DNA from: Candidatus Krumholzibacteriaceae bacterium
GTDB lineage: Archaea > Thermoproteota > Bathyarchaeia > Bathyarchaeales > SOJC01
DNA: 44,438 nucleotides
Assembly (NCBI GenBank): GCA_035542635.1
Contig: DATKLC010000122.1
Location: 1-44,438, forward strand
Direction of reading: 5' to 3'
In this document: in pieces, positions 1 to 44,438 of the stretch
How positions within the stretch are numbered: the stretch's first letter is position 1
Layout of the letters: the number at the start of each line of letters is the position of its first letter
Made by a program: the position numbers and the translations under genes
The notes under the pieces: model-generated
Database searches by the model: none
Seen by the model: only the letters and a program-made list of their open reading frames with translations
Told to the model about the DNA's origin: nothing

Positions 1-2
1 CC

Positions 3-152
3 TATATAGCGCGAGACCGCAAGGCATTCAGTAAATTGTATGAGACCTTTTCCGAGCGAGTATTTAAGCCAGCAATGTTAGAACTGCCGAAGGTCCATGA
101 AGTTGAATTGAGAATCAGAAAAGGATTGGAAAACATACCGAGCCTCGGTTAA
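3..152 (+). CDS. C-terminal fragment of an unidentified protein (gene truncated by window start)
   Basis: The frame is open from the window edge to TAA at 150-152 (...KAFSKLYETFSERVFKPAMLELPKVHEVELRIRKGLENIPSLG*). A T6 tract follows at 153-158. No family recognised. Confidence 0.3.
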   Translation, partial: YIARDRKAFSKLYETFSERVFKPAMLELPKVHEVELRIRKGLENIPSLG

Positions 153-297
153 TTTTTTCTGAATTATGCTTCTTATATCTGTATACTATAAGTGATTCTT
201 TAGATCTGGCGTTAATGTATGCAGAGACTGAAGCTTGTATCAATTGTGTTAGCAAAAACTATCTAGATAGGGAGACGCGTGTGTGCACATAGACAAT

Positions 298-370
298 GAA
301 GCCTATTTGGAGTCTATTAGGAGGGTCTGGTCTGTTGTTGTGTGTGCGTTCACAGTGCTCAGAGCCTAAA
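298..370 (+). repeat. Degenerate tandem copy (A') of the dispersed intergenic repeat
   Basis: Shares the GAAGCCTA..TATTTGG head and the CAGAGCCTAAA tail with adjacent copy A. The middle is strongly diverged and T/G-rich. Confidence 0.35.
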
Positions 371-380
371 AAGTGACAAA

Positions 381-466
381 GAAGCCTAATCATATTTGGA
401 TCCTATTTGGATCATATAGTGAACGGGGTAGGGGGGAGCGCAGAGCAGATACACACAGAGCCTAAA
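381..466 (+). repeat. Dispersed intergenic repeat, copy A (three 11-bp units)
   Basis: CATATTTGGATC|CTATTTGGATC|ATATAGTGAAC|GGGGTAGGGGGGAGCGCAGAGCAGATACACACAG. Near-identical to the copies at 3019, 27607 and 42652, in the same orientation. Confidence 0.85.
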
Positions 467-484
467 CTGAGGACGGCAATAAGC

Positions 485-492
485 TTATATTA
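485..492 (+). promoter_or_regulatory. Putative TATA box for rps8e
   Basis: TTATATTA lies about 45 nt upstream of the TTG start at 534. The spacing is compatible with an archaeal TATA-to-TSS distance plus a short leader. Confidence 0.3.
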
Positions 493-533
493 GCATTTTC
501 TGTAGTGTGCATGACACATAGGATGGAATCACG

Positions 534-935
534 TTGTCTGTTTGGCACGGCGACCTGCACAAGAGAAAGCCCTCGGGCGGAAAAAAACGAATGTACCGCA
601 TGAAAAGACGCTTCGAACGCGGCGGCTTCCCAACCGAAACATTACTAGGAGAACCCAAACGCAAGATAATCCGAAGACACGGCGGAAACCTCAAAGTACG
701 CGTAGTCAAAGAAAAAAACGCCTGCGTCACAAACCCAGAAACGGGCAAAACCGAAAAAACAGAAATCAAACGCGTCGTACGCAACCCAGCTAACGTCGAC
801 TACAACCGCCGCGGAGTAATCACAAAAGGCACCATAATCGAAACAAACATAGGCCTGGCAAAAGTCACATCCCGCCCAGGACAACACGGCTTAATCAACG
901 CAGTTTTGATAAAGAAAGAAGCCGAAAACGCTTAG
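534..935 (+). CDS. rps8e: 30S ribosomal protein S8e
   Basis: WHGDLHKRKPSGGKK... at the N-terminus and the overall 133-aa basic protein match eS8. TTG start. Codon third positions are almost all A or C. Confidence 0.9.
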   Translation: MSVWHGDLHKRKPSGGKKRMYRMKRRFERGGFPTETLLGEPKRKIIRRHGGNLKVRVVKEKNACVTNPETGKTEKTEIKRVVRNPANVDYNRRGVITKGTIIETNIGLAKVTSRPGQHGLINAVLIKKEAENA

Positions 936-1282
936 CCAAGCTGCTGTGCGCGCTGCACGGCGAGTTCTTTAGCGATTTTTCGCATCATTTCCAGTTTAGA
1001 GCCTTTCTTGCTTATCAGTAGCATGCCCGTTTTCTGCCATGGCTGGGCTGGATAAGCAAGCTCTGGCCTGATTTCTGGCTGCAAACCTAATTTTTGGGCG
1101 GCTTTCATGATTTCCTCCAGCCTAGGCGCTTGCTGAGCTTGACTCTTTGGAATTTTTCTCCCCTCGCTTCGGGTTTTGCCTTGGTCGAAATAAGCAGGCC
1201 ATACGATGTATTTTTCTTGTTTACGCATAGGTTGTGCTATTCGCGGGCGTGATATTAAAGGACTTGTGTGAGTAAGTTTCAT
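932..1282 (-). CDS. srp19: Signal recognition particle protein SRP19
   Basis: The IVWPAYFDQGKTRSEGRKIPK motif is typical of SRP19. Its stop codon overlaps the rps8e stop codon (TTAG at 932-935). Confidence 0.85.
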   Translation of the reverse strand: MKLTHTSPLISRPRIAQPMRKQEKYIVWPAYFDQGKTRSEGRKIPKSQAQQAPRLEEIMKAAQKLGLQPEIRPELAYPAQPWQKTGMLLISKKGSKLEMMRKIAKELAVQRAQQLG

Positions 1283-1319
1283 ATCTTTCGAGCGTGAGTT
1301 AAGAGTTTGGTGAAGTCAT

Positions 1320-1493
1320 TTGGTCAGAGGCTTCTGCGCCAAGTGCGGACGCGAGGTGGGAACTTTTCTGAAGCCAACGGCTTGGCAGTGTCCACGCTGT
1401 CAGAAAGTGTATTGCCAAGCGTGCTGTCCCAAAGTGGGCGTGATGTTTAAGAAGCCCGCGTGTCCCGACTGTGGAATCGAACTGCGGAAGTGA
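1320..1493 (+). CDS. Small zinc-ribbon protein (57 aa, below the ORF-track cutoff)
   Basis: TTG start 8 nt after GGTGA. Translation: MVRGFCAKCGREVGTFLKPTAWQCPRCQKVYCQACCPKVGVMFKKPACPDCGIELRK*, containing four CxxC pairs. It ends 7 nt before the next gene. Confidence 0.5.
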   Translation: MVRGFCAKCGREVGTFLKPTAWQCPRCQKVYCQACCPKVGVMFKKPACPDCGIELRK

Positions 1494-1500
1494 AGATGAA

Positions 1501-1929
1501 ATGCCCATTCTAAAGCCCGGCGAAGAAGTGCTGGCGGGTGAGAACACAAAATTTTACGACACACATGGTTACTTGACGCTCACGAATAGGCGGTTGATTT
1601 TTGAGCATAAACCGCGTGGACTGGAGCAAAAACCTCATACATCAGTGGACATGCAATTGGAGGGTATTTCAGACGTTATGGTTGAAGGCATCCGCAAGAA
1701 GCTTGTCATCATCGCAAAGCCGGGGTCTTTTGGAAAGGATGCCACAGGGCGATTAGAGTTTAGCGTGCGTGACCCGTATTCGTGGCAGAATCGTCTCGTG
1801 GCTTTGAGGAAGAGCATTCCCGACACGCAAACTATGCAGAGCACGGGCTGGGTTTGTCCCACATGCGCCACTTTGAACGCTTCAGATTTACCCAAATGCA
1901 ATCGTTGCGGGTTACCCAAGCCAAGGTAG
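1501..1929 (+). CDS. PH/GRAM-like (bPH-type) domain protein with C-terminal RanBP2/NZF-type zinc finger
   Basis: GYLTLTNRRLIFEHKP resembles the GRAM/bacterial-PH signature. The C-terminus WVCPTCATLNASDLPKCNRC fits W-x-C-x2-C-x3-N-x6-C-x2-C exactly. I prefer ATG 1501 to the track start 1471, which overlaps the upstream zinc-ribbon ORF. Confidence 0.6.
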   Translation: MPILKPGEEVLAGENTKFYDTHGYLTLTNRRLIFEHKPRGLEQKPHTSVDMQLEGISDVMVEGIRKKLVIIAKPGSFGKDATGRLEFSVRDPYSWQNRLVALRKSIPDTQTMQSTGWVCPTCATLNASDLPKCNRCGLPKPR

Positions 1930-2598
1930 ATGCGCTTGACGAACCCTGAAGAACTAGCCGAACAAGGACGTTTTCTCGAAGCTGCCAAGGCTTACCGTGA
2001 AAAGGCTTTACGTGAGAAGGACGTGCACAAACGAAGGCGATTTTTGAATTTTGCTGGACGTTATTATGAGTCTGCAGAGGAATTTTCGCTCTCCGCCAAG
2101 TCTTTTTTGGAGTCGGGCGATGTAGACAGGGCGCTTGAATCGTCAGTTAAATCTGGAAATCCAAAAGTTCTCTCAAACGCTCTCACCGAAACTGAACACA
2201 AACAGGAAGAGACGGTTGAGTTACTGCTGAAATGTGCCTTGCAACTTGTTGAGCAGAAGGAGTTTGTTAAGGCAAGGACGTTTGCCAAAGAAGCCTTGGA
2301 GATTAACCGTTCACGGTTGACCGAGGCGATGATTAGCATGATTGACGGTGTCTTAGAGGGCAAATCAGCGAAGGTAGCTTCAAGTGTCAAAGCTACGCAG
2401 TTTTTAGGCGAAGACGACTCTTTGGCTCGTGAGATTAATTTTGTGGCCAACAAGTTTTTGGCGAACATGCCCAAAATCGAAAGTGAGGCTAAAGAACCTC
2501 CTATACAGTGTCCGGAGTGTGGGGCGCCGTTGCCGCTTAAGAGGAAGGGCAAATTTATCGAGTGTGAGTATTGCGGTTTTCCAGTACGGCTTGATTAG
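1930..2598 (+). CDS. Helical (TPR-like) protein with C-terminal zinc ribbon
   Basis: An alpha-helical repeat-like body (EELAEQGRFLEAAKAYREKAL...) ends in CPECGAPLPLKRKGKFIECEYCG. The ATG directly follows the upstream stop codon. Confidence 0.55.
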   Translation: MRLTNPEELAEQGRFLEAAKAYREKALREKDVHKRRRFLNFAGRYYESAEEFSLSAKSFLESGDVDRALESSVKSGNPKVLSNALTETEHKQEETVELLLKCALQLVEQKEFVKARTFAKEALEINRSRLTEAMISMIDGVLEGKSAKVASSVKATQFLGEDDSLAREINFVANKFLANMPKIESEAKEPPIQCPECGAPLPLKRKGKFIECEYCGFPVRLD

Positions 2599-2601
2599 CG
2601 T

Positions 2602-2916
2602 TTAGCGTCCGATCAGGAAGCCTAGAATCAGTCCTATGGTCATCGGCAGTAAGACGGTTAAGCCCAGGAATAGCACGATTGTGCTGACTATGGTTATGAA
2701 TTGGGATTGGGATACACCTAACTCCTGCAGCACCGTGTTGCTCAGAGCTACGAATTGAGTGAAATTCAACGCTACGCCGATGAAACCCATCACTATGAGC
2801 CCGAGCAACGCCTTCACGAATTTGCCCAAAAAATAGCCGAAACCAAAGCCCAATGCAAACTCTACAATTATGGTAATGTACGTCGCCGTGCCAAAAAAAG
2901 CAGTAATATCAACCAT
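2602..2916 (-). CDS. Small integral membrane protein (3 predicted TM segments), unknown family
   Basis: 104-aa hydrophobic ORF with G/I/L/F-rich helices. No competing ORF. Confidence 0.5.
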   Translation of the reverse strand: MVDITAFFGTATYITIIVEFALGFGFGYFLGKFVKALLGLIVMGFIGVALNFTQFVALSNTVLQELGVSQSQFITIVSTIVLFLGLTVLLPMTIGLILGFLIGR

Positions 2917-3018
2917 AATAAACCCCTAGTCATATCACCACTGAAGCACTATTTAAACCAATGACGAAAATAACTATTCAATTCATCGCATCAACTCTTA
3001 TTCCAGTAGAACTGCTAG

Positions 3019-3106
3019 TTCTCTGTTCATATTTGGGTCATATTTGGGTCCTAATAGTATCATATAGTGAACGGGGTCTAGAGAGGCGCAGAGCAGATAC
3101 TCACAG
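3019..3106 (+). repeat. Dispersed intergenic repeat, copy B (four 11-bp units)
   Basis: TTCTCTGTT CATATTTGGGTC|ATATTTGGGTC|CTAATAGTATC|ATATAGTGAAC|GGGGTCTAGAGAGGCGCAGAGCAGATACTCACAG. Confidence 0.85.
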
Positions 3107-3179
3107 CGTTTAATCGAAAACAAAGGCAAACCTTACAAACACATCAGCACAAAACACATGCCAAAAAAGGCGACTGTTT

Positions 3180-4292
3180 ATGCTGCAGCAAGGCTCAACA
3201 CTCGTAACAGTAGGTACAAGACCCGAAATCATCAAAATGGCACCCATAATAAGAGCCCTGCAACATAATGGCGTTCCTTTCACTTTTCTCCACTGCGGAC
3301 AACACTATGACTATAACATGAGCCAACAATTCATCGAACAACTCAACCTGCCCACACCAGACATAAACCACAAAATCACCGCCCTCCAGCCAGCACAACA
3401 AACAGCCCAGATAATAACAAAAACCGCACGGGCAATCAGTGAAACCAAGCCTGCTTTGTTACTGGCAGAAGGTGACACAAACAGCACACTTGCCACGGCG
3501 TTGGCGGCTAACAAACAAAAAACCAACGTAGGCCACGTAGAAGCAGGATTACGCAGCTTCGACCTAAGAATGCCAGAAGAACACAACAGACGCATCGTTG
3601 ACCACCTAAGCACACTATTATTCGCGCCAACCCTGCATTCGCAGCTCAATCTGGAAAGTGAAAAAGTCTGGGGTACAATATACACAACGGGCAACACCAT
3701 CATCGACGCCATAAAACAGCACCTACCAATCGCACAAAAAGAATCCACAATAATACAAACCATAAAATCCCAAGAATATGCACTCGCCACAGCGCACAGA
3801 CAAGAAAACGTCGACAACCCCCAAACGCTCAAAGCGCTCGTAGAAGCCTTCGCAGAAGCACCAATACCCATAATTTACCCCGTGCACCCACGCGCAAAGA
3901 AAAAACTCAAACAAACCAAACTCTGGCAAAAACTCGCCAAATCAAAAAACATCCAGCTTCTTCCGCCTATAGGCTATTTTGACTTTCTCGTGCTCATGAA
4001 GCACTCCAAGCTAATAATCACAGACAGCGGCGGAATACAAGAAGAAGCCACCGCGCCAGAAATAAGAAAACCCGTACTCGTAACAAGACTTTCTACAGAA
4101 CGCCAAGAAGCCGTTGAAACAGGCTTTGCAAAAATCGTCGGCACAGAAAAAACCACAATACTCAACGCAATAAACCAAACACTAAACACTCACAGACAGC
4201 TTCCACAACGCTCACCCTACGGCGAAGGTGACGCTGCAGAAAAAATAGTCAACATAATCAAACAAACACCAAACAACATCAAAATATGGTAG
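3180..4292 (+). CDS. wecB: UDP-N-acetylglucosamine 2-epimerase (non-hydrolysing)
   Basis: VGTRPEIIKMAPI, GDTNSTLA, VEAGLRSFD..MPEEHNR and ITDSGGIQEEA motifs match the WecB/MnaA family. Confidence 0.85.
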   Translation: MLQQGSTLVTVGTRPEIIKMAPIIRALQHNGVPFTFLHCGQHYDYNMSQQFIEQLNLPTPDINHKITALQPAQQTAQIITKTARAISETKPALLLAEGDTNSTLATALAANKQKTNVGHVEAGLRSFDLRMPEEHNRRIVDHLSTLLFAPTLHSQLNLESEKVWGTIYTTGNTIIDAIKQHLPIAQKESTIIQTIKSQEYALATAHRQENVDNPQTLKALVEAFAEAPIPIIYPVHPRAKKKLKQTKLWQKLAKSKNIQLLPPIGYFDFLVLMKHSKLIITDSGGIQEEATAPEIRKPVLVTRLSTERQEAVETGFAKIVGTEKTTILNAINQTLNTHRQLPQRSPYGEGDAAEKIVNIIKQTPNNIKIW

Positions 4293-4372
4293 AAACATTC
4301 AACATAATCAAAGCATGACACCTTCTTTTCTCAAAAAATGAAAAACGTTTTAGACCAGCAAACGTTTCTACG

Positions 4373-5668
4373 TTGACAAAAGAAGGAGAGAAAAAACTCA
4401 CGCAGAAAAAGCCCTCCAAAAGCTTATTCCTTAACCTCAGCCTCTTCCAATTCCTCTCCTTCCTACGCAGAGGCGTATTCTACACTTTCATGATAAACTA
4501 CCTCTTCACCCTAATGCAAACAGTAACCTCCACAGCCTTACTCGGCACATTGAACATGGTAGCTTCCGCATTAGGTCAAAACTTACTCTGGGGCAAAATC
4601 GCCGATCGCCACAAACTCAGAACAAGGCTAATAATCACGGGCGAAACCATAGCCGCAGTGACATACTTCATTGTCTACCAAATACACAAATCACTACTAA
4701 ACATACAAGCAAACTTCGCCGCAGGCCTGGCAATCATATTCGGACTTTCAGTCCTCGAATTCTTTTGGTCCATGTCGGATGTTGGTTGGGCAGCATTATT
4801 GACAGACGTTACAACGAACAAGTCACGCGGAAGAATCGTCGGCTTACTAAACTTCATCGCCTCGCTGGGCAGAACACTGGGAATATTGTTCGCTGGCTTT
4901 CTCTACCTCAACGGAGAAGGTTTCCGCCAAGGAACCATATTCTACATAGTAACCACCATGCTCTTCACGAGCGCAACCATAATGTGGATGACCTCAAGAT
5001 TCGTAAAGACACCGAACAAAGACACACCCAAGCCAATCGAAATAAGCTTCAACGAAGAAACAAGCACAAGCTACAACAAACAAACCTACAAATGGTTCCT
5101 AATCAGCCTAATAATGATAATAATCGGCGCCACATGCGTCAACCAAGTTTTCCTCCTATTCCTAAAACTCCCCAACGGTTTAAACGCCAGCGACCCCGAC
5201 ATGAGCTTCGTCCTAACCGCCTGGACACTCGCAGGGATGTTAACCTGCCTCCTCTGCGGATGGCTCACCGATAGATTTGGCCGCGTCAAAATCCTCTTCA
5301 CGGGACTAATCTTGGCAATTATAACCCCGCCACTGTATGGCTTAACTCTTAATGTCTGGACAATGGCGCTATTCTATGGAATAAACGGCATATCCTTCTG
5401 GATAATCCAGACTGCGGGATTCACTTTCGCAGGCGACATAATCCCTGAACAAGAAAGAGGCCGCTTGTTCAGTAGGTACAACGCTGTGATGGCATTAAGC
5501 TGGGGTCCAGCAGGACTCTTGGTGGGCGGACCACTCGCAGACTTCCAAACCAGCGGGGGATTAAATGCCTACACAGCGTATGTCAACGTTTTCTATGCCT
5601 CATCAATCATAGTTGCATTGGGCACGGTGCTGTTTGCGTTAAAAGTCGTAAAAACAAAAATTTCCTAA
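4373..5668 (+). CDS. MFS transporter
   Basis: 431 aa with about 12 TM segments and an MFS-type loop (GKIADRHKLRTR). TTG start. Confidence 0.75.
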   Translation: MTKEGEKKLTQKKPSKSLFLNLSLFQFLSFLRRGVFYTFMINYLFTLMQTVTSTALLGTLNMVASALGQNLLWGKIADRHKLRTRLIITGETIAAVTYFIVYQIHKSLLNIQANFAAGLAIIFGLSVLEFFWSMSDVGWAALLTDVTTNKSRGRIVGLLNFIASLGRTLGILFAGFLYLNGEGFRQGTIFYIVTTMLFTSATIMWMTSRFVKTPNKDTPKPIEISFNEETSTSYNKQTYKWFLISLIMIIIGATCVNQVFLLFLKLPNGLNASDPDMSFVLTAWTLAGMLTCLLCGWLTDRFGRVKILFTGLILAIITPPLYGLTLNVWTMALFYGINGISFWIIQTAGFTFAGDIIPEQERGRLFSRYNAVMALSWGPAGLLVGGPLADFQTSGGLNAYTAYVNVFYASSIIVALGTVLFALKVVKTKIS

Positions 5669-5759
5669 ATTTCTCACACATCATTCTCTTAAGCGTCAAA
5701 ACAATATCCTTATCTAACCATTTTTCAAAAGCCTACTACTTAATGAGGTACTCCGCAAA

Positions 5760-6290
5760 TTGGCTCCAAGAAAGAAAATCTGGATTACAAGGGATTATAT
5801 GAAATGCAGCGGGTGCAGAAAATGCGAAATCGCCTGTTCACTTTATCATGAGGACAAAATCTGGCCCGAGGCGTCGCGTGTTCGTGTGTTTATGTCGGTG
5901 CCTGGTGCCGAAGTGCCACACTTGTGCGTGCAGTGTGACGATTATCCATGCGTCGAATCGTGTCCGTTTAAGGCGTTGTCAGTTAGTGAAAAGACCGGCG
6001 CGGTTCTTGTGGATGAAACCAAATGCACAGGATGTGGCATCTGCATAGACGCATGCCCAGGGAAAATTCCGCACCTGCATCCAAGCAGGAAACGCATACT
6101 CATCTGTGACCTTTGTGACGGAAAGCCCGAATGTGTCAAGATATGCCAAGAAGGAAAATGGAACGCTCTAGGCATAGTAAAGCGTAGAGGTTCAGCCGCG
6201 TCGATGAAGGCTTATGCTCGCACACCCGAAGAAATCACCCGCGAATTAGTAGTCAACTTGTACGGCGAAAAAGGAGAGGAACTGCTCTAA
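5760..6290 (+). CDS. 4Fe-4S ferredoxin-domain protein (AOR-associated)
   Basis: Four Cys clusters: CSGCRKCEIAC, CVQCDDYPCVESCP, CTGCGICIDACP, CDLCDGKPECVKIC. GAGGT lies about 10 nt upstream of the TTG start. The stop codon overlaps the aor start (TAATG). Confidence 0.8.
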   Translation: MAPRKKIWITRDYMKCSGCRKCEIACSLYHEDKIWPEASRVRVFMSVPGAEVPHLCVQCDDYPCVESCPFKALSVSEKTGAVLVDETKCTGCGICIDACPGKIPHLHPSRKRILICDLCDGKPECVKICQEGKWNALGIVKRRGSAASMKAYARTPEEITRELVVNLYGEKGEELL

Positions 6291-8161
6291 TGCGAGGTTA
6301 CGCAGGCAAATTTTTAGAAATCGACCTATCGACAGAAAAAATCAAAGAAGTCACTTTCAGTGAAAGCATTCTCCAAGATTACTTTGGCGGCAGAGGCTTG
6401 GCCGTGAAGATTCTTTGGGACAGACTCGGCAAAAAATGGGAAGTAATCGACCCACTTGGACCAGAAAATGTACTGTTTATCTTAACTGGTCCTTTGACAG
6501 GCTTTTTCCCAGGTGGCCGAGTGTGTGTTTCGGGCAAGTCGCCTCAGAGTAACGGGATGATTGGTTCAACCCTTGCAGGCGAGTTTGGAATAGAACTAAA
6601 GTGCGCCGGTTATGATGGCTTAATCATCACTGGAAAGGCTGCTAAACCGTGCTACATTAGTATAATCGACAGCGAAGTTACGGTAAAAGACGCCTCGCAT
6701 ATATGGGGCAAGGATGGAAAAGAAACAGTCAAGATTCTCACTAAAGAAACCAGTCAGTTGGTTCGAAACAAATATCCACGGTACGGCTTGTTAAAAGAAC
6801 CCTCCATTCTGTACATTGGACCAGCAGGCGAGAACAAAGCGAGAGTTGCCGTTGTTATGACCAAGTGGTCGCATGCGGCTGGCTATGGAGGGTATGGCGG
6901 AGTGATGGGCAGTAAAAACCTCAAAGCCATCGTGGCGAAAGGCACTGGTCCATTGCCAAAAGTGGAGAACCACGAAAGAGTAAAAGAACTCATCATTAAG
7001 GCTTGTAAAGAATGTTTTAAGGCTGAATTGTGGCGGAGATGGGGCACGGGCGGCGGTGGCTACAGCTTTGCTGCGATATCAAGCTCCGAGCCTGTGCGCA
7101 ACTGGCAGGAAGAATGGCACGATAAGAAGAGCTATGCAGTGGACAAGTTTGAGCAGCGACTTTGGATAAAACAGTACTGGGGCGACTTTGGCTGCCCAAC
7201 GACGTGTCTTAAACTCGCCATGACTAAAACTGGTCCGTTCAAAGGTGCGATCACTGACAATCCAGATTACGAGATGCAGGCATTCCTAGGACCAAACTTG
7301 GGGATTTTCGTTCCCGAAGAAAACGTTTACTTGTCATCGTTGATTGACGATTTAGGCTTGTGCGGCATACAAGGTGGCAGTGTTATGGGATTTGCCGCTG
7401 AGCTTTACCAGAGAGGAATCTTAACCAAGGATGACTTGGGCGGTATTGACCTCAAATGGGGAAACACCAAAGCTTTTGCCGAACTTGCACGAAAAATCGC
7501 CACTCGTGATGGAATCGGTGATGTTTTAGCCGAAGGCGCCTATCGTGCGGCGCTTAAATTGGGCAAAATGAAGAGTGTTGACCTACTGCCCTACGTGGTG
7601 TATGAGAAGGGCGTAAGCATCGGTGCTCATGGTATTAGAAGCGGCAAAGACTTTAGCAGTAACATCTCCTATGCGTGTTCTGTGCAAGCAGGTGATCATA
7701 CGTCGATGGCTGGTTTGCCCGCAGACAGCTCAGGTGAAATTACCGATGTGCTTCATGATTCGGGAGTTTACTGTTCTTTCAACACTTTTGCCCTTGAGGA
7801 GGATTTGATTTTCGAATTCGTAGAGGCGGTTACGGGTTGGAAGATTACGCGTGAAGAATGGTACAAAAGCAAAGGCTTAAGAATTCTGCAAATCCAGCGT
7901 GCCATGCTTCTTCTCGGAGGGATGGATGCCAAATGGAACCCTGAAAAAGACGATGAAAATCCACCAAGATTCTATGAGCCTTTACCCACAGGACCATATG
8001 CGGGAAAAACAACGAACAGAAAAACGTTCGAAAACTCCAAACAAGAATATTATGAGGCCGTGGGCTGGGACAAGCGAGGAATACCGCGGCCAGAAATGCT
8101 TAGAAGACTCGGACTTCAAGATGTCGAAGAAAAACTGAGGGCAGTCAACATCATCACTTAG
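6290..8161 (+). CDS. aor: Aldehyde:ferredoxin oxidoreductase family (tungstopterin) protein
   Basis: The N-terminus MRGYAGKFLEIDLSTEKIKE...GGRGLAVKILWD and the 623-aa length are typical of the AOR family. Confidence 0.85.
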   Translation: MRGYAGKFLEIDLSTEKIKEVTFSESILQDYFGGRGLAVKILWDRLGKKWEVIDPLGPENVLFILTGPLTGFFPGGRVCVSGKSPQSNGMIGSTLAGEFGIELKCAGYDGLIITGKAAKPCYISIIDSEVTVKDASHIWGKDGKETVKILTKETSQLVRNKYPRYGLLKEPSILYIGPAGENKARVAVVMTKWSHAAGYGGYGGVMGSKNLKAIVAKGTGPLPKVENHERVKELIIKACKECFKAELWRRWGTGGGGYSFAAISSSEPVRNWQEEWHDKKSYAVDKFEQRLWIKQYWGDFGCPTTCLKLAMTKTGPFKGAITDNPDYEMQAFLGPNLGIFVPEENVYLSSLIDDLGLCGIQGGSVMGFAAELYQRGILTKDDLGGIDLKWGNTKAFAELARKIATRDGIGDVLAEGAYRAALKLGKMKSVDLLPYVVYEKGVSIGAHGIRSGKDFSSNISYACSVQAGDHTSMAGLPADSSGEITDVLHDSGVYCSFNTFALEEDLIFEFVEAVTGWKITREEWYKSKGLRILQIQRAMLLLGGMDAKWNPEKDDENPPRFYEPLPTGPYAGKTTNRKTFENSKQEYYEAVGWDKRGIPRPEMLRRLGLQDVEEKLRAVNIIT

Positions 8162-8170
8162 TCTTCAAAA

Positions 8171-8196
8171 TTTTTTGAAAAAAGTCTCTATTTTTT
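8171..8196 (+). terminator. Oligo-T tracts downstream of aor (putative archaeal terminator)
   Basis: T6 at 8171-8176 and T6 at 8191-8196, within 35 nt of the aor stop codon. Confidence 0.35.
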
Positions 8197-8225
8197 CTTT
8201 GATTTGGTTAATCAACACAAAAAAG

Positions 8226-8233
8226 CATATAAG
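8226..8233 (+). promoter_or_regulatory. Putative BRE/TATA promoter of the ribosomal-protein cluster
   Basis: A purine-rich AAAAAA tract is followed by CATATAAG about 45 nt upstream of the GTG start at 8276. GGTGA sits at 8263-8267. Confidence 0.4.
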
Positions 8234-8275
8234 TCGCTCTACTTCAGTTGTTTTGCGCAAATGGTGAAATGAACC

Positions 8276-8761
8276 GTGCCAAAATGGGGTTATTCGATCA
8301 CAGAGCTAGATCCAGAAAAAACCGCCAAAGTAGCGGGCAGAGAGCTTAGAATATCCCCTAAACACGCGGTCGAAATCTGCCGTACCATAAAAGGCATGAA
8401 ACTCGATAAAGCCAAAGCCTTTTTAGAACAAGTAATCGCCAAGAAAATTCCCGTTCCTTTTAGGCGGTACAAAAAGCTGGTCGGACACAGGCACGGTGCT
8501 CAAAAATTTTATGCAGGAAGATATCCCGTAAAGGCTGCGGAGCATATTCTTAAACTTCTTCAAGGCGCAGAAGCGAACGCCGAGTTCAAGGGTATGGATG
8601 CAGAAAATCTTCGCATCATCCACGCGTCGGCTTGTTCGGGTATGAAACTTAGAAATTTTGTGGAGCGTGCCCAGGGTCGAAGCACACCCAAGAATGAATA
8701 CCTAACTCATGTGGAACTAGTTTTGGAGCAGACTGGGAAACCAGCGGCGGAGGAAGAATAG
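8276..8761 (+). CDS. rpl22: 50S ribosomal protein L22 (uL22)
   Basis: MPKWGYS...AKVAGRELRISPKHAVEICRTIKGM matches archaeal uL22. Followed by uS3. Confidence 0.9.
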   Translation: MPKWGYSITELDPEKTAKVAGRELRISPKHAVEICRTIKGMKLDKAKAFLEQVIAKKIPVPFRRYKKLVGHRHGAQKFYAGRYPVKAAEHILKLLQGAEANAEFKGMDAENLRIIHASACSGMKLRNFVERAQGRSTPKNEYLTHVELVLEQTGKPAAEEE

Positions 8762-9622
8762 TTGTCCGTTGTTAAACATTTTATTAGCGAATCGTTGAAA
8801 AAAACTGAGATCGACGAGTTTTTACGAAACGAGTTTGAACGAGCGGGCTACGGCGGAGTAGACGTCGCAAAAACACCGTTAGGCACGCACGTGGTCATTT
8901 ACGCCATGCGTCCAGGCTTAATCATAGGTCGCGGTGGCGAGACAATAAAAGAACTCGCCAAGGCTTTGGAAGAAAAGTTTCAACTTCCAAACCCGCAGAT
9001 TTCTGTAGCTGAGATTGAGGTTCCTGAGTTTAACGCGTACGTGGTAGCATCGCGTGTAGCATCAGCGCTTCAACGAGGCGTCCACTTCAGAAGAGCTGGT
9101 TTTTGGGCGCTAAATCAAGTCATGAATGCGGGTGCTTTGGGCGCGGAGATAATAATTAGCGGCAAACTGCGCACCGAGCGTGCGCGTTATGAAAAGTTTC
9201 GGGCTGGCTATTTGCCCAAGAGCGGAGAACCCCCGCTTAGGTATCTGCAGACTGCCGAGATGCACGTGCAGCTTAAGCCTGGAATTTTTGGCGTGAAAGT
9301 GAAAATTATGCCTCCTAACATCAAATTTCCTGATAAAGTGGAAATACTCGAAAACGTTCCAAAAATAGAAGAAACAAAACCATCAGAAGAGAAAATAGAA
9401 GAAGAGGCACCACCAGAACCCGAAAAACCTGCTGAAACACCAGAAGAGGCGCCTAAGGAAATCCCACAGGAAACGTCACAAGAGACACCAGCCGAAGAGA
9501 AACAAGAGAAACCAGAAGAAAAGTCCGTAAAACCGAAGAAAACAACAAAGGTAGCGAAGCCTAAACGTGAGAAAAAAGAGAAAAAGCCCAAACCATCTAG
9601 AGTAACGGAGGAGAAGCCATAA
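8762..9622 (+). CDS. rps3: 30S ribosomal protein S3 (uS3) with long K/E/P-rich C-terminal tail
   Basis: KH-domain region GTHVVIYAMRPGLIIGRGGETIKEL. The TTG start directly follows the uL22 stop codon. The last ~85 aa are low complexity. Confidence 0.9.
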   Translation: MSVVKHFISESLKKTEIDEFLRNEFERAGYGGVDVAKTPLGTHVVIYAMRPGLIIGRGGETIKELAKALEEKFQLPNPQISVAEIEVPEFNAYVVASRVASALQRGVHFRRAGFWALNQVMNAGALGAEIIISGKLRTERARYEKFRAGYLPKSGEPPLRYLQTAEMHVQLKPGIFGVKVKIMPPNIKFPDKVEILENVPKIEETKPSEEKIEEEAPPEPEKPAETPEEAPKEIPQETSQETPAEEKQEKPEEKSVKPKKTTKVAKPKREKKEKKPKPSRVTEEKP

Positions 9623-9850
9623 ATGCCGATTTTGAGGCTGAAAGACGCTCGTTCCATGGCGAGTGAAGATCGTAGAAAAAGATTGGACGAATTTAGGACT
9701 GAGCTTAGCAGGTTGCGAACCATGATAAAGGCTGGTGGAGCGGTGGAGAATTCAGCTAGAATTCGTGAACTTCGCAAAGCAATTGCTCGACTGCTGACAG
9801 TAGAGAGCGAGGCGAAAAGGGCAGAGCTAAAGGAAAGGAAGAAACCATGA
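9623..9850 (+). CDS. rpl29: 50S ribosomal protein L29 (uL29)
   Basis: 75-aa helical protein (DEFRTELSRLRTMIKAGG) in the conserved position. Confidence 0.85.
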   Translation: MPILRLKDARSMASEDRRKRLDEFRTELSRLRTMIKAGGAVENSARIRELRKAIARLLTVESEAKRAELKERKKP

Positions 9851-10128
9851 AAATAACGCCTGCCATTATTCAAGGTGAGTTCATAGGGCTCGACGCCAAA
9901 ATCACCAAAAACAACAATCCAAGTCTCGTGAAGATGAAGGGAAAAATAATTAATGAAACTCGGAACACTTTCGTGATTCTTCAGGAAGGCAAACAGAAAA
10001 TCATCCCGAAAGATACATCGGTCTTTCATTTTATCATGCAAGATAGAACTGTCGTCGAGATTGATGGCAAACTTTTGCTTGGAAGACCCGAAGATCGCGT
10101 TAAGAAACGCATACGGAGGTTGTGGTAA
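9847..10128 (+). CDS. rnp1: RNase P protein component 1 (Rpp29/Pop4)
   Basis: GEFIGLDAKITKNNNPSLVKMKGKIINETRNTFVI...GRPEDRVKK. Sits in the conserved archaeal position between uL29 and uS17, with an ATGA overlap. Confidence 0.8.
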   Translation: MKITPAIIQGEFIGLDAKITKNNNPSLVKMKGKIINETRNTFVILQEGKQKIIPKDTSVFHFIMQDRTVVEIDGKLLLGRPEDRVKKRIRRLW

Positions 10129-10449
10129 TTGGCTGCGCGTTCTTTTAAACCGCCAAAAAAATCATGCGACGACAAAAACTGTCCTTTTCACGGCGAGTTG
10201 TCAGTTAGGGGTCGTGTTCTTGAAGGCAGCGTGGTCAGCGCCAAAATGGACAAGACGGTTGTGGTGCGACGGGATTATCTGCATTATATGCCTAAGTACA
10301 AGCGCTATGAACGCAGACATGGGCATGTTCCAGCGCACAGTCCACCGTGTTTGGAAGTGAAGGAAGGCGACCGCGTAAAAATCGCAGAGTGCCGTCCACT
10401 CAGTAAAGCGGTTTCTTTCGTCGTGGTTGAAAAAACGGAGGAAGCATAG
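10129..10449 (+). CDS. rps17: 30S ribosomal protein S17 (uS17)
   Basis: [34 protein letters not shown] matches uS17. TTG start directly after the rnp1 stop codon. Confidence 0.9.
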
Positions 10450-10890
10450 TTGGCCGCAAAAGCAAAGGCGAGGGGTCTAGCGACAAAAGGCGCCGCTGGT
10501 CAGAGACCCAAAATCGCGAGGGGATTGCCAAACGGTTGCATGCTAAAATGTGCTGATAATACCGGTGCACGTGAGCTCAGACTAATTCAAGTTATGGGTA
10601 GCAAGGGAAGGCTCAGGCGCGTTCCTTCGGCAGCGATCGGCGACATGGTGGTTGTCTCGGTTCGCAGAGGAACACCCGACCTGCGGAAAAAAATCTTTCA
10701 AGCTGTTTTGGTGCGTCAGAGAAGACCCTTTTGTCGTCCCGAGGGGATTTGGGTACAGTTCGAAGATAACGCTGCCGTTTTGATGACTCCAGAAGGCGAG
10801 ATGAAAGGTTCAGAGGTTCGAGGGCCAGTAGCTAGAGAAGCCGCGGAAAGGTGGCCACGGATTGCTAGTGCCGCCAGCATAATAATATAG
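10450..10890 (+). CDS. rpl14: 50S ribosomal protein L14 (uL14)
   Basis: [17 protein letters not shown]...IGDMVVVSV matches uL14. TTG start. Confidence 0.9.
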
Positions 10891-10896
10891 GAGCAG

Positions 10897-11454
10897 ATGG
10901 ACATGGTGGCAGTCACAAAACCAGGGCTTCAGCGCAAACGGCTCTTCCAAGCGCCGTTGCATTTGCGTTATAAACAGTTTGCCGCGCCGCTTTCTCCTGA
11001 ATTGAAGAAGTCGAACGGGTTTAATGCCCTTCCTTTGCGTAAAGGCGACACCGTGCGGGTTATGCGGGGTGATCGAAAGGGCATCGAGGGAAAAGTGAGC
11101 AAGGTTGACCGGAAGAAGTACAGAATTTCTGTTGAAGGTATAACTCGAGAAAAAGTTGACGGTACAGCCATTCCTGTGTTGATTCATCCATCTAAAGTTA
11201 TGATAATCAACCTAAACTTGGACGACAAATGGCGCAGAGACCTACTTAACCGTAAAAAAGCCAAAGCCAAAGGCGAAGCCACAGAGAAACCTGCAAAAGC
11301 CGAAGAAAAGAAACCCAAGAAAAAGAAAGCAAAGAAACCGAAAACCCGCAAAGTCGCAGAGGCGAAAGAGGAGCCTGAAAAGAAGAAAACCAAGCGCAGA
11401 ACTAAGAAAAAAGCCAAAAAAGAAGAAGAGGAGAAGGAAACCGAAGGCGAATAA
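10897..11454 (+). CDS. rpl24: 50S ribosomal protein L24 (uL24) with K-rich C-terminal tail
   Basis: KOW region LRKGDTVRVMRGDRKGIEGKVSKVD. The last ~65 aa are a K/E-rich tail. Confidence 0.9.
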   Translation: MDMVAVTKPGLQRKRLFQAPLHLRYKQFAAPLSPELKKSNGFNALPLRKGDTVRVMRGDRKGIEGKVSKVDRKKYRISVEGITREKVDGTAIPVLIHPSKVMIINLNLDDKWRRDLLNRKKAKAKGEATEKPAKAEEKKPKKKKAKKPKTRKVAEAKEEPEKKKTKRRTKKKAKKEEEEKETEGE

Positions 11455-11456
11455 GA

Positions 11457-12215
11457 ATGGGAAAGAAAGGCGGAATTAGACATCTGAAACGCAAACCCGC
11501 ACCTAGGGTATGGAGTATCGAACGAAAACAGTACACATGGATAGGCAAACCTTCGGCTGGACCGCATCGAATGGACCAGTGTATAACGCTCACACTAAGT
11601 CTCCGCGACTTGCTCGGCGTCGCAAAAACAGCAAAAGAAGCCAAAACCATCATTTCGCAGGGCAAGGTTTACGTGGACGGAAAAATCCGTAAAGACGAAT
11701 CCTACCCAGCAGGGTTGATGGACATCGTAGCGCTTCCTGACAGTAATCGTTCATACCGTGTTCTGCCTTCGTCCAAGGGATTGATTCTGCATCCTATCGA
11801 AAAGGAAGAGGCAGGTTTCAAGCTCTGCAGGATTGAAGACAAGAGTACGGTCAAAAATGGGCATATACAGTTGGATTTGCACGACGGCTCGAATATACTA
11901 GTCCATGTGGCTGACCCGAAAAAGCCCACCGAAGACACATATCATGTCTTGGACACCGTGAAGGTGGGGCTTAAGGAAAGAGGCATTCAAGGTTACATAA
12001 AGCTCGCCAAAGATGTTCCCGTGTTGTTAGTGGGCGGGAAAAACGTTGGTAAACACGGAAAAATTGTTGAAATCGAGGAGAGCAAGGGACAAAAACGCCG
12101 AGAATTACTGGTGACTGTCGAAGATAACAAGGGTAATCGTTTCCAGACAACCATGAATTTTGTTTTCGCCGTAGGAGAAACGTCGCCTTCCATATCGTTG
12201 CCTGAGGTGAAGTAA
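11457..12215 (+). CDS. rps4e: 30S ribosomal protein S4e
   Basis: MGKKGGIRHLKRKPAP...GPH N-terminus, 252 aa, conserved position. Confidence 0.9.
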   Translation: MGKKGGIRHLKRKPAPRVWSIERKQYTWIGKPSAGPHRMDQCITLTLSLRDLLGVAKTAKEAKTIISQGKVYVDGKIRKDESYPAGLMDIVALPDSNRSYRVLPSSKGLILHPIEKEEAGFKLCRIEDKSTVKNGHIQLDLHDGSNILVHVADPKKPTEDTYHVLDTVKVGLKERGIQGYIKLAKDVPVLLVGGKNVGKHGKIVEIEESKGQKRRELLVTVEDNKGNRFQTTMNFVFAVGETSPSISLPEVK

Positions 12216-12216
12216 T

Positions 12217-12753
12217 GTGAGCGAAGAGATTGGTGTAAAGACAAGGGTAAATCACATGTTGCAGCCACGAGTCGACAAAGTTACCGTCAACATTGCTGTA
12301 GGCAAATCGGGCGAACCCCTAGACAAGGCGACCAGAATTCTCAAGCAATTAACTGGGCAGGAACCATGCAAGAGGATAGCCAAAAAAACTGTTAGAGACT
12401 TTGGCATCAGAAAAGGCGAACCAATAGCCTGTATGGTAACATTACGTAGAGAAAAAGCCATAGCATTTCTCAAGAGAACGCTTCAGGCGGTAGACAACAA
12501 GGTTTCGAGGAACAGTTTTGACAAGTATGGAAACTTCTCGTTCGGCATAAAAAGTCATATAGAAATCCCGGGCACAAAATACGCGCCAGAACTCGGAATC
12601 GTGGGTATGGATGTTTCTGTCTTTATCACTAGGCCGGGAAAACGCATAAAGTTGCGTCGCCGTCGCACGTCCAACGTTGGCAAGAAACACATGTTGACGT
12701 CTGAAATCACGGTTCCCTTCGTGAAAGAGACGTTGGGAGTTGAAATAGTATAG
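12217..12753 (+). CDS. rpl5: 50S ribosomal protein L5 (uL5)
   Basis: KVTVNIAVGKSGE...FGIRKGEPIACMVTLR matches uL5. GTG start. Confidence 0.9.
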   Translation: MSEEIGVKTRVNHMLQPRVDKVTVNIAVGKSGEPLDKATRILKQLTGQEPCKRIAKKTVRDFGIRKGEPIACMVTLRREKAIAFLKRTLQAVDNKVSRNSFDKYGNFSFGIKSHIEIPGTKYAPELGIVGMDVSVFITRPGKRIKLRRRRTSNVGKKHMLTSEITVPFVKETLGVEIV

Positions 12754-12763
12754 GTGAATTGAT

Positions 12764-12934
12764 ATGAGTAGGAGAAAACAACCGCCTAGACGGGAAAGAA
12801 AATTCGGCAAGGGCAGTAGACCCTGTAAACGCTGTGGTTCTTATGGTCCAGTGATTCGGCGCTATAATTTATATGTGTGTAGGCACTGTTTTCGGGAGAT
12901 AGCCAAGAGTTTAGGCTTTAAAAAATATGAATGA
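12764..12934 (+). CDS. rps14: 30S ribosomal protein S14 type Z (uS14), absent from the ORF track (56 aa)
   Basis: Manual translation: [56 protein letters not shown]. It has the CxxC...CxxC zinc motif and the expected position between uL5 and uS8. Confidence 0.9.
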
Positions 12935-12946
12935 GGCGTATAAAAG

Positions 12947-13339
12947 GTGTCTGCGGTTGACGTACTTTCAAACGGGTTGACCTCCATAGTCAACAACGAA
13001 CTGCGCAACAAGCGCGAGTGCGTGATTAGCCCTGCCTCTAAACTCTTGGGCAGAATACTCCGAGTGATGCAGCTGAACGGCTACATTGGAGAGTTCGAGT
13101 TCATCGACGACGGAAGAACGGGCAAGTTCAGAGTGCAACTCTTGGGAAGAGTGAACAAGTGCGGCGCCATTAAACCACACTTCTCTGTGAGGATGAACGA
13201 GTTTGAAATATGGGAGAAACGCTTCCTTCCGTCCAGAGACATTGGAATGCTAATTGTTTCCACATCGAAAGGCGTCATGCCACACCGAGAAGCCAAAGAA
13301 AAAGGAATCGGAGGTAAACTCGTAGCCTACGTCTACTAA
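12947..13339 (+). CDS. rps8: 30S ribosomal protein S8 (uS8)
   Basis: [14 protein letters not shown]...[13 protein letters not shown] matches uS8. GTG start. Confidence 0.9.
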
Positions 13340-13352
13340 AGGTGCAACAACA

Positions 13353-13901
13353 ATGCGTGCAGTTGAAGTGACCAAAACAATAAAAATTCCACAAGGCGTG
13401 GAAGTTTCGGTGGACGGGCGAGTCGTCACTGTAAAAGGACAGAAGGGAACATTGACACGGAGTTTTTCAGACGCTCCGGTTAGCATACAGCTAAAGGACG
13501 ATGAAATCCTAGTCGAGACCACATGGCCTCGCAAGAAAGAAGCATCTCTCGTCGGCACGATTCACTCCCACATCAACAACATGATCACAGGCGTAACGAA
13601 GGGCTTCACTTACAAATTGAAAGTGGTTTTTGCTCACTTTCCTGTGACGGTCAAGATAAAGGGGGACACTATAATAATTGAAAACTTTACGGGTGAACGA
13701 AGTCCCAGAATTGCGAGGATTCAAGGTGACAGCAAAGTATCGGTTAAGGGTGAAGACGTTATTGTTCAAGGCTTGAACTTGGAAAATGTTAGTCAAACCG
13801 CCGCGAACATGGAGCGAGCAACCAAAGTCACACGAAAAGACCCGCGAATCTTCCTCGACGGCATCTATATATACGAACGCGTGGAGGGCATGGAAGGATG
13901 A
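13353..13901 (+). CDS. rpl6: 50S ribosomal protein L6 (uL6)
   Basis: IPQGVEVSVDGRVVTVKGQKGTL matches uL6. Confidence 0.9.
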   Translation: MRAVEVTKTIKIPQGVEVSVDGRVVTVKGQKGTLTRSFSDAPVSIQLKDDEILVETTWPRKKEASLVGTIHSHINNMITGVTKGFTYKLKVVFAHFPVTVKIKGDTIIIENFTGERSPRIARIQGDSKVSVKGEDVIVQGLNLENVSQTAANMERATKVTRKDPRIFLDGIYIYERVEGMEG

Positions 13902-14437
13902 CAGAATCCGAGACGCCCACGGCGCTTCAGGCTCAAAAAGCCAAGGTTAAACTTCGAAAACGCGTCAAGGCAAACAAGCCAGAGTTTCAAGGACAAGAGG
14001 TCTGGCGATACAAGCGCATCAGAGACCGCTGGCGAAGACCAAGAGGCGTGGATAGCAAGATGCGACAAAATGTGAAGGGCTGGCCAAAAACCGTAAACAT
14101 CGGCTACGGCGGACCCAAAACTGCAAAGTTTCTGCACCCTTCTGGTTACAAAGAAGTTCTGGTTCATAATTTAAGCGAAATTGAAGATCTTGATGCCGAA
14201 ACGCAAGCGATAAGAATCGCCCACACGGTTGGCGGAAAGAAACGATTGGAAATACTAACCAAAGCCAAAGAAAAAGGACTACACATACTCAATCCGCGCG
14301 AATTGAAAGAAGCAAAAGAAAAAGCCGTGGCTGAAACTACTGAGGCTGAAAAAGAAAAGAAAGCGGAAACAGGCGAAGCCGAAGCTGAAGGTGAACCTGT
14401 TGCCGAAGAGGAAATCACTGACGAGGAAACAAGGTGA
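13898..14437 (+). CDS. rpl32e: 50S ribosomal protein L32e with acidic C-terminal tail
   Basis: KPEFQGQEVWRYKRIRDRWRRPRGVDSKMR matches eL32. ATGA overlap with rpl6. About 45 aa of E/K/A-rich tail. Confidence 0.9.
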   Translation: MTESETPTALQAQKAKVKLRKRVKANKPEFQGQEVWRYKRIRDRWRRPRGVDSKMRQNVKGWPKTVNIGYGGPKTAKFLHPSGYKEVLVHNLSEIEDLDAETQAIRIAHTVGGKKRLEILTKAKEKGLHILNPRELKEAKEKAVAETTEAEKEKKAETGEAEAEGEPVAEEEITDEETR

Positions 14438-14895
14438 ACGATGTGAGTCTCAGAAGTCAACGCAGATTGGCCTCCGAAATCCTGAAAGTCGGCGAGAGCA
14501 GAGTCTGGATAGACCCAGACAGAACAGGAGATGTGGAAATCGCCATCTCAAGAGAAGAGATTAGAAAACTCATCCATGAAGGCGCTATCAAAAGCATATC
14601 AGCAACAGGCGTCAGCAGAGCCAGAGCGCGGGTTATTCATGAGAAGAAAAAGAAAGGCCTACGACGAGGTCCAGGAACAAGAAAGGGGCCCTCTACGGCT
14701 CGGATTTCAAAGAAAGAGGCTTGGATGGCAAAAATCCGTGCTTTGCGGAAACGCTTGCTGGAGCTAAAAACTCGTCGGATAATCACACAGACAAATTATC
14801 GTCAGTTGTATTACATGGCAGGAAGCGGCGTATTCCGTTCTGTGGCCGATTTGGAGCGGCACATAAAAGCAGAGGGTCAATGGAGGAAACGGTAA
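14434..14895 (+). CDS. rpl19e: 50S ribosomal protein L19e
   Basis: LRSQRRLASEILKVGESRVWIDPD matches eL19. GTG start overlapping the rpl32e stop codon. Confidence 0.9.
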   Translation: MNDVSLRSQRRLASEILKVGESRVWIDPDRTGDVEIAISREEIRKLIHEGAIKSISATGVSRARARVIHEKKKKGLRRGPGTRKGPSTARISKKEAWMAKIRALRKRLLELKTRRIITQTNYRQLYYMAGSGVFRSVADLERHIKAEGQWRKR

Positions 14896-15611
14896 TGCCA
14901 CTAGGTCCAAATTACCGCGTCCCATACAGAAGACGAAGAGAGGGCAAAACTGACTACAAAGCCCGAAGAGCGCTCGTATTGTCCAAAATTCCACGCTTTA
15001 TCGTCCGCGGCTCGTTGAAGCACATGACTGTGCAAATAGTCGAAGCACGATCAGAGGGCGATAGAGTGATTACGGCGGCGAATTCGCGTGAACTGATTAA
15101 GACTTTTGGCTGGAAAGGAAGCTGCAGCAACTTGCCGTCTGCGTACCTCACGGGGTTTCTCTGTGGTTTAAGAGCTGTAGGAAAGGGTGTTAAAAGGGCA
15201 ATTTTGGACATTGGTTTGTTTTCTCCGACGAAAGGGTCAAGAATCTTTGCCGCACTCAAGGGCGTGATGGATGCTGGCGTGGAAATTCCTTGCGAAAAAG
15301 AAAAACTTCCAGACGAAAACCGTGTCTCAGGACAACACATTGCCGAATATGCAAAGCAATTATCCGCAGGCGAACAAACAGCATACCAGAAACAGTTCTC
15401 CAGATACCTAAAGGAAAACCTTCAACCAGAACAACTTCCAACACACTTTTCAGAAACAAAAGAAAAAATCGCAGAATCATTTAAACCGAAAGAGGAAAAG
15501 AAAAAGGAACCCGAGGCGAAAGCCAAACCGAAAGGCAAACCAAAGGCTAGAGCCAAACCGAAAACTGCCAGAAAACCACGTAAAAAGAAAACCGAGGAAA
15601 AGAAAGAATGA
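14895..15611 (+). CDS. rpl18: 50S ribosomal protein L18 (uL18) with K-rich C-terminal tail
   Basis: MPLGPNYRVPYRRRREGKTDYKARRAL matches uL18. ATG at 14895 forms a TAATG overlap with the rpl19e stop codon. The track start at 14721 is an upstream read-through inside rpl19e. Confidence 0.9.
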   Translation: MPLGPNYRVPYRRRREGKTDYKARRALVLSKIPRFIVRGSLKHMTVQIVEARSEGDRVITAANSRELIKTFGWKGSCSNLPSAYLTGFLCGLRAVGKGVKRAILDIGLFSPTKGSRIFAALKGVMDAGVEIPCEKEKLPDENRVSGQHIAEYAKQLSAGEQTAYQKQFSRYLKENLQPEQLPTHFSETKEKIAESFKPKEEKKKEPEAKAKPKGKPKARAKPKTARKPRKKKTEEKKE

Positions 15612-16273
15612 GGTCCCAAAGAAGAGACACGCAAAGAGAATCGAGAGGCTCGAGAGAAAGAGCCGAAGCATGGGTTCCAAGAACAAGATTAGGCAAGATG
15701 ATCCAAGAAGGACGCATCACTTCGATTGAAGGAATATTCATGGAAGGAATGAAGATTCACGAACCCGAAATCGTCGACACCCTACTTCCTGACCTACAAG
15801 AAGAGGTCATCAACATAAACCTGGTGCAGAAACAAACAGACGCTGGCGAAAAGTCACGCTTCAAAGCCATCGTCGCCGTGGGCAACCGCGATGGATACAT
15901 AGGCTTAGGCGGCGGAAAAGCCAGCCAAGTGCGCAATGCGATAGAGAAAGCCGCTGCGAACGCAAGGCTCAACATAGTTTTTGTTCGCCGTGGCTGCGGC
16001 AGCTGGGAATGCGGTTGCGGCCAGCAACACTCATTGCCTTTCCAGATTGAGGGCAAGTGTGGCGGCGTCAGATGCGTACTTGTTCCAGGTCCTCGTGGTC
16101 TAGGTTTGGTTGCTGGAGAAGTGGCTAAAGTGATTCTCGGGCTTGCTGGCGTGAAGGATTGTTGGACGCGAAGTTTCGGCGCGACGCGTACTATTCCGTC
16201 TTTTGCTTGTGCGGTTTTTGACGCGCTGAAAGGCACGTACGGGCTTGTCACGCCCCAGGATTGGGTGAGGTAA
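15608..16273 (+). CDS. rps5: 30S ribosomal protein S5 (uS5)
   Basis: AIVAVGNRDGYIGLGGGKASQVRNAIEKA...GPRGLGLVAG matches uS5. Confidence 0.9.
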   Translation: MRSQRRDTQRESRGSRERAEAWVPRTRLGKMIQEGRITSIEGIFMEGMKIHEPEIVDTLLPDLQEEVININLVQKQTDAGEKSRFKAIVAVGNRDGYIGLGGGKASQVRNAIEKAAANARLNIVFVRRGCGSWECGCGQQHSLPFQIEGKCGGVRCVLVPGPRGLGLVAGEVAKVILGLAGVKDCWTRSFGATRTIPSFACAVFDALKGTYGLVTPQDWVR

Positions 16274-16275
16274 GA

Positions 16276-16758
16276 ATGGCAGAAGAAAAGCGTAAGTGTC
16301 TCGCCGTGGTTCGGGTTCGCGGAATTCCGACAGCCTCATCAGAAGTGCGAAGGACGCTTGACATGCTCCACTTGTGTAGAACGAGTCACGCTACGCTTGT
16401 AGATAACAGACCCGCATACACAGGTATGCTCAGAACGGCGCAGCATTATGTAACTTGGGGCGAAATCACCAAAGAAACCCTCGCGGCACTCATAACGGAA
16501 AAAGGTCGTCTTATGGGCGACAAGAAATTGACCGATGAATACGCTCAGAAGGCTGGCTACAAGACCTTGGATGATTTGGCAGAAGCTATCTACAAGACCG
16601 AAGTGGACTACAAGAATCTTCAAGGCATTAAGCCCGTTTTTCGTCTGCATCCGCCTTCCAAGGGCTACAAGGGGCAAGTGAAGAAAAGTTACAGAATGGG
16701 CGGCGCCACTGGCTATCGGGGCGAAGCCATAAATGACCTAATAAAACGAATGATTTAA
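16276..16758 (+). CDS. rpl30: 50S ribosomal protein L30 (uL30)
   Basis: MAEEKRKCLAVVRVRGIP... matches uL30. The ATG follows GGTGAGGT and the rps5 stop codon. Confidence 0.85.
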   Translation: MAEEKRKCLAVVRVRGIPTASSEVRRTLDMLHLCRTSHATLVDNRPAYTGMLRTAQHYVTWGEITKETLAALITEKGRLMGDKKLTDEYAQKAGYKTLDDLAEAIYKTEVDYKNLQGIKPVFRLHPPSKGYKGQVKKSYRMGGATGYRGEAINDLIKRMI

Positions 16759-16819
16759 CAACCAGAACATCATGTCATAATACACATAGTAAACCAAGGA
16801 CGCACGAGAAGGCTCCACT

Positions 16820-17362
16820 TTGACCGACAAATGGTGGCGATGGAAAAAACGCTCCGAATGGGACGAATTTTTCAAAGAATTCGATAAACTCGAAAAAATG
16901 GTCGACGACATAGTTGAAGATTCAGCAAAGGACTTCAGCGCCGAAAAGGAAGAGAAAAAGTTTCCTAACCCTTACGTTTTTGGTTTTTCCGTTTCCATCG
17001 GTCCAGATGGCAGACCACAAGTGCACAAGTTTGGTTCACTTCAGTCGCCTCTGCAAGGCGCGCAAGTGAATAAGGAGAATGAACCACTTTTGGACGTCTT
17101 GGACTGCAAGAAGGAAATCATGGTCACTGCTGAACTACCCGGTGTGGATAATAAGGACATAAAATTAGACGTGTCAGAATCGACTTTGAAAATTTCCGTG
17201 GACACGCCTGAGAGAAGTTTTTACAAAAATCTGTCTTTACCTGCCAAAGTGCGCGCTGACTCTATGCAAACAAGTTATAAAAATGGAGTATTGGAGGTAC
17301 ACTTGAAAAAGGTTGGTGGAAGATTACTCAGCATGAAGAAGCATCTAGGCTCAGACGTTTAG
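16820..17362 (+). CDS. hsp20: Hsp20/alpha-crystallin small heat-shock protein
   Basis: ACD core: DVLDCKKEIMVTAELPGVDNKDIKLDVSESTLKISV...YKNGVLEVHLKK. TTG start. Confidence 0.8.
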   Translation: MTDKWWRWKKRSEWDEFFKEFDKLEKMVDDIVEDSAKDFSAEKEEKKFPNPYVFGFSVSIGPDGRPQVHKFGSLQSPLQGAQVNKENEPLLDVLDCKKEIMVTAELPGVDNKDIKLDVSESTLKISVDTPERSFYKNLSLPAKVRADSMQTSYKNGVLEVHLKKVGGRLLSMKKHLGSDV

Positions 17363-17426
17363 TTTACAGAAAGGATTTATTCATCGATATTTTAATAATG
17401 TGAAGATTATTTGCGTGGAAAGCTCC

Positions 17427-17885
17427 ATGACTAGAAAGCTCAAAAAAACCAGTAAACTTCGCGGTTCCAGAACGTTCGGCTATGGCAGACAGGGGCAACA
17501 CCGCAAGTCTTCTCAGAAAGGCGAAAGAAAGGCTGGTCGACATAAGGGCGGATGGTCATACGTTCTAAGATACAAGCCCGACTACTGGGGTAAGAAGGGA
17601 TTCCGCTCTGTCCAGAGTTTGCATCGGAAGGTTAACGTGATTAACGTGGGAAACCTTGGCTCGCTCGTGGAGAGGCTTGAGGCGCAAAATCAGCTTGAAC
17701 GCAAAGACGGAAAAATCCTTCTGGACTTGGACAAACTTGGTTTCACCAAGCTGTTGGGAACAGGCAAAATTGCCGAATCAGTGCTTGTGAAAATCTCTTC
17801 TCACTCTTCATCTGCAGCGAAAAAGATAGAAGAGGCAGGCGGACAAATACTAAGAGAATCAACAGAAACAATGGAAAATCAATGA
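17427..17885 (+). CDS. rpl15: 50S ribosomal protein L15 (uL15)
   Basis: MTRKLKKTSKLRGSRTFGYGRQGQHRKS matches uL15. I prefer ATG 17427 to the track start 17400. Confidence 0.85.
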   Translation: MTRKLKKTSKLRGSRTFGYGRQGQHRKSSQKGERKAGRHKGGWSYVLRYKPDYWGKKGFRSVQSLHRKVNVINVGNLGSLVERLEAQNQLERKDGKILLDLDKLGFTKLLGTGKIAESVLVKISSHSSSAAKKIEEAGGQILRESTETMENQ

Positions 17886-17916
17886 CAGCAGGTGCATCAA
17901 TAGAAGGAGACAGTAA

Positions 17917-19383
17917 ATGGCTGGCAGGTTCCTAAGAGCGTTCAAACCTATTTCTCGGTTCATGCCCGAAATCAAGACTCCAGAGCGTAAGGTGGGCTTC
18001 AACGAGAAAGTTTTCTGGACTTTACTGGCTCTCGCTATATACTTAGTCATGGCAGAAATACCGCTCTATGGAATTGGCGCTACCTCAGGCTGGGATCTCT
18101 CCTCTCTGAGAATCATTTTTGCTTCTAACAGAGGAACGCTTATGGAACTTGGCATAGGACCAATCGTAACAGCAGGAATTATTCTGCAGCTCTTAGGCGG
18201 CTCTGGCATTATTGAAATGGACATGAACGATCCAGAAGACAGAGGCTTATTCACAGGCGCCAGCAAATTCTTCTCTATAGTTCTAACTGGGATTCAAGCC
18301 TCCGCGTATTTGATTGGTGGAGCCTATGGACAATTGGCTCCTACTACTTCGCTCGTCATTTTCCTTGAACTCCTTTCAGCGGGTGTAATCGTCATGTTAC
18401 TCGATGAAATGGTGCAGAAGGGCTGGGGATTTGGCAGCGGTATCAGTTTATTCATCCTTGCAGGCGTGGCGCAGGGCATTCTTTGGGACATGTTTGCTCC
18501 GATTCCGCTAGGTCCTATTAGTGAGGGTTTGGGTAGTCTAGGTATTTTTCTTGCTATCCCGCAAGCGCTACTGACTGGCAACAGCCTTATTCCTCTGTTT
18601 ATTCGGCAATCAGTCAACTCAACGACGGGAGCTCTAGGTACGGCGTATCCTGGGATCGTGGGATTTATTGCTACACTCCTCGTTTTTTTCATTGTAATCT
18701 ATGCTGAGGGTGTGAGAGTTGAGCTTCCAATCTCGCACGCCGACTATAGAGGCTTCCGCAGTAGATATCCGATAAAGCTTTTGTATGTGTCGAACCTTCC
18801 CGTGATTTTTGCTTCGGCACTGTTTGCTAACGTGTACTTCTTCGCCCAATTGTCTTGGAGTATGAATGGAGCGCATGATGGCCCTACGGGTTCTTGGTGG
18901 GACCTTTTAGGTGTGTTTACAAAAAGTTCATCTGGACAGCCTCAACCTGTTGGCGGGCTTGTGCATTATGTATTGGCGCCACGAAGTCCTCTCGAAGTGG
19001 CAGCCGACCCTGTCAGAGCGGCTGTTTACGTGTCGATACTAGTGGCATTTTGTGTCGTATTCTCGCTTACGTGGCTCGAAGTCGGCGGTTTAGGCCCATC
19101 TGCTGTAGCGAAACAACTGGTAGACTCTGGTATGCATGTTCCTGGCTACAGAAGGTCAAGCAAACCGATAGAGGCTCTGTTAAAACGTTACATAACGCCA
19201 GTAACCATTCTCGGAGGAATAATCGTGGGTGTAATCGCAGGATTCGCCGACTTCTTCGGTGTCTTCGGCAGCGGCATGGGCATCCTGCTTTCAGTGGGCA
19301 TAATCTATCAGTACTATCAGCTGCTCATACAAGAACGCGCCGCAGAAATGTTCCCAGCCTTCCGTCGTGTTCTTGGCGAGTAA
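17917..19383 (+). CDS. secY: Preprotein translocase subunit SecY
   Basis: 488 aa with 10 TM segments. FWTLLALAIYLVMAEIPLYG and GTLMELGIGPIVTAGIILQLL match SecY/Sec61alpha. Conserved position after uL15. Confidence 0.95.
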   Translation: MAGRFLRAFKPISRFMPEIKTPERKVGFNEKVFWTLLALAIYLVMAEIPLYGIGATSGWDLSSLRIIFASNRGTLMELGIGPIVTAGIILQLLGGSGIIEMDMNDPEDRGLFTGASKFFSIVLTGIQASAYLIGGAYGQLAPTTSLVIFLELLSAGVIVMLLDEMVQKGWGFGSGISLFILAGVAQGILWDMFAPIPLGPISEGLGSLGIFLAIPQALLTGNSLIPLFIRQSVNSTTGALGTAYPGIVGFIATLLVFFIVIYAEGVRVELPISHADYRGFRSRYPIKLLYVSNLPVIFASALFANVYFFAQLSWSMNGAHDGPTGSWWDLLGVFTKSSSGQPQPVGGLVHYVLAPRSPLEVAADPVRAAVYVSILVAFCVVFSLTWLEVGGLGPSAVAKQLVDSGMHVPGYRRSSKPIEALLKRYITPVTILGGIIVGVIAGFADFFGVFGSGMGILLSVGIIYQYYQLLIQERAAEMFPAFRRVLGE

Positions 19384-19465
19384 ACAAGCGTTTTTCTATG
19401 AAAACAGTTAAGAATCTGGATGTGAAATGAGAACAGAGCACAAAATAGCTTAGAGAAGTGAACCC

Positions 19466-19924
19466 ATGGCTTTCCCACCTGTAGAGCTTCCATACTCAAC
19501 CATATTTGTACTATTTCTAGCCATACTTCTAACATTCATCACTTCATTAGTTAATCGACTTCTCACAAACCGTGAACAACTTGCCTCATGGAGAAAGCAA
19601 ATCTCCGAATGGCAACAGGAATTTAACGAAGCAAGAAAAAGTGGCGACAAGAAACAACTGGAAAAAGCAATGCGCAAACAGAAACAAATCATGCAGATTC
19701 AGTCTAAAATGTTCACTCAGCAGATGAAGGTTTCTCTGATTTTCATAGTGCCATTCTTTCTCTTCTGGACGTGGCTAAACGGAGTCTATGCGGGACAGAC
19801 AGTCGCTTATCTTTCTGGTTTTGGGGGATTAAGCGTCTTCTACTGGTACCTACTCTGCTCGCTAGCGTTTGGAACAATTTTCTCACACGTTCTCGGTATA
19901 GGAATGGGGGTGACTGACGAATAA
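19466..19924 (+). CDS. DUF106/EMC3-TMCO1-like membrane protein (archaeal YidC/Oxa1-like)
   Basis: TM - coiled KQ-rich loop - TM-TM layout (SLVNRLLTNREQL...KKQLEKAMRKQKQIMQIQSKM). Conserved position downstream of secY. Confidence 0.65.
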   Translation: MAFPPVELPYSTIFVLFLAILLTFITSLVNRLLTNREQLASWRKQISEWQQEFNEARKSGDKKQLEKAMRKQKQIMQIQSKMFTQQMKVSLIFIVPFFLFWTWLNGVYAGQTVAYLSGFGGLSVFYWYLLCSLAFGTIFSHVLGIGMGVTDE

Positions 19925-20199
19925 TGACGAGGCATTCACTAAGAGGTCGAGCCCAAAAACGCACTCAAGTTCGCATACCTGGAAACCGTACAGTGCTGCA
20001 TTATAAAAAAGACAAAACAAAACGTGCTCATTGCTCACGCTGTGGACAATACCTCGCAGGCTTGCCACACCTATCGCCCACCCAATTGCAGAAGTTTACT
20101 CCAACGGAAAGAAAAATAGAACGCCCATTCGGTGGACAGCTCTGCCACAACTGCCTACGCCAACTGATAAAACAAACCATTAGAACGGCACAAACCTAA
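19924..20199 (+). CDS. rpl34e: 50S ribosomal protein L34e
   Basis: MTRHSLRGRAQKRTQVRIPGNRTVLHYKK...CSRCG matches eL34. Confidence 0.85.
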   Translation: MTRHSLRGRAQKRTQVRIPGNRTVLHYKKDKTKRAHCSRCGQYLAGLPHLSPTQLQKFTPTERKIERPFGGQLCHNCLRQLIKQTIRTAQT

Positions 20200-20207
20200 T
20201 TTGTAGG

Positions 20208-20831
20208 TTGAAAAATTTGGCTAAAAGCCATAGAAAGGAAAGGAAACCGAGAAAAAGCATAGTTATCTGTGTTTGCGGGATGACAGCTAGCGGCAAAAGT
20301 ACTGTCGCACGGAGAATCGCCGAAAGGTATAGGTTAAGACTTTTCTCAGGTGGCGACGCCTTGAAAACCCTCGCCATCGAGATGGGTTATAAACCCTTAG
20401 ACCGCGGTTGGTGGGAATCCACAGAAGGCTTGAGATTTCTTCGGCAAAGATTAAAGGACCCTGATTTTGATAAGAAAGTCGACCAGAAACTCTTGGAGCA
20501 CGCCCGAAAAAGAAACGTCGTTCTGGACAGTTGGACTATGCCTTGGCTGTTCAAAGACGGCTATAAAATCTGGATAGACGCCTCCAAAAAAGTTAGGGCA
20601 AAGCGCTTAGCCCAAAGGGATGGTATGGTTCTTGGAAAAGCGGTTAAGGTCTTGGAGGAGAAAGAGGAGGCTACTAAGACAATTTATGCTAGGCTTTATG
20701 GTTTCTGTCTTGGAGAAGATTTTTCTCCGTTCGACTTGATTGTGGATACCGATAAGCTAGACGAGGACGAAGTTTTTCACACGGTTTCTGTCGTTCTTGA
20801 CCGCGTCTTGTTCAAAAGAAATTGTGCTTAA
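20208..20831 (+). CDS. cmk: Cytidylate kinase (archaeal type)
   Basis: P-loop ICVCGMTASGKSTVARRIAE. Conserved position between L34e and L14e. The start codon (TTG 20208) is uncertain. Confidence 0.75.
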   Translation: MKNLAKSHRKERKPRKSIVICVCGMTASGKSTVARRIAERYRLRLFSGGDALKTLAIEMGYKPLDRGWWESTEGLRFLRQRLKDPDFDKKVDQKLLEHARKRNVVLDSWTMPWLFKDGYKIWIDASKKVRAKRLAQRDGMVLGKAVKVLEEKEEATKTIYARLYGFCLGEDFSPFDLIVDTDKLDEDEVFHTVSVVLDRVLFKRNCA

Positions 20832-20840
20832 CCAGTGAGA

Positions 20841-20850
20841 TTATATATTA
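20841..20850 (+). promoter_or_regulatory. Putative TATA box upstream of rpl14e
   Basis: TTATATATTA lies about 40 nt upstream of the GTG start at 20889. Confidence 0.35.
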
Positions 20851-20888
20851 GTGGTTGCACTCTCTTTCAAAAGCTAAGAGGGAATAAT

Positions 20889-21179
20889 GTGACAGCCATC
20901 GAAGTTGGAAGAATCTGCGTCAAGACACACGGACGCGAAGCTGGCAAAAAATGCATCATAGTCGATGTCATCGACAAGAACTTTGTCCTGGTCACTGGGC
21001 CAAAAGGCATAAACAAGGTGAAACGAAGAAAAGTCAACGTCAACCATATCGAGCCCACGCAGGAGAAAATCGAAATCAAACGCGGCGTTGCTGATGAAGA
21101 AATAATTGATGCCTTGAAGTCTGCTGGCAAACTCGAAGACATGGCTAAACCTGTTCAGCTTTCTCTCAGAATAGAGTGA
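20889..21179 (+). CDS. rpl14e: 50S ribosomal protein L14e
   Basis: (M)[28 protein letters not shown] matches eL14. GTG start after GAGGG. The track start at 20835 adds a non-conserved leader. Confidence 0.85.
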
Positions 21180-21234
21180 CTAACTCTTTTTTAAGTTCTC
21201 TATGTATAATCAGTGTGCAAGGAGAATGCACTAT

Positions 21235-22233
21235 ATGCCACGGATGACTGCGCCTTGGGAAAGAGAACGCAAGCTTATAGTCAAAGCCGAAGAGGATACT
21301 GACCCGCGTTATGGACACAAGCCCGAAGAACGGCCTATCAAAGACTACGTACGGTTTGGAGTGATAAACTTAGACAAGCCCTCTGGTCCGTCGAGCCACG
21401 AGGTTACGGCGTGGGTCAAGCGCATCTTAAGCGTAGGGCATGCTGGTCACGGCGGAACCTTGGATCCTAAGGTGACAGGCGTGTTGCCCGTGGCGTTGGA
21501 AGATGCGACCAAGGTCATACAAGCACTGTTGCTAAGCGGAAAAGAATACGTCTGCGTCATGCGCTTGCACAGCGACGCCACTGAAGACCGTGTGAAGGCA
21601 GTACTCGAAGAATTTCAGGGTGAGATTTATCAGCGTCCACCGCTGCGGGCTTCGGTCAAGCATAGACTCAGGACGCGGAAAATCTACTACTTGGACTTTC
21701 TCGAGATGGAGGGAAAGAACGTGCTTTTCTGGGTGGGCTGCGAGGGCGGAACGTACATCCGTAAACTCTGCTACGACTTAGGTGAAGCCCTAGGCACGGG
21801 CGCGCACATGCAGGAACTTCGTCGCACAAGGGCTGGACCGTTCATAGAGAATGACGGACTAACGAACCTATACGATGTTTCCTACTTCAATGACCAATGG
21901 AAAGAGAAAGGCGACGAGAACGCGCTACACAAGTTCATCTTTCCAATGGAGCGGGCATTGACGCTGCTGCCGCGGGTCTTTGTGCGTGACTCTGCTGTGG
22001 ATGCGCTCTGTCATGGTGCGAACCTTGCGGCGCCTGGGGTTCTTTCTCTGGAAGCCGATGCTAAGCGTGGGGATGTGGTGGCTGTTTTTACGCAGAAAGG
22101 TGAGGCGGTGATGTATGCTAAGGCTTTAGCCTCCACGGAGGAGGTTCTTTCAATGGAGCACGGACTGGTGGCTCAGACTATGCGAGTGTTGATGGAGAGG
22201 GGTACCTATCCGAAGATGTGGCGCAGTGAATAA
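21235..22233 (+). CDS. cbf5: H/ACA RNP pseudouridine synthase Cbf5
   Basis: TruB motif HGGTLDPKVTGVLPV and a C-terminal PUA-like region. GGAG lies 10 nt upstream of ATG 21235. The track start at 21202 is also possible. Confidence 0.9.
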   Translation: MPRMTAPWERERKLIVKAEEDTDPRYGHKPEERPIKDYVRFGVINLDKPSGPSSHEVTAWVKRILSVGHAGHGGTLDPKVTGVLPVALEDATKVIQALLLSGKEYVCVMRLHSDATEDRVKAVLEEFQGEIYQRPPLRASVKHRLRTRKIYYLDFLEMEGKNVLFWVGCEGGTYIRKLCYDLGEALGTGAHMQELRRTRAGPFIENDGLTNLYDVSYFNDQWKEKGDENALHKFIFPMERALTLLPRVFVRDSAVDALCHGANLAAPGVLSLEADAKRGDVVAVFTQKGEAVMYAKALASTEEVLSMEHGLVAQTMRVLMERGTYPKMWRSE

Positions 22234-22235
22234 CG

Positions 22236-22838
22236 ATGGCGACGAATCATTACTTCTCATCAAAACCTTCTGCAAAGCCGAATTATGGGCTTATTCGAGT
22301 CAATCTGCGGGATAGGTATTTTGAGTTTCTGACTGCTTCGGGCGTGTTTTCTAAGAAGCGCGTTGATTTGGGCACGAGGCTTCTCATAGAGTCTATGGTT
22401 TTGCCCGAGAGTGGTAATGTGCTCGACTTGGGGTGTGGTTATGGCGCGGTTGGCATTGTAGCGGCTGCTTCGTATCCATTGGTGCATGTTTATATGGTGG
22501 ACGTCAACGCGCGAGCGATGTGGCTTGCGAGAGAAAACGCCAGAAGAAACAGAGTTGACAATGTGGTGTTGCGAGGTGGTTTCCTCTATGAACCACTAAA
22601 AGACATGGAATTTGACGCTATCCTTTCTAATCCGCCCGTAAGTGCAGGGTTGAAGGTTGTCGTGCCCATCATTGAGCAGGCTCCTGGGCATCTGACAAGC
22701 TGTGGTTCCCTGCAAATGGTGGTGCGGTCGAAGATTGGTGGCAGGCGTCTTTCTGGCGTTATGGAAGAAGCGTTTGGACAAGTCGAGGTTTTGGCCAGAC
22801 AGAGTGGTTACAGGGTTTTGTTGTCAAAAAAACCTTAA
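22236..22838 (+). CDS. Class I SAM-dependent methyltransferase (RsmC/RlmG-like small-domain family)
   Basis: VLDLGCGYGAVGI (motif I) and ILSNPPV (motif IV). Confidence 0.7.
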   Translation: MATNHYFSSKPSAKPNYGLIRVNLRDRYFEFLTASGVFSKKRVDLGTRLLIESMVLPESGNVLDLGCGYGAVGIVAAASYPLVHVYMVDVNARAMWLARENARRNRVDNVVLRGGFLYEPLKDMEFDAILSNPPVSAGLKVVVPIIEQAPGHLTSCGSLQMVVRSKIGGRRLSGVMEEAFGQVEVLARQSGYRVLLSKKP

Positions 22839-22868
22839 GCGTATGACAAGTTAATTATTGCGAGCAGT

Positions 22869-22976
22869 GCCGGGGTCTCCTAGCCAGGTAGGGAGCAAGC
22901 CTGGAGACGCTATTGCAAAAGCGCCTAATAGCTTGTGACCCTCTGGGTCGCGTGGGTTCAAATCCCACTCCCGGCG
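22869..22976 (+). tRNA. tRNA-Ser(GGA) with a 23-nt intron at the canonical position in the anticodon loop
   Basis: Hand fold: acceptor GCCGGGG/TCCCGGC; D arm TCC-TAGCCAGGTAG-GGA; anticodon stem CAAGC/GCTTG with loop CTGGAGA (GGA at 22903-22905) interrupted by about 22908-22930; long variable arm GACCC-TCT-GGGTC; T arm GTGGG-TTCAAAT-CCCAC; discriminator G. CCA is not encoded. Confidence 0.85.
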
Positions 22977-22977
22977 C
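22960..22977 (+). repeat. attL-like 18-bp direct repeat (3' end of tRNA-Ser)
   Basis: AAATCCCACTCCCGGCGC is repeated exactly at 24442-24459. Confidence 0.8.
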
Positions 22978-23033
22978 TTTTAAGCTTATTTTCTGCTCTT
23001 TTTAGGCGAATGTTCGTATGGAGTTTTGGAGTG

Positions 23034-23651
23034 TCACCATCTGTTGTAATGCATTTTTTCTCTTAAGGAGATGGTCTTCTGTTTTACGAAATAGTCGGTT
23101 GGGTAGCCTAGAGGAATTACAGCCGCAATCTCGTAATCTTGAGGCATGCCTAATATTCTTTTAAGGGAAAAAGTCTCATGGGGTATGTAAGTTACGCCGT
23201 ATAGACCTTCTGCCGCCATGGCTAACAGAATATTCTCGATACAAGCCCATACAGACGCAAAGTTGTTCAATTCATAGAGTGTTCTGCATTCTTTGAGAGT
23301 TTTCTTCATTCTAAAGCATACCACTAACAATTCTGGCGAACTCATCAGCATTCTCTTCTGAACGGGCAACGCTCTGAGATACATTTCTTTTTGCAGCTCA
23401 TCTGTCATGCCTTCCGTTGCCTTTCCCAACTCTGCCTGGCCTGTAACATTCTCTGCCTTTGCACCCAACCCGACGATTTTCTTTCTCTGCTCAGCATCTC
23501 TGACGAAGATGAATTCCCATTGCCTCAGATGGTCGTGCGAAGGAGCCTTCAGCCCCGCCTCCAAAACTCTTAGTAGCTTTTCCTCTTCAACAGGCTTTAG
23601 CTGAAACTCCCTTACACTGCGCCTTTTCTTGACAACTTCGTAAAAGTCCAA
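23034..23651 (-). CDS. Nitroreductase family protein
   Basis: DFYEVVKKRRSVREFQLKPVEEEKLLRVLEAGLKAPSHDHLRQW matches the nitroreductase fold N-terminus. TTG start. Confidence 0.8.
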   Translation of the reverse strand: MDFYEVVKKRRSVREFQLKPVEEEKLLRVLEAGLKAPSHDHLRQWEFIFVRDAEQRKKIVGLGAKAENVTGQAELGKATEGMTDELQKEMYLRALPVQKRMLMSSPELLVVCFRMKKTLKECRTLYELNNFASVWACIENILLAMAAEGLYGVTYIPHETFSLKRILGMPQDYEIAAVIPLGYPTDYFVKQKTISLREKMHYNRW

Positions 23652-23864
23652 ACGCCTTCACCTTTGAATCCTACCCAATTGGCGAATTTAAGCGTCACTC
23701 TTAACATTAGCGCGCTATGGAGGGAGCACTTAACCTTAATCGAACCAACGCGCGCGATGCAAGAACGGCGGATATACTATTTAGATGTGGTAGTTCTACA
23801 TTAGGTATTTGGAGAATCAACTTAAGCAGATACTTCCTTTTCATAAGATTGGAGAAGGTTTCCC

Positions 23865-24170
23865 GTGTTGAACAGTGTTGCGACTCAAGAGCGAATGAGG
23901 TCACCTGTAGCTTCAAACCTCTTAAAGAAGCGGAGTCATCTTCAACTGATTGCAGAGATTTTAGAAAATGCAAAAATTGGAAGTACAAAGACCCCTATAA
24001 TGTGCAAAGTGGGAATGAGCTACCACCAGTTCAACGAATACTTGGGGTTCTTAAGCATCAGAGGTTTGATTGAGAGAAACGAAGGAGTTTACCAGATTAC
24101 CCAAAAAGGTGTGACTTTCCTTAAAGAATACAAGACTTTACTTCTTCTTTTGTTAATAGACGACTTGTGA
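23865..24170 (+). CDS. Small winged-helix DNA-binding protein
   Basis: GTG start after GGAGAAGG. IAEILENAKIGSTKTPIMCKVGMSYHQFNEYLGFLSIRGLIE..YQITQKG resembles archaeal wHTH (HTH_45-like) proteins. Confidence 0.6.
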   Translation: MLNSVATQERMRSPVASNLLKKRSHLQLIAEILENAKIGSTKTPIMCKVGMSYHQFNEYLGFLSIRGLIERNEGVYQITQKGVTFLKEYKTLLLLLLIDDL

Positions 24171-24441
24171 GTTGGGTCCGTTGATAGCGCTATGAAGTAT
24201 ATTAGTAGTCTATTGGTCAAACAGAGGTTACTGTCAGTCTATATACACTTTGTAGGGAAAGTTTAAAGTTATCTTACGCAACCATGTCACGTGCAGTACT
24301 TGACGACGGTAGAACTGGGGACTGGTCACAATCCCTTCCTCCTCTCTCACAGTCTTCAGTTCTACCTAACAATGGAAACTCACAAAACCCAATTCATCGC
24401 CTTTATTAAACCGGTCTCATGTTAAATTTAAACGTATGTCT

Positions 24442-24459
24442 AAATCCCACTCCCGGCGC
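24442..24459 (+). repeat. attR-like 18-bp direct repeat (copy of the tRNA-Ser 3' end)
   Basis: AAATCCCACTCCCGGCGC is identical to 22960-22977. Confidence 0.8.
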
Positions 24460-24501
24460 CATCTTATGCTTTGTTTTTTGGATTATGGAAAGAATGTTCT
24501 T

Positions 24502-25455
24502 ATGTTGAAGAATGAAGATAAGAAGAAGGTCATTCTGTTCTCCATTGTGGTAGTTTCGGTTCTGCTTAACCTGTACACATTCACGCAGGCCTACCCCAAC
24601 ACGTTCATAGCAACGTATCACATCAATCCATACCAGACTCTCGCCAAGGATTTTTCAGCGTATTACATAGGCGCCTGGAGACTCTTTCACGATTCATCGA
24701 ACGTTTATACTGAGGGGATAGTGAGCAACGGAGAACCCTACATTTACCCGCAGCCTCAACCGTACAAGTACTTGCCCTCGTTCCTGATGTTTATCGCTCC
24801 CACGCTTTTCTTCGGCTATCAAGACGCCCTTATTGTATTCGATGTAGCGCAGTTTCTTCTTCTGCCTGTTATGGCTTTTCTGGTCTATGAGTTGCTTAAG
24901 GACAGAAGCACTCTTGTGATAGCAATCGTGATGGTCATACTATTACTTCAGCCGTCGCCCACCCCACACTGGGGATTGTCAGTGAGCTATTTCTGGCAGT
25001 GGGGTGAGGGTCAGGACAAGGTGCTCAACACATTTCTTTTGTTGCTCTCGTTCTATTTGGGCAAGATCCGCAAGCCTATCTTGTCAGGAGCTATCTTTGC
25101 TTTGGGAGCCTTCGACCCTAGGTTTTTCTTGCTTTCACTTCCGCTGTTCGCTGTTTACAACAAGCTAGACCCTAAGAAAGCATGGTTGGCGCTGATAGCG
25201 AGCCTTGCTGTGTTTAACTCTCCATTGCTAATCGACGGAGTCGGCGCTGGCTTTTTGCAGATGGTGTTTCAGCGCGGGGTTGGGACGCCGCTCTACTATT
25301 ATGCGCTGATTCCATTCTTGACGTTGATATCGTTGATAGTTCTAAACGCGAAAGAAATCTATCTTCTGGTTAAGGCACTCATTTCTAGAGTTCGCCGCGT
25401 GTTATGGAATGAGTATCGACAAAGGCTTAAAGCTCCACTTCCGACGCTAACATAA
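24502..25455 (+). CDS. Polytopic membrane protein, possibly GT87/DUF2029-like glycosyltransferase
   Basis: About 9 TM segments. FSAYYIGAWRLFHDSSNVY...YKYLPSFLMFIAP resembles the DUF2029 family. The start is ambiguous (ATG 24502 or 24466); the track start at 24436 lies inside the att repeat. Confidence 0.5.
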   Translation: MLKNEDKKKVILFSIVVVSVLLNLYTFTQAYPNTFIATYHINPYQTLAKDFSAYYIGAWRLFHDSSNVYTEGIVSNGEPYIYPQPQPYKYLPSFLMFIAPTLFFGYQDALIVFDVAQFLLLPVMAFLVYELLKDRSTLVIAIVMVILLLQPSPTPHWGLSVSYFWQWGEGQDKVLNTFLLLLSFYLGKIRKPILSGAIFALGAFDPRFFLLSLPLFAVYNKLDPKKAWLALIASLAVFNSPLLIDGVGAGFLQMVFQRGVGTPLYYYALIPFLTLISLIVLNAKEIYLLVKALISRVRRVLWNEYRQRLKAPLPTLT

Positions 25456-25539
25456 CAGGCTGTGGGAAAAACAATATTTACCTCTTGTTGTAGTAACCAA
25501 GTCGATACGATTAAATTGTATGGCAAATAAGGGAGAAAT

Positions 25540-26040
25540 GTGAGAGTGAAGCCAGCTTTACTCGTCATAGACGTGCAGAATGAATTCTTCACCTACAATC
25601 AGGCCTGTGCAGACTCGCTAAAATCGGCTATCACATACATAAACGCGGCAATAGCTCTCTTCAGAAAAAAGAACCTGCCAATAATCGCCATCCAACACAA
25701 AAGCGAAGAAGAAAACCTCGTGCCAGGCAAACCGGGCTTTGACATGCCAGAAAGCGTTAAACTCGAGCCTCAAGACGTGCGCATCGTAAAGACCTACGGT
25801 AATTCTTTCACGAAAACTGGGCTCGCAGAGAGGTTAAAAGAACTGGGCGTCGACACTGTTATCATAACAGGGTTTTGTGCAGAGTTCTGCGTTCTATCCA
25901 CGTATAAGGGTGCGGAAGACTATGACTTCAAACCTATAATCCTGAAAGGCTCAATTGCGTCCGACAATTCAGAGCGCATCAAGTTCGTCGAAGAAATCGT
26001 GGAGACCGTGACCTTCGGTGCGCTAAAGGCACTGCTCTAG
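25540..26040 (+). CDS. Isochorismatase-family cysteine hydrolase
   Basis: KPALLVIDVQNEFF and ITGFCAEFCV motifs. Confidence 0.8.
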   Translation: MRVKPALLVIDVQNEFFTYNQACADSLKSAITYINAAIALFRKKNLPIIAIQHKSEEENLVPGKPGFDMPESVKLEPQDVRIVKTYGNSFTKTGLAERLKELGVDTVIITGFCAEFCVLSTYKGAEDYDFKPIILKGSIASDNSERIKFVEEIVETVTFGALKALL

Positions 26041-26044
26041 TTGT

Positions 26045-26539
26045 TTACTGTTCTTTGCTGATTTCTTTTACGATTCTGAGGGCTTCTTCTATGTGCTTCT
26101 TTGTGTTGAGCTGTGAAGAGAATATGTGTCTGATTATGCCTTTTCTGTCGATGACGTATGTGACTCTTCCTGCAAGTATTCCGAGAGTTGAGGGCACCCC
26201 GTAGAGTTGTCTGACTTTTCCACCTTCGTCGCTTAACAGGATGAATGGGAGCTTGTAGAACACGGCGAACTTACTATGTGACTCCACAGATTGCGAGCTT
26301 ATACCTATCACCTGTGCGCCTGCTTCAACGAACACGTCGTAACTGTCTCTAAACGCGCAGGCTTCGGTGGTGCATCCGCGTGAGAAGTCTTTTGGATAGA
26401 AATATAACACGATGATTTTATTACCTATGAAATCGCTCAGTTTTACCATCGCGCCCGACTGGTCTGGAAGCGTAAAGTCTGGCGCTTTGTCTCCGACTTC
26501 GACTTCGACTTTTCCTTTTGTGGTTTGCTGTTCGGTCAT
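26045..26539 (-). CDS. bcp: Peroxiredoxin (Bcp / thiol peroxidase, AhpC-TSA family)
   Basis: GDKAPDFTLPDQSG...VLYFYPKDFSRGCTTEACAFRD. Confidence 0.9.
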   Translation of the reverse strand: MTEQQTTKGKVEVEVGDKAPDFTLPDQSGAMVKLSDFIGNKIIVLYFYPKDFSRGCTTEACAFRDSYDVFVEAGAQVIGISSQSVESHSKFAVFYKLPFILLSDEGGKVRQLYGVPSTLGILAGRVTYVIDRKGIIRHIFSSQLNTKKHIEEALRIVKEISKEQ

Positions 26540-27009
26540 TGCGTGTCGCCTAGGTTTAGTGTTTGAACTCGGGCTTATAAGAACGTGTGACTGTAGCGCT
26601 ACAGCAAATACGCTACTTGCATCCTTTGGTTTCTTTCAGTTCCTGAAACGACTTGTTCAGCGTTATCACGTCGTGCACTGCTTGAACATAACTGACGGGA
26701 AGGCAGATGGTTACGCCGCCTAAAAGTGGTTTCTTAAAGCCCAATTGATGGAGTGCCTCGTTTGTCAAGCCTATGTGTAGATGCGTTATTTGCCACGTGT
26801 TCATGTCTAATTCTGCAGCTTCAACCTCGCCTAAACAAATGCGTTCGTGGTGACTACTTTTTTTCCGTTCAGTTTGCTGGCTTTAACCAAACAGGATTCC
26901 CAGGTTTAGAGGTATCGTGCTTAAGCGAATACAAGATTTACAACTAAACTGCGCACACAAGCTTAAATAAACGGTTATAAGATGCTAACAAGCGGAGCAT
27001 GCCAAGGCG

Positions 27010-27561
27010 TTGTCACGTGTTCACAAGCCCGGTCTGGGCGAGATGTTATTCTTTCTCGGCTCTGGCATTATCGTAAGCATTCCCATGGCTCTGTTTTTTG
27101 AGCCGTCAACGAGTTTTCTGAGTGGTTATTTTCCACCTTTAGCGGCTCAAATTCTAGCGATTGCTGTTTTAGCACCAATTATTGAAGAGTTTGCTAAGGC
27201 GTATCCATTGTTTTATCGTCACGGTGAGAGCCAGAAATCCTTGTTCACTATGGGTCTTCTAGTGGGCTTTGGCTTCGGGATTACTGAGTTTTTCGCTTAC
27301 GTACTATTGTTAGGCGTTCCATGGTATGTTAGGTTGCCGGGGATAGTCTTTCACGCGGCGTTGACTTCGATTGTCGCTTATGGCATCGCGGCCAAACATT
27401 CTGCAACGTTTTATTTGATAGCCGTGTTTTTCCATTCTTCGAACAATTTCATGGCGATTTTGGAGGGTCCAGTGTTATTGTATGCTCTTCTGCTAGCAAC
27501 CGCGTTTTCTCTTTCTTACATCTTGTACACTAAAGCGTCAGAACAAGTGATAGCCTATTAA
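27010..27561 (+). CDS. PrsW/CPBP-like intramembrane metalloprotease
   Basis: Six TM segments with APIIEEFAKAYP (EExxK) and FHAALT / FFHSSNNF (H..H..N) motifs. Confidence 0.55.
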   Translation: MSRVHKPGLGEMLFFLGSGIIVSIPMALFFEPSTSFLSGYFPPLAAQILAIAVLAPIIEEFAKAYPLFYRHGESQKSLFTMGLLVGFGFGITEFFAYVLLLGVPWYVRLPGIVFHAALTSIVAYGIAAKHSATFYLIAVFFHSSNNFMAILEGPVLLYALLLATAFSLSYILYTKASEQVIAY

Positions 27562-27606
27562 CGAACGCTGAAGGAGACTGCACGTTTTAGCCCAAAAGGT
27601 GCTGGG

Positions 27607-27674
27607 CATATTTGGCTCATATTTGGATCATATATGGAACGGGGTCTAGAGGGGCGCTGAGCAGATATACACGC
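27607..27674 (+). repeat. Dispersed intergenic repeat, copy C (three 11-bp units)
   Basis: CATATTTGGCTC|ATATTTGGATC|ATATATGGAAC|GGGGTCTAGAGGGGCGCTGAGCAGATATACACGC. Lies between convergent genes. Confidence 0.85.
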
Positions 27675-27687
27675 TGAGAATGCGTTA

Positions 27688-28902
27688 CTATGCGTATGCT
27701 TTGAAGGCTATGTAACCCAGAACGAACACAACACCAACCACGACAAACAAGATGGGAAAACCGTAACTCTCTGCAATGAAAGTACCCAAGAAGCACCCAA
27801 ACGCTCCGCCCAAACCCACCAGAGCATAAAACACGCCTGCCTTACCCTCAGGAATCAACTCCATGCTAAGCGACAAACTAGAAATCAAAAAGAACCCATA
27901 AACCAAACCCATCGCCACGAGAATCAAAATCGCAAAGGGCAAAATGAGAACCGAAGCAGAAACAGCCACAAGAATTAACGATATGCTCAACAAAGCCCTC
28001 ACCAAATTCGCACGCCTCACAATACCATGCTCATCCATGATTTCTGCCCTGCTACCGACCAAAAAATAACCTGTTGTTGTGCCTATCGTGTTGAAAATGA
28101 ACACCACAAACACCACACTCTGCGTCAAGCCTAAACTTCGAGAGAAAAACACGGGCAAAGGCGTAAACAACATGCTCGTCGCAAAAGAAAACAATAAAAG
28201 CCCCAAACAAAACAACGTCACGCTTTCCTCCTTCAAACTTTCATTAACCTTTGCACCTTCAAACGCACGAGAAGCCACAGCAAAACCTCGATGCGCAAAA
28301 TTAAAAACCCTTTCGATGGCAACAAGCCGCCGCTCAAAAATGAACAACGGATCACGAATCAACAAAAGCGAAGCCACAAACGCCACTGCATTCAGCAAAC
28401 TCACAAACAGAATAAACCACACATTCGCTAACCCAACACCAGAAAGCGCAAACCCGAGCACCAAACCCGCAAGCCAACCAACTTCAGTCAAACCCTCATA
28501 ACTCGCAAAACTGTGCTCCCACTCCTCACGCGAATAATACTCTGCAATAAGCACATTTTTGGGCGCCTCATGAGCCACATGAAAAACCGAAATCAAACCG
28601 TACAGCACAATAAGCAACCAAATGCTACTTGTCACAGAAAACACATAAAACAATAGACTCATACCAGCAAACGAGATGAGAATAAACAAACGGTAACGTC
28701 GCGTCCTATCGCACAAGTAACCCCAAAAAAATGAAAACGGCACAGCCGCAAAATTCGCCACAGCAATCATAATGCCAACATATATTAATCCTTCCGACCC
28801 TGGCAAGTGCAAATCGTTGACTACATACAACGGCAGAAAGATCGAGAGCAGCCCGAACGCCATCTCGTGAAACATGAAGCCAAGGAACTGGCGCATAACC
28901 AC
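27688..28902 (-). CDS. MFS transporter
   Basis: 404 aa with about 12 TM segments and an MFS loop (GYLCDRTRRYR). The sense strand is strongly G/T-rich. Confidence 0.75.
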   Translation of the reverse strand: MVMRQFLGFMFHEMAFGLLSIFLPLYVVNDLHLPGSEGLIYVGIMIAVANFAAVPFSFFWGYLCDRTRRYRLFILISFAGMSLLFYVFSVTSSIWLLIVLYGLISVFHVAHEAPKNVLIAEYYSREEWEHSFASYEGLTEVGWLAGLVLGFALSGVGLANVWFILFVSLLNAVAFVASLLLIRDPLFIFERRLVAIERVFNFAHRGFAVASRAFEGAKVNESLKEESVTLFCLGLLLFSFATSMLFTPLPVFFSRSLGLTQSVVFVVFIFNTIGTTTGYFLVGSRAEIMDEHGIVRRANLVRALLSISLILVAVSASVLILPFAILILVAMGLVYGFFLISSLSLSMELIPEGKAGVFYALVGLGGAFGCFLGTFIAESYGFPILFVVVGVVFVLGYIAFKAYA

Positions 28903-29021
28903 GAGAGGAAGTGAACCATAAAGAAAAACCTTCTGCCCGCGAACACTGTGTCATGCTCAAAAAACGTTTTTATGCCTACTCACACTTGACTGAAATACAA
29001 CTTATGCGAAGTGAAACAAGA

Positions 29022-30224
29022 ATGACAACAACCCAAACCATCGGCCACAGCCACTACGGAACACTCGCTTTAATAGCCATAATAATGATCGCCCTATTCG
29101 CAGGCAGCTTCTACGCCTACACACTCTACAAAAACGACAAAGCCATGCTAGAAAGCCAAATCGGCGCATTAAACGTCCAAAACTACGCGCTAAGAGAACA
29201 GCTAAAAAACCAAAGCCAAGTAGTGTTCGAAAACATCTCTCTAGCGCAGCTTTATGACAGAATAAAAAGCTCAGTAGTAATGATACGCGGCTTCATAACC
29301 TCAGGAGGCATATTCACCCAAACAATCGCCGAAATCCAAGGCTCAGGATTCGTTTACAACTACTCAGGACGCATGGTAATCATAACAAACAACCACGTCG
29401 TCGACGGCGTTTCAAACATAAGCGTCACATTCATCAACGGAACAACATACGCCGCCAACGTACTCGGCACAGATGTATACGTTGATCTGGCTGTGTTAGA
29501 AGTTGTAAACGCACCTGCAAACGTGTTCAAACCCCTTCCATTAGCATTCTCTTCAACGCTAAAAGTCGGCGACACAGTAATAGCCGTAGGCAACCCATAC
29601 AAACTCGCAGGCTCCATGACCACGGGCATCGTAAGCCAACTGGGCAGAACAATCACCGAAAACACCACTAACTACGCGATAGCAAACATAATTCAATTCG
29701 ACGCACCCATAAACCCAGGCAACTCGGGCGGGCCACTACTTAACAGCGAGGGCCAAGTTGTCGGGATAACCACAGCCATCGTACAAAACTCGCAAGGATT
29801 AGGCTTTGCTATTCCATCAAACGCTATAATACGCGAAATCTCATACCTCATAAACTTACAACAGTACACACATCCATGGCTCGGCGTCCAAGGAACAGAC
29901 ATGGATTACTACATAGCAAACGCCATGAACATCAACATCACTTATGGCTTTCTCCTAACAGGCGTTACGAGCGGAGGCCCAGCGGATACAGCGGGATTAA
30001 GAGCGGGAACGCAAAACGTGCAAATCGAAGGAACCACGATACCCATAGGCGGGGATATAATAATCGCCATGAACGGCACCAGAATAATAAATTATGATGC
30101 TCTTTCGTCATACTTGGAAGAGAACGCAACACCAGAAAACACCATAAACCTCACAATAAAGCGTGATGGCATCTCTACACCCTTCAATGTCACGGTGACG
30201 CTTGAAGCCCGGCCGCCGCCATAA
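29022..30224 (+). CDS. htrA: HtrA/DegP-family serine protease with N-terminal TM anchor and C-terminal PDZ domain
   Basis: Catalytic motifs TNNHVV, DLAVLEV and GNSGGPLLN. PDZ-like GVTSGGPADTAGLRAGT. I prefer ATG 29022 (TATA-like GTTTTTATG at 28966) to the track start 28911. Confidence 0.85.
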   Translation: MTTTQTIGHSHYGTLALIAIIMIALFAGSFYAYTLYKNDKAMLESQIGALNVQNYALREQLKNQSQVVFENISLAQLYDRIKSSVVMIRGFITSGGIFTQTIAEIQGSGFVYNYSGRMVIITNNHVVDGVSNISVTFINGTTYAANVLGTDVYVDLAVLEVVNAPANVFKPLPLAFSSTLKVGDTVIAVGNPYKLAGSMTTGIVSQLGRTITENTTNYAIANIIQFDAPINPGNSGGPLLNSEGQVVGITTAIVQNSQGLGFAIPSNAIIREISYLINLQQYTHPWLGVQGTDMDYYIANAMNINITYGFLLTGVTSGGPADTAGLRAGTQNVQIEGTTIPIGGDIIIAMNGTRIINYDALSSYLEENATPENTINLTIKRDGISTPFNVTVTLEARPPP

Positions 30225-30354
30225 CCGTAGAGCAAAGACTTACCCACACAACTGTAACTATCTCTAGCTTCAATAGTGCAACATCAGGGCTGACAACAAC
30301 ATTCGAATCGCTAGAAAAATGTTCACAAGCAGAAATCATCAGTCAAAAGGATAT

Positions 30355-30879
30355 TCACGGCTTATCTATGCTGACAGACTTTTTAGCCAACGGCTTGCGC
30401 TTAAGCTCTGTGCCGCAGATCTTGCATTTTTTTAACTTGTAATCAGCAGGATACTTATGATGACACGCGGGGCAATAGAGAATCCAGTAAAAACGGAAGC
30501 GTATGCCAAAAGTCATCAGCGGAATAAACTCTATGCCTATTTGATGCGCAACATTCTGTATCGAATAATCATCTGTAACGATCGAGGGTGAATAACCAGC
30601 ATTTTTCAATTCCAACGCCAAAGCCAAAACGTGCAAGTCAGCCTCAGAAAGGTAAAGCATATCGCCTACGGTTTTCGACGACTCCTTAACCTTCCGAATG
30701 TTCTGCTCCTCGGGCATCTTAACCTTCAATTTTCCGCTCTCCACTGCGGCATTAAATCTTACCCAGGGCAACGAATCTGCAATCAATTCCTCTCTTACAG
30801 TGGGCACCGTGTACTGCTCTTCAGAAACTGTGAGCGGATCAAATCCGGCAATCAAAGCAGAAGTATCTAAAACTATCAC
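30355..30879 (-). CDS. nob1: Nob1-like endonuclease (PIN domain + zinc ribbon)
   Basis: MIVLDTSALIAG PIN N-terminus, TDDYSIQNVA, and a C-terminal CPACHHKY...CKICG ribbon. Confidence 0.75.
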   Translation of the reverse strand: MIVLDTSALIAGFDPLTVSEEQYTVPTVREELIADSLPWVRFNAAVESGKLKVKMPEEQNIRKVKESSKTVGDMLYLSEADLHVLALALELKNAGYSPSIVTDDYSIQNVAHQIGIEFIPLMTFGIRFRFYWILYCPACHHKYPADYKLKKCKICGTELKRKPLAKKSVSIDKP

Positions 30880-30906
30880 TCTGGTTTTCTTTGGCTCAGT
30901 TAACTC

Positions 30907-31755
30907 TTATCCTCCCCGATAAAACAGCATTCTCGCTTCTAGACGCCGATAGAAGTTCCTTCTGAAACGAATAAATGTGGTCTGATGTTCAGATTTGGAA
31001 ATTGTTAGGCATGGGTTTTCGGTCTGCAGCGCTTTGCGATGTTGCCCATCGATTACGACAAAAGTCTTCTGTGGTTTGGTAACCTCAACTGTCACAGTCG
31101 AAGAAGCTGGAAAGATCATGGGGTGAAAAACTGCGAGTGGGCAAACGGGCGTCAAAACGAACGCGTCCATGCGTGGATCCAAAACAGGACCACCCGCTGT
31201 GAGAGAGTAGCCGGTCGAGCCGACTTGTGAAGCCACCATGACCGCGTCTGCGCGGCATTTTCCTATGGGAGTTTTGTCTATCCTAATTTTAGCGTACAAA
31301 AGCTTCACTGGTGCATCTGGTGTGATTAGAACTTCGTTCAGTGCGTCTGGAAGTCGTTCACCTTCGACGGTTGAGGCGAGTTTTGTGTATTTTTCCAGTT
31401 TAAACTCGCCACGCAGGCAGTCGTCTATCGCTTTTATTGCCCTGTTCGGTTTCACTTCTGTTAGAAAGCCTCTCACTCCGATATCTATCGCAAGAATGGG
31501 CGGCTCTGGTTTCGGAATTTCTAAGCATGTTCTGAGGATTGTGCCGTCCCCGCCGATTGTGATTAGCATGTCTGGCCGCATCTTCGCCAAGGGTGTTGCC
31601 AAGGCAGTTTCTTTTATGCTTGCGGCCAGTTCAGGTTCTAGAAGTATGGGTAATTTTTTGGTTCTTAGGTGAGTTGTGATTTTTTTGGATAACTGTATTG
31701 CGTCTTTTCTGTCGGTTCGTGACACTATGCCTATATTGTTGAACACGGTTTTCAC
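30907..31755 (-). CDS. nadK: NAD kinase
   Basis: GGDGTILR motif and the ...GSTGYSLTAGGPV region. GTG start. Confidence 0.9.
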   Translation of the reverse strand: MKTVFNNIGIVSRTDRKDAIQLSKKITTHLRTKKLPILLEPELAASIKETALATPLAKMRPDMLITIGGDGTILRTCLEIPKPEPPILAIDIGVRGFLTEVKPNRAIKAIDDCLRGEFKLEKYTKLASTVEGERLPDALNEVLITPDAPVKLLYAKIRIDKTPIGKCRADAVMVASQVGSTGYSLTAGGPVLDPRMDAFVLTPVCPLAVFHPMIFPASSTVTVEVTKPQKTFVVIDGQHRKALQTENPCLTISKSEHQTTFIRFRRNFYRRLEARMLFYRGG

Positions 31756-31768
31756 CGCTTAATGACCT

Positions 31769-31781
31769 TAATTTATATATC
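31769..31781 (+). promoter_or_regulatory. Putative TATA element in the divergent nadK / aIF5A intergenic region
   Basis: TTAATTTATATAT lies about 45 nt upstream of the TTG start at 31823. Confidence 0.35.
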
Positions 31782-31822
31782 TTAGTTGTTAAGAATTGCT
31801 GTGTAAAAAGAGGCGAAAATGG

Positions 31823-32218
31823 TTGAGCAAGCCTACTGACGTGGGAAGCATTCGCGTGGGCGGATACATCATAATCGACGGTGAACCATGCCGTGTAGTT
31901 GACCTCGCAAAATCCAAACCTGGCAAGCATGGCTCGGCGAAGGCTCGAATAGTCGCGGTCGGAGTTTTTGACAACACCAAAAGAACGCTCGTAAAACCAG
32001 TCGATGCTCAGTGCGAAGTGCCGATAATCGAAAAACGCGCGGGACAGGTAATCGCGTTACTGCCCTCATCTGTGCAAGTTATGGACCTTGAAAACTATGA
32101 AGTCTTGGAAGCACCAATGCCAGACGAAGACGAAGTGAAGAATAAACTGGCTTCGGGCGTAGAGGTCGAATACTGGCGAATTCTGGGCAAAACAAAAATC
32201 GTACGCACTAAAGGCTAA
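31823..32218 (+). CDS. eif5a: Translation initiation factor 5A (aIF5A)
   Basis: (M)SKPTDVGSIRVGGYIIIDGEPCRVVDLAKSKPGKHGSAKARIV contains the hypusination loop KPGKHG. TTG start after GAGG. The track start at 31796 is less likely. Confidence 0.9.
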   Translation: MSKPTDVGSIRVGGYIIIDGEPCRVVDLAKSKPGKHGSAKARIVAVGVFDNTKRTLVKPVDAQCEVPIIEKRAGQVIALLPSSVQVMDLENYEVLEAPMPDEDEVKNKLASGVEVEYWRILGKTKIVRTKG

Positions 32219-32279
32219 ACTGCATTCGTCTATCCTTTTAATACGGATTCAATTTTCTATACTTTCATGTGGGACCGTA

Positions 32280-33203
32280 TTGAAGAAAGTTAAACACATG
32301 CGGGTTCGGAAGGGCTTAAGTGCCGAAGAACTCGTTGAACAAATGCAACGGTGTGGAGTTCTCGGTGCTGGAAAAATCGGCAAAGCCACAGAACTAACGG
32401 CCAAAATGTTCGGTGACCCAGATTATACGGTTTTTCTAACGTTGGCAGGTGCGCTGGTGCCTGGCGGACTTCGCAGTGTCATTTCAGACTTAATTCGTGA
32501 AGAATATGTAAACGTGCTGGTGACGACGGGTGCAAACATGGTTCATGACATGGTGGAAGCCTTAGGATACAGTCATTACATCGGCACATTCCAAGCGGAG
32601 GATGCACGGCTGAAGGCAGAAAGAATTGGTAGAATCGGCGACATCTATGTTCAGCAGCAGGCTTTTGAGGCGTTGGAAAAATGGTTGGATAAGGCCTTAA
32701 ACGATATTTCCGAGAATGAGAGACAACGAATAGCGCCTTCGACGATTCTTAACGAAATTGGAAAGCGCATCAGGGACAAGGATTCCATTCTCGCCAATGC
32801 TGCTAGGCGAAATGTACCCATTATTTGCCCTGGTCTAGCCGACTCCATCGCGGGTTTTCAGTTGTGGATGTTTAGTCAAGACAAAAAACTTGTGATGGAC
32901 TCGCTTTTGGACGTGAAGAAGCTCGTGGAAATTGTTTACGAAGCCAAGAAAGCAGGCATAATTATTCTCGGCGGCGGATGGCCCAAACACTTCACGTTGT
33001 TCGCTAACACTTTTCGCGAAGGCGTCGACTCTGCAGTTCAGATTACTATGGACAGACCTGAGCCTGGAGGTCTGAGTGGTGCTTCTTTAGACGAGGCGAT
33101 AAGCTGGAGCAAGGTGCGGCCAAAGGGTGGAGCTGTTACTGTGGTGTGCGATGCTACGATTGCGTTTCCTTTAATCGTCGCTGCTGCTTTGAGTAAGCTT
33201 TAA
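32280..33203 (+). CDS. dys: Deoxyhypusine synthase
   Basis: The length (307 aa), VTTGANMVHD and ILGGGWPKH-type motifs, and adjacency to aIF5A. Confidence 0.85.
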   Translation: MKKVKHMRVRKGLSAEELVEQMQRCGVLGAGKIGKATELTAKMFGDPDYTVFLTLAGALVPGGLRSVISDLIREEYVNVLVTTGANMVHDMVEALGYSHYIGTFQAEDARLKAERIGRIGDIYVQQQAFEALEKWLDKALNDISENERQRIAPSTILNEIGKRIRDKDSILANAARRNVPIICPGLADSIAGFQLWMFSQDKKLVMDSLLDVKKLVEIVYEAKKAGIIILGGGWPKHFTLFANTFREGVDSAVQITMDRPEPGGLSGASLDEAISWSKVRPKGGAVTVVCDATIAFPLIVAAALSKL

Positions 33204-33406
33204 GTCCACCATTCCCAGTCTTGTCGTTCGAAGACTAGATAGAGAACCAGCAGAATAACGCCCCAAGTGATTGCCGTAGCAGCATAGAATAACGGATTGG
33301 TAATTCCTCCGTCAATCGACAGATTGAATGCGTACGCGCTTAAGCCGCAGGCGCCGATGAGGAAGAGGAAGAAGATTATGAAGTAGATGACTTTTTGTGC
33401 CGCCAC
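33200..33406 (-). CDS. Small membrane protein (2 TM), unknown family
   Basis: 68-aa hydrophobic ORF downstream of hsp20 on the same strand. Confidence 0.4.
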   Translation of the reverse strand: MAAQKVIYFIIFFLFLIGACGLSAYAFNLSIDGGITNPLFYAATAITWGVILLVLYLVFERQDWEWWT

Positions 33407-33477
33407 ACATTTCAGCCTCAGATTACAGTTTAATAGTGGGAAGTACGGTTAAAATTTTCTCTGCCAAAAGTAAATTT

Positions 33478-33918
33478 TCATTCTACTGGGATTTTGTAGC
33501 TGCGTTTTCTGGGAAGTCTTATCTCGAGCATTCCACGTTTGAAGCTGGTTTCAATATGCTGCATGTCTACTGGCACTGGAATTCGGGTTTGGCAACTGAA
33601 AGAGGAAAATTCACCTTCGTGATGCACGATGCCCATTTCCTTGAATTTTACTCTGCGCTTCAATTCCGCCGTAATTTCGAGTCTGTCGCTGTTTATGGGT
33701 TCCACTTTAACGCTGTAAGACTGCACGTATGGCAAGTCAGCTGTGATTATCACTTCTTTAGGCGTCACAAATATGCTGCTTAACGGCTCGAGTGTGCATG
33801 CTCGCAGATCCCAGCTTGGGCGCTCGATTGTGGGTATACCCTCTTTTAGTTTTTCGGCTTCATCCAGGTATTCTCTGATCATGTCGTAAATTGATTGTTT
33901 CTTCTTTTTGTTCTCCAC
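33478..33918 (-). CDS. hsp20: Hsp20/alpha-crystallin small heat-shock protein (second paralog)
   Basis: ACD core: VTPKEVIITADLPYVQSYSVKVEPINSDRLEITA...FKRGMLEIRLPRK. Confidence 0.75.
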   Translation of the reverse strand: MENKKKKQSIYDMIREYLDEAEKLKEGIPTIERPSWDLRACTLEPLSSIFVTPKEVIITADLPYVQSYSVKVEPINSDRLEITAELKRRVKFKEMGIVHHEGEFSSFSCQTRIPVPVDMQHIETSFKRGMLEIRLPRKRSYKIPVE

Positions 33919-33933
33919 TATGCTAGCCTCCTC

Positions 33934-34677
33934 TTATACGTACAAAGGCAAGTCGTACTCCTGCCCCTTCTTCATTTTTGTCATTTCTTGCTGTGTTCTT
34001 TTCATGACATCTCTCGCTCTGAGCCGTATCTCTTCTCCCTTCTCTAGCAGTGTGGTTACATCGATTTTTTTATCCGTGATGTTTGCAAATTCCTTCAACG
34101 CCGCTGCAGCCGCTTCTGGATCTGGATAGTTGAAGAAGGATTGAGCGAGAAGCGCGATGGCAGGCAGGTTTTTTTCGGCGCAATAGCGTAGAATGAGTGC
34201 TTGTGGACCCACTAAGTAGCCTTCGCGCAGTACTTCTATTCCCTTGTCTCCCAACATTTTCAGTAAATCTGCATTAGAGGCTACGCCGTAGACTTTGGGT
34301 TTCTCGATGTCTTGACGGTTTTGTATGGGCATGCCGCTGATGGATATGGTCAGCTTAGGTTTCTTGGATTGTCCCCAGTCTAAGAGTGTGCGCATGAACA
34401 GTTGAATGCTATCGGCAGGAATGGCCATCTCTGAAATCGTGATTAACAGACTACCGTTGCCGAAAACACGAATTGGCGCGTAGGGTAGCCCTTCATGCAA
34501 CACAGCCACGGGCGGCAGGGATTCAGAGTCCATGTAAGCCATTTCGACCATTTTGTACTCTGTAATCAGGTGAGAGGCCGCGATAACGCCTACCAAGCCG
34601 ACGTCGGGCATGCCATGAACCAGAAAAGCCTCTGATGGAACATTATTCTTCTCAATAATTTTAGCTGTGCTCAACAA
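33934..34677 (-). CDS. PAC2-family (proteasome assembly chaperone-like) protein
   Basis: GMPDVGLVGVIAASHLI N-terminal signature and 247-aa length. TTG start. Confidence 0.7.
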   Translation of the reverse strand: MLSTAKIIEKNNVPSEAFLVHGMPDVGLVGVIAASHLITEYKMVEMAYMDSESLPPVAVLHEGLPYAPIRVFGNGSLLITISEMAIPADSIQLFMRTLLDWGQSKKPKLTISISGMPIQNRQDIEKPKVYGVASNADLLKMLGDKGIEVLREGYLVGPQALILRYCAEKNLPAIALLAQSFFNYPDPEAAAAALKEFANITDKKIDVTTLLEKGEEIRLRARDVMKRTQQEMTKMKKGQEYDLPLYV

Positions 34678-34763
34678 GGTTCACTTCACAATAGGTTAAA
34701 TATGCAAAGTAAAAAAGATTATGCTGAACATACACAGATAAACACAAGTGAGAAAGGCTAAAA

Positions 34764-36101
34764 ATGTCAATTGAAGGCTTAGGCTCTTCGCTTTATCAGG
34801 CATTGCGCAAGGTTTTCCGAGCTTCCGTAGTCGACGAAGCAACAGTTAAGGAACTCGTCCGCGACATCCAACGCGCCCTGCTACAGGCAGACGTAAACGT
34901 GCAACTAGTATTGGAAATCTCAAAGCGTATCGAAGACCGCGCGTTGAAAGAAAAGGTTCCACCAGGCGTTTCTCGACATGAGCACGTGATTAAAGTCGTC
35001 TATGAAGAACTGACGCGGTTTCTCGGCGAAAAACCCGTACCGTTGAGAGTGGAACCCGGAAAACGCAAGGTGCTCATGCTCGTGGGAATCCAAGGCTCAG
35101 GCAAAACCACTGCTTCGGCAAAATTGGCACGGTACTTTCAGAAGCGGGGCATAAAAACCGCCCTCGTATGTGCAGACACGTTTCGTCCGGGCGCTTATGC
35201 GCAGATGCAGCAGTTGGCGAGCAGAATCAATGTGCCGACGTATGGAGACCTAAACGTTAAGGACGCTGTGAAGGTCGCGAGAGAGGGCTTGAAACGATTT
35301 GACGATAAAGACCTTGTCATAGTGGACACTTCGGGTAGACACAAGGAAGAGAAAAGCCTAATCGAAGAAATGAAACAGCTGGAGAAAGCCGTCAAACCCG
35401 ACGAAGTCATGCTGGTCATAGACGGCACGATCGGACAGCAAGCGGCTATTCAGGCAAAGGCTTTCCACGAAGCCACGCCGATCGGTTCAATTCTCGTCGC
35501 TAAGTTAGATGGCTCTGCAAGGGGTGGCGGTGCACTTTCGGCAGTCGCAACTACGGGCGCGCCGATTAAGTTCATTAGCACTGGCGAGAAGGTTGAGGAT
35601 ATAGAAGCCTTTGTGCCATCCCGATTCGTTGGCAGGTTGCTCGGTATGGGCGACTTGGAAACGCTGCTAGAGAAAGTAAAGGAAGCCGAGATAAAGGTGC
35701 CTGAGAAGAAGGCAAAACAGATTCTCAGCGGCAAATTTACGCTTACAGACATGTATGAACAATTCGAAGCTCTAAAGGGTATGGGTCCATTTAAGCGTTT
35801 GTTGAAGATGTTTCCAGGCATGGGTTACAACATTCCAGATGACGCTATGGAAGCGGCGCAAGGCAAACTAGAAACTTGGCGGGTCATAATACAGTCTATG
35901 ACGCCGAAAGAACGCGACAACCCGAAAATGTTCTCTTCGTCTCGCATCAGGCGTGTTGCTCGGGGGGCGGGAACCTCGGAAAAAGACGTGAAAGAGCTGC
36001 TTAAACAGTACGCGATGATGAAAAAAATGATGAAAACGCTGCGGCGCAAGCGTCTGCCGATGTTCGGAGGACAAAAAGGACAAAAACTACAGATGGGCTA
36101 A
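34764..36101 (+). CDS. srp54: Signal recognition particle protein SRP54
   Basis: [21 protein letters not shown] and KLDGSARGG GTPase motifs, plus an M-rich C-terminal domain. Confidence 0.95.
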
Positions 36102-36134
36102 AACGCGAAAACGTTTAGAACAAGGTAAAAAGCA

Positions 36135-37454
36135 ATGAGTATTCTTGAAAAAGCACAGAAACTGCTCGAACAGTATGCATTGTGCGATAACTGCTTGGGA
36201 AGACAATTCGCGCTTTTGGGACATGGACTCGAAAACCAAACACGTGGCGGAGCGATAAAACTTCTCTTAACTATGAAAGCACATGAAATGACGCTTGTAA
36301 ACGAAAAACAGGGTCCTGTCCTGCTCAAAACCCTGGCGGCAAACGGTGCTTTTCCAGCGGCATTAGAGATTTTAAAAACCCAAAAAAAACGCGGTGTCAA
36401 AGTAAAACAGTGCTACTTGTGCGAAGAAATAGCGGAAAACGCAAAAGAACTTGCCGATAAAACAGCTAAACTATTGACTGAGTACGAGTTTTCAACATTT
36501 CTCATCGGCATTAAACTGCCTCCCAATGTTGAAGAGCGCGAAGACGAGTTGAAAGCCAAATTCGACCTGAACTTCAGCGAAAGCATGCGAAACGAGTTCA
36601 GTCGAACCATCGGCAAAGCAGTTTCAACTTTGACTGGAAAAGAAGTGGAGTTTCGGCGACCCGATATAGCCGTCATCATTAACCCCTTCACTAAACATGT
36701 CGCGTTACAAGTTAACCCACTCCATATCGCAGGTAGATACAAGAAACTCGAAAGAGGCATCCCTCAATCTCGCTGGTTCTGCAGAAACTGCCACGGAAAA
36801 GGCTGCGAACGATGCAACTGGACAGGAAAAATGTACGCCGAGTCAGTTGAAGAGTTCATAGCGACGCCCACTTTAGAAATGGCAAGGGGCGAAGCGGCGA
36901 TTTTGCACGGGGCGGGGCGCGAGGATGTTGATGCACGCATGTTGGGACACGGAAGACCATTCGTAATCGAAGTGAAGGCACCCAAGAAACGTTTCATCGA
37001 TTTAAAAAAATTAGAAAGAGCAATCAATGAAAATGCATCAGCAAAGGTTGAAGTGAAAGGTCTGCGTTTCGCCGACAAAGAACTGGTTAGACGTTTGAAG
37101 AAAGGTGAAACTTCGCAAAAAACGTACAATGTGACCATAGATTTTGACCGTTCTGTTTCTGACAAAGAACTGAAAAAAATAGAGAACTCACTTAGAGGAT
37201 TGGTTGTATATCAGCAGACGCCTCAACGGGTGTTGCATAGGCGTGCTGACCGCGTGCGGGAAAAGTACATATATGAGGCTAAAGTAAAAAGGTTGACGCC
37301 TAACCGTGTGCGGCTTAGAGTCAGGTGTCAAGGGGGCCTGTACGTAAAAGAATTGATTACAGGCGATGAAGGAAGAACCAAGCCGAGCATGGCGGAAATC
37401 CTTGGCACGAAAGCTACGCCGTCAGAATTAGACGTGTTAGAAGTGAGGGAATAG
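36135..37454 (+). CDS. pus10: tRNA pseudouridine(54/55) synthase Pus10
   Basis: N-terminal CDNCLGRQF zinc motif, a second CRNCHGKGCERC cluster, THUMP-like middle region, 439 aa. Confidence 0.85.
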   Translation: MSILEKAQKLLEQYALCDNCLGRQFALLGHGLENQTRGGAIKLLLTMKAHEMTLVNEKQGPVLLKTLAANGAFPAALEILKTQKKRGVKVKQCYLCEEIAENAKELADKTAKLLTEYEFSTFLIGIKLPPNVEEREDELKAKFDLNFSESMRNEFSRTIGKAVSTLTGKEVEFRRPDIAVIINPFTKHVALQVNPLHIAGRYKKLERGIPQSRWFCRNCHGKGCERCNWTGKMYAESVEEFIATPTLEMARGEAAILHGAGREDVDARMLGHGRPFVIEVKAPKKRFIDLKKLERAINENASAKVEVKGLRFADKELVRRLKKGETSQKTYNVTIDFDRSVSDKELKKIENSLRGLVVYQQTPQRVLHRRADRVREKYIYEAKVKRLTPNRVRLRVRCQGGLYVKELITGDEGRTKPSMAEILGTKATPSELDVLEVRE

Positions 37455-37456
37455 GT

Positions 37457-37762
37457 ATGAAACGTTCACGGGGCTATCGTACGAAGACGCGTTCGTTGCT
37501 TACGCGTGAGCCTAGACAGAAAGGCAAAATCGGACTGAGCAAGCTGCTTCATGATTATCAACCTGGCGAGAAGGTTGTAGTAAAGATAAATTCAACTATT
37601 CAGAAGGGTATGCCGCATCGTCGCTTCCATGGAAAGACAGGCGTTGTGACGAGCAAAAGAGGCAGAGCGTATACTGTGAATGTTAGCCAAGGAGAAGCGG
37701 TTAAGGAAATCATCGTTCGTCCAGAACATTTGACACCGTTGTCGGAGGGCAAGCATGTCTAA
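37457..37762 (+). CDS. rpl21e: 50S ribosomal protein L21e
   Basis: MKRSRGYRTKTRSLL...GMPHRRFHGKTGVV matches eL21. Confidence 0.9.
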   Translation: MKRSRGYRTKTRSLLTREPRQKGKIGLSKLLHDYQPGEKVVVKINSTIQKGMPHRRFHGKTGVVTSKRGRAYTVNVSQGEAVKEIIVRPEHLTPLSEGKHV

Positions 37763-38090
37763 GAAGCCTGTTGAAGATAAACCCTTAACAGTGCCACAGG
37801 TCAAAAAACTACTGGAATCCATGGGCGAAGAACACTTAGACCAGTTTCAACGCCGGACACTCGATTACACGGCTAAATTCTCGAAAATCGCTCCCGAAAA
37901 CGCAGAAAAATTGATGCAGAAACTGATAAAGGAATACGAGCTGGAACTTGATGAAGCTGTCGAGATAGTTAACTGCATGCCTGAAAGCGTGGAAGAAATT
38001 CGTGTTTTCTTGGGTGGCGGAAAGAAGATTATCGAGACGTCAAAGATAGAGGCAATCTTGTCGCTTTTGAACGAGTACCGCAAAGAGTAA
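37755..38090 (+). CDS. rpoF: DNA-directed RNA polymerase subunit Rpo4 (RpoF)
   Basis: 111-aa helical protein in the conserved L21e-RpoF-DUF655-KsgA neighbourhood (...DEAVEIVNCMPESVEEIRVFL). Confidence 0.75.
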   Translation: MSKKPVEDKPLTVPQVKKLLESMGEEHLDQFQRRTLDYTAKFSKIAPENAEKLMQKLIKEYELELDEAVEIVNCMPESVEEIRVFLGGGKKIIETSKIEAILSLLNEYRKE

Positions 38091-38152
38091 TAAGCGTTTT
38101 AATCTCTATACCTATACTATTTGTTTTGTCTCTTGGAGGCAAATGAGAAAGG

Positions 38153-38713
38153 GTGAGCGCTGAGAAGAGGTACGAGGAACACGGCTACGTGTTAGACTTT
38201 TTGCCGCACGGACGACCAGGCGCGAGGGCGGTGTACAGAGCGGGAGCCCTAGTTCAACTTATAGGCGAAGAATACTTCACACTTCTAGAAGCTATTCTAA
38301 GAGAAGGGTTAACTGCCAAAACGGGCGACAGGCTGTACGTGGGAAAAGAACAGAGAACCGAAATCACTTACATCATGGGCAGAATCGGGTTCGAAGAACT
38401 CACAACAACATCCAAGATGGAGCTTCCTAACGTCATAGAAAAGATAATCCTGAACAGGGAAAAGTGGTTCATCAACTTCTTCAACACTGCCCATGCTATC
38501 ACGCCGCGTATGCACGCCTTAGAATTGATACCAGGCATCGGGAAGAAGTACATGTGGCAAATAATTAACGAACGAGAACGAAAACCCTTTGAAAGCTTCG
38601 TTGACCTGCAAACTCGCGCTAATATTCCCAGCCCCGCAAAGCTGGTGGCAAAAAGAGTTTTGGAAGAGCTGGAGGGCGAAAGCAAATATCGCCTTTTCAC
38701 GCGTGCTCCGTAG
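38153..38713 (+). CDS. DUF655 family protein (putative nucleic-acid binding, HhH)
   Basis: EEHGYVLDFLPHG N-terminus and LELIPGIGKK HhH motif. GTG start. Confidence 0.75.
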   Translation: MSAEKRYEEHGYVLDFLPHGRPGARAVYRAGALVQLIGEEYFTLLEAILREGLTAKTGDRLYVGKEQRTEITYIMGRIGFEELTTTSKMELPNVIEKIILNREKWFINFFNTAHAITPRMHALELIPGIGKKYMWQIINERERKPFESFVDLQTRANIPSPAKLVAKRVLEELEGESKYRLFTRAP

Positions 38714-38723
38714 TGAAAAACTG

Positions 38724-39530
38724 ATGAGTTTAACCGAAAAAACAAAGAAGCTTCTTAAACACCACAGAATTTTTCCGTCAAAACGTTTAGGACAGAATTT
38801 CATGGTTGATGAAGGTTTTTTGCACTCTATGGTTTCTTATGCTTCCCTCAGCAGGGAAGACGTTGTTCTAGAAATCGGCGCGGGTTCAGGTATGCTTACT
38901 CGGGTTCTTTCTCAGCTGGGTGGCAGGGTTATAGCGGTTGAGGTTGACCGTAGGCTTGTTGAAGTCTTGAAGAAGGAATTAGCTGGGTTAGGTAATGTTG
39001 TCGTTATCGAGGGCGATGTGCTTGAGGCGGCGATTCCCGAGTTTAATAAGGTTGTTGCGAACCCTCCGTTTCACATTTCTTCACCAATCCTCTTTTGGCT
39101 GTTGGAGAAGCGTTTTGATTTGGCGGTTTTGACTTTTCAGAAAGAATTCGCTGAACGACTTGTGGCAGATGTGGGAAGCAAGGAATATAGCAGATTAACT
39201 GTGGAAACCTATTACCGCGCCGAAGTGGAACTATTGGAAACTGTGCCTAAAGAGGCGTTTTTTCCGGCACCAGACGTTGATGCGTGTATCGTGCGTTTGA
39301 AGCCACGGAGTGCGCCACCGTTCAGTGTGAAGAATAAAGAAGTGTTTCATGAGCTGGTTCGGACACTTTTTACTCAGCGCAATCGTAAGGTTCGAAACGC
39401 TGTTGCTGGTCTACTTCGTAAGATGGGTAAGAGCGAGAGTCTTGCGGATTCGCTTTTGTTTCACGATAAGCGCGTGCGAGAACTCGCGCCAGAGGATTTT
39501 GGAGCGATCGCTAATGAACTCGCAGATTAA
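38724..39530 (+). CDS. ksgA: 16S rRNA (adenine-N6,N6)-dimethyltransferase KsgA/Dim1
   Basis: LGQNFMVD, EIGAGSGMLT and VVANPPFHISS motifs. I prefer ATG 38724; the track start at 38589 overlaps DUF655. Confidence 0.9.
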   Translation: MSLTEKTKKLLKHHRIFPSKRLGQNFMVDEGFLHSMVSYASLSREDVVLEIGAGSGMLTRVLSQLGGRVIAVEVDRRLVEVLKKELAGLGNVVVIEGDVLEAAIPEFNKVVANPPFHISSPILFWLLEKRFDLAVLTFQKEFAERLVADVGSKEYSRLTVETYYRAEVELLETVPKEAFFPAPDVDACIVRLKPRSAPPFSVKNKEVFHELVRTLFTQRNRKVRNAVAGLLRKMGKSESLADSLLFHDKRVRELAPEDFGAIANELAD

Positions 39531-40125
39531 GAGAATCTTTTTCGACGATTATGTGTTTGATGTTTTTGAGAGTGTTTACAATCCCACCGAGGACAGTTTT
39601 CTCTTAGTCCAAAACTTGACGATCAAAAAGGACGATTTGGTTCTGGACATGGGCACTGGCTGTGGAATACAAGCGGTTTTAGCATCACAGAAAGCTCGAA
39701 AAGTCGTGGCTACCGATATTAATCCTAATGCAGTGCGTTGTGCTGTGCACAATGCCGCGTTGAACAAGGTTGCAGACAAAATAGAAGTGCGCCAAGGAAG
39801 TCTGTTTGAACCCGTGAAAACGGATGAAAAGTTTGACGTTATTGTCTTCAACGCTCCGTATTTGCCGTCTGAAGCTTGGGAAAAGCATGATTTGGCGAGT
39901 TTGGCGTGGGCTGGCGGAGAATCTGGGCGAGGAATTATTGATCGTTTCATCGTCGAGGCGCCCATGCATTTGAAGACTAATGGAAGAATCTTTTTGGTTC
40001 AGTCAACTCTCGCCGATGTCGAGCAGAGTTTGCGGATGTTTGCTGAGCAGGGGTTGGATGTGAAGGTCGTTGCTGAAAGTAAGGTTGCGTTTGAGACGAT
40101 TGTTGTTATCGAGGCGAGGCGTTAG
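39514..40125 (+). CDS. HemK/Mtq2-like N5-glutamine (release-factor) methyltransferase family protein
   Basis: VLDMGTGCGIQAV and FNAPYLP (NPPY-type) motifs. The ATG at 39514 overlaps the ksgA end by 17 nt. Confidence 0.7.
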   Translation: MNSQIKRIFFDDYVFDVFESVYNPTEDSFLLVQNLTIKKDDLVLDMGTGCGIQAVLASQKARKVVATDINPNAVRCAVHNAALNKVADKIEVRQGSLFEPVKTDEKFDVIVFNAPYLPSEAWEKHDLASLAWAGGESGRGIIDRFIVEAPMHLKTNGRIFLVQSTLADVEQSLRMFAEQGLDVKVVAESKVAFETIVVIEARR

Positions 40126-40126
40126 C

Positions 40127-40378
40127 TTACTCTTTGGTCTTCTTTAGTTTTGGGAAGAATTGTCCAACGGTTTTCTGGTAGGCTGTGTATTCGTCGCCGA
40201 ATTTTTGAATCAGGATCTTCTCTTCTTCGCGTACGATTTGTAGGTAACCTGGGATTGCTATAATGGGAATTAGCGCTATTCATGTGAGCCAGATGAGAAA
40301 CAAGCCGGGGAACATTATGAAGTATGCCCAAACATGCGCCCAGAAAGGCTGCTGTGAGGATTTCTGGTAGCATGACAC
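40127..40378 (-). pseudogene. C-terminal remnant of an ICMT/PEMT-family membrane methyltransferase with an in-frame TGA
   Basis: Manual translation: ...FWAHVWAYFIMFPGLFLIWLT*IALIPIIAIPGYLQIVREEEKILIQKFGDEYTAYQKTVGQFFPKLKKTKE*. The REEExL..FG.eY..Y tail is typical of this family. The in-frame TGA is at 40280-40282. At most ~84 codons are available upstream before the preceding gene, so the gene cannot be full length. Confidence 0.45.
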
Positions 40379-40393
40379 CTTGAACTGGGTGGC

Positions 40394-40876
40394 TTATCTG
40401 TATTTTTCTATAACGTAATCTGCGCACCAGCCGATGAATTTTGGGCAGAGTTCCTTTCGAAATTCTTTGTGCTGATATTTTTCCTTTCCTTCTTGTGCTT
40501 GAAGGTCGCATTGCGTCAATACTCTGCATTGGCTACTCCCGAATTCTTTTTCAAAGGCTTTAATCATCTGCCGAACGCTTTCATAAGCAGCGTTTCGTTT
40601 CTCTCTTTCTTCTTCACCCTTCTCACAACCCCTCAGCAAACCAATAGCCATCACAGCACCGCTTAACGCTCCACAGATTTGGCCAGATCTACCAACCCCA
40701 GCGCCAAATCCTGTTGCGATTCGCGGAATTATTGACGATTCTTGGTGGAAATGCTCGCTCAAGGCAAGAAGTACAGATTCTGCGCAGTTATAGCCTGAAT
40801 CGAATCGTTTGACGGCTTTTTCAGCGTTTTTTATCGTCAATTTAGGTTCTCCTTTTCTTTTTGTGATAGGATTCAA
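40394..40876 (-). CDS. C_GCAxxG_C_C family (putative redox-active) protein
   Basis: GYNCAESV, GQICGALSGAVMAIG and SSQCRVLTQC motifs in the family-typical order. Confidence 0.75.
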   Translation of the reverse strand: MNPITKRKGEPKLTIKNAEKAVKRFDSGYNCAESVLLALSEHFHQESSIIPRIATGFGAGVGRSGQICGALSGAVMAIGLLRGCEKGEEEREKRNAAYESVRQMIKAFEKEFGSSQCRVLTQCDLQAQEGKEKYQHKEFRKELCPKFIGWCADYVIEKYR

Positions 40877-41277
40877 GATAAGATTTTTGAGAGAAACTTC
40901 TAGAAATAGGCATGATGTGTCTTATTTTAGACATGGAAGATTGTTGCATAAACTATATGAGTGATGGTTTTACTGTATTTTCTGGAAGAGAAGTGTAGAG
41001 GCTGGAGAAAGGAGTTACCAGAAAATGATTCCTCTACTATTCCCTTCCTTCATCTCATGATTTATGCAGTTGCATTCTATTTATATGTTTTATGTTGAGA
41101 CGGAACGCTCTGCATGAAACACTTCAAAACCTTTCATTACTTATGTCTAATGAGGCTTTCAATAAAGCAGAGCTGATCATTTGAGACCAGGTTTTGAAAC
41201 TTAGGATCACTAATTCTTTTCGTTCAAAGAAAGCTCAAAGAAAAGAGAATGGACAGACTTGGAGTCGTGTATTTCGC

Positions 41278-41436
41278 CTATTCTTCCTTCTTTTTTTCTC
41301 CTTTGACTCCTTCCTTTACTCCTTTCCCAAAGCCCTTTACGACTCCAAACCCTTTTTTCAATCCTTTTCCAACAGCTTCTCCTGTTTTCTCCGCGGCTTG
41401 CTCAGCCTTGCCTTTTTCTTCTTTTTTCTCTGGCAA
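41278..41436 (-). CDS. Small K/G/E-rich hydrophilic protein (52 aa, below the ORF-track cutoff)
   Basis: A strong SD (AGGAGGTG) lies 5 nt upstream of the TTG start. Translation: MPEKKEEKGKAEQAAEKTGEAVGKGLKKGFGVVKGFGKGVKEGVKGEKKKEE*. The plus-strand F/S-rich ORFs here are its antisense shadow. Confidence 0.5.
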   Translation of the reverse strand: MPEKKEEKGKAEQAAEKTGEAVGKGLKKGFGVVKGFGKGVKEGVKGEKKKEE

Positions 41437-41853
41437 TCTCACACCTCCTGAAATCTTACCTACATAAATTCATTAAGCGTCTTGGTCAATAAGATTTATT
41501 GAGGCTTCAATGAAGAAAAACCAGAGAACCATCTTCGAAACTGGACATTGTGATGTCTTATTTTGTTTCTTTTAATACTCTCCAAGCACGAGGATAGTGA
41601 AGGCAAGCAGGGCACCAATTAGTGCTCCCGTAAACTGAAGCCCTCCAGGCTCTATAAGGATGTTCAATCAGGGCTCCTATCAACCATCCAATAATTGCCG
41701 AAAGAAATACTCCTACGAATGCAAATTCAACCTTCAACTCCCATCAAATAGTTATCCATTCATTTATGGAACTGTGCAAAGAAAAATTTCTAGGGGCTCC
41801 ATGAAATCTTTGGCGGAAGTATTAAGACTAAGATTGTCCGAGTTCTTATTGAA

Positions 41854-42282
41854 ATGACGAATATATTCCAGATGAAGCTAAATTCAATTCAGCCAAGCCA
41901 GTTGTATATCAGTTCTGAGAAACTAGGCAGCATAATGAAAAGCCTTGAACAGAGCAAACCTGTGTTTGTTGAACCTATACCAATAAAGAAGCTTGGAAAT
42001 CAAGTCATTTTCGTTGATGGTCATACAAGAGCTTTTGCAGCATTCTTGCTTGGTCTTTCCGAAATTCCAGTCTACTGGGAAAATGAAGATCTTGATTGGG
42101 AAGAATACGAAATTTGTGTTGAATGGTGTAAGGAAGAAGGGATTCACACCATATCAGATCTGAAGAATAGGGTCGTATCTTCAAATGATTACCAAGTTCT
42201 CTGGCTTGATAGATGTGGAAGAATGCAAAGGGACTTGGAAGAAAAGAGAAAAGCTCAGAAAAACCCAGCAAAGACACAATAA
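41854..42282 (+). CDS. ParB/Srx-fold (ParB-like nuclease domain) protein
   Basis: IQPSQLYIS...PIPIKKLGNQVIFVDGHTRAFAAFLLGLSEIPV matches the ParB N-terminal-domain DGHHR-type motif. Lies in a low-GC tract. Confidence 0.6.
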   Translation: MTNIFQMKLNSIQPSQLYISSEKLGSIMKSLEQSKPVFVEPIPIKKLGNQVIFVDGHTRAFAAFLLGLSEIPVYWENEDLDWEEYEICVEWCKEEGIHTISDLKNRVVSSNDYQVLWLDRCGRMQRDLEEKRKAQKNPAKTQ

Positions 42283-42404
42283 CCCTTCGAAAGCTTCGAG
42301 TTTCTGAGTCTTCTGCTTGTGGTCTCAATCGTGTCTTCTGAGAGCTATTGTTCTTCGTTTGCCACAAGACTTAAAAAATTCTAGAATTGCAGAGGGTTTG
42401 TCTA

Positions 42405-42518
42405 TGGTGCAGAGGGTGGGATTCGAACCCACGAACGCCTGCGCGACAGGCTCCTGAAGCAACCGCGTCGCTTTTTATGTGCGACTCTGCGCCTTTGACC
42501 TGGCTCGGCGACCTCTGC
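42405..42518 (-). tRNA. tRNA-Leu(CAG) with a 26-nt non-canonical intron in the anticodon stem (29/30); CCA encoded
   Basis: Hand fold of the minus strand: acceptor GCAGAGG/CCTCTGC; D arm GCC-GAGCCAGGTCAAA-GGC; variable arm CGC-GCAG-GCG; T arm GTGGG-TTCGAAT-CCCAC; A-CCA 3' end. A perfect anticodon stem CAGGC/GCCTG with loop TTCAGGA appears only after removing 42461-42486 (AGTCGCACATAAAAAGCGACGCGGTT). Confidence 0.75.
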
Positions 42519-42651
42519 TCTGGTGGTATTGGTTTATTCTCGAATACTTACTTAAATCTGTCTTGCCACTAGTTGCGTTCAACTCGTATCAGACCGTCCT
42601 GATAGATTCGAAGCAAACGAGAAAAACCCTCCAATACAAGTGAACCAGCGA

Positions 42652-42739
42652 TTCTCTGTTCATATTTGGATCATATTTGGATCCTAATAGGATCATATAG
42701 TGAACGGGGGTAGGGGGAGCGCAGCGCAGATATTCACAC
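42652..42739 (+). repeat. Dispersed intergenic repeat, copy D (four 11-bp units)
   Basis: TTCTCTGTT CATATTTGGATC|ATATTTGGATC|CTAATAGGATC|ATATAGTGAAC|GGGGGTAGGGGGAGCGCAGCGCAGATATTCACAC. Confidence 0.85.
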
Positions 42740-42793
42740 TGAAAACTACCTATACTAGAACAAGCGTGTACACGCACACAAAAAAAAAGGATA

Positions 42794-43591
42794 CTATGCT
42801 TTGGGTTTTATCGCCGAAACTTTAACGCTTGCAACCGTGTTTTCGATTCCTTTCAAGTCTGCACTGCGTATGTTTGCTTCTTTCATGACAGCCTTCGCCG
42901 TTGGATCGTTAATCATCAAATCCAAAGGAAACTGCGTCTCCTCAACCACTTCGACGCCATCAAAACCCGCAGTCTCAATCGCCTCAATGTATTTGTCTTT
43001 CAAGATTGCGCCGGCAAGGCAGCCCACGTACGCTTTGACGCTGCGCTTTATCGCTTCGGGCAACGACTTTAACAGCACGATGTCTGAAACCATCAATCTT
43101 CCACCAGGCTTTAAGACTCTGAAAGCTTCTTTGAAAACACGCGGCTTATCCGGCGACAAATTGATAACACAATTCGAAATCACAACATCCACAGCGCCAT
43201 CCGCAACAGGCAAATTCTCGATTTCACCCAGCCTGAACTCCACGTTCTTATAATTTCCCTTCCTAAGATTTGTCCTCGCCCTGTCAATCATTTCAGGCGT
43301 CATATCAACGCCAATAACACGCCCCTTCGCACCAACTTTCTTAGCAGCTAGGAAACAATCCATACCCGCACCCGAACCCAAATCAAGAACAGTTTCACCC
43401 GACTTCAAAGACGCCAACGCAACCGGATTACCACAACCCAAACTAAGATCCGCACCGGCAGGAATAGAACGCAACTCCTTTTCACTGTACCCTAGTTTTT
43501 CACTGATTCCTTGCCCACAGCAAGAACCCTCTCTTTTCGCCACCTTAGCATAACCTTCCCTAACAATTTTCTTCACTTTCTCCTCTTCCAT
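42794..43591 (-). CDS. arsM: ArsM-like SAM-dependent methyltransferase (arsenite methyltransferase family)
   Basis: N-terminal Cys pair (EGSCCGQG), VLDLGSGAGMDCF, VIGVDMTPEMI and VDVVISNCVINLSPDK motifs. Confidence 0.7.
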   Translation of the reverse strand: MEEEKVKKIVREGYAKVAKREGSCCGQGISEKLGYSEKELRSIPAGADLSLGCGNPVALASLKSGETVLDLGSGAGMDCFLAAKKVGAKGRVIGVDMTPEMIDRARTNLRKGNYKNVEFRLGEIENLPVADGAVDVVISNCVINLSPDKPRVFKEAFRVLKPGGRLMVSDIVLLKSLPEAIKRSVKAYVGCLAGAILKDKYIEAIETAGFDGVEVVEETQFPLDLMINDPTAKAVMKEANIRSADLKGIENTVASVKVSAIKPKA

Positions 43592-43611
43592 CCACGCTCA
43601 CCTCCCGCCTC

Positions 43612-43878
43612 TCACTCAAAGATTCCCCTAAGCATAGGCCCAAGCATATTCTTCACCGAATTGCCAAACCGTTCCGCTTTGACCATCATAAAACAGCATA
43701 TTTCACCCTCACTTTCACAGCCAATTACCGCCAATTTGTCGTTTGGCTTCAGCTTGGCTTTCTCCCTCAAATCCTTCGGAAGAACAACCTGACCCTTCGA
43801 ATCCATGGTTACTATCGCACTGACTCTACAATTACTCTCTTTTGCCATATCAACCATCGCGCACATGATACATTTCAC
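43612..43878 (-). CDS. AbrB/MazE/SpoVT-family DNA-binding protein
   Basis: MDSKGQVVLPKDLREKAKLKPNDKLAV is the swapped-hairpin signature. Lies 20 nt upstream of the arsM-like gene on the same strand. The true start may be an internal ATG, because a TATA-like TTTAAATATT abuts 43878. Confidence 0.65.
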   Translation of the reverse strand: MKCIMCAMVDMAKESNCRVSAIVTMDSKGQVVLPKDLREKAKLKPNDKLAVIGCESEGEICCFMMVKAERFGNSVKNMLGPMLRGIFE

Positions 43879-44084
43879 AATATTTAAACTTATCTGAAAA
43901 TTCAGAAATTTCCTAAAATGTGCCCCTTCACAGAAAGCGCTTCTAGAAATACGTGTTCTATTGTTATTTGATTCTTAACGTATACGCTATAATTATTCCA
44001 ATCGCCGAGAGCACCACCATCGCAATTAATGGACGCACATGTGCCTGCGTGGACGCATGCGCACAAGTATCTTGGATCCGTTTT

Positions 44085-44438
44085 TTAGTATTTGGCGCTG
44101 AGATACAAGAGCACAATCAACGCTCCGAACGCGAACAAGTCTGGTAACAAGGCAAACGGTCCCAGACCAACCGGTCGATATCCAAAAGCCCGTATCACTA
44201 GTGGGTTAGAGGCAAGGGCGTTCAGGAGGAAAACTGCGGAGAATATTATCAGTCCGATTGTGAACTCTGACCTTGTCTTTCTGTATATACTGACGTATAT
44301 GAGCAGCAAGATGATCGAAAGGGTCACATTGATGGTAGAAACTACAGCTTGTGCTGTGTAGAAAAATTCTATGTCTCCCGGAATATATGGCGATGGTGGA
44401 TGTTCAAAGGGAGAAAACGGGTAAAAGAACGTCGACAC
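44085..44438 (-). CDS. Membrane protein, unknown family (N-terminus outside the window)
   Basis: The open frame runs to the window edge and contains three hydrophobic helices. Confidence 0.45.
   Translation of the reverse strand: MSTFFYPFSPFEHPPSPYIPGDIEFFYTAQAVVSTINVTLSIILLLIYVSIYRKTRSEFTIGLIIFSAVFLLNALASNPLVIRAFGYRPVGLGPFALLPDLFAFGALIVLLYLSAKY

Follow-up and report, generated by a model that had tools for sequence, protein, structure and literature searches.

A family of short, modular, co-oriented intergenic repeats in Bathyarchaeia

Bacterial small interspersed repeats are well studied, and influence transcription, the stability of mRNA, the binding of nucleoid proteins and the rearrangement of genomes. 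Among them, the enterobacterial REP/BIME elements are docking sites for the host DNA-binding proteins IHF and gyrase. Short direct repeats also serve plasmids: iterons and the parC centromere of type II partition systems are single-locus arrays of at least ten repeats beside rep or par genes, and in parC the direct repeats, of 11 bp, surround a promoter and bind ParR. To our knowledge few families of small interspersed repeats have been described from archaea, the domain that includes the Bathyarchaeia, an abundant uncultivated lineage of sediment and soil.

The small repeats described in bacteria include the pneumococcal BOX (boxA-boxB(n)-boxC), RUP, SPRITE, ERIC/IRU and Correia elements, and such repeats can affect neighbouring genes or carry promoters (PMC3049150, PMC3184786). 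Halovirus HF2 has intergenic repeats, tens of bp long, in which AT-rich TATA-like motifs occur and which act as promoters by reporter test (PMC8707807). Our literature search found no description of a comparable element for Bathyarchaeia. Here we describe what is apparently an undescribed family, a non-coding intergenic repeat of about 90 bp from these uncultivated archaea, starting from the window, a stretch of 44,438 nt analysed at its full length. The copy near the right end of the window (copy D) belongs to this new family, whose members are modular, interspersed between genes and only about 85-110 bp in length.

Anatomy and distribution of the element

The window contains four co-oriented copies, A to D (Table 1), which are recovered by one profile (E~1e-24). 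A repeat search of the window grouped 371-457, 3019-3105, 27587-27673 and 42652-42738 into one family with 68-86% ungapped identity. When a profile was built from the four copies, its matches in the window were those four only, all on the plus strand with E-values of 7e-25 to 5e-24, and the next-best match had an E-value of 0.75. The core ATATAGTGAACGGGG, allowing up to three mismatches, matched the window 5 times against an expectation of 0.61, and five or more matches arose in none of 100 shuffles. The source contig (47 kb) holds the same number, four. An earlier, sequence-only reading had placed four copies here and quoted their text, had reported an 11-bp spacing with four units in B and D and three in A and C, and had noted a 5' flank common to B and D, TTCTCTGTT; the sequence, the repeat search and the profile agree with it on the copies, the unit counts and the flank likewise hold, and the 11-bp register is exact. 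Its positions for the element also stand, but its left ends do not: B and D begin with a palindrome, D at 42638, and A begins at 361.

Table 1. Parts of the four window copies and of the modules beside them (outer limits of the copies are approximate)
Feature	Position	Strand	Parts	Predicted start, if a rightward promoter	Also found
Module Y, distal to copy A	297..353	+	degenerate partial element-like copy without TATA unit, end GTTCAC; weak nhmmer match 298-322		L060, L124, L114, L117, L106, L108, L102
Copy A, type 2	361..457	+	AGCCTAAAAAGTGAC..GCCTAAT 361-390; two units 391-412; TATA unit 413-423; G-box 424-457	A442	
Copy B, type 1	3005..3106	+	palindrome module 3005-3027; three units 3028-3060; TATA unit 3061-3071; G-box 3072-3106	A3090	orthologues L128, L146, L145
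Copy C, between convergent genes	27590..27673	+	left module GCCCAAAAGGTGCTGGG 27590-27606; two units 27607-27628		orthologues L108, L139/L140, L137/L138; remnant in L135
Copy C, right part	27629..27673	+	TATA unit CATATATGGAA 27629-27639; G-box 27640-27673	about 27658-27659	
Copy D, whole	42638..42745	+			
Copy D, left module, type 1	42638..42660	+	imperfect palindrome AAGTGAACC-AGC-GATTCTC, then TGTT		
Copy D, three 11-bp AT-rich units	42661..42693	+	CATATTTGGAT, CATATTTGGAT, CCTAATAGGAT; exact 11-bp register		
Copy D, TATA-like unit	42694..42704	+	CATATAGTGAA, includes GTGAAC half-site		
Copy D, G-box	42705..42745	+	CGGGGG-TAGGGGGA-GCGC-A-GCGCAGATATTCACAC-TGAAAA	A42723	
Module X, beside copy D	42742..42780	+	AAAACTACCTATACTAGAACAAGCGTGTACACGCACAC		window 255-292; L060, L101, L112, L135, L141-143; reversed in L102

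Every copy reads, from left to right, as a variable left module, one to three AT-rich units of 11 bp, a TATA-like unit and a G-rich box. There are at least two types of left module: type 1 is the imperfect palindrome GTGAACC-N3-GGTTCTC, and type 2 is AGCCTAAAAAGTGCC..GCCTAAT. The type 1 module, which also occurs as the reverse complement GAGAACC-N3-GGTTCAC, starts copy B and copies in L102, L122, L118, L119, L120, L141, L146 and others. Beyond the right end of copy D, an A-run at 42780-42788 follows module X; read on the minus strand, it looks like the oligo-T terminator of the methyltransferase gene there.

The AT-rich unit is CATATTTGGAT or CCTArTAGTAT and stands in a register of exactly 11 bp; three such units precede the TATA unit in 16 copies, two in 15 and one in 3, and their number differs also between orthologous sites. 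What is conserved in the unit is the core C-A/C-T-A-x-T-x-G (CATATTTG). GGATC, or GATC, had been taken for the core, with a consequent emphasis on Dam-type methylation; this was misplaced, as that position is the least conserved of the unit, and across 102 units it reads GGATC in 29, GTATC in 22, GGAGC in 8, TAATC in 7, GGGTC in 6 and other sequences in the rest. The TATA-like unit, CATATA(G/T)(T/G)GAA, is invariant and nearly palindromic: none of 34 distinct copies differs at positions 1-6 or 9-11, of which the search pattern itself fixed the TATA and GAA bases. The G-box is CGGGG, a variable spacer of 9 nt and then GCGCAGmGCAGATAcaCAC, so that the spacer separates the blocks GAACGGGG and GCGCnGnGCAGAT. 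The stretch from the TATA-like box to the predicted start is G-rich and poor for DNA melting. The invariance of the blocks is imposed in part by the search pattern; in 10 copies found independently of it, conservation is at least 90% in the unit/TATA part and 60-90% in the G-box. Likeness between non-orthologous copies ends 10-20 nt past CAGAT, and likeness between copies about 15-25 nt past the predicted start. Invariant blocks around a variable 9-mer of fixed length, together with the exact 11-bp register, form a conservation pattern that would resemble that of a protein site.

The core pattern is present in 35 metagenome contigs, and the window and related Bathyarchaeia contigs together yield 53 profile matches (E<=1e-6) at about 30 genomic sites. 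It had been proposed that relatives would carry further copies and conserve them, and they do: pattern and profile searches of related contigs found many, and occupied sites are kept across species. Of 33 metagenome contigs, 10 have an end no more than 150 nt from a copy, against 4.7 expected (p=0.012), which is what many copies per genome would give in an assembly. A scan of genome contigs with ATCATATANNGAACGGGG specified 16 bases, too few for 596 Gb, and returned about 99 mostly chance matches, among which the only true copy was in L060, a Bathyarchaeia MAG. Three pattern scans of viral contigs gave 0, 0 and 12 matches; we rejected the 12 as chance, since they match the pattern itself only (nhmmer E>=0.002 over 20-30 nt), and these scans contain no viral copy of the element. 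The family is real, multi-copy, strictly intergenic and kept at orthologous sites, and it is confined to a narrow Bathyarchaeia clade.

Genomic context and evolution of the sites

In the window the CAGATAC box lies 88 and 86 nt before the starts of rps8e and wecB, and 20 and 61 nt beyond the stops of the MFS and methyltransferase genes, as had been read from the sequence, and Pfam supports the gene identities (S8e, Epimerase_2, MFS_1 and Methyltransf_31, with homologues of the last named arsenite methyltransferase). The division suggested by these distances, between copies upstream of plus-strand genes and copies antisense into minus-strand genes, is no rule: over about 30 sites the element is found in every intergenic context, whether divergent, tandem or convergent. 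A co-oriented gene is present at about two thirds of the sites, with its start 58-400 nt away, and about one third of the copies are aimed at the 3' end of a convergent gene. Copy C is itself between convergent genes, a placement that counts against reading it as a promoter.

Downstream genes in sense orientation have a BRE/TATA of their own, placed after the element and before the start codon, and a gene's promoter is still there when the element is missing (wecB in L147) or truncated (rps8e in L145). We conclude that the element is not the core promoter of its neighbours, as their promoters persist without it. Pfam searches of 19 genes neighbouring copies at related loci, and of 10 near the copies in the window, revealed unrelated functions, which rules out a regulon.

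All copies of a contig lie on one strand, whatever the strand of their neighbours and even where a copy is antisense to both; concordance was 4 of 4 in the window, 2 of 2 in L121, 2 of 2 in L141 and 3 of 3 in L146. The copies are not randomly oriented, and the random orientation with TIRs or TSDs of which the sequence-only reading had warned was not seen. GC skew in the window follows gene strand alone and gives no replication signal.

Relatives with 78-91% identity in the neighbour proteins retain a copy at sites B, C and D, and the flanking intergenic DNA there is not alignable. Such retention beside unalignable flanks would point to functional constraint or homogenisation. We found no empty site in close relatives: wherever neighbour identity is 86% or more, B, C and D carry the element in each relative. 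The more distant loci from which it is missing (L147, L144) are rearranged. In the ERZ27247960 genome, several sites have GAACCGGG and CCTAGTAGTAT against GAACGGGG and CCTAATAG in the window. As judged from such comparisons of sequence, copies within a genome evolve in concert, as is shown by the lineage-specific substitutions that paralogous copies share. Synteny breaks at the element in about half of the orthologous groups, and at orthologous sites left modules have been swapped and the number of units has varied. We also considered an asymmetric replacement of flanks, with only the right flank shared in 11 pairs and only the left in 2; these amount to about 5-6 versus 2 independent events, a difference that is not significant, and we rejected it.

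Possible roles and alternative explanations

We tentatively favour the interpretation that this modular interspersed repeat family acts as double-stranded DNA, probably as a promoter-like or protein-binding cassette. The class of explanation first proposed for the window copies, an iteron-like protein-binding module, would still appear the best. The element would be a docking cassette for a protein, working as double-stranded DNA, most likely in the form of an autonomous promoter-like or regulatory cassette in which TBP/TFB, a reader of the GTGAAC/GTTCAC half-sites, or both, would occupy the TATA-like box and the phased array of AT-rich units. Rightward transcription would start about 22 nt past the box, at the conserved GCGC-A-G (Table 1), and its products would be upstream or antisense non-coding transcripts and not the main mRNAs of the neighbours. 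Ectopic recombination or gene conversion between copies would make them alike within a genome and turn them into rearrangement breakpoints.

The TATA unit resembles some boxes of the host, for example AAGC-ATATAAGT and TTGC-ATATTTAA. The invariant TATA-like sequence is CATATAGT or CATATATG, and it is preceded by GGATC/GTATC where the genome usually has a BRE-like AAGC or ACGC. Scored with a weak matrix that was derived from promoters of the window, the element reaches at most 3.6 bits on its plus strand, against 4.7-12.5 bits for real promoters, and 7.5-7.8 bits on its minus strand (TTCACTATATGAT) in three of the four copies. Because the minus strand scores above the plus strand, the direction of transcription is uncertain.

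The alternative that survives best, which we nevertheless consider unlikely, is a selfish non-autonomous mobile element without host function, which may be moved in trans by an HUH/Y1, IS200/IS605-type or other transposase. Much of what we observed would suit such an element: the copies are multiple, strictly intergenic and beside unrelated genes in every orientation class, they are modular, with a variable number of units and left modules swapped at orthologous sites, they are co-oriented, and contigs break at them. The element had been described as a co-oriented, dispersed, non-coding intergenic repeat that is neither a CRISPR array nor a MITE of the TIR/TSD type, and our results agree. No CRISPR array is formed, as the units abut at an 11-bp period without spacers and the copies are 2.6-25 kb apart. 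No terminal inverted repeats were detected in 32 copies, where the longest inverted word averages 6.03 nt against 5.91±0.17 in shuffled sequence, and the inverted repeats returned by the repeat search are internal AT-rich pseudo-palindromes only. Nor was target-site duplication detected as a general feature: the longest direct word in the flanks averages 6.34 nt against 5.89±0.18, an excess that arises because AGCCTAA recurs after a few type 2 copies, and the only clean bracket is the perfect 11-nt direct repeat CAGAGCCTAAA at 360-370 and 456-466, which surrounds copy A and speaks for mobility there; B, C and D have none.

Lack of both TIR and TSD is itself a property of IS200/IS605 derivatives, and a single-strand transposase acting in trans would explain the missing TIRs and TSDs as well as the strand bias. 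In type 1 copies an imperfect palindrome also lies subterminally on the left, as it might in a mobile element. However, this left palindrome is found in type 1 copies only, the right end has no hairpin beyond a 2-3-bp GCGCnGCGC, and no tetranucleotide common to the flanks is visible that could be a fixed target of the IS200/IS605 type. Gene calls in the annotated related loci, about 160 kb without redundancy, include neither a transposase nor an integrase, the viral scans gave no copy, and with no empty site in close relatives no recent movement is seen. Finally, the unit/TATA part remains at consensus in ancient sites whose flanks are scrambled, for which a mobile element would need selection or gene conversion too.

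A third possibility looks to the one-strand rule. We consider it distinctly unlikely that the copies are polar cis-elements distributed genome-wide and recognised by a dedicated reader protein, with their strand tied to the direction of the chromosome or of replication and not to the neighbours. In one form they would be, by analogy, an archaeal counterpart of KOPS, Ter or parS-like signals; in another they would be a non-canonical promoter network, served by a specialised TBP/TFB paralogue and co-directional with replication, which would produce upstream and antisense transcripts. A reader protein that co-evolves with its sites would explain the lineage-specific concerted changes. Less likely still is a polar chromosome-architecture signal, in which a nucleoid, segregation or replication protein would occupy the phased array, orientation would be tied to replication or chromosome direction, and function would be like that of KOPS, Ter and parS-type sites or of the bacterial BIMEs that bind IHF or gyrase. 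The single strand per contig (about 6 independent concordant outcomes, p about 1/64), the helically phased repeats, the presence of copies in convergent spaces (copy C), where a promoter makes no obvious sense, and concerted lineage-specific changes that fit co-evolution with a reader protein are all in its favour. Against it, the orientation sample is small and comes partly from syntenic regions, GC skew follows gene strand alone, and no candidate binding protein was found beside the copies; we know of no archaeal precedent for a polar chromosome-architecture signal of this kind.

It is very unlikely that the family acts as RNA, either as small-RNA genes or as the shared 5' part of many small RNAs, the latter being a role that the sequence-only reading had suggested. 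The fairly sharp 3' edge of conservation, with variable sequence beyond, and the several copies that run antisense toward gene 3' ends would fit, but no conserved secondary structure or covariation was found on either strand: the RNAalifold consensus is -1.08 kcal/mol on the plus strand and -0.03 on the minus strand, with two trivial pairs, and single copies fold like shuffled controls (z-scores from -1.16 to +0.78, none beyond -1.2). There is no Rfam match at gathering or permissive thresholds, C/D and H/ACA boxes are absent, no terminator follows consistently downstream, and the predicted start would leave only about 15 nt of conserved sequence in the RNA. Replication-origin or partition iterons, whether Rep/ParR repeats or Orc1/Cdc6 origin recognition boxes (ORBs) with a G-string, would fit the likeness of the 11-bp direct repeats to plasmid iterons and the parC centromere and the loose likeness of TGGAAC/GTGAAC followed by GGGGT to an ORB dyad and G-string, but are effectively ruled out by the distribution of the copies, which are single and dispersed every 3-25 kb in the contig and form no clustered origin or centromere array at an AT-rich unwinding element, are co-oriented whereas ORBs flank an origin inverted, are far too numerous, and adjoin no orc1/cdc6, rep or par gene, their neighbours being unrelated housekeeping genes.

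Significance and comparison with known systems

Should the element prove to be a cassette that works like a promoter or binds a factor, as we favour, its copies would be a high-copy probe for the binding of archaeal transcription factors or chromatin proteins in an uncultivated group, and would give rise to pervasive transcription, antisense to genes or upstream of them. An orientation that follows replication would make the family a new marker of replichore structure for archaeal MAGs. The profile accounts for contig breaks in Bathyarchaeia MAGs and can flag rearrangement hot spots. Both the build of the element, with phased TATA-like 11-bp units and neither hairpins nor inverted ends, and its behaviour, being co-oriented regardless of neighbours, evolving in concert within a genome and marking synteny breakpoints, are unusual.

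The closest likeness in architecture is to BOX-type repeats. Like them, the element is short, non-coding, intergenic and present in many copies, with constant end modules and variable internal units, and it lies beside unrelated genes, breaks assemblies and marks rearrangements. Its build is of the BOX type, with a constant right module, at least two left modules and one to three internal units, a likeness of architecture only, with no homology. BOX, RUP and Correia have inverted ends or stable stem-loops, whereas the element has neither, folding energies giving no stable stem-loop from its end modules, and shares no sequence similarity with them; it is built on a TATA-like internal unit of only 11 bp, and it is archaeal and strand co-oriented.

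REP/BIME elements are likewise extragenic mosaics of short modules without classical TIR or TSD, but REPs are GC-rich palindromes of 20-40 bp with a GTAG or CGTC head (PMC3733652, PMC12306157), in contrast to an element whose body consists of AT-rich direct 11-mers and a non-palindromic G-box, and whose only palindrome is the imperfect one of 17 nt in the type 1 left module. A RAYT-like gene, the REP-associated transposase, was not seen in the related loci that we fetched. With MITEs and the palindrome-associated elements of IS200/IS605 the element shares size, intergenic location and multiplicity, and with the IS200/IS605 type also the lack of TIR and TSD and the strand bias (PMC10969869, PMC11602168); it differs from them in its negative TIR/TSD test, in having no paired subterminal hairpins, and in that no autonomous partner was found in the annotated related loci and no empty site in close relatives.

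The HF2 repeats resemble the element as archaeal repeated intergenic sequences with AT-rich TATA-like motifs, but they are viral, lie upstream of the genes that they drive and come from a single genome (PMC8707807). The element is chromosomal and absent from viral contigs, often has no co-oriented gene downstream, and has neighbours with promoters of their own. From plasmid iterons and parC it differs in its one to three units plus a TATA unit per copy, dispersed on the chromosome with no rep or par genes nearby; it shares with them direct repeats about one helical turn apart that adjoin a promoter-like box, an arrangement that, by analogy, would suit proteins binding cooperatively on one face of the double helix.

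Source and reality of the repeat family

Our analysis shows that the element is conserved, present in high copy number and strand-polar, and that it is double-stranded DNA in nature rather than a folded RNA. The four repeat stretches quoted in the sequence-only reading of this DNA were confirmed as given, and its gene identifications and distances were correct. A repeat search of the window placed them together in one direct-repeat family of 87 nt. A profile HMM trained on the four window copies and one outside copy recovered only these four as strong matches in the window, each on the plus strand (E 7e-25 to 5e-24); the best match after these had E 0.75. The 15-mer ATATAGTGAACGGGG, with up to three mismatches, occurs five times in the window against 0.61 expected, a count reached in 0 of 100 dinucleotide shuffles.

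The window is archaeal; it encodes ribosomal protein S8e and SRP19 plus two intron-containing tRNAs, both detected by Rfam and missed by ARAGORN in bacterial mode, presumably because of their introns. It is part of ENA contig ERZ27256600 k141_2161276 (47,189 nt), whose extra 2.75 kb outside the window hold no further copy; element density in this source contig is about 1 per 12 kb.

Several other features of the window were observed. A second copy of the 3' end of one tRNA gene (27 nt, 85% identity) lies 1.5 kb downstream and overlaps the ATG of an ORF, with a nitroreductase gene and a 93-aa ORF in between; the repeat looks like a relic attachment-site duplication, and Pfam revealed no integrase there. 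A 27-nt inverted pair (CCTTATCTAACCATTTTTCAAAAGCCT and its complement, 89% complementarity) has arms 27 kb apart, one just upstream of a ferredoxin-like gene. A small MazE/AbrB-fold gene lies immediately upstream of the ArsM-like methyltransferase gene, an arrangement kept in three related loci, which suggests a conserved two-gene unit.

Coordinates of the element copies, accompanying modules and other features (window positions unless a related locus is named)
Feature	Position	Strand	Remark
Copy A	361-457	+	87-nt repeat 371-457; rps8e
Copy B	3005-3106	+	87-nt repeat 3019-3105; wecB
Copy C	27590-27673	+	87-nt repeat 27587-27673; MFS
Copy D	42638-42745	+	87-nt repeat 42652-42738; ArsM-like methyltransferase
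Direct repeat around copy A	360-370, 456-466		perfect, 11 nt
Module X	255-292, 42742-42780		AAAACTACCTAkACTAGAr, then GCGTGT..ACACGC-type palindrome
Module Y	297-353		element-like, TATA unit missing
Module Y in L123	2075-2140		alone, inverted relative to full copy
Element copy in L141 beside a tRNA gene	340-470		minus-strand view
tRNA gene	22869-22976	+	intron-containing, 108-111-nt class
3' end of this tRNA	22951-22977		
Repeat of tRNA 3' end	24433-24459		
Nitroreductase gene	23034-23651	-	
ORF at tRNA 3'-end repeat	24436-25455		
tRNA gene	42408-42518	-	108-111 nt; tRNA-Leu in orthologous loci; divergent left neighbour of copy D
Inverted pair	5708-5734, 32668-32694		
Ferredoxin-like gene	5760		
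MazE/AbrB-fold gene	43612-43878	-	
MazE/AbrB-fold gene, related loci	L141 9747-9983; L143 7001-7237; L144 5578-5844		

Anatomy of the element

In an alignment of 34 distinct copies the units keep an exact 11-nt register, with three upstream units in 16 copies, two in 15 and one in 3. The upstream units have the consensus CATATTTGGAT, and the one adjoining the TATA unit reads mostly CCTA(A/G)TAGTAT. The TATA unit, CATATA(G/T)(T/G)GAA, is invariant in the 34 copies, although the metagenome search pattern fixed TATA, GAACGGGG and GCGCnGnGCAGA, so that the invariance of these bases is partly imposed; the picture is the same in 10 pattern-independent copies, recovered either with nhmmer alone or via neighbouring proteins, with conservation of at least 90% in the unit/TATA part and of 60-90% in the G-box. 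The TATA-like core CATATATG is a perfect palindrome in half of the copies. On its 3' side follow CGGGG, a freely varying 9-nt stretch (TCTAGAGGG, TAGGGGGGA, TACGTGAGC and others), GCGC-n-G-n-GCAGAT-ac-CAC and a loosely purine-rich tail. The GGATC previously taken for the core of the units is instead their least conserved part (GGATC 29, GTATC 22, GGAGC 8, TAATC 7 and GGGTC 6 among 102 units); the real conserved part is CATATTTG.

At least two types of left end exist. In type 1 (B, D and many others), TGTT follows an imperfect palindrome, GTGAACC-N3-GGTTCTC or its reverse complement; type 2 (A, the Bathyarchaeia contig L060 and others) is AGCCTAAAAAGTGCC-AAAAAA-GCCTAAT. From these left-end and TATA-unit sequences, GTGAAC or its complement occurs twice, at the left end and inside the TATA-like unit. 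The element as a whole is a mosaic.

Two further modules, X and Y, accompany some copies. Module Y resembles a copy that has lost its TATA unit and has another tail (GGTCTAGTCTgCTGTTGTGTGTG..GTTCAC), and lies directly upstream of several type 2 copies and once alone. Module X, in either orientation and upstream or downstream of element copies, also occurs in the related loci L060, L101, L112, L121, L135 and L141-L143, and reversed in L102; it may represent a repeat family of its own or a module resembling a terminator. Copy A alone is exactly bracketed by a direct repeat, CAGAGCCTAAA, which might reflect duplication of the target site, a favoured target or the beginning of another partial copy; AGCCTAA is also found 3' of the element in L114, L110 and L129.

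Distribution, gene context and evolution

A 22-base pattern matched 35 JGI metagenome contigs, and a genome-contig pattern scan found a copy in one Bathyarchaeia MAG contig (L060). With syntenic loci in related genomes added through neighbour-protein look-ups, the total was 53 profile matches (E<=1e-6) at about 30 different genomic sites, and the named homologues of neighbour proteins belong to Bathyarchaeia or Bathyarchaeales. Of 33 metagenome contigs, 10 ended within 150 nt of a copy where 4.7 were expected (p = 0.012), as is characteristic of a repeat with many copies per genome.

Every copy is intergenic, with no rule relative to neighbour genes. Downstream of about two thirds of them lies a co-oriented gene (rps8e, wecB, prefoldin beta, RpoH, HypF, phosphoribosyltransferase, tRNA-splicing endonuclease, GH3, a 5S rRNA gene, ERCC4 nuclease, DUF2148, GNAT, DNA ligase), and about one third adjoin the 3' end of a convergent gene (MFS, ArsM-like methyltransferase, zinc-ribbon protein, prenyltransferase-like protein, rubrerythrin-like protein, HTH membrane proteins); both genes flanking copy C are convergent. 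At least 15 copies have a divergent upstream neighbour, which for two of them is a tRNA gene (copy D and L141b). In L141, the second instance of a copy beside a divergent, intron-containing tRNA gene, the left palindrome module is about 10-15 bp from the tRNA's TATA box. In loci L110 and L129 the element is followed directly, about 60 nt downstream, by a 5S rRNA gene that has a TATA box of its own; this right flank is common to both and their left neighbours differ.

The sense neighbours are equipped with BRE/TATA boxes of their own, of the kind usual in this genome (AAGC-TTAWATA), which lie about 35-45 nt ahead of the start codon and 10-50 nt past the element. In L147 (wecB 77% identical) the element is absent and the wecB box AAACCTTACAA is kept, and at the rps8e site of L145 only the last ~20 nt of the G-box are left and the box CAATAAGCTTATATTAGC is intact; these two cases show that the promoters of sense neighbours can do without the element.

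At the C site, by the MFS 3' end, copies persist in L108, L139/L140 (87% protein identity) and L137/L138 (78%), and L135 (83%) has a remnant. The D site, which lies between tRNA-Leu and the methyltransferase, has a copy in L142 (91%) and in both L141 and L143 (86%). At the B site, L146 (88%) has a copy and L145 (89%) a decaying one. At these three sites the unit/TATA part stands at consensus, and the surrounding intergenic DNA is unalignable at these distances. In the ERZ27247960 genome, GAACCGGG is present in 3 of 5 copies (A, B and x2) and CCTAGTAGTAT in 4 of 5 (B, D, x2; A is a close variant), the window counterparts being GAACGGGG in all four copies and CCTAATAG(T/G)AT in B and D. In that genome, copies A and B match each other at 90% identity but their window orthologues at only 83%. 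The left module is type 2 composite at window site A and type 1 in L146, and type 2-like at window site C and type 1 in L139 and L137. Such concerted change and left-module swaps call for gene conversion or ectopic recombination among copies, or co-evolution with a reader protein. Copy pairs share both flanks in 17 cases, the right only in 11 and the left only in 2, which places a rearrangement boundary exactly at the element in about half the groups of orthologues; at the rps8e site, each of three relatives has a different left neighbour.

Candidate functions and known elements

We tentatively favour, at somewhat below an even chance, a promoter-like or regulatory docking cassette, because of the protein-site-like conservation, the TATA-like unit and the end of similarity past the predicted start. 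Fixed blocks, a fixed-length free spacer, helical-turn units and a recurring GTGAAC half-site form a pattern like that of protein-binding sites, and the invariant TATA-like unit resembles a minority of the genome's own boxes. Rightward firing would predict a start at the conserved GCGC-A-G, about 22 nt after the TATA-like unit; similarity between copies stops 15-25 nt past this point, as a promoter module predicts. Putative transcripts would not be the mRNAs of the neighbours but non-coding RNAs, either upstream or antisense. Against a promoter, the bases before the box mismatch the local BRE, a weak promoter matrix gives low scores to the plus strand and, for three of the four window copies, higher ones to the minus strand, the region to be melted is G-rich, and a third of the copies point at gene ends.

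A selfish mobile element that is non-autonomous and possibly single-strand transposed is a less probable reading; close relatives showed no empty site, and the annotated related loci (about 160 kb non-redundant) no transposase. A classical MITE is excluded, in agreement with the sequence-only reading: there is no terminal inverted repeat (6.03 vs 5.91+-0.17 nt) and no general target-site duplication (6.34 vs 5.89+-0.18 nt), the small excess in the latter coming from AGCCTAA recurring after a few type 2 copies. Searches of viral contigs led us to reject a viral element. The readings are not fully exclusive, since a repeat of mobile origin can also bear a promoter or binding site.

Strand agreement within contigs was complete (window 4/4, L121 2/2, L141 2/2, L146 3/3), and the co-oriented set includes D and L146c, antisense to both neighbours, and C, between convergent genes. 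Co-orientation is unexplained by gene orientation; it amounts to about six independent concordant outcomes (p ~1/64) in a small, partly syntenic sample. GC skew in the window tracks gene strand alone. A polar chromosome-architecture site is an unlikely reading.

A small-RNA family is more doubtful still, and structured RNA is excluded: RNAalifold gave no conserved fold (-1.08 kcal/mol on the plus strand, -0.03 on the minus; two trivial pairs), single-copy folds of 8 copies had z-scores of -1.16 to +0.78, and Rfam returned no match at permissive thresholds. As had been proposed, the element is not a CRISPR array, its units abutting without spacers. Origin or partition iterons are very improbable and were rejected, the copies being single and dispersed among ordinary housekeeping genes. 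On the tests that define these classes, the element does not qualify as a MITE, REP, CRISPR array, structured RNA or set of origin iterons.

We found no description of the element in the literature, and it is apparently an undescribed small interspersed intergenic repeat. Although any function is putative, the element is real and may prove useful for studying transcription or the organisation of the chromosome in this uncultivated group of archaea. It is unusual in its TATA-like phased units, absent hairpin and inverted ends, gene-independent strand polarity and concerted evolution. Among known systems, the closest in architecture include the pneumococcal BOX, a modular bacterial interspersed repeat (PMC3049150), and the mosaic REP/BIME elements; closest in possible function are the promoter-bearing intergenic repeats of halovirus HF2 (PMC8707807), and in repeat geometry 11-bp iteron or parC arrays.
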